Assembly (NCBI GenBank): GCA_000320545.1 | Contig: ADNK01003463.1 | Location: 1 to 40,565 of the forward strand | From: Bigelowiella natans CCMP2755 | Taxonomy: Eukaryota; Protista; Cercozoa | DNA length: 40,565 nucleotides | Direction: 5' to 3' | Shown: positions 1 to 40,565 of the stretch, piece by piece | How positions within the stretch are numbered: position 1 is the first letter of the stretch | Layout of the letters: every line of letters begins with the position of its first letter | Position numbers and translations under genes: made by a program | The notes under the pieces: model-generated | The model's input: only the letters and a program-made list of their open reading frames with translations | Databases searched by the model: none | What the model was told of the DNA's origin: nothing

Positions 1-227
1 CCACGCATATACATCGAATCGATACCACTCTCCTCTGAGGGCTTTTTGGATCCCAACTTGGTGACTTTCCAAAGGGAAAATTTAGCCCTGAAAGGGGGGA
101 ACAAACACAAGAACCCATTCCACACGAGAGGGTTACCGGGTGAGTGAGGGTGGGGGGGGGCTTTTGAAGGGGGGGGGGGGGGGGGGAAAATATTATTTCT
201 TCCAAATTGAAAACGCTCCCTGCATAT

Positions 228-288
<61 letters not shown>

Positions 289-298
289 TGGCCATCAG

Positions 299-547
299 AC
301 GAAAGTACACTCTGGAATGAAGCTGGTTGGTGGAGGAGAGAAGAGCTCATATTCACTCGATATTAGTGTTAGTTGCGAGTAGTGGCACCAAATGCGTGCC
401 TTCTTAGGCTCCACGCCTTTGCCTTCGCGCGAAGAATCCGCGATGATTCATACCACCTAGCATGTGATAGTGCCGTGTGTAGTTTGACGGTCGTGACAGG
501 GCATCTTCCGCCTTTAATGAATCCACCTGAAAATAGAAATATCATAG

Positions 548-586
<39 letters not shown>

Positions 587-880
587 ACATATAAATTATA
601 TTGATTGATATATGTAATGTCGTATCTTATCTATTAACGTGACGGCTAACCCTAACACACACAGATCCAGGTGCTCCGAATACAAGCAGGCTACAACGCT
701 TTCAGCGCCCATTGTGTATGTGGCCTTCGCCATTTGAGACAGGATGATGACGCGTTTCTCCCCCCTCCCCCACCTCCCCCGACAATTCGCCGCGTGGCCA
801 ATGATTTTGTGTTTTGCGGTGTGAAGTATTGCCGTTTTGTGACTGGCATCGGTGGTGATAATTTACATATTTATTGTTAG

Positions 881-918
<38 letters not shown>

Positions 919-1111
919 CATAATATTTTGTACATTCTTTTTTTTATATATGCGCGTTGTGCTTATTCTCTTCTATGTTCGCGATCAGGCTGCCGAGATG
1001 AGCAGTGAGAATCTTGACTTCTGGAAGGCCGTCGAGCAGTACCAAACCATGTCGCAGGTCATCAGCTCTATATGGATGCATTGCTATTTTATAATAAGGA
1101 ATTATACATAT

Positions 1112-1182
<71 letters not shown>

Positions 1183-2126
1183 TGGTGGATATCAACAGGT
1201 TAAACATCGCGAAATTCGTGCAAGAAACATCATGGAGACTTTCATCTGGGAGGATTCTCCCCTGCAGGTATTGAGATGATTGATACATGCTTATCAACGT
1301 CGATGGTAGTCGCCACGCGACAGCATATACAGATACGAACGTCGCGCTGCTAGGTTCTGTGAGGGGATGGAGGGGTGGGGGGAGGGAATGAAGCTGTTTC
1401 TGCTTCTACTTTGCCTAATTTCTCCTTTGCTATTCTCTCTCCCCTCCCCCCCCACCATCTCTATTTGTGTGTGTGTGTGTGTGTGCTGCTTGTGATAGAT
1501 TAACATAAATGCAAAGCATCGACATGAGATCGAGGCCTTCTTCAAGGAAAACAAGTCCTCTCTCATCCCTGCGAACAAACAATCAATAAACCAACAGCAC
1601 TATTCTCATCGTCATCATCATCATCGTCATCATCATCATCATCGTCATCATCATCAGCAGCATCATCATCGTCATCATCATCATCATCATCAATAATGCC
1701 TTGCAGCATTGCGTATCACATTTGAAATTTAACACCGATTCTCTCCTTCTGTGCACTAACTAACCATCCCAGGCTAAATAATGACCTCTTTGACAAGGCA
1801 CAGAAAGAAGTCTACGACCTCATGCTAAAGGATTCGTATGCAAGGTAACGAGAGGGGGGGTGGTGGGGGGGGGAGCATGATGAGATGATGAGGCATACAG
1901 GCATTAGATCGACAGGTTATTTGCTTCTATATTCTTCCTGCTAAGAGATCATAAAGTAAGGGGGGGGTAAGTTTAGGGAGGGGAGGGGGGGGGATTCCAT
2001 CCTAATTAACGAGTTGACTGCGTAATACGAAACTTGCTGTCATTCATTCGCTCCTGCAGATTCAAAAACTCCGACACGTTCAAATCGTTCATCCAAAGCT
2101 TTCAAACCTACGGCCGCCATTTGTAG
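299..2126 (+). CDS. RGS-domain (regulator of G-protein signalling) protein, 3' part, spliced
   Basis: Manual splicing of exons 299-367 (tentative), 671-715, 989-1057, 1199-1267, 1499-1554, 1773-1844 and 2060-2126 (all GT..AG, phases consistent) gives VLRIQAGYNAFSAHC-AAEMSSENLDFWKAVEQYQTMSQ-VKHREIRARNIMETFIWEDSPLQ-ININAKHRHEIEAFFKENK-LNNDLFDKAQKEVYDLMLKDSYAR-FKNSDTF, matching RGS motifs (E-S-ENL-FW, F-SP-QINI, FD-AQ-EVY-LM-DSY-RF). The 5' end probably lies outside the window. Confidence 0.93.
1606..1693. repeat. (CAT)n microsatellite inside RGS intron 1555-1772
   Basis: Direct CAT repeats with occasional CGT/CAG units. Confidence 0.9.
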
Positions 2127-3292
2127 CAGTGGTTCGCGACGAATCGGAGGGAGGGGGGGGGGGGGGACTTCCCGGACATGGAACGCCACAAATTCATGTT
2201 TGTGAGTGCGTGCGTTTGGTGTGTAAGACACGTTCTAGCGTTGTTGAATTCCGTAACCGATACGATGGCGGCAAATAGAAATTTAGAAATTATAAGCAAG
2301 TGAATGATCGACGCAATAAAATCTAGATTGGGCAAGCTAGCATGTCAAGAAGTGCCGCATGTTTGTCTACAGGGTGTGAATTCATTTTCCATCCATCATG
2401 GCTCTAGAATTTGACCCAACGTAAATCCGTAGCGCCATCACGCATGTCTAGATGTGTCAGCATGCACCTCCACCTCCCCATACTTCTCTAGCAGCTTCTC
2501 TCGCTCGTATTGCCTAGGCTCGCGCATGCTAGCATATTAGCACATCTCATTCCACATGCATCGTGTTGACGATGACTAGCTAGCTAGCGTGAGTCACGCA
2601 AGTCTAGAAGTGCATGCAGCAGGTCTTCTGATCGCATGAACCAGCAGACTGCTGGTGGGATCTGCCAGACGCACATCCAAATTTTGACTCACAGCTGCTT
2701 CATGTTTTTGCTTGTCGATATTATTCGATCACGCATGCATGATGAACATGCATGGCAAGTGTAACTACAACTTCATCACATGATTAACACATGTCGCCCG
2801 CTCTCGCATGCTAGCATGGCAACACCTAGCTAGCTAGCTAGCAATGTGCGTCCTCGCATGAACAATCGAACGAGCGGCTACATCTAGTACATCGCTCATG
2901 TTGTGTCCACGTTTGTGTCCATCTGCGCCATCATTTGCCAATTGCGTGTTTCATCATGCATGCATTATTTGAGCAAGCATCGCAGGCTAGTAGCAGGCAC
3001 TGTTGTGCGGTAGGTGACGTGGAAAGAAGGCAAACAGCTGCACCAGTTGTGCACATGTGTGGTTTGCTGCTGCTAGCTGTGGCGCATGTTTGCGATTAGG
3101 ACATGTGTTGTTCATGGTGGAATGTGTTGTTCTTAACCGCACACGTGTACGAAAACGAAGCTGATGTGGTTTGTGGGTACACAACTAGAGGCCCACATGT
3201 GCATTGTCGGAGACAACACGTGCGCAGGCTCTAGGACACGTAAAGCATCCACAGTGCACATCCAAATGCACATGTACGCAGAGCTCGCGTGT

Positions 3293-4400
3293 TTATTCTT
3301 CGTTTTGCTTTCCATCCTCGTTTTGCTTTCCATCCTCGTTTTGCTTAATTTGAGCTTGGGCCATTTTGGGCGCTTGCGTAAGAAAAGACTTCAGATTGTG
3401 AAATTGTTGACTGCCAATGCTAACCATAGCATGAGGTTCGAACATTTTAAATTTGGGAACTGTTGTCGATATTGCACAAGTTGCCGGATACATCTGTGAA
3501 ACATCATCAAATTATCATAACTGCAATGTGTATACTCTGAATGTTGTCCTTACTTTCATTTCTTTCTCGCAGAACTCGTTGAGTTTTTCTAGCGCTGGGA
3601 TGGTTTCTTTGTTGTATGCATCGTAAAGCCTCTTGAATTCATCTTCCGTTTTCTGCGTTCTCCTTTTAAACCTATCTTCCAATTCCTGACGTTCCTTTTC
3701 CTGTTAAGATATACTGTTGTCTAAGCGAATGTGATGCCCAGCTTCCATATTTATGAAAAGATTTCATGTGACAAGGTCTAGGCACGTGCAAAGCAACGAA
3801 GTTCTTTAGCGGTAAAAAAAAATAAACCCGCCTCCACGATAGAGTCACCAAAATCACGGTTCAACACAGTATTGTCGATGCGCTCGGGTTCAACCTTTTC
3901 CTCCTTGAGTAGCTCTGTGTGATCCTTCATGCATTGTCTCCACAGCGTTACAGGTGGCCCAGTCACAACTTTATCGCCCATGACCTAAATATACATGTTC
4001 AGGAGCAGTTGATCGCACATGTGTGCATAGCACCTTTCTCCATGTCTCAAAATCCTCCCAATTCCGTGGGAATCCAGAAACGAACATATTCCTGAGACAG
4101 ACACGATTCAAGATGCGTCGAAAATCTCTCGTGGATAGTGTACCATCCATTCTTCTCGAGAAGCTCTTTTTCTAAAAGTCCGACGAGTATTTCACTTGAA
4201 GCTTGTTTACCTTCCTGACAAATTAATCCTGATGACTGAACGAACAAAGACTGCCATTTTAATGTGCCCACCTTTTCGCAGTTGTCAAGAAGACGCTTGC
4301 AATCGATATTCGACGTGAATTCGAACCCTTCGCTATAATAAGCACTGACGAGACAGTCACACACTCGCTCCTAAAAAATCCACTTTCAGTGTTTGAGAAG
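3293..4400 (-). CDS. Hypothetical spliced or fragmented protein of unknown function, partly coiled-coil
   Basis: Successive protein-like minus-strand frames (4047-4364, 3778-3981, a charged stretch QEKERQELEDRFKRRTQKTEDEFKRLYDAYNKE near 3610-3700, and 3293-3493 ending in 18-bp KQNEDG repeats). No family recognised; exon structure unresolved. Confidence 0.4.
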
Positions 4401-5171
4401 AGATTTTCTTTTTCTAAAATGAACCGGAATTCCAGGCGGTCCTTGAACGAAAAGGACGATAGGTTTTTTGGTTTCGTCTGCTCGTTTTGGCTCCGTGTCC
4501 TCTTTTCTTGTCGATGGTCCGCACCCCATGTTGGTAATTGCACCTTTTGCAGATCTGGATTGTGTGGATGCAGATATTATTGATCTGGGTCTAGATCTAG
4601 ATCTAGATCTAGATAAATATTCGAATCTTTGTTGTAACGACGTGAGGACGATGATAATGGACGATCTTTGCTGAAATCACCTTAAGAACAACTCCGATGT
4701 TTTTGGTGATTACCAGGATTACCTAAAAATCCCGGTAACTACAACGGCATCCAGGAAATCTAGGACATCTCGGCTCGTTAAGAGGGTTTTTTTCGTGAAA
4801 ATATCAAATCGGTTGTATTTTGGTTGATTTCGCAGGTATCGCAAAATTGTTTTGAAAAATGAATTTATTTTCTCAGGCCAGAATGCTCATAGTCGCACCC
4901 GGGGAATGCTCGAGAATGCTTGCATCGTGCGGCGTTTCAATCGGCAGGCAAAAAATGCTGCATCAACCTCTCTTGATGCATGACCCCATGTGCTGCATTT
5001 CTTCGACTTGTTCTGCGGGATGTGATTGGGGTTGGGTCAGGCAAACGTTCACCTCGTTGACAACAGGAATTGCACCAAGTCACTTGCGTTCTTCTTCTTC
5101 TCGTTCCTCTTGTTGGCCTTTCTAGCTTTGGCAAACTTGAAACCGAGCTTGGTTGTCCACTTTGGAGACAA

Positions 5172-5497
5172 TGTTGCGCGTAAGGTGTTCACAGGCCGAG
5201 GCGCTACGTGCACAAGTAGGCAGGGGGGGGGAAAGGCACGTTTGCTTCCTTTTGAAGAGTTGTGTTTATTTTTATTAAAGATTATATTTTTATTAAATCG
5301 TGCACTGCGTAATCATTCGCGAAGCTTTCGCGAATGCCGCCGCACGTGGGGCAGCACACTTCCGGTGTGCTGCCATGAGTCCCGCCGGAACCCACGTGCC
5401 TATGCTGTATTAATATCTACGTTATCTATATTCTATATCCGCGACAACCCCTTTGTTGTCGCACGTGACTTGTGCCCGCGTAGTGGTACGCGCTACA
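5172..5497 (-). repeat. 3' LTR (326 bp)
   Basis: TGTTGCGCGTA...TACGCGCTACA (10/11 terminal inverted repeat); matches 10562-10887; minus-strand TATA-like tract near 5422-5437 and AATAAA signals near 5265-5294. Confidence 0.96.
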
Positions 5498-5505
5498 CCT
5501 CCCCC
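5498..5505 (-). other. Polypurine tract
   Basis: Minus strand reads GGGGGAGG directly before the TG of the 3' LTR. Confidence 0.75.
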
Positions 5506-5548
5506 AAGTCACGTTGCTCCTTCCTTCCTTCCTTATTCCCTTAGACCT

Positions 5549-8500
5549 TCATCGCTTTCGGAACTTCACCAACCACCAGGTAATAGATTCCTCTCTAACC
5601 TTATCTCCTTTGTCGCTTACCCAGAACTCACCTTCGTCCTTAGGTTCGTGTCCATACCAGCCCTCTGCATCAAGGTCCCCCAGGACCTTATACCAGTGCT
5701 CAAAGGGTAAGTCGGGAACAGCTAGGTAGAGTAGCTGATATTTTCCGTCCTTTATTTTCATAGCTACCCTCTCCATATTTCGTAATCCAGGGTAGCCTAG
5801 ATAGACAATCTTCATGCGCCAATCGTCGTTCACCCTGACCTTATTGTTTCCATATTCCACATCGAACTTAGGTCGGGGTCCTAAACAAGGCATTGCTCGC
5901 TCCCACACAGTAGGGTTTACTTTAACATCCTCTAGGAGCTTCTCACCGATATCATAATTCTTTAGGTGACTGATGTGGCGCAAGGTGACCCTGTTCCCAT
6001 CATAGATGTAGTACTGCTTCCTCCCCTTCCTCTCGGTAACCTTTGCAACGCCACCCCAGAAGGGGTCTTGTTTATTTCTCGATCTCAGATTTACCTTGGC
6101 CCTAACATACTGTCCTTCCTTTAGAACTCGGCCATCGTACGGGACCTTCTCGTCTTCGCTCTCGGTATCGTCGTCGTTGTCGTCGCCTTCTTCCCTCTCC
6201 TTATCCTTGATACCTCCCCCAGACGTGAAGGTGTCGTTTACTAACCCTTGTATCTTGTCTGGTGTGGTGCTATTTATCCTGCTTAGGTTGGCCAAGGTGC
6301 GGTGGAGTCGCTCTACCTTGGAGTTGGACTGGGCATAGTATACAGGTGAGGCATCAATATTAGGGTGTGGTAGCTGTAGAAGAGAGGTCTCATTATCCAC
6401 ATGTAACTTCTTTGGTATCTTGTTTATGCTAACTTCATCAGGGATAGCCTGGAGCTCAGACTCCCAGGTACGGTAGCAGTTAGTAAGCCTCTGCTTATAT
6501 AAGCCTTTGTTCTTCTTAGCAACGTTGACCTTGATAATCTTTTTAACCCAGCACTTTCCAGTGGCCACATCAACGAAGGTAAGGTAGTGATAGCCATCGT
6601 ACTTATAAACATCAATTTGCACGATATCTAAGAAGTTCCTTGCTTTGATTTTCTTAGATGCACGGCTCTTGCTGGACTCCTTGGTGGCGACGCCTGCCGC
6701 CTTCAAGCTGGAGCACCTGCAGCCACGCAGGTATGTCCTTATCTCTTTTAGCTTGTAGGGCCAGTAGTAATGGTAGAGTAGAGCAGTGATATGGTTTTCT
6801 CCTACGTGTGCAGGTCCATGGGCGGTAAAGAGAAGGGCTCCCCTGGTCCGCCGTGGCACGTAGGTACGCCTAACATTATTAGTGTATACATATATCCTAT
6901 CACTAAGTACCTCATGCTTGTGTTTGTATTTATCCAGGTGTTCTTGAAGGTGCTGGAGCTCCTCTGGCTCAGGCAGGAAGTCGCCGTCCTCGAAGGTAAT
7001 CGCGTTAACCATAGGGGTGACCTGGGTAGGGACTTTCTTTTCGAACAGCCTGCTGAAATAGTCAGCAAGCTGCTTGTCTCCTGGTGCGTAGACCACTGTC
7101 CTCTTGTCCCTAAACTCTTCCGTGTCCGCCCTCATAGCTGCATACTCATCGTTAGGCGCTTCGAGCTTGCGGTCGATGCCTAGGAGGGGCTTGTGGTCAG
7201 TCATTAAGGTGAAGCTGGGCACCGACAGCAGGTAGTATCTTAGTTTCCTCTGCGCCTCAGTCATGGCTTTATACTCTCCTTTTGTAGGGCTGTACTTGGC
7301 CTCAGCTGCTGTGCAGGCCCTGCCCCACACCCGTATGATCTGCTGGTCTTGGGTAAGTACAGCAGCCATACCTAGCTTAGACCAGTCTGTCCATAGGGTA
7401 GCTGGTCTAGTAGTGTCTAGCTTAGCATTCAATAGGGTGTTGCTGCATAACTTTATTAGGTTATCGAAGTGGGCATCAAGGCCAGCCTTGGCCCACACCT
7501 TAGCGAAGCTGAGGCCTACAGAGTTCTCCTTCCGGTAAGCAGTAGTAAAAGCAGCTGCAGTCCTAGCGTAGGTAGGGGAGAACCTACGTAGTATCCAAGC
7601 TGCAGTCTGCAAGAATGACTTTAACTCCTTTGCATTCTTAGGTTTAGGGGCTTGCTGTAGTGCTGCTACTTTCTCGGGGTTTGGGGTGATGCGGCCTTGC
7701 TCCAGGTAATATCCACACCACTTGATTCTTGTAGCTAGGAATGTACACTTCTGCAGTCTAATAGTAAAACCGAAGTGTGCAAACCTAATAAATATATTTT
7801 CCAGGAGGAAGATCTGAGCGACGACTGTGTTGGTACATATTATGTCATCATCCACATACACAAACACAAACACCCACAACACAGACGCCATCCCATCATG
7901 TGTGTATGCCCTGTAGTTCTGACTACTGAACGCATCCCCTGATATGCTTAGGCCGTAAGGGAATACGACGAAGTGCCACTTCCTGTGCCTGCTGGAGAAC
8001 GCGGTAATGGGGCGGGAGGTTTTGTGGATGGGTGTCTGCATGTATGATTCATTTTTATCTAGGGAAGAGTAGTATTTGTATCCTATGACGTGTTCAATAA
8101 CGTCATCTATCCTTGGTGTAGGTGTCTGGATCCTCTTTATTACTCGGTTGTGGCGGATGAAGTTGTGCGCCAGGCGGAAGAAAGGGTAAGTAGGTTTCTT
8201 AGCTAGCACATGTCTCACGTTCCATGGTGAGTTGCTTGGCTCTATCTTCCCTTCCTTTGCCCATTCATTGATCTGCCACTCTATCTTTTCCCAGTCCGCT
8301 TCCGGTCGCCTATGTTCTGGGTCATTGATGATGCACTCTTCGTATCCCTTCTTTAGCTCGATCTTTACTGGGGTAAGCTTGCTGGAGGGCTTCGTCGTCG
8401 GCTTGGTGATGTCAGAGTACTTCTCGTTTAATATTTTATTAATGTACTTTTTGCCTTTGTCGATATCCCAATCATCAGCTGGGGGGGTCTTGTCCAGTAG

Positions 8501-10522
8501 CTCCGTTATCTGTCGGATGGTCTTGCCGGGGTTCTTCTTCCGTAGCTCGGTAGGTGTAGGTAGCTTGTTGTCCGCTAGGTCCATAAACTCTAACGCATTA
8601 ACGCTTGACTCAGAGGTCCACTCGTCAAGCCGTATCATGTTCTGGCTGATGGTCCTGCCTGACTTCTTTGGCAACTTAGCAAAGTATATCTTGTGATTGT
8701 AGAATGATATGATCCCCCCTAATTTTTCTAGGGCATCCTGTCCGAGGAGTAGTTCCATGGATAAAGTCATGGCTACTCGGGTCTTGATTTGGGTCTCCGC
8801 GTCGCTGCCAGGTATCTGTAGCTTTAGCATTAGCTCACCGACGGTCTTCATGGAAGAGCTTCCGTCTGCTTGAGCATATTTACGTTCTTTCTTAGTCACT
8901 TGATCCAATAGTCCTAACCTTCTTACTGTGCTTAGGCTTATGAAGGACTTCGGCATGCTGCCACTATCCCAAAGGGCAGGTAGTTTCTTGTAGTCTCCGT
9001 AGCTGTCTTTAACTTTAACCTTGGTCATAGCAACTTTGATAGTCCTGTTAGCGTCTTCGTCATTAATGTTGCATACTCCTAAGTTCTTTATGTCGTCTAG
9101 GGTCATGGGCTTGTCTTGGTCCTGCGTTGCTGGTACTGCTGTCTTCGTCGGCGCCTGCTTAAGGTGATCTAATATTCCGTTTATCTGCTGCTGTATAGCA
9201 TTGATACTGTTCTGCTTTTTGTTCTTATATTTATTGTTCTTCCCGTTGTTGCTGCCTTGCCATTTGCTGTTGTTATATCCTTGTCCTCTGCCTTTCTTTC
9301 TCTTTAACTTCTCGTAGTGTTCGTTGAGCTGCCTGATCGTCATCCTGGGTCGTCCTTCTTTCCTGTCTCTGCAGTCTTTAGCGGTGTGTTTCCCTTTACG
9401 TGAGCAGTATCCGCAACGTCGGTTACCTTCCCTGTCCTTGTACCAGTCTCGCTGCGGCTTAATAGCGTTAATGTTTCCTATGCCAGGTACCTTAGGGCTG
9501 GTAAACTTGCGGTCCTGCTCCTGCTCGCGTAGGGATATAGCCTGCACTGCTGCCTCCATCGTGGTGTAGCCTTTCTCCGTAACGTAAGTGGATTCCTTTA
9601 TCTTTAACTTGAACTCTTCAAACCTTGCCTGATCATCACCTGTGTTGTAATTAAAATCATGTAGTTCGTCGATCATATCCTGGAAGCGCGTGGCAAAGTC
9701 TCTAACAGGTTCTCTCTCATGCTGCATCATTGCTCTGTATTTTCTAATAGCCTGGGGTAGGGAGTTAGCATCCTGTTCATTTACAAAAGCCTTCATTATC
9801 GCCTCAACGTCTCGTAGCCCACTAACTGTAGTGTGTATTTTCTCTAGCTGCCTGATCCGGGTCCTGCCTGTCTCGTAAAGGTCCATGGCTTGCTTTATTA
9901 TAGCTAGCCATTTGAGCTTGTCGTTTTCGGTGGGGTTAGGGGTAAAGTCGCAGAGTATACTCCTAGCGTTCTTCCACCACCTCCTTGCCTCACCTCTTTT
10001 CCCGTTGTATTTCGTTATCATAACCGGTGCTGTTTTAACAGACATGAACTGGGTGTTCCGCTGTACCGGCTGCTGCTGCTTGACGGTGCTCTGGGTCGTC
10101 CCCCGCGAGGCGCCCAGACCCCCGTCGTTCCTAAACAAAGCTGCCCACTCTGGAGGTAAGTCTGCTTCGTAATCCATGATGTCCTGCATGATAGCTGCCC
10201 AAACATCATGTGTCTGATACTTGTATTCTATCGATACTTTCAGTTTGGCGTAGTTGCTCGCCCTGGGTCGCAAGGCTCGTAATGCCATTACGACCTTCTT
10301 GCTTTCGGCGGCCACGTCCTCGTCGTCCGCCTCGTAGAAGTTCTCCAGTGCCTCTGCTGCTGCATCTGCTTTCTTAATCCCGGGTGCTGGTCCCGGCGGT
10401 GCCTGTGGAGGTGTTCCTCCTCCTTCCTTAGCGTCCGTATCGCCCTTCCTTTCCTGTTTCTGCTCGTGCCCTTGCACGGCCTGCGAGCCAAAGTCCTGCT
10501 GTTCTTCTAGCTGCTGTGACAT
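5549..10522 (-). CDS. Gag-Pol polyprotein, 1657 aa, single ORF: Gag with Zn knuckle, aspartic protease, reverse transcriptase, RNase H, integrase, C-terminal extension
   Basis: CGYCSRKGKHTAKDC zinc knuckle; ALWDSGS protease; IEPSNSPWN, TAF, FPYGL and YVDD of RT; WTDWS, TDHKPL and ADYFSR of RNase H; H-x3-H...YYWP...CRC, QIDV, VDNE and SNSKVER of integrase. Confidence 0.97.
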   Translation of the reverse strand: MSQQLEEQQDFGSQAVQGHEQKQERKGDTDAKEGGGTPPQAPPGPAPGIKKADAAAEALENFYEADDEDVAAESKKVVMALRALRPRASNYAKLKVSIEYKYQTHDVWAAIMQDIMDYEADLPPEWAALFRNDGGLGASRGTTQSTVKQQQPVQRNTQFMSVKTAPVMITKYNGKRGEARRWWKNARSILCDFTPNPTENDKLKWLAIIKQAMDLYETGRTRIRQLEKIHTTVSGLRDVEAIMKAFVNEQDANSLPQAIRKYRAMMQHEREPVRDFATRFQDMIDELHDFNYNTGDDQARFEEFKLKIKESTYVTEKGYTTMEAAVQAISLREQEQDRKFTSPKVPGIGNINAIKPQRDWYKDREGNRRCGYCSRKGKHTAKDCRDRKEGRPRMTIRQLNEHYEKLKRKKGRGQGYNNSKWQGSNNGKNNKYKNKKQNSINAIQQQINGILDHLKQAPTKTAVPATQDQDKPMTLDDIKNLGVCNINDEDANRTIKVAMTKVKVKDSYGDYKKLPALWDSGSMPKSFISLSTVRRLGLLDQVTKKERKYAQADGSSSMKTVGELMLKLQIPGSDAETQIKTRVAMTLSMELLLGQDALEKLGGIISFYNHKIYFAKLPKKSGRTISQNMIRLDEWTSESSVNALEFMDLADNKLPTPTELRKKNPGKTIRQITELLDKTPPADDWDIDKGKKYINKILNEKYSDITKPTTKPSSKLTPVKIELKKGYEECIINDPEHRRPEADWEKIEWQINEWAKEGKIEPSNSPWNVRHVLAKKPTYPFFRLAHNFIRHNRVIKRIQTPTPRIDDVIEHVIGYKYYSSLDKNESYMQTPIHKTSRPITAFSSRHRKWHFVVFPYGLSISGDAFSSQNYRAYTHDGMASVLWVFVFVYVDDDIICTNTVVAQIFLLENIFIRFAHFGFTIRLQKCTFLATRIKWCGYYLEQGRITPNPEKVAALQQAPKPKNAKELKSFLQTAAWILRRFSPTYARTAAAFTTAYRKENSVGLSFAKVWAKAGLDAHFDNLIKLCSNTLLNAKLDTTRPATLWTDWSKLGMAAVLTQDQQIIRVWGRACTAAEAKYSPTKGEYKAMTEAQRKLRYYLLSVPSFTLMTDHKPLLGIDRKLEAPNDEYAAMRADTEEFRDKRTVVYAPGDKQLADYFSRLFEKKVPTQVTPMVNAITFEDGDFLPEPEELQHLQEHLDKYKHKHEVLSDRIYVYTNNVRRTYVPRRTRGALLFTAHGPAHVGENHITALLYHYYWPYKLKEIRTYLRGCRCSSLKAAGVATKESSKSRASKKIKARNFLDIVQIDVYKYDGYHYLTFVDVATGKCWVKKIIKVNVAKKNKGLYKQRLTNCYRTWESELQAIPDEVSINKIPKKLHVDNETSLLQLPHPNIDASPVYYAQSNSKVERLHRTLANLSRINSTTPDKIQGLVNDTFTSGGGIKDKEREEGDDNDDDTESEDEKVPYDGRVLKEGQYVRAKVNLRSRNKQDPFWGGVAKVTERKGRKQYYIYDGNRVTLRHISHLKNYDIGEKLLEDVKVNPTVWERAMPCLGPRPKFDVEYGNNKVRVNDDWRMKIVYLGYPGLRNMERVAMKIKDGKYQLLYLAVPDLPFEHWYKVLGDLDAEGWYGHEPKDEGEFWVSDKGDKVREESITWWLVKFRKR

Positions 10523-10538
10523 TGTTAGTCAAATCGTT

Positions 10539-10556
10539 TCCCGTGTGTGGAAGCCA
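10539..10556 (-). other. Primer-binding site (18 nt)
   Basis: Minus strand TGGCTTCCACACACGGGA, 5 nt inside the 5' LTR; its complement TCCCGTGTGTGGAAG-CCA fits tRNA positions 59-76 (T59 C60 C61 ... G73 CCA). It matches none of the tRNAs in this window; primer identity unknown. Confidence 0.75.
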
Positions 10557-10561
10557 AAGGT

Positions 10562-10887
10562 TGTTGCGCGTAAGGTGTTCACAGGCCGAGGCGCTACGTG
10601 CACAAGTAGGCAGGGGGGGGGAAAGGCACGTTTGCTTCCTTTTGAAGAGTTGTGTTTATTTTTATTAAAGATTATATTTTTATTAAATCGTGCACTGCGT
10701 AATCATTCGCGAAGCTTTCGCGAATGCCGCCGCACGTGGGGCAGCACACTTCCGGTGTGCTGCCATGAGTCCCGCCGGAACCCACGTGCCTATGCTGTAT
10801 TAATATCTACGTTATCTATATTCTATATCCGCGACAACCCCTTTGTTGTCGCACGTGACTTGTGCCCGCGTAGTGGTACGCGCTACA
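10562..10887 (-). repeat. 5' LTR (326 bp)
   Basis: Same sequence as 5172-5497; adjacent to the PBS. Confidence 0.96.
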
Positions 10888-11636
10888 ACAAGAACCACGC
10901 GCCGCGAGTTGCTGAACCCACGTGTGAAGGCCACAAACGCGCTTCGTTGCGCAATCGCGATCACGATCGCCACACGTGCGTCGAAAGCAAATCAAAACTC
11001 CCACGCAAACGCGAGCTCAGATTGCAATGTGTGTGAGTGTGAAAACCATCTCGTGAAACATGACATGAGGAATGTGCGAAGTGCAATGACAACGGCGATG
11101 TTCTCTTCACAAAGCGGAAACGTGTGCACGCCACATGCGGTCATGCCATGTGTTCCATCTGAGCAAAGTTGTGCGCATGGCGTCGAGTGCCGAATGTGAT
11201 TTGCATCACGTCAGAACAAACAGCACTTGCAGCGTTCTGCACTCGACATTGCAAGGCACAAATGATGCCTTTTCATGCCAATTCAGCCGCGTCAATGATG
11301 TGTTACGAACATGCCAGTGCATTCGCAACACTCAGCCGAGAACAGCGACATGCATGCGTCTCATCAATCTCCAGATCGGCTCACAAGGTCATGAGAGAAT
11401 GCCACAAAATGAACACGTCTCCATGTGTGTGACTCATCCAATCAATCACAAAAACTACCATCATCATCATCACTAGAAGATGACATGAAAGTGTCATCTC
11501 CACTGCTGTCATCCATTCCAACATCAGTGTCAGCACAAGGGTCGGCGTGCATGGGTTTCGGTGCTTTGTCCAATCTCCTTGATTTGCGTGTTGGAACCTG
11601 ATGGAAAAGACAGTTGATGTGTGAAAAAGAGCTGAT

Positions 11637-14600
11637 TCATGCATGCAACGTCACCGAGCTAGTGTGTGCATCTCGTGAAGTGTGTTCTTGGAGTCTTTGC
11701 CTTCTTGTTGCGTTGTGAACAATGCGCAAATCTGCGCCAATTGATGCTGAGCTTGTTTCATCATCACCTTCATCGTGTTGCATCGCATCTTCATTTGAAC
11801 TTGGTTCGTCGCTGTCATCGTGTTTGTGTTCACTCGTGTGGTCTGTGCTGGAACTGTCTGATTCACACTCGGGGTGATGCCTAGCCATGTTGCTTCGAAA
11901 CCATTCTGGGCCAGAGTGAATCAGCTCAATGATTTGTTTCTCGAAAGAAGCGATGTGATGCTTGATGCGGGTTTTGTCCATGTGATCAGATTGTTGGTTG
12001 AGTTTTGTTTTGTGCATGTCAACATTGTTTGCAGTTGAACAGCACTTGTTGCAAGTGCATTTCACGTCATCGTCGTGCGATGATTTGTCTTTCACAACTT
12101 GAACAAGGTGTTTGATTCGCTCCATGAACCAATTGGATGTCTTTTGCAAGTTCGGAGTGTTGTTTCTGATTTCTGGTTGTTTCCGCTGAAGGTGTCCTTC
12201 TCCCATGGAAGTGCAAAGTGTTTTGGTGCTGTTCCACATTGTTTTCATGACCTTGAAGTGTTCATTTGCATGTTTGATGTCTTCAGAATGGGTGTCCCGA
12301 ATCACTTTGCGACCACAAATTGACAACATGGATTCACCAGGCTCTTCATTGCCATGGTTTGGACTTTTGCTGAAGTTCAACCAGAAATCAGTGGAGGCAT
12401 TTCGGTGCATCTCAAGAACAATGTGGTTCATGCATGTGTTCCTTCCACGTTGCCTGTGTCCAAAATTGGCAAAAGCTGCTGTGACATTTTTGTGCAAACT
12501 GAAAAGCATTTGAAAGTCGTCGACTTTCAAAGCGATCACGTAATCGTGCAGCAACGGCGTGCAAAACCGAAGCAAAGAGCACCAAGAATCCAGTTCTTCC
12601 CTCTCTGGGATGTGTTGTCGATGAACGCTGCAAGCTGGACACTTGTCAAACGATTCTTTGTTGTCAATGTTCCAGTTGGCATCCAAAATCTCGTCCATTT
12701 CACACTTTTCACCAGAGTGTGTCACTCTTGAGAGTGAAAAAAAGTGCACAATGTGCGCGATGTGCTTTGGTTTCGATTTCCATTTCTGCCCAGGGTGCAG
12801 TTTTGCAAACAATGGCATGAAAACATCTTTGTGGCTTCTCCATGCGAGCATGGAAAGAAACTTGCAAGAGTGCCACCATCCCAGAACAGGCATGATCAAG
12901 TTCCTCACATCCAAAATGTGTGAACTTTTTGACCAAAATGCCTGAGTGATGACACACAAGGTTGCGAACACACCAGCACATTCGCAACAAAGTGGAACAT
13001 TGTGAATGACCTTCAAAATCCTTTCACAAATGGCCACATCCGAAACCACCGCAATCATGCAATTTTGTGGAATGTTCTGTTTGCACAAGCTCAACAAAAT
13101 CTTGAATGGTCCTTCACTTGCCGAGACGTTGTGTTCGTTCATCTCGCAAGGTTGCACGTGTGATGGAGCGTCGACCCGGTTTTTCACGGCCTTGATGTGT
13201 GCGTTCCTTTTCTTTTCATCTGCCACACATCTTGTCACAGTGTCCACTGTCACTTTGATGGGCACATGCCTGATGTCCCATTTCAAACACAAAGCAACAC
13301 CGGACAAATTGAACTCAGCTTCGTCGATGAAACGCATGAACCAATTGGATTTGTCACTGAACAATGAGGTGACATCACATTGAGGATGTCCCTTCTCAAT
13401 GTGCCAACATGGTTTCTTGACAAAAGGATGGATTGCACTCGGATGCTTCTCAACAGCTGCTGCACACCATTGACAGTTTTTGTGCACATTGTTTCCTCTT
13501 GGCATTTGAACTGCCAACGCTTTCCCGTGATTGTCAATCCACATCAAGCTCAGTTTTGATTCTCTGATTTCCACATCACTCTCAATGCGGAGTTGTTTGC
13601 ATCTCCTCAAGAATGAAGATTTTCCACCACCAATCCCAATCTTGGACAAAAGTTTTGCACCATTTGGTGATGAGCCTCTGAACCGCAATGACATTGACAA
13701 GTGTTTCCACTTGGATTGCAACCGCTCATGCTCCACACTGAGAGCCAGGAGACCCATTGAAACAAAGTGTCGAATGCACGTGTTGAGATTCTTTTGATTC
13801 AATGCACATTTCAATTGTGAACAATGAGACAAATCCCTGAACGTGTTGCATTCTGTCTTCGATGCGAAGTGGGTGCAGAAAATCTCGAATGACTCGAAGC
13901 CAAAGAAACCTGTTTGACAGTTGCAATGTCGTTTGTTCATTGCAAACGTTGTGAAGCATGCCTTCAGTTGGGAACAATCTCCTTCCGACTTGAAAAACAT
14001 CCAAATGAATGTCATCCGATTTGGATTTCATCAAACTCTTCTCCAGTTCGACCAATCTTGTCCTGAATCCTTTCCATGCAAATCTTGACTGACGACGTTC
14101 ATTCTTTCCACTGATCACAAACGTGTGTCATGAGTTGCGAATGTGCCAGCATGTTCGCAACACAATTTCTTGAACATCATTTTTGCATTGTGAATTGAAA
14201 CAAGACGTTGAGTTGAATGTGGATCTTGAAGTTGCATGTTCAATTGCACGTTGCTCAAAATGACAACAAAGTGCTTTTTGCAAATCAGGTCAACAAAGAA
14301 GCTACGAACACGAGCCGAAAAATTGATGTTTTGAAACTTCAATTTTTCGTTCGTGACGTTTTTCGCAATTTCACCGTGATCACAAATGCAAGAGGAGATC
14401 ACTCATTTGGCGCCTTGCAAGAGGGTGCTCTGGAGCATCACGTGCTCCGCAGCACATTTCGGAAACATTCGATTGTGCACGCCCAACTACGCTCACTCAC
14501 GAACCTCATTGTGCCAAAGCAAGGATGCGGTGAGCTCGACCACGAATGTGAGGGGTTCAATTTTGGGAAGTGTTCAGAACGTGAGACGGGGTTCGGGTGA

Positions 14601-14650
14601 CAGACTTGCACTTTCAATTGGAACTCGCAGCTCACATTGTTCACATCACT
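11637..14650 (-). pseudogene. Mutated DDE-type transposase-like gene resembling DUF6589 / Dileera (Kyakuja-Dileera-Zisupton group)
   Basis: 792-aa ORF 11637-14015 with SLRFRG-S-NG-KLLSKIGIG, LMWIDN, SDVAIC(Y)ERI, MPVLGWWHS and NEEPGESMLS motifs; upstream exons in frames 13726-14118 and 14115-14402 include a stop. One Tyr in 792 aa. Family call is from motif recall only. Confidence 0.5.
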
Positions 14651-14978
14651 GACCATGCCGTGTTTGCATCACCTTCTGGGAAAATGCACTGTTTTGGATT
14701 CTGTCTGGTGCTTCTCTCGCATGACAGATCCGAACAACTGTTGGCAGCTGCACGTCCAACAGCCCGTCGAAGCAGGCAAGCGGGCCCAATGGAAAAAGTG
14801 TGACGTGCACGCGCCAAAGAACACCGAGCGCCGCCAAGTCGCGAACCAGAAAGTGCTGAATGCGCTCACCGCGTCGGTGTTTTCCCCGGATGCTGGGAGG
14901 GAAACATTGGGTCTCAAACTTGACAAATGGGTTGAAAACAGCGCCATTGCAAGTGCAAGATCCAATGAATGCGCCAAG

Positions 14979-17975
14979 ATGTCTCAATGCAAATCAAAAC
15001 AAGGCATTTGACAGCATCTTCGCATGTTTTGAAATGGAATTCTTGAATGTCACTGTTGTCAGATGTTGCAAAGGAATTCAAGAAGCACCTGAAGAACTTG
15101 AAGAAACTCCGCCAGGAACTTGCATCTCAAGACCAACCAGAATCGGTGTTGCAATTTCATCAATCAAAACATGGTGACGAACACACTGGCACATTCGCAA
15201 CATTGAAATCATTCTTTGAATGGTCGTCATCATCTGTGCCAAAGACGAAGGACAAGACAACTCCGGGCAAAGATGCGCCAAGTCAATCAGACTTGAACCT
15301 CCAGGGTGATCTTCCAGAAGGAATCACCATTGAAGGTCTTTTGGTTTTTTCACTTTCGTGCAAAACAACGTTGACTGTCTTTTGGTTCAGAGTGCGACAA
15401 AAATGTGAAGGAAGGAGAGGACACCAAAGTCAAGCTCGGAGCAGAAATGGAGGCATTTGTTGACAAGATCTTTCTGGGGACATGCGAGCTGAAGCTGGAC
15501 CAGCTTGTCGGTCCGGAACATGGGAAGACAGCTTCTCGGAAACTGAGGCAAGGGGAAGTGCGCAAGATTCGAGATTCAATGATGAGGAACCGGTCTGTTC
15601 ACATTGTGCTTGGCGCACTTGTTCGCCCTTCTGCGCCCGTGTACAAAGAGAAGCAAACTTCTCTCAAACGTTCACGGGTGGAACTCAAGCAATTCGTGTC
15701 GGAGAACACACTCCAAGTTCAAAATGGCACCTGGGCGGAAGTGATCGATGGGAATCACCGCCGCGTCGCACCACAAGAACCACTGGCAATCCACAATTCT
15801 GAACGTCATCGCAAAGTTGCTTGCAACGTTTTCTGCACAGATGACCCAGAGGACAACAAGATGATCCGCAAGTGTGGTCATCTTGTCAATGAAGCTGACA
15901 AAATCAGCATCAAGTCTGCAGTGTGGGATGCCATCGCCGAAATGAAGACTAGCCACCTGGAAGCCAAGGCATTTGACACCAGGTTGGGTCCGACTAGGTT
16001 TGCCAAAGAACACATTGGGGACTGGAAAGAGCTCACCAGCTCGCATTCCAAAGGTGGTCACGGTGCGACCTGCCTCAACTTGGTGGTTGGACTCGCACAG
16101 TGGAGCGAACACAGCTGGAACCTCTTGGAGAAGTTTTGCAACCCAGGACCCAACGATGCACATGACGCACCCAAGGACTTTGAATGGATCAGCAAGGTTC
16201 GCGGAATGGACGAGAAAGATTGCACGACAGAGATCAAGAAAGTCATGAGCCTCAAAGATTGCACCATCAAGCAAATGATCGTCAGTCTGCAAAAGAAACA
16301 ATGTGAGTCATCTTTTTTGTTTGTGTCACTGCAGCCTTGGTTCTGACGTCATCTGTGTTTCAGGGTCCAAATGCCTCACAAGTCTTTTCATGAAGAAACA
16401 TGACGTGTCATCATGGGAGGCATTGTGCGAGAAGTTTCAAGTTCCCAAGAACGACAAGTGGCTCAGTTTCGCAATCCAGTTCCACCTTGTCAAAAACAAG
16501 ATGGCTCCAGAGAAGAACAAGCGAGTCATTCCAGAGGTTGTGTTGAACAGTTTCCAGAATTGTGTTGATCAATGCAAGGCAAGACGTGCGATGGAGGATG
16601 CAGAAAGAATTCAACTCAAGGAAGATGCGATCGAGCTCAACATCGTCACCGGAGTCGTCGTCGAGAAACTAGGGATCGTCATGCAAAACAAGGGCAAATC
16701 AACAAGTGTGCACTTTTTTTCACAGTCACGAACATGCCAGCATTTTCGCAACACTGCACTTTTTTGTCAGATCACGTCTTTGTTGACACTCTTGTTGGAG
16801 CTTTCGACATCGGGCAGTCTTTCGACGACAAGCAACTCAACATCTACGTCAACAAGATCCATGCTGGCAAACAGCTGGATTTTGATCGCCACATCACTGG
16901 CGACTTCACCCTCACCATTCGGTGTCTCCCTGAAAACTCTGACTCTTTCAGTGAGCTCATCAACAAGTTTGGGTGTGACGACGTCGACGTGCTCTGTGCA
17001 TGCGAGCACGATCGACGTCCACAAAAGCCCAAGACCTCTTTCGCTCCGATGATTGACGCACACATCATCGCGAAGAACGGGTCTTGCGCGCAAGTGGACT
17101 TTGGGAAGCGCGAAAACCTCATCGTCACTTCGAGTCCAAAGTCCATCACCGTGGACGGCAAGCTTTTCGCGGTGGATGGAAAAGGCGATGTGATGGAACA
17201 TCTGTGCCTTGCTTTGCATGAGAAAAGATCCACTGTCCTCATTGCCCATGGTGGGCAAGGGTTCGACGCGTGTGCACTGTTGCACTCCACACGCAACTGC
17301 ATTCAGTTGAACCGCCACCAGGTGATCACCAACCTCACCAAGGCCAAAGTCCACTCGATGACTGCAACCAAGGATCCATCTTCTCAAAAAGCGCTGTTCG
17401 AGACCAAGTTCAATTCCATCTTGACCAAGCACAGTGCCCTTCAAAGTTTTGGAAAGCACTGGCATGACCTTGGCCGCATGGAGGGGAAGAAGCTCGCTGG
17501 TGGATCCGACGACGAAGAAACATCTCTTGTTGACATCGTCAAGAAAAGTGTCAGTGCAGCCAAAGGCAAAGGCATGCAACTCATTTTGATTGTTGCTCAT
17601 GCACTGGCATGTTCGCAACCCATGCATTTCTCAGGTGAGAAACGCCCTCACACTTTGCGTGCCAGAGTGTCTCCTGCGAAGAAGGCCAAGACCGCCAAGA
17701 CTGTGGGCAAGTCCATGAAGCGCCGCACGTCCGATCCTCCGCAGTGTGGCTTTTGCAAGAGGCCCGTTTTGCCCACCGAGCTTGGGCGATGTGCTGAATG
17801 CAACGAGGTCGGCCACAAGGATTGCTTGGCCCACAAGAGCATCAAGTTCAAGTTGCGATTCTGTTCTGAAGACTGCAAAAACACGCACGAACGGATTGCT
17901 CACGCGGCAGCAAAACTTTGGACAAAAAAAAAAAAAAAAACTGACCCATTTCCATGTGTCTCATCGCTTTCCTGA
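14979..17975 (+). pseudogene. Mutated multi-exon gene: ParB/Srx-like domain, possible degenerate N4/N6 DNA methyltransferase-like region, C-terminal PHD-like zinc finger
   Basis: Exons from ATG 14979 with introns 15004-15062, 15335-15390, ~16303-16363, ~16706-16770 and 17572-17634. Motifs: R-L---V-KIRDSM and EVIDGNHRRVA (ParB-like); MEHLCLALHEKRSTVLIAHGGQGFDACALLHSTRNCIQLN (SAM motif I-like); CGFC-x11-CAEC-x4-H-x2-C...FCSEDC. Two donors read GCA instead of GTA. Confidence 0.6.
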
Positions 17976-18383
17976 TGAGAAAAAGCTCTGTCTGTGGTCT
18001 GTTCATCCTTTTTTGGCCACCTTGTTTCAATCTCAACTGCATGCATTTTTCAATGCAAATTCATTCAATGCAACATTTACATGCACAATTTTTCTTTGAT
18101 GCATTTCAAAACGCGCTTCATTTTGCAATTTGCTGACTTGCCTCCGTTTGCTCTCGCATCTGCCATGCACATGTTTGATTCGCTGACCCATTTGCACGTG
18201 TTCATTCTCATGCTGCGCTGCGTTCGCGATTTTTCCCCGCCATGTCAGTTCGCGCAATCGCAACTTTGGCTTTTGACAGCGCTCTCAAGCATCACATTTT
18301 GCGTCGATCGTGACAATTTTTGCCTCCAAAGTGGACAACCAAGCGAGGTGTTTCCAGACACTTGGTGTTGGCTGGACGCCACA

Positions 18384-18884
18384 ATGAGTCAGGAACATGC
18401 CACTCATTTGGATGAATCGTCATTGGCATCGACTCCATCAGGAAGCAGAAAGCGAGACTTCAGCGCCTTCACAGGCGTCGACGACCAGCCACAAGACGTT
18501 GCAGTGAAGAAATCGCCAGCATCCTTGCACGCAGCTTTGAAAAACGAAGCAGATGTGGAGACAAACGAAGCACACGTGGAGACAAATGCAGCATGTGTGG
18601 AGACAAAAATTGCAGAGACAGAGAAATCATCCAAGGAGGTGAAAGTGGCTGCAGGCTGCTGACTAGCTGAGCTGCTCAACGTGATGACCAAGTTGGAGGA
18701 CCAAGTCGCGGAACTGAAGGAGAACAAGGAGGGTGGAAAGAAATTGAAGAGGTTGAAGCGAGTGCCAAAAACGATGCAATCTGGTCTGGATTGGCCACAT
18801 TGGGCATCGACACGATGGATTTGCTCAGAGCCTTGCGCACCACGACACGCACAAACTCACATGCATGCATGTCTGGACGTCTAG
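18384..18884 (+). pseudogene. Small coiled-coil ORF with 21-bp repeats and an internal stop
   Basis: MSQEHATHLDESS...NEADVETNEAHVETNAACVETKIAETEK; TGA at 18660-18662, then in-frame LAELLNVMTKLEDQVAELKENKEGGKKLK. Confidence 0.45.
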
Positions 18885-19811
18885 ACGTGCACGTCCAGAC
18901 GTGTCCAGGTGCGCGCTGCACATCGTGGAGCTACCCACCTGTGATGCAACTTGGCGCAGCCAGCGCAGCGCACGTCATTGCAAGCGCACGAATCATTTCA
19001 TGCACCGTGTGCAGCAGCAGCAGTGATGGTGGACAACGACGCTGGAATGTGATGTGCGTGACACGTGCAGCACAAACCATGTGACACTCAGATTGATGTG
19101 TGGCCCATGAGGGCTCCATGGCGCACCGCGTTTTCGGCTCTGGGTGCAGCAGCATGCAACGCAACACCGCACCAAGTGACACTTGAAAACTTGCGAACGT
19201 GATGAGAAACAACGCTCAAGCAAGCGATGCACACTGCACATGCATGATCGATGCATGCCTGCGATCTGGCGATTCGTGCCTGTGATGAATTTGCTGATGC
19301 ACATTGAATTTGGACCAGCCACAGCCAGCGAACGTGCAAGCGCATGTCACAGCGCACAAGCATCACTGTGTCTGTTGTCTCTTGCACTTCTTCGTTGCGC
19401 ATTGCCTGTCTCCTGCTCTTTGTTGAGTTGTCACGTCCACAATGGACACAGTGACAGCATGTGCAATGCACATGTGATGTCACGTGTCTGTGATAGACAT
19501 AGTAATGGCACATGTAATATGTACATGACATTACGTGTCTATGATGTCCTCAAGCAACAAGCCCAGTGCAGAACTGTTGCCGCCAGCAGTCAAACAAGTC
19601 ACGCACGCGTGGTGCGACACACAGCAATGTGAACGAACCTTCGGCGACTGCTGGACTGGGTCACTGCGCGCGTGAGCAGAGAGACGGAGAAAAGAAAAAC
19701 TGGCATCAATCAGACAACCTCATCTGATTGCATTCTGAAGTCGGAAAAAAAAATGATGTGGCAAGTGGCAAGCAGGTCAAAGCCAAAGTTGTGCAAAAAT
19801 CGCAGGATTTC

Positions 19812-19816
19812 AAAAA
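19812..19816 (-). terminator. Putative Pol III terminator (T5) closing the tRNA cluster
   Basis: Minus-strand TTTTT about 10 nt past the last tRNA-like unit (a T4 run lies at 19820-19823 on the plus strand only); no minus-strand run of 4 or more T inside 19826-20251. Confidence 0.55.
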
Positions 19817-19825
19817 GTGTTTTGT

Positions 19826-19899
19826 TGCACCCAGTCAGAATTGAGCCGACAATTTCTCTGGAGTGAGCAGGGCGTGGTGACCATTGTCACCATAAGTGC
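19826..19899 (-). tRNA. Degenerate tRNA-Val(CAC)-like gene, probable pseudogene
   Basis: GCACTTA TG GTGACAATGGTCACCAC G CCCTG CTCACTC CAGAG AAATT GTCGG CTCAATT CTGAC TGGGTGC A: acceptor and T stems pair and A73 is present, but T54 is C and there are mismatches in the D and anticodon stems. Confidence 0.65.
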
Positions 19900-19918
19900 T
19901 TGAATGATGAGAATGAGC

Positions 19919-19987
19919 AGGCTCCGGAGGGAATTGAACCCTCCACCCATGGTTCGTAGCCGTGGGACCGGATCCACCGGCGAAGCC
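19919..19987 (-). tRNA. Non-canonical tRNA-Arg(ACG)-like gene, 69 nt, distal copy
   Basis: GGCTTCG CCGG TGGAT CCGG T CCCACGG CTACGAA CCATGGG TG GAGGG TTCAATT CCCTC CGGAGCC T. Confidence 0.75.
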
Positions 19988-19990
19988 CAT

Positions 19991-20013
19991 GATCTCGGAG
20001 AATCGAGCTCCGA
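19991..20013 (-). pseudogene. Remnant of a tRNA-Asp T-arm/3' end
   Basis: Plus-strand gatctcggagaatcgagctccga matches the tRNA-Asp 3' end at 20177-20205 with a 6-nt deletion and one substitution. Confidence 0.65.
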
Positions 20014-20028
20014 GGTGGACAAGCGTCT

Positions 20029-20098
20029 AAGCTCCAGAGGGAATCGAACCCTCCACACAAAGCTCAGGAAGCTCGGGACCAGATCCACTGGTGAAGCC
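20029..20098 (-). tRNA. Non-canonical tRNA-Arg(CCT)-like gene, 70 nt
   Basis: GGCTTCA CCAG TGGAT CTGG T CCCGAGC TTCCTGA GCTTTGTG TG GAGGG TTCGATT CCCTC TGGAGCT T; compensatory changes against the ACG copies in acceptor and D stems. Confidence 0.75.
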
Positions 20099-20104
20099 AG
20101 ACAG

Positions 20105-20173
20105 AGGCTCCGGAGAGAATTGAACTCTCCACCCACAGTTCGTAGCCGTGGGACCGGATCCACCGGCGAAGCC
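20105..20173 (-). tRNA. Non-canonical tRNA-Arg(ACG)-like gene, 69 nt, proximal copy
   Basis: GGCTTCG CCGG TGGAT CCGG T CCCACGG CTACGAA CTGTGGG TG GAGAG TTCAATT CTCTC CGGAGCC T; all four stems pair. Confidence 0.8.
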
Positions 20174-20179
20174 TGTGAT

Positions 20180-20251
20180 CTCCGCGTCGGAGAATCGAAC
20201 TCCGATCTCCTGCGTGACAGGCAGGAATACTAACCATTGTACTAACGCGGA
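20180..20251 (-). tRNA. tRNA-Asp(GTC), canonical
   Basis: TCCGCGT TA GTAC AATGGTTA GTAT T CCTGC CTGTCAC GCAGG AGAT CGGAG TTCGATT CTCCG ACGCGGA G; full cloverleaf, G73, intact A and B boxes. Confidence 0.97.
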
Positions 20252-20874
20252 CGTATCTTGCGTGGTGGGGAGAGAACTTTCAAGCACCAGAAGAAGATTG
20301 CGAACGGCAATGCGGAAGCGTTAGGGATTCGGTCGCTAACTTTTCCCACAAATTTCGATGGCATTTGATGTTGTGCGTTGTCGCAGTTACAAGAATTTCC
20401 AACCACCGGTTTCGATAGTTTAAAGTCCCTATATTCGATGTCGCATTCTCAAAACGCCCAACGTTTTTCTGAGAATGATGCGTTCCTACATCGCATCTCG
20501 AAAGCCTGGAAAATCTGTTTTTTCCATTGTGTTTTCAGGAGACAAACTGGAACTTTTTTTTTTCCTGCGAAAGCCCTATTTTTTTTGAATCGCAAGCATT
20601 TGTAATTTCACATTGCGACGCGCAATGGGGAGTGATTCTTGTCTTTTTTAGAGATGTCCTTCATGTCGCGCATGGAAAAGGGAGCGTATTCTGAGTAGGA
20701 TTCGTTCAATGGTTGTGGCCAAACGGCTGAAATCGTTGTGAGTGCGTTTCAGCCGAAGGCCTTCATCACTTGATGGATGAATGATCGGATGTATATCTAA
20801 ATTATGTGTTCTAAATTAATACGCACTCTGGAACACTTCGCGCAACAGTTTAGCCCCTCGTGTCTCAACCGTTG

Positions 20875-22007
20875 ATGGTGCTCGGCGAGAATGAAGCCGA
20901 TGTGGCCTCTTCCTCCACCTTCTCCTCGTCTGCCTGCGCTCGGCCACGCCAATCACCAGGTAGCTCCCATTCCACTTATTCAACACTTTTGCTGCAACAT
21001 ACGCACACATCCATTCTGGCTCTCAGGTCCAGCCCCAGCCGTAAACGGCGATGATGCGGGAAGAGAAAGAGAAGAAGGAAGCGGGGTAGACGATACGTCT
21101 ACAAGATTGAAACTCTTAGAGGAACGATTTAAGGTTGCTATTTGTTACATTCGAAAAGATGAAATGTATCTTAATCGCTGCCCCGACGTAAAACGCTGTG
21201 GACTATCAGAATGTGGAAGATCGAAAGACGACGACGATTTATCTGCTAATCCCTCAGAAGGGCAGACAAAGGTGAGATCATATCAGGGTGGGAGGAGATA
21301 AATCTATGGAAAACACACCATTCGATCCCTTGTGCACGATGAGAGCTTGGTTGCACATTTAGGCTGAGACTGGGAAATCAAACATCAATTTCGGAGATAA
21401 AAGAGGCATTCAAACCCAAAACAGCCACTATAATCTACAAGGGGAGGAGACTGAGATCCAATGACCCGATTTCGAAAGTGAAGGATGGCGATGTGCTGCA
21501 TTGTTGGATCTCTTCCTCAGTTCTCTCGTCGTCCTCACGCGATGATCAAGGTCTCAACACGCAAAATTGGGACTTCACAGCCAACACACTACCTTGATTG
21601 CCCTAACCACACATGAACCTAACTTCATGAGGACTCCGCATCTCATGCCATCGAATGTTGTGCGGTGGAGATTGACATAACGAACGACCATAGTAGAGAT
21701 AACGTTAGAAAAACCCCACTTGTGCTACATGTTTGTCCCCTTCTCAGATCCTATCACGTCACATGCATCCGATAGCGACGATGCTGATTCCTGCTGCGGC
21801 TTGTGGATGTGCGAAAACCTGGCGCCCAGGCATGTGTTTTGGGCGTTGGTTCTTGCCATCCTCGGGTACTTCTGGGGACTGCTGTTGACGAATGGAATGC
21901 GGTATTTTAACACATTCAGCGTCGTTATGCTCGCTGGCCTTTCCGTTGTGGCCATGCAGCACATGAATCTTGGGAGCAGCAACAGCAATTCGCAGGATGA
22001 TAGTTGA
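20875..22007 (+). CDS. Ubiquitin-like domain plus two C-terminal transmembrane helices (TMUB/Dsc3-like)
   Basis: Exons 20875-20959, 21027-21133, 21210-21271, 21363-21550 and 21748-22007 join in phase; Ubl TTIYLLIPQKGRQRLRLGNQTSISEIKEAFKPKTATIIYKGRRLRSNDPISKVKDGDVLHCWI; TM hairpin VFWALVLAILGYFWGLLL...FNTFSVVMLAGLSVVAM. An extra small exon in 21550-21748 is possible. Confidence 0.75.
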
Positions 22008-23283
22008 TCTTGGTACGCCGGATTCAACAAGCAACCAGTTAGTCATCCCGGCCAGTCTAGCAGTAGCAGAGTCATGTCCGCACATGCTAGCATGGCTTGC
22101 AAGGGAATGCTCCGCATGCCAACGTGTCTGGAATGGTACGTGTAGTGAGTGATTGAATGCAATGAAGCACAAGCAGATCATGGCCGTGAGAGATGCATGC
22201 GTTGAGCATGCAGCCCACATGGATGAGCGAACCCGCTGCTCTGTGCTGCGGGAATCGTCTATAGACATTGATCGTGCTGCTGTGGCCCGATCGATGCGTT
22301 AATCACACGTTCGCTTATTTGCTGACTGTCTCACAACTGATGTTCTGGTGTTCTTATTCGATGGTTCTGGCTTTTCCCTGTCTAGCTGTGTCAGGTCCAG
22401 CAGCTAGATTGACCTAGCTAGTTGTAGCTAGTGACGGAGGCATGCCAGTGTGCCTGTCATTGCGTGATGGACATGGCACGTGCACCCTCATCTAGCTATA
22501 GCCCATGTGCCCATGTCCTCCAGACGTACGTACGTGGCAATGTATAAATGCGATTGGGCGACATCGTGCACGTACTGCTAGACTAGTGCAGTCTCGTCAT
22601 TGCTACTCGCACACACAGCTGCGCCGCATGCTAGCGGTGGTTGGGCTAGCAGTGACTGGACTTGAGGTTGGGCCACCGGTGACTGGGCTTGAGGAGCATG
22701 CACACACCCTGCATCTGGTCGTCGATGCGATCTAGCCGCGAGCGCAGCATCGCATGGCTAAATGGCACCACGCACAGTGGACAGACATGCATAACAAATT
22801 GTGGGTGTATCGTAACATGTTGCATGTCTGTCATGCAAACATCAACATGGCCGGAAGAAAAGATTGGGCAGTCAACTGTGCTAGTGTGATGTAGTGAAGC
22901 ATCATGAACCGCTACTACACTAGACCAGGACAGTGTCACGAGAAGACTGCGATTCGCATCAATGCCCACCTCAGACCTCATTGATCGAGTTGAACAAAAG
23001 CCATTGTGCAGATTGACCACAGTCGGATCATATTAGGTTCTGGACTGCGCCACTCGCCACACGCAACTTGCGACGCGAACGTGGGTGTGCGCGCTGTCTT
23101 GTGCACGTCTAGTAGCCATGTGCGCGCGCAAAGAACCATGAAACGTGCACTTTGGACACAGTCAACCCGCAGTGAGGTTGAGTGGGAAAGTAGGTGCATT
23201 CAAAACCATCGCAACTTGGCGTTCGTCAGCTACACAATGAATGAACAAATGAACCTCACGATGCGATCAATTTGCCCTGACAG

Positions 23284-26200
23284 CTAGACAGGCAGTCCTG
23301 GCAGCGGGACAAGATTGTACGCCCCCCCCATTGCCGTTTGCACCTCTGATAGAGCAACAGCGGCCTTGCCAACCGCATTGCCAGTCGCAACAGCGGCATT
23401 ACCAATCGCTTTGCCAGTCGCAACAGCGGCCTTCTTAGCTCCGGTGGCCACCGCCTTGCCCGCATTCCTGATTTCGTCCTTTACATTTTGAGAGAGGTCA
23501 CCAATGACTGTGTTAACCTTATCCCTTAATTTATTAAGTTCAGCTGCTGACTTCGTCTTTGCGAAGAAAGGTGTTTGACGGCTGACAGTAACCGCGGCAA
23601 CTCCCGCTTCAATGTTCACTTCCTGAAGTTTTGAAACTTGAAGCTTTAATGTCCTCGGATTGTTTTTTTCTGGACGTGTGACCTTCTTAGACAGATCATT
23701 TAGCGTAGCGGTAAGCTTTTGCGCGAGTTCGTCGCTCTCGGCTCTGTAAGTTCTTATTATGTTATCAAAATAGTAACCAATTTTAACTTCATTTCCCTTG
23801 CATGTAACAGATTGGATACTATCGTAAAAGATCTCGGAGCGCTTTTGACGCCCATTTGGGTTCTCATTGTAGATTGACTTCGCACCAAGGTGGAAAATTC
23901 GATCTAGATCGTGCTTGTACCATTGATTTTGTATCTTCTTTAGTTTAAAAAATCCATGAGTGTTGTCTGGGTTGTATTGCGCAGGAAACCTTTCCTTGAG
24001 TTCGTTAAGCATATCAACAATCCTCTCTACAATCATTGCGCCACCATCGTTAGCACTAGAAACAATTTCGTAGGTGTACACACCGTTCATCTCGGCAAGC
24101 TCGTTCTCGCCGTAGTCAATAGTGAAACGAGCGTTCCCCTTTTTCCTACCCTCAACCACATCGGCTTGCCTGATATTGCCGTATGGGATCTCGTGGTGTT
24201 TCGTGCGCCCACCCGATTTCAAGTTGTACAGGAACTTTCTACCCAGAACTAACGTGCGTTTTTGATTAGGTACAAGAAGTCCTTTCCTGATCTTAATCAC
24301 CTCAAACCGTCCATAACCTGCATCCAAGTCGCTATTGCTTACATACGGTTTTTCTTCCTTGTACCTGAGACATCAACAGACGAGTGAACGCGTTTCCTCC
24401 ACTGGTAAAATTTGTAAAAAAAAACGAATTTTTGAAGGCGCTGCACAATGGAAAGGACTGTACTCGATTTCGATCAGCATCATCTGGCTCACAGGGCCGA
24501 GAGTCTGCATCAATCGATCCGCAAACATACTCCAGAGCACTTTGATCACGTTCTTAAGATTGAATTCCACTCCCTTTGCTTCCAACTCGGCTGCCTTAGC
24601 CACAACACCCGTTGCACTGACCTATTTAGAGTCATTTAAAGAGAGAAATATATCATCGGAATCCAGCAAAACGAAAGATGATATGAGACTCTATGCAAGG
24701 CCAGACGCATCAAATGGGGTCGATGCACGCTCGTGAGCATAACATACGACGAAACAAACAAGGAAAAATCAATCTGCGCTGTTTTGGAAGATGGTGAATT
24801 CATACCGTTGGCGATTTGGTCGGCGCGTATGTTGGTACTTGAGCAGTCCCGGAACTGACAGAAGAGGAATTGGAGCTGCTGGCGGTCGACGGAGGAAGCG
24901 CAGCGAACTTGCGGTAGACAGTGTTAAAAAGGGCCTGAAAATACACTAATGCATTGGAAAACATGCCACTGATATCGTCTCGATTGTCATAACCCGTTGA
25001 TAGAATTGAGCAAGCTGTGCGGATCATTAAGTCATAAGTAAATTGCTCCATAAAAGCATTGTAATCCGGCATTAGAGAGTTGACGGATTCTAGTTCCGGA
25101 TCGATGAACGGCACCGGAAACTGGAGTTCAAACTTCTTGGTTATAGAGTCGATGCTATTGATATAGCTATACGAAACTCCCATCGAATTTCCCCTTCCAA
25201 ATATACTATTTTCTCCTTCAGCAGTCAGCGTCCAGGCATTCCCTCTATTCTCGGTCACCTCTTTCATCTCACAGTTGTTGCTTTCGTCTCTTTGAAACTG
25301 CCACTGATACCTCAGCTTAGCGGTGAAGTCGAGGTGGCCAGGTTTGCAGAATCCTAGCCCCCCCCCCGAACCATCGGTGTTTGGGATGCCACCCTTCGCA
25401 ACAAACCCGAGCGCTCCTTTGATCTCGCTCAGGCCACAACCACAGGTCCCACAGGATGATTCCGAGGGCTTCACTGCCTCCTTGAGAATATTTCCAACAT
25501 CAGCGGCCGGGTGCTTCAGAATCGTCGCATATTTAAGGTATTGCATAGTCTCAAAGGGGTCACTCGCCTTCTTAAAGCTGGTTCCCCTGTTCCCACGCCT
25601 GCCGTTATTAAAAAGCCCTTCCCATCTCTTCGCGATTTTATCGAGATTTTCCGGATTGTCGCGCATTTCAGTATACCCCATAACTAAGAAATTCCAGCGT
25701 GCTGGGAACTTTTTAACGTCATAGTGATGAATATACTTATCTTTGCGGCGGGAACTCCACGGTTTGACTGGAAATGGGAACATTATCTCAATAAGGTCGT
25801 TAAGGTTTTTGAGACCCTCGTTACTCTTTCCAGCACCGAGAAATTCAGCTAGGTGACACAGTCTCACCTTTGCCTGGTGGCGCATTGCTTTACTAAGCGC
25901 CTCTGCTTGAGAGATCGAGTTATTTATCTGGGGCATAGAAATACTGTCGCAGGACTGGTGCTGGCTCATCTCGGCGACGTCGAGAAATACTGCAGCGAAA
26001 GAGTTGCGAACTAGTGTCTCTCCTGCCCCCTTGATTCCGTCTTCGTTGAGCTTCATATTCTCTGCATCGTTAGATTGCTTGGCCTCGGTGTACGAGTTAA
26101 TCATGTTTGTTATTGAGGTTATGTAGGCCTGCGATTTCGCACCATCTCGCACGGTCTTCCCGAATTGAATCGCTAGATTCAAAAATTCCTTGAACATAAC

Positions 26201-27074
26201 CTTACTATCGATTTCACCCTGTCCCTGCAGTGTCGTGTATTTTGCGACTAGTTGGGTTACTTTGTCCGGGCCAGACAATTTGCTTTTTAGAAATTTGAAG
26301 ATCCTGCTATTTTTTATCTTATCCATCACGTAGCTTTTGACAGCATAGATCACGAGGTCTGGAAAATCCTCAACAGATTTAGGCGCTTTCATTATAAACT
26401 CGATCATACCTACCAGAATCATGACCCCAAAAAGAGTTCATTACAACTTTGAGTCAGCTATCAGTATTTGGGAAAGAATCGATTCCATAGTACATCACCT
26501 TCTAACCCAATGCCAAATGAGAGAATTCGAATGTCTGCACCAGCCTTGATGGAGCCTTCAAGCTCGAGGCCAACTTCACTATACCCGCGATCTTTATCCT
26601 GATCGATTTTTACAGCTCCTCGCAGACCAAATGATGCTTTGAAAGGCGGGAGTATGTCCACCTGCAATTTTCGTAAGAAAAGCAAAAATGGACTCGTTAA
26701 ATTCACGTTCTTTTCCAGTTACTAGCTCAGTGTCCTGCACACACGGATAACTTTTTTTTGGGGGTGAAAGCTCCTGACTAACCCTAGCCTCTACGCAACC
26801 TTGGTAGATAGTTTCACCTGAATGAAATGTGTGCACATGTTTACAAGCAGCAGCGATGGATCATAGCCAGGAAGACAAGTGGAGTTACGGGAAGGGATCA
26901 ATGATGACAACTAAAACCCTTACCGTCGCCCACAGTGGCATTGTTCCAATGGCCGCCGATGATAGCAGGTTGCAGCGACCCTCGATGAAGGCTGACGTTT
27001 GAGAATCCCCGAGCTGTGTGAAATCCGTCGGTCTTCTGCACAGCAGTGCCAAGAAGTAGAAGGAGAAGAGTCAT
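23284..27074 (-). CDS. Large signal-peptide protein of unknown function with two C-terminal PH-like repeats and an Ala/Gly/Lys 11-residue repeat tail
   Basis: MTLLLLLLGTAVQ start at 27074; collinear ORFs 26594-26836, 26461-26706, 24800-26422, 24373-24603 and 23284-24327 separated by intron-like gaps (e.g. a 45-nt GT..AG at ~26662-26706). The junction near 26425-26490 is unresolved, so it could be two genes or frameshifted. Confidence 0.6.
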
Positions 27075-27703
27075 GGCGAACACCCGGTCTGGGGCTATCC
27101 CGTTTCAGATTCAAATTTGAAAGTCTGTCAAGATTCAAATTTTGAAGTTATTTGAAGTTAGGAGTAAAAAAGATCACATTACTTCACTAAGACTTATTAT
27201 CAATGTTTTTGTTGTTTTAGGCTTAACAAAAAGCTACTCCATGCGATCGTAGGGAATTTCGTTCGATTTTCCGATTCATTTCCAAAAAAGACCAACAAAA
27301 ACACAAGGTTCAAATTTTGAATGATGGCCACATTTCCAAAAAAACATTTTCATGCACGAAAACGCAGTGCCTCGAGCTAGATCTAGATCTAATAATAGAT
27401 CTAATTAAAGTTTTGAAAATGAATTTTGCGATTTTTGAATTTGGACGCTATGACACTCTATGGCCGCTTTTTTTCGGAATTAATTTCTCGGTCCACAGCG
27501 TCGTCAGTATGCCGGTAGGGGAAAAGTGATCTAATTTCATTTTTCGCGTAGATTTAACAGCACCTCGGTCTGCCAGATTGGGATAGATCCATTTATCAAT
27601 GATAACAAACAACGAAGTGCACAACTCCTCCCACACAGCGTCCTCCTGAGGATTTCTCATCATGTGCCTCACAGCGTGACAAACAGGACGAAAACGAACA
27701 GCC

Positions 27704-30243
27704 ATGAGAAGAGATGAACCCCTGCGTAGCAACACACTGGCCCTCTGGGTTTTGTTGGCACCGTCGTCGTTTTCATGGCCAGCTTCGGCCACATCGTCCC
27801 CCTTAGGAAATCCGTTTGCGATTCCAAGTAGGCAACCATTGTCAGCTCCTACAGCATCCCCCTCATCGTTGTCATTGCCAGCTTCGGCCACATCGTCCCC
27901 CTTAGGAAATCCGTTTGCGATTCCAAGTAGGCAACCATTGTCAGCTCCTACAGCATCCCCCTCATCGTTGTCATGGCCAGCTTCGGCCACATCGTCCCCC
28001 TTAGGAAATCCGTTTGCGATTCCAAGTAGGCAACCATCTACCTTATCCCTCGCTCCTACCTCGTCAGCTCCTACAGCATCCCCCTCAAACTATGCACCAA
28101 GTAGGCAACCATCTACCTTATCCCTCGCTCCTACCTCGTCAGCTCCTACTTTATCGCCGTCATTCGGATTCAACTCAGAATGCATAGACCTCACTGGTAA
28201 GAATTGATAATAACAATAATATTTTTCTAGAGCCATGATCCGAATTTAAAATATTTCCTATCTTTCTGTTCGAAATACGAATTTTGCAATCTAATATTGG
28301 TATCATATCACATCGCTATACAATGGGAAGGAGAATTGAATCATGGGAAACTAGCTGCATAAATTACGATGTCAAAAAAGTGCGTTCATGCATGTGTATC
28401 TTTCCATTTAATGTTTCTGCAGCTTGTGATTATGATCATTCTAACCTTTATATTCCATTGCTAGGTCCATCAACTGTCACTCTTCAACTTCTTCAGGAGC
28501 CTGGGGGTGGGTCGACATATAATTCCGCAAATGTCTTTCTATACCGAGCCTCAGTACCATGCGAACCCGCAGCGCTGTTGTCATGGTCGTTGGAATGCGA
28601 CGGTCCATTACAGCAATCTAAGGAGATTTGTGCTGGGTTGTTGAAGAATGTTACCCTGGCGACTGCCCCTGATTCAGAAACGAAAGTTCTTCGTATGAAT
28701 GCCACGGCAGGCTTCCGAGCGAAGCCTTTCAATAGCAGCAGTGAGTCTTTCACCGTGAAAGTGAAAGTATGTGGACTGAACGATACACAACTAATAAATA
28801 CCCGCTACTGCAAGGAGCTAATAGTAACAGTAAATCGGATACAGGGGCAGTCTGTGTTACCCTACCCTTCAATTACAATCAATGTACCGTCTCCCTGCAA
28901 ACCGAATGCATTCAATCTAATAACGGCGGATGTGAGCTTTCCTACGATTAGCGCTAAGTCACGTGCAACTCTTGCATCTGCAAGTTGGAGGCTCCTTCGC
29001 CTTTCCGATAGCTTAGATGATCCCCCAAGCGTGGTTCTCGTGGGTGGAAAAATTAGTAATAGCAGCATGCGTAGTAGCTCTTCTGCTGCTGCGTTCAATT
29101 CTCCAACACTACCCATGCTTCAATTTCTTCTCCCTCCAGGAACTCTCGAGCCCCAGTCGCGCTACTCCGTCGCCTTCTCCCTCATCTCTGGTGGGGGTGG
29201 AAACCTATCGCTCCAAAATGGAGAGTACCTCACGACGAATGTCAGCGCCCCCCTGCTTACTGCTTGCTCTAATCTGAAGGCTGCGATTGTTGGGGGGAGT
29301 TACAGAACTGTGGTTTTGGGAGGAGGAGAAGGAGGAGGTAAGTCACCAGCGCTTCAATTAGACGCCTCGCAGTCTGTCGATCCAGATCTTTCGCCGAGCG
29401 GTAAGCGGCTCTATCGTTGGTCTTGCACGAAAAGGAACGTAACGGCGCCTGGCAATGCATCAGCATGCTGGGGGGGGAATGAGGGCCCAGTGGGATGGCC
29501 GACCTCGAAGAATCTCTCCTCCCCTATTCTCAATGTGCCCTTGGAGCTTCTCCGCCACTCCGTCGGCATGGAACTGCTATGGGTTGTCAACTTCACGGTG
29601 GTGTCGCTGGAGGGTCAGCTGGTAAGAACTCGTTCTTGGAAATGTAGATATTATTCGATGCGACTTCCAATGTGAGAAAATATCATTGATCGTGTTTCTC
29701 TTCTCTGGGTGCTGAGCGGTTTGAGAGGCGTCTTCATGGAGAGTAGTATTATTTCTTTCCGATTCTATTCGCATTTTTCCCGGACGTCTCCGTCGTGATT
29801 AGTATTACCTCATTACCCGCTCAACGTGGGAAGTGAGGGAAGGGGGGGGAGCAGACTATGATGAACATAAAAGAAAGATGAAATAAGGTGTTCTTGATGT
29901 ACTGAGAAGGCCAAATTGCTTAGGTTCGCACGGCATTTGCCAGCACAACTCTGTCCGTTCGAGCGCCGTCCCCCGATGCACCTAGCGTATCTTTGTTTCG
30001 ATACTCAAGCAACCCCCTGCCTTCAAGCTCCAGCATTCAAATCATGTGCGTTGCGATGCTTCCATCGATGAATGGGGAGGGAGGTAGCCATTGCACTGAT
30101 CAATGCCGATTCGCTTGGTCCTGGCGCCGTCTGAATGAAAGCGCTAACGGGGAGGCCAATAAAGAGAACTCCAACCCTAAATGGTAATACTTATAGAGAA
30201 AAAATGTAAAGATCGTCTACACATTATTTCGTACTATGTTCGA

Positions 30244-30285
<42 letters not shown>

Positions 30286-31870
30286 GACGGCACATATTCA
30301 ATGGCCAGGAACGAGCTCGTAGCTCCCGCAAATGCATCTTCTCGATCCGATCCCTGGACTCTAAGCCTGCCTTCATCGGAACTTTTGAGCTTGGGAGGCG
30401 GAGCCGGGGGCTACATGTTCAAAGTGGAAGTGTCGAGCTCCTCCTCCTCCTCCTCCTCCTCCTCTTCCTCTTCAGTTGCAACCATAGCGCAATTGCTAGC
30501 GACCCCTGTCAAGATCACCCGGCTACACACTAGTCCAGACACCGGTGCAGCCTTTGAGGAGATATTTGAGATGTCATGCGTGGCCGAAAGTGCCAATCTC
30601 CCTTTAAGGTGAGTAGAGTATGTTTAGTAGCAGCAGTAGTAGTTTGTTGCTATAGCATTGGCATGTGTACAGGCTGGTCCCTTTTTAGAACGCATTTGGA
30701 ACTCCTACAAACCCCCCCCGCTTTTCTTTCATGTCGCACCTTTTAAGGTGGGGGGGGGGGGGGGGGGACAGAGACACGCTTCATGGCGTGGGGATTTAGA
30801 GGGGGGGGCGCTGTGGAGCACTGCGATTTGCCTTTGCTAGTAGGTAGGCGATTCCGCTGTGTATGTGTAAAGGAAGGGTTCCCGCGGCCGCGATGGTCTC
30901 GTTACTGTGGGCATAACTCCCCCCCTCCCAAACCCTTGCAACGCCTCAGGTACCAGTTCTTCAGCCAGAGCACTGGACCTGGATCGCAGTGGAAGACACC
31001 CATGCCTCTATCAACACCGCAGCTCAGCAGCTACTTTGAGATGGCATTTCCGAGCCCCGGCAGCTATCTCATCCTCGTCACGGTAGCTGATTCCATGGGG
31101 GGGGGGGCTAGAAGAAATGCCACAGACAACATTATTCGGGTTACTCCACCCCCAGGACCGTCGCCGGAGCAGCCTATAATCCCTCCTACGGCATCTTCCG
31201 ACTGCGTTAAAACAGTTTTAACCCTTCAGAAGCTTTCCACGTTGATCAATTCTACAAGTAGAGAGTTCCCCTGCGTCGTCGAGGCGAGAAGCTACCAAAA
31301 CTACCAAGTAAGCTGGCGAGCCGGGGGGGGGGGGGGGATGGGATAGCTGCGGACCGTATTAACACACTCTTTGATTCCTCATTTAGGCTGCTGAGAGTAA
31401 TGAGGGACTAATAGCGCGGCTGGGAAATTTGTTCCATACGCTAGGGCACCAGGGTTCAGTAAGAGCTATAGCAATGGAGCTGCGGATATTACAGTGGGGG
31501 AGCAATATGGTAGAAGCACTGCCACGGACCGAGGAGCTGCTGAGCACCTGCGGTAGCGACGCCGAGCGGCTATTTCTCGGGTCAGCCAGTGCACCTCTAC
31601 AAAGAGGGGGAGGGGGGGAGCCACCGACGAAAGCCATCAGCCTCGCAGACGTGGGCGCCATGTTGTGGGCTGATATCGCTGCGCTTGCGACTGAAATTGC
31701 TCAACAACTCGTGAGCGTTGAGGCCAATGCTTTGCAGTCGGCCAAGGTTGGTGAATGCCTCTGGAAGCGATGTAGATTAAAGCTTTTTTTCCCAAAGGGG
31801 GATTTCTGCTTTGTATGCGCGTGTGCGTGCATATGCGGAATTTTAACTATGTAATATATCTATATGAAGT

Positions 31871-31916
<46 letters not shown>

Positions 31917-33169
31917 CTTCCTCTTATGTACACGACCTGTAATAATGCTCAGGCTATTGATCTCATAGCGAGCAACAAATACTCCTCGAACGCGTCCTCC
32001 ACACTTACCTCGGCCTTCCAAACAGCGGTGGGTAACTTCCTTCAGAATTCTACAAGCGCGCCATCTCGCGAACGATCAGGGCCGGAAATTGAGGCCCTTG
32101 CGAACACTGTCTCGAGCCTCTTGCTCACTCTAGGCCAAGACATAAAGGAGGAGGAAACGGACCAGTGCAGCTCGCAGGAGCGCAATTTTGAGCTGATCGA
32201 GTCTCTTCTGATGAGTCTCTCTGTTAGGCTTGCTCCTGGCTCTGCCGCACGTCAACTCCGCACAGCGGCATTCACGGGAGACACGTACCGGGTGTTGGCT
32301 GGGAGTAACGCCACCCTCAGGCTATCTGAAACTGCCTCGTGTGATATCGCTTTTGGCAAGCCCCCATCGGCGTCAACTCTCCCTTCGGGCCTTCCTGCTT
32401 CGTCGGTGGTGACCTTTACCAGCCACGCGACATTTCCTGCCAACGAATCGGAGGACTACAAGGCCGATAGAAACTCTTATGGTGAGCCGCGCGCTAAGTA
32501 TCCTTCACGTTTTCCGAGCAGCTGTCGTCAGAGGACAGCGAGGAATGAGGAAATGATTCTCCTTTCCAACATCACGTCCATTACTTACTACTCCCCCAGT
32601 AACAACGAACAGGGAACCCCAAGTTCCGCAGTAGCGTTTGGGGGGGGCGCCACATATCATCGTGGCCTGCCCCATGGAGGGACAGTTGTCTTCAATCTAT
32701 CGATCCAACAGAAACAGAGCCTTGAGGATTCTAGCGGTAGACCAAATCGTCAGCATGTTGGTATTTTTTTTTTCATTTTTTTAATTTGAGGGAAGGGGGG
32801 GGGGGGGGGGGGGGGGGGGGCCTTCTTCTTCCCCGATTTAAAGTTTAAATCGATCTCTTTCATCAGAATACTCCTGCCACTCGCAACAAAGACAGTCCAG
32901 GCCAACTTGCTCGTTCTGGGATTCCAAAAACAATACGTGGAGCACCAAAGGGTGCCACAGGACCACACGGCATATGCCGCCAAACAGCCTCGAGTGCCAA
33001 TGTACTATCTAGCAAATGCAGTTATAGCAGGAGCGTCGATGAGGAAATATGTTTGAGAATATGCCCAACATTTGCTCACCGCATATGATAAAAGTTTTGT
33101 ACTCTGCGCGAAACTTTAGGAAAAGACGACGCTCTCGCGTGCGCGCGCTCACGAGCACGCACACTCACA

Positions 33170-33239
<70 letters not shown>

Positions 33240-34404
33240 TTATTATATAGGTGATCACTTGACGGACTTTGCGATACTCCAACACGAGCTAGGAGAGTGC
33301 TATCCATATTCGGAAGATGACCGTATTATCCATCGATTCTTTTTGGCTGGCATAGCGATCTTCGGCGTGATCTTGCTCCTCTCGCTTTACCAGGTTGTAC
33401 ATTGATTGCTTAGCTCGAATGGGGTTACTGGAAGGGGGGGGGGGGGTCTGCCTTTGGACGTTAGTTTCCGATTTGAATGGCAACGATTCTTGGTAAGCCC
33501 CAACTCCTTGTTTCATTTATCCCTTCCCGATTTAGATATTTCAACTAGCGAAAGCTGGAAAGCTCAGTACTCTCGTGGGATTCGCACATGGCTGCGTCTT
33601 CGCATGCGCTGCTTTCCGAATTTGGTGGAGCATTCTCCTTTCGCAGGAGTTCCATTGGTTTACGCCTCAAAACATCAACATCTGGTACGTACGCTAGCTC
33701 ATCTCGCGTTTGTAGCCGCAGTTCGTGGTCACGAGCAGGCTAGAGGCCTTAGAAATATAGAATGGCTTGGTTGCGCTTTCTTATGGGCGCGTTCCCTAAC
33801 CTGGCAAGTCTCGCGAGGAGACAGCACTTACGTTGCTTTTTGGTTTTTGTTCGTTTCGTTGGAAGTTGAGAAAACATTCGCGTTTCATCTAAGTTGTATT
33901 GGCCATCTACAGGGCCGTCGTGGCGATGTTGGGAGTCCCTTATATTCTGATGAATATTGTCACTCTGATTGTCCTCTTCTCGTGGATAGCTCTTGTAAGT
34001 TCTCTTACATGTAATCGGGGGGAGGGTGATATGATATGCTGTCTTTCCCATTTGGTTGCTAAATCATTATTACGTGCAGGTGATTTGAGGGAGTTATATT
34101 GTAGCTTCTCGTCCCCCCTTTCCCTCATCCATGTGTGTTTGCGTTTTTGTTAAATGGAAGGTGCATAATCACTCTCTCTCTCGGAAACCGTTTGAGAAAG
34201 TCCGGATCTACTTCGTCATCTCCTGTGGTATCCTGGGCGGAGCCATTTTATCGCTCTTCCTCCTGACCATAGTTTTGGCAGGTTCGTGTAATGTGCGTCG
34301 TAGAAGAATGCATCACTTTAGATCGCATTGGCTGCGGTGATTTTCGAGTCAGATGCCGACAGCTCGAATGGACCGACCGCCTTAACCCAAAGTTGTGTGT
34401 ATGT

Positions 34405-34448
<44 letters not shown>

Positions 34449-35066
34449 GCTTGTTCCTGTGTCCTCAATACCTCAGGTGCTTCGATCGCTCTGGTCGCGT
34501 TGCCCTTTTTCTTCGTCGTTTTAAATACAATCGAAGCTGTCGTTATATTCACACTCGGTTGGAGGCTCTCTAGAATGCTTCAGAGGGGTCGTCTGAGCAT
34601 GCGAGCATATAGCCCCCTAGCTAGCAAAGATCCCCGTCCGCGCTTGTCCGCGCTTTCTTGTCGTTTTTGAGCCATTTCGAGAATCGGATTCGCTTTTGGA
34701 AACTAGATAGTGCTGCGTTAATGTACATGTCCATGTTCTAGTTTTCAATGGACTTTCTGCGCCTCCTACCTATCGTGTGTGTTTCTCGCGTAAAGCACAC
34801 GCACACACACACACACACACACACCTTCCTAGCCTCCCCTTCGAATCCTTTTTCTGCTTTGTTTCACTTACTCTGTGTTGGTTTATCATGGAATCAAAAG
34901 GAATGGCCAGAGAGAAGTCGAGAAGGCGACGAATCTTCACAGCTGCGTTGTTGTTGTCTGTCTTTCTTCTACTCTCTGGAGTCTTTTGGGCAATTCAAGC
35001 TATTACCTACCAAAAACAGAAGGATCGAAATGTACAGCACCAATATTCCATGGAATAGTATTTTAA

Positions 35067-35128
<62 letters not shown>

Positions 35129-35814
35129 GTGCATATCTACGCTGGCACACTTGCAAGAGTGCACAATCCTCTTATTAATATGTGCGTGCCCGCTAACATG
35201 ATGATCTCATATGCCTGTTCTTAGAGATTCGGCCCCGCTGTGGTTGGCCTGAGTATCGCGTTTGATGTGACGCACATTCTGATTCAAACCACGGTACTCA
35301 TTCTCTATGCTCCAGGTGAGCCATCCACTCTGTTGTAAGTCGTAGTGATGATCAAAGAGGGATTTCATAGTCCGTTAATACAATGAAGAACAGAGGAGGA
35401 GGAGAGGGGGGGGGGGGGGGGCACAGGGATATATAAAGAGTGCTAGAAGTTTCTCACGAGCACCATATTGCCGTGAATGCTATCTGCCTCAATTTCATAA
35501 CAGATGTTACGTGTAACCTACCAGACACAAACGGAAACACCATAGAAACGCAACGCATTACACGAGCATTTATAAACCAGCTGACTGCGTTTCCATCAGG
35601 GGTCCGACGGTACGTGGAGAAGGCACAAAGTACTACGGCCAGGGCAGGGAATAAAGGAGGGGAATTACTTTCTGGTTCTGATATCCATTCTGATCCGGAA
35701 GGGAGCGTGGAAGGCAAGGACCAATCTTTCAAACCTGTGAGGTATCATATTTATTCCGAGCTTTTACTCACGAACACAGAGGCTTAAAGAGCGACCTACG
35801 GGTCGATGAAACAT

Positions 35815-35893
<79 letters not shown>

Positions 35894-35970
35894 CAAACAC
35901 ATATTATCTCTAGAACGTGGTATAAAACTGACTGCTTACTAAATTCGAATAACTTCAGGAGTATGGATAA
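27704..35970 (+). CDS. REJ/PKD-like ectodomain - GPS (GAIN) - 7TM receptor, adhesion-GPCR-like
   Basis: Signal-like N-terminus, Ser/Pro/Thr repeats; REJ motif LKAAIVGGSYRTV...LQLDASQSVDPD...YRWSC; spliced GPS CSFWDSKNNTWSTKGC...ECQC|DHLTDFAIL (exon end 33001, next exon start 33251); seven hydrophobic exon segments near 33330, 33570, 33920, 34205, 34480, 34930 and 35235; probable last exon 35959-35970. Confidence 0.85.
27773..28149 (+). repeat. Coding tandem repeats: ~2.7 x 99 bp (33 aa), then ~1.7 x 75 bp (25 aa); mucin-like stalk
   Basis: GCTTCGGCCACATCG recurs at 27782, 27881 and 27980; CCAAGTAGGCAACCATCTACC recurs at 28022 and 28097. Confidence 0.92.
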
Positions 35971-37257
35971 ATTAAATTTAAAAGGCCAAAGGAGTTATCG
36001 TCGGCTATAAGATTATCTCGATGTACGAAAGGGAGAATTGCTGTAGTTTCATGGACGCGAAAAATTCGTGGAGAATGGTGGGGAGTGCGTGGGCATATCA
36101 TTTTGAATTATTCCATTGCATCTAATAGAAAGACGAAAACCCATCACACTCTTTGTTTTTGGATAATAGACACACACAACGCTTGTACTACTATATGCGT
36201 CTGTGGCCCGCCTGAGTGTGAAACAATCCTAAACAGTTGCATAACGTGTAACTTTCTACAACTCGCCCATTGTGTGTACAAATCACGATATATGAGACGG
36301 GTGTGACAAAGTGATAAAATATTTTCAATGTACATGGCATTCTAATGTGCCTATACAAAGCAGCAGCAGTACTAGAGTAGACAGCGCATCTGTGGTACGT
36401 ACCTGTTTCTCTCTACTGTTTGCATCATATGCTTTATGTATTTAAAACCATCCACAACTGTCGTGACTGTCCGCGCGCAGTGTGATATATACATGTAGCG
36501 TTCGAGCTTCTCCATGGACCAGCAAAGTACGTGTCAAGAAGTGATAGTGGTGATGAGATCAAAGGACATGTAATACCACATGCATGTAGATAGTAGCATG
36601 TGTGATGTTACTGTGTCTATCATCAAGCATGTCGCACAATTATCCTGCGATTGTAGCAAAAATGGCAAGATGCACATTGCAGTGCTTTAAACCTTGAAAA
36701 GGATTTCAGGACTACCTGCGATCCAAATTTGTTTCTAACGATGTTCCCCATGCTAGCATGTTCTCACTACTAGCTAACTAGACTGGTGCACTTCCACCGC
36801 GACGTACATCGAACAAAAGTGCAGTGCACTAAAACTTTGCACATTGCGCACCAATGTATAATGCTAGCAATACATGGATCAATGATGGCAACAGACATGT
36901 GCACGTACTGCTAGACTGGCACACATGAGACGTGTCTGGATGATCTAGATGATATCTAGCTAGTAGCATGGATGTGCTGCAGCACTGCTAGACTGCAGCA
37001 GGAGCTAGAAAAGAAACTTGCCGCTGAGTACACTGATGATCCGGTTTGTTTCACCAGAGCTAAAGGGCTGATCTAGCTGATGTGCTAGCTAGCTAGGCTA
37101 GAGCAGGGAAGGCAATTTTCCACCGAAAAGGATTGAGGAGGGAACAGATTTCACTGGACAGAAGCTAGAGAAGGGTGCAGTTGGATTTTGCGCGCGTGAC
37201 AGCATGTTGTGAGCTGAGATCGCATGCATGCGGCCAGCCAGCCCTGCTAATGCACAT

Positions 37258-37300
<43 letters not shown>

Positions 37301-37528
37301 AACGCACATGCTGACAAGCGTGATGCACCATCAACACGGCTATGATGAGTCCAACTATTACTTGCACCATCATTATGATCGACTAGCGGCGATTATTATC
37401 ACACAGCAGCAGCACACCGACTGTAGCAACGACACGCACTTGAGATAACAGCAAGGGCGAAGAAGCTGTGCCCTCGAAACAGCATCCGCGGAAGCTAAAG
37501 CGACCCAGCGCGCCTCGACTGGCCTCTC

Positions 37529-38548
37529 TCAATCTTCCGGCTCCTCTTCCTCAAAATCGTCTTGTTGCGTCATCTGGCCTTTGGTGATGTTCTTCACGAA
37601 TTCTAGCGTGACATAGAGGCCGCTGCCTCGGCGATACAAGGCTCCCTTGTTTCCAAATGTGTTTCCTCGCAGCCTCTCACTCGTCCGGGACCTACTCCGC
37701 CCCCCCCCTGACCTTCCGTACGAGCCTGGTGCAGCCTCGCTCGTCGCGGTCTCGCTGCTATAGCTTCTCCCTTCCTTCACCGGAGGCAGTGGCGACGGGG
37801 ATCGATCTCTTCGGATGTAAGGTTGCGACCCCGCGGACGACGCGAGCCCTTTGCCCTCCTCGCCAGCGTCTTTCACCAGCGCCATTTCCTCTTGCATCTG
37901 ACGGTTTGCGATGAAGAGGCGGAGGCAGTGCGAGGCGACGGCCTCCACCGTGGTAGCCGGCTCAGGGAGCTTCTCCTCGAAATCGGGGTTTGCGTAGAGA
38001 GCGATGTGCGCGAGAAGCTGCTGGGAGGCCTTCTCCGGCATGAAGGCGGAGAGGCAGAGGTAGATAAGGCGAAAGCCGAGGAGCTGCCACTCCACTTTAG
38101 GCGTTTGCGTGGTTTGCTTGATGAGCTGGCAGAAGATCTCGTCGCGGAGGGAGGGCTCGGCGTGACCTGTCGTTACGACTGCCAGCCCTGTTGTGGTAGG
38201 GTACACGTGCGACTTGACGTTCATATATCTGAAGGTTTTGAAGGAGGGGGGGGGGTGGAGGGGGACGTCAGAAAGACGGGAGGAAGAGTGATAATGGTGG
38301 TGGTGATGATGATGGTAGATAAGAGTTTGTGGATTGTAGTTTCTCTCTCTCTCTCTCTCTCCCTCCCTCCCTCCCTCCCCTCCTCTTATTAGATTGAGCA
38401 GTATCTTACCGGAGCATGTTGTCAAACGTCGCTATGGCCTTCTTCTTCAGCGACCTCGCCTCCGTTTTCGCCATCTTTATGGGAAGGAGAAACTTAACGC
38501 GCATGATTGGAAAATTCGGCATTGCAAAACTATAATATATAAATACTC

Positions 38549-38580
<32 letters not shown>

Positions 38581-38748
38581 ATATATTTATTATGGATCCC
38601 AAGTGACAAGCGAGGTACCTTCTCGTCCTCAAGCTTTGGAACTCTTAATCGAAGCAGAGAGTTGTGAAGGCTACCCTTCTGGAAGATGAAACGTTGTTTT
38701 CGAGCGTTGCTGCGGCTTAGAATCCTGTAATGTAGGGGAAAATGCTAA

Positions 38749-38785
<37 letters not shown>

Positions 38786-39555
38786 TTTATCTTCTCAATT
38801 ATCATTCATTTTCCCATTACAATCCTTTCAGGTATTCTTTCTCCGGCAGCAGCGTTGGGACACTCTGGAGCGGAAACTTGTGCTTCATCTGACGACCAGA
38901 AAGAACGTGTCAAAAATGCGACAAAAACGCAGTAGCAAAATAGCAGCAGCAGCAAGAAGAAATATGAGACCCGCCCTCTTAAGAAAGCAAAGACCTCATC
39001 CACCACCACCAGCTGCTGCTGCTACTCGCACACCATTATCATCCACCAAGCAGCAATCAATCACGCTGCCATCACCACCTTGATCATAGACGAATACATC
39101 GCTTTCTCATTACTACTGCCCTGGAGCTCGCCCCCCCCTCCCCCCGGGGCCTCCTCGTCGATCTCCAAACAGTCCTCAGGCATTATGGAAGACGCCGACG
39201 AGCGTATGCTGCCGATGGCATTTCCCATCAGCTTCGGGGCAGCATCTGACATCTCCGATGGCGCTCTTATGATGCGCGTTTCTAGCACCGGAGGAGGCCC
39301 CTTCTCACCCTCCTCCTTTCCCTTCTCTTCTCGGATCAATGCCTGGGACGTCTGAAGCCCGAGAATCCCCCGAATCGCAGCTTGCAGCGCCAAGGTTGAC
39401 GATATGTAGCTGGGGGAGAGAAAGGGGGCGCGCGGGGGGGGGGGGGGGGGGGCGAACACGTTGGTATTTTAGGCTTATTGTGCAAGGGAAAAATCTTGGT
39501 TAAGGTATGCATCTTAATAATACACACACACGCACGCACACACGCACATATTATA

Positions 39556-39594
<39 letters not shown>

Positions 39595-39820
39595 CAACAA
39601 ACGCGACTGAAACACGCATACCCATCCTGCCGCAGCGTCTCAAGCACCCTGCGCGCGTTGGAGGTCCACAGCACTCTATTCTTGCCAACCTGGATGGCGT
39701 TTGGATCGAGGTCCTGATCGGAGTTCTTCACCAGCGCGAAGATGACCTCCTTCAGTCGCAAGCAAGCGGAGCGCTGAGTATCATCGCTCTTATTCTTCCC
39801 CTCCCCCCCCCGCCCCATGC

Positions 39821-39864
<44 letters not shown>

Positions 39865-40565
39865 CGATCGCCGTCCTCCGATGTCGTGGTCGTCCTCGCG
39901 GTCACAGCCCCTTCCTCCCCCTCCCCATCGGCGCGGAGGAGCTCGATGGCGCTGTATTGGCGGAGAAACTCCTCGTGCGTTTTGCGGTAAGGGAGGCCGT
40001 GGCGACGGATTTCTATGGCCTCAACCAGCCCCCCTGTCCTCATTTGCCGCAGCACGGTTTGGGAGTCAAAGCTGAAGGGCAGCTTGCTCGAGTTCGGCTT
40101 GATGCAGCGGATGAAGTGCGGCGTGGTCTCGCGGAGCGACGCGATGAGCGCGCGGATCGACCCGCGGAACTGCGACCCCAGCGTGTGCGTAGCTCGCGAG
40201 TGGCGCATCGTGGACTTGCGCATGCTCATCTTCTTGTACTCCTTCTCCTTCTTCCGCGCGCGCTCGACGATGGACATCGCGCTTGACTTCTTTATCTTGG
40301 CGAAGGGGTCGTTCTTGGCCTCCGCCTCAGGCGGAAACAGCCCGCTCAGGATTGAAAGCTCCGAGGCGCGGAGGAGGTCTTTGAGGGACAGGTGCACGTG
40401 ATCTTTGTTCTTCACGATGAAGCCCGTGACGTTGTACGCGACGTCGCCCGAGTAATGCTTGATCACGAACGTGTGTTTGCTGCTCCGCTTGGCCGAGAAG
40501 TGCTTGTTGGGCCGTCGGGTTCTTGGACGTTGTGGCTCGTGATGAGGTTGTGCGTCTCGATGATT
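37529..40565 (-). CDS. Myosin heavy chain, 3' part: end of motor domain, IQ motif, MyTH4 domain
   Basis: FVIKHYSGDVAYNVTGFIVKNKD, TLGSQFRGSIRALIASLRETTPHFIRCIKPN, VLRQMRTGGLVEAIEIRRHGLPYR, IQVGKNRVL; IQ-like LQAAIRG (exon 39079-39409); MyTH4 LRDEIFCQLIKQTT...GFRLIYLCLSAFMP; stop at 37529. The 5' part runs off the window. Confidence 0.96.

Follow-up and report, generated by a model that had tools for sequence, protein, structure and literature searches.

The window, that is, the whole stretch of 40,565 nucleotides of Bigelowiella natans DNA that was analysed, contains a cluster of tRNA genes on the minus strand, in which a canonical tRNA-Asp is followed by three short units (C, B and A) with arginine anticodons. 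A Gypsy element is also present on this contig; it and the short, numerous exons of the ArgRS genes mark the assembly as eukaryotic. The parts of the cluster, in 5' to 3' order, are listed here together with the evidence for each.

20180..20251, minus strand: canonical eukaryote-type tRNA-Asp(GTC), the first gene of the cluster (Rfam RF00005, 64.1 bits; also called by ARAGORN)
20174..20179, minus strand: 6-nt spacer ATCACA between tRNA-Asp and unit C (from the sequence)
20105..20173, minus strand: unit C, compact tRNA-Arg(ACG), 69 nt (model R1, 100 bits; ARAGORN tRNA-Arg(acg); 23/23 predicted pairs)
20029..20098, minus strand: unit B, compact tRNA-Arg(CCT), 70 nt (R1, 84 bits; 21/23 pairs; missed by ARAGORN)
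19994..20013, minus strand: remnant of a second tRNA-Asp, 20 nt (by-eye comparison with the 3' half of the intact tRNA-Asp)
19993..19988, minus strand: 6-nt spacer ATCATG between the tRNA-Asp remnant and unit A (from the sequence)
19919..19987, minus strand: unit A, compact tRNA-Arg(ACG), 69 nt (R1, 100 bits; ARAGORN tRNA-Arg(acg); 22/23 pairs)
19817..19918, minus strand: transcribed trailer, approximately 100 nt (RNA-derived contigs reach 19826/19829)
19812..19816, minus strand: first T5 run 3' of the cluster, probably a Pol III terminator common to its genes (from the sequence)

The first-pass annotation had described an unusual unit architecture at 19919-20173, and every stated feature was found there, on the minus strand. 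In all three units, the 7-bp acceptor stem abuts the 4-bp D stem with a connector of 0 nt (positions 8 and 9 are absent). The D stem is CCGG:CCGG in units A and C and CCAG:CTGG in unit B, the D loop is TGGAT (5 nt) throughout, and a single linker nucleotide follows the D arm. The anticodon stem has seven positions, which are paired 7/7 in unit C, 6/7 in unit A (one C.A mismatch) and 5/7 in unit B. The anticodon loop is of 7 nt with T33 (U33), and the variable region is TG in A and C and GTG in B. The T arm is standard, with a 5-bp stem (GAGGG/GAGAG) and the loop TTCRATT, and the discriminator is U73 (T in the gene). Unit B is the weakest member, with its two anticodon-stem mismatches, G37 and a 3-nt variable region. 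The fold of unit C has an MFE z of -3.9.

Four bases distinguish unit A from unit C: two of them exchange a G-C pair for A-T in the T stem, and one changes a G-C pair to G.U. In the six-member alignment of the family, 97% of the pair cells were paired, compared with 29-59% when the partners were slid, and both-sided changes were present at seven pairs across all four helices. The three compensatory changes proposed previously (acceptor, D stem and T stem) are real in the alignment, and it confirmed the retention of G18G19, A20 and C35 as well as the exclusively arginine anticodons, ACG and CCT. Given the paired fraction, the seven double changes and six genome matches as against none in the control, the units are not chance matches.

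Units C and B are separated by 6 nt, as are tRNA-Asp and unit C. The order of the cluster is tRNA-Asp, Arg-ACG, Arg-CCT, Asp remnant, Arg-ACG, trailer and a single T5, and no T run of four or longer is present on the minus strand between 20251 and 19817. The tRNA-Asp remnant at 19994-20013 retains the T arm and has lost the 3' strand of the acceptor. Together with the same kind of 6-nt spacer before unit A, it points to a local duplication of an Asp-Arg dimer, in which the spare Asp decayed to 20 nt and the Arg partner kept 22/23 pairs.

Dimeric and polycistronic nuclear tRNA genes are known, including the yeast tRNA-Arg/tRNA-Asp dimer and algal tRNA clusters. The cluster in the window resembles these in its spacing of a few bases, its one terminator and, presumably, a common precursor processed by RNase P and RNase Z. 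It differs in that its downstream partners are non-canonical, are three in number and are accompanied by a decayed Asp copy. The cluster would be transcribed as one precursor, RNase P and RNase Z would separate its members at the 6-nt spacers, and CCA would be added to the compact tRNAs after transcription. Same-strand runs with spacers of approximately 1-20 nt also hold many tRNA genes elsewhere in the genome (contigs C2900, C3482, C2450, C1676 and C274); the two clusters that were read in sequence, those of C274 and C1676, have a single terminator, at the end.

The trailer contains a stretch, 19901..19827, with acceptor-like ends that pair and a T-arm-like hairpin with the loop CTCAATT. It may be a degenerate or decayed tRNA-like element. 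As a fourth tRNA it is doubtful: its MFE structure does not form a cloverleaf, and it was called by no scanner. A weak Rfam match to Plastid-ycf2, on the opposite (plus) strand, mirrors the same hairpin.

Four sequencing runs were aligned to 19700-20450, of which two, from different studies, are contig sets with a guessed RNA label. Each of the two studies contributed one whole short contig, at 19826-20158 (333 nt, depth 14) and 19829-20110 (282 nt), respectively. The depth was zero on both flanks of the aligned stretch, which provided a silent control. The RNA-derived contigs span the spacers and the trailer and end 10-13 nt short of the T5 run. No contig in the two sets bridges 20158-20179, from tRNA-Asp to unit C. 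A raw-read run contributed approximately 22 reads, the majority of them derived from tRNA-Asp genes elsewhere. Mature, CCA-tailed or charged compact RNA was not seen in the contigs or in these reads, which are too few for ends, strand or CCA. The contigs agree with precursor RNA from the cluster, as evidence of its presence and not of its strand, its ends or a single transcript.

The units were then compared with the existing tRNA models. No match to RF00005 was obtained for unit A, B or C even at E<=10 (gathering cut-off of 29 bits), and the best match within the tRNA clan was tRNA-Sec at 21.3 bits, relative to the tRNA cut-off of 29. ARAGORN missed B and identified the other two as tRNA-Arg(acg). 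The earlier proposal of a deviant nuclear tRNA-Arg family overlooked by scanners is supported for covariance scanners, the Rfam tRNA model missing all three units. Among the features of a canonical tRNA, the units lack the U8/N9 connector, the 7-11-nt D loop, the 5-bp anticodon stem and a variable region of at least 4 nt, and they have the 7-bp acceptor stem, U33 in a 7-nt loop, G18G19, the T-loop TTCRA and the 5-bp T stem.

The mascRNA-menRNA family (RF01684) matched the units at 27.3, 24.3 and 20 bits, which is due to the absent connector. The two higher matches, and the position of the units between other RNAs at 6-nt spacing, are what might be expected if the units were tRNA-like processing signals, that is, mascRNA-like punctuation for RNase P/Z. 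However, the scores are far under the cut-off of 42.5 bits, and punctuation requires neither a 7-nt loop with U33 nor arginine anticodons nor A20. We consider this explanation, and the related one of tRNA-derived SINE heads, to be very improbable.

The genome (91.4 Mb, 3736 contigs) was searched for the family with two covariance models built from the units, BLAST and an exact scan for the D-arm/T-loop signature. Exactly six compact genes were identified, in three tRNA clusters, and the reversed-control signature scan returned no matches. All six anticodons are arginine (ACG twice, CCT, TCG twice and TCT). Of the further anticodons that the first-pass annotation proposed to look for with a covariance model (TCT, TCG and CCG), the family includes two TCG members and one TCT member. 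The genes outside the window are as follows.

Contig C1676: compact tRNA-Arg TCG and compact tRNA-Arg TCT, each preceded by a tRNA-Gln at a distance of 5 nt
Contig C3490: compact tRNA-Arg TCG in a degenerate cluster, with a mismatch and an altered T loop

Over their 70 nt, the two C1676 copies differ only at anticodon base 36 (TCG as opposed to TCT), and the tRNA-Gln genes upstream of them differ at the anticodon (TTG as opposed to CTG) and at one other base. The two comparisons indicate a duplicated Gln-Arg dimer that diverged almost only at the anticodons. Together, the compact units bear signs of selection within the genome on the fold and on the anticodon. Random anticodons and dispersed SINE copies, either of which had been expected of a non-functional family, were absent; BLAST, the two covariance models and the exact scan found only six copies, every one inside a tRNA cluster, and a dispersed repeat or SINE head was rejected on this basis.

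Several other tRNA-like elements were noted in these searches. A 55-nt stretch on contig C1072 (L010:1500-1556) scores 30-35 bits with the compact models. Its ends are acceptor-like and it has the T arm, but the D arm is missing, and it may be a relative that was truncated. The C3490 cluster also contains tRNA fragments and two odd tRNA-like units (L007:1374-1446 and 1580-1649) with a normal T arm and an oversized anticodon loop, the second of which scores 40 bits with R1. A second kind of tRNA-Asp(GTC) is confined to tight clusters, on C1676 (L005:1581-1653) and in two copies on C2450 (L047). This kind has T37, is unlike the standard tRNA-Asp of the window in sequence and scores 55.7 bits with Rfam.

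The genome also contains exactly six canonical tRNA-Arg genes (ACG twice, TCG, CCG, CCT and TCT), as identified with model R2, ARAGORN and a D-arm pattern, and all five canonical arginine anticodons are covered. The first-pass annotation had asked whether canonical tRNA-Arg(ACG/CCT) genes were absent. They are not, and a missing canonical set was ruled out by all three methods. The compact genes are thus a parallel set that makes up half of the arginine-tRNA genes, and not a replacement. The canonical genes are solitary, each with its own T-run terminator, and encode tRNAs of 73 nt in which the connector is TG, the D loop has 9 nt, the anticodon stem 5 bp and the variable loop 5 nt. Their R2 scores are 72-105 bits; the compact models report only one of them (TCG), at approximately 35 bits. 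The two sets share arginine anticodons and the GGA (G18 G19 A20) of the D loop, and the U73 of all six compact units also occurs in three out of five canonical isoacceptors. They differ after the NCG anticodons, where the canonical tRNAs have G37 and the compact units A37.

Arginine identity is specified by A20, C35 and U/G36 (PMC9976931). Two ArgRS loci were identified in the genome, with genes split into many short exons. No genome match was found to PF03485, the ArgRS N-terminal domain that binds A20, the ArgRS genes being fragmented in this way. Genes for trnR(tcg) and trnR(tct) are present in the mitochondrial genome reported for Bigelowiella natans (PMC4757882), and import of the compact tRNAs into the mitochondrion was accordingly set aside as uncalled for.

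Outside this genome, phage contigs were scanned for the D arm and T loop pattern with the anticodon unconstrained. The scan identified 69 distinct units, 61 with the full helix set, and 60 of these 61 have arginine anticodons (ACG 34, CCG 12, TCG 6, TCT 4, CCT 2 and GCG 2). The same scan of bacterial and archaeal genomes yielded mostly chance matches and 15 valid units, all with arginine anticodons (15/15), on cyanobacterial, myxobacterial and Burkholderiales contigs; several of the valid units lie in arrays of 20 or more tRNAs. The number of paired positions was bimodal, with 7-19 of 23 in the chance matches and 20-23 in the real units. The first-pass annotation had proposed a nuclear tRNA-Arg family. 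The design is not special to this nucleus: it belongs to a class that is widespread in the tRNA arrays of phages and bacteria.

A second test, which made no sequence demand on the D arm or the anticodon, was applied to the retrieved loci and returned 111 compact candidates. Every unit with a CCNG-NGGAN-CNGG D arm was arginine (94/94), and in nine further units, also arginine, the D stem covaries and the D loop still has GGA. The prokaryotic covariation of the D stem (CACG:CGTG, CTAG:CTAG, GAGC:GCTC and others) establishes that its outer pairs are real. Six of the candidates form a second compact type, with a CAU anticodon and a different D loop. This CAU type (Met or Ile2) is also connector-less, lacks A20 in its D loop (NCGGT or GTGGT) and lies in the same arrays (for example, at L102, L107, L108, L141, L202 and L216; also L086:12760-12829 and L104:3586-3654).

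The cultured carriers of compact tRNA-Arg are Roseobacter-group and Rhodobacter phages. In five of the six cultured phage records, there is no GenBank annotation at the compact site. In Rhodobacter phage RcXuper (L370, 12847-12916 of the record), a compact tRNA-Arg(ACG) of 57.8 bits occupies an unannotated gap of a tRNA array; 13 tRNAs are annotated in that stretch and the compact one is omitted, as it is in four other cultured roseophage records. A BLAST search of unit A against named phages returned chance partial matches only. Members of the class have diverged beyond the reach of BLAST, and a pattern or model is needed to find them. A metagenome scan for the algal T-arm/acceptor motif yielded 23 contigs, with no algal-type compact gene among them, and the better-scoring motif matches were all canonical bacterial tRNAs of 72-75 nt. 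No description of the compact tRNA-Arg class was found in the literature on tRNA identity, prokaryotic tRNA arrays or algal tRNA genes, in which coverage of subscription journals was partial.

The phage and bacterial units share with the algal ones the 7-bp acceptor without a connector, the D arm CCRG-YGGAN-CYGG, one linker base, the 6-7-bp anticodon stem, the loop C/U-U-NCK-A-A, the short variable region and the normal T arm. They are likewise arginine only and lie in tight tRNA arrays, where several isoacceptors are often found side by side. The A37 of the algal compact NCG units is present in 76/77 prokaryotic units. There are also differences. CCA is encoded in 68/111 prokaryotic units and in none of the algal ones, and the discriminator is a mix of G, A and U in the former and always U73 in the latter. 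The last variable base is G in the algal units, two of which have only two variable bases, and is usually C in the prokaryotic units. The neighbours of the algal genes are eukaryote-type tRNAs on a nuclear contig, unlike those in the phage and bacterial arrays. The best identity of the algal units to a phage or bacterial unit is 65-77%, and that between the two algal groups is 65-72%; these values are inflated, as approximately 20/70 positions are fixed by the pattern. The A37 after NCG and the conserved D arm point to a bacterial or phage-type ancestry, which on sequence comparison would have been followed by eukaryotic adaptation (no encoded CCA, U73).

The same comparison raises the question of whether the algal genes are relics, that is, tRNA genes of bacterial or phage array type that came into the nuclear genome, were duplicated with their neighbours and are transcribed as passengers, neither charged nor used. 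The A37, where canonical algal NCG tRNAs have G37, is consistent with this, as are an identity to phage and bacterial units as high as that between the algal groups, the imperfections of unit B and the C3490 copy, and RNA evidence of the precursor type only. However, the compensatory changes arose among copies within the genome, the C1676 pair diverged at the anticodon only and every anticodon is still arginine. Moreover, the encoded CCA is gone and U73 is present in 6/6 units, and the adjoining Asp copy decayed where the Arg unit did not. On balance, we regard relics as quite unlikely.

Units A, B and C are probably genuine arginine tRNAs of a bacterial/phage-type compact class, arranged in a multi-gene cluster; charging and decoding are putative. 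This reading is favoured by the retained elements, namely G18G19, the T loop, U33, A20, C35 and G36/U36. The loss of bases 8 and 9 and of parts of the D and variable loops would be offset by the longer anticodon stem, and the elbow would be held by G18G19 and the T loop, with U33 and the 7-nt loop preserved. The compact tRNAs would be charged by ArgRS through A20, C35 and G36/U36 and would decode arginine codons beside the canonical set. Some members may be decaying, such as unit B with its two mismatches and the C3490 copy with a mismatch and an altered T loop. Against a functional reading, the complete canonical set makes the compact genes unneeded on paper.

The coexistence of a full canonical and a full-looking compact set suggests a division of labour, and the compact tRNA-Arg could be functional outside bulk cytosolic translation. 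The roles considered were in the periplastidial space round the nucleomorph, in ATE1-type arginine transfer and in decoding under attack by tRNA nucleases. Backup against tRNA-cutting nucleases is the role usually proposed for phage-borne tRNAs, and phage tRNA arrays are where the class is concentrated. The two ArgRS loci would also suit a function outside bulk translation, as would an RNA ligase located approximately 2.3 kb upstream of a compact tRNA-Arg in one phage contig. Conversely, four arginine anticodons, including the wobble-type ACG, suit ordinary decoding, and an amino-acid donor would have no need of such a range; for the mitochondrion, the trnR(tcg) and trnR(tct) of the mtDNA (PMC4757882) leave no call for import. 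A role outside bulk translation is, overall, unlikely.

The ligase (L092:5067-5699; phrog_24030, E = 7e-63) precedes a tRNA-Ser and the compact tRNA-Arg, a possible tRNA-repair context. The same phage contig bears the unit that is most similar to the algal group-1 units.

A further proposal, which we put forward only tentatively, is that a eukaryote co-opted a compact tRNA-Arg of phage or bacterial type into its nuclear tRNA clusters as a second isoacceptor set (ACG, TCG, TCT and CCT), for a purpose that the canonical fold cannot serve, and that the compact fold is an unrecognised and widespread class passed over by present-day annotation pipelines. Such a purpose could be, for example, translation in a separate compartment or escape from tRNA-targeting nucleases.

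The first-pass annotation had likened the units to tRNA-Pyl and the mammalian mt-tRNA-Ser(UCN), both of which have a short connector, a small D loop, an anticodon stem of more than 5 bp and a 3-nt variable region. The resemblance stands for the architecture, as the core is shrunk in the same way, but there was no sign of common descent. Both of these tRNAs retain one connector base, whereas the compact units have none. G18G19 and the T54-Psi55-C56 motif are absent from tRNA-Pyl and present in the compact units. The anticodon, amino acid and synthetase of tRNA-Pyl and mt-tRNA-Ser(UCN) also differ from those of the compact tRNA-Arg, and the hallmarks of tRNA-Pyl (a CUA anticodon and no G18G19) were not found in the units, which have ACG or CCT and G18G19.

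The known exceptions to the cloverleaf are oddities such as the Pyl, Sec and animal mitochondrial tRNAs. If the compact tRNAs are charged and decode, then U8, N9, a D loop of at least 7 nt and a 5-bp anticodon stem would be dispensable for a mainstream amino acid. In the algal genes, a tRNA of prokaryotic type may have been adapted to expression in a eukaryote. As the class is missed by covariance scanners, tRNA-Arg counts are too low, and half of the tRNA-Arg genes of this genome would escape such scanners. The concentration of the class in phage arrays links it, in a way that can be tested, with tRNA-targeting defence and with recognition by ArgRS, and the compact, A20-dependent scaffold may be of interest for orthogonal tRNA design.
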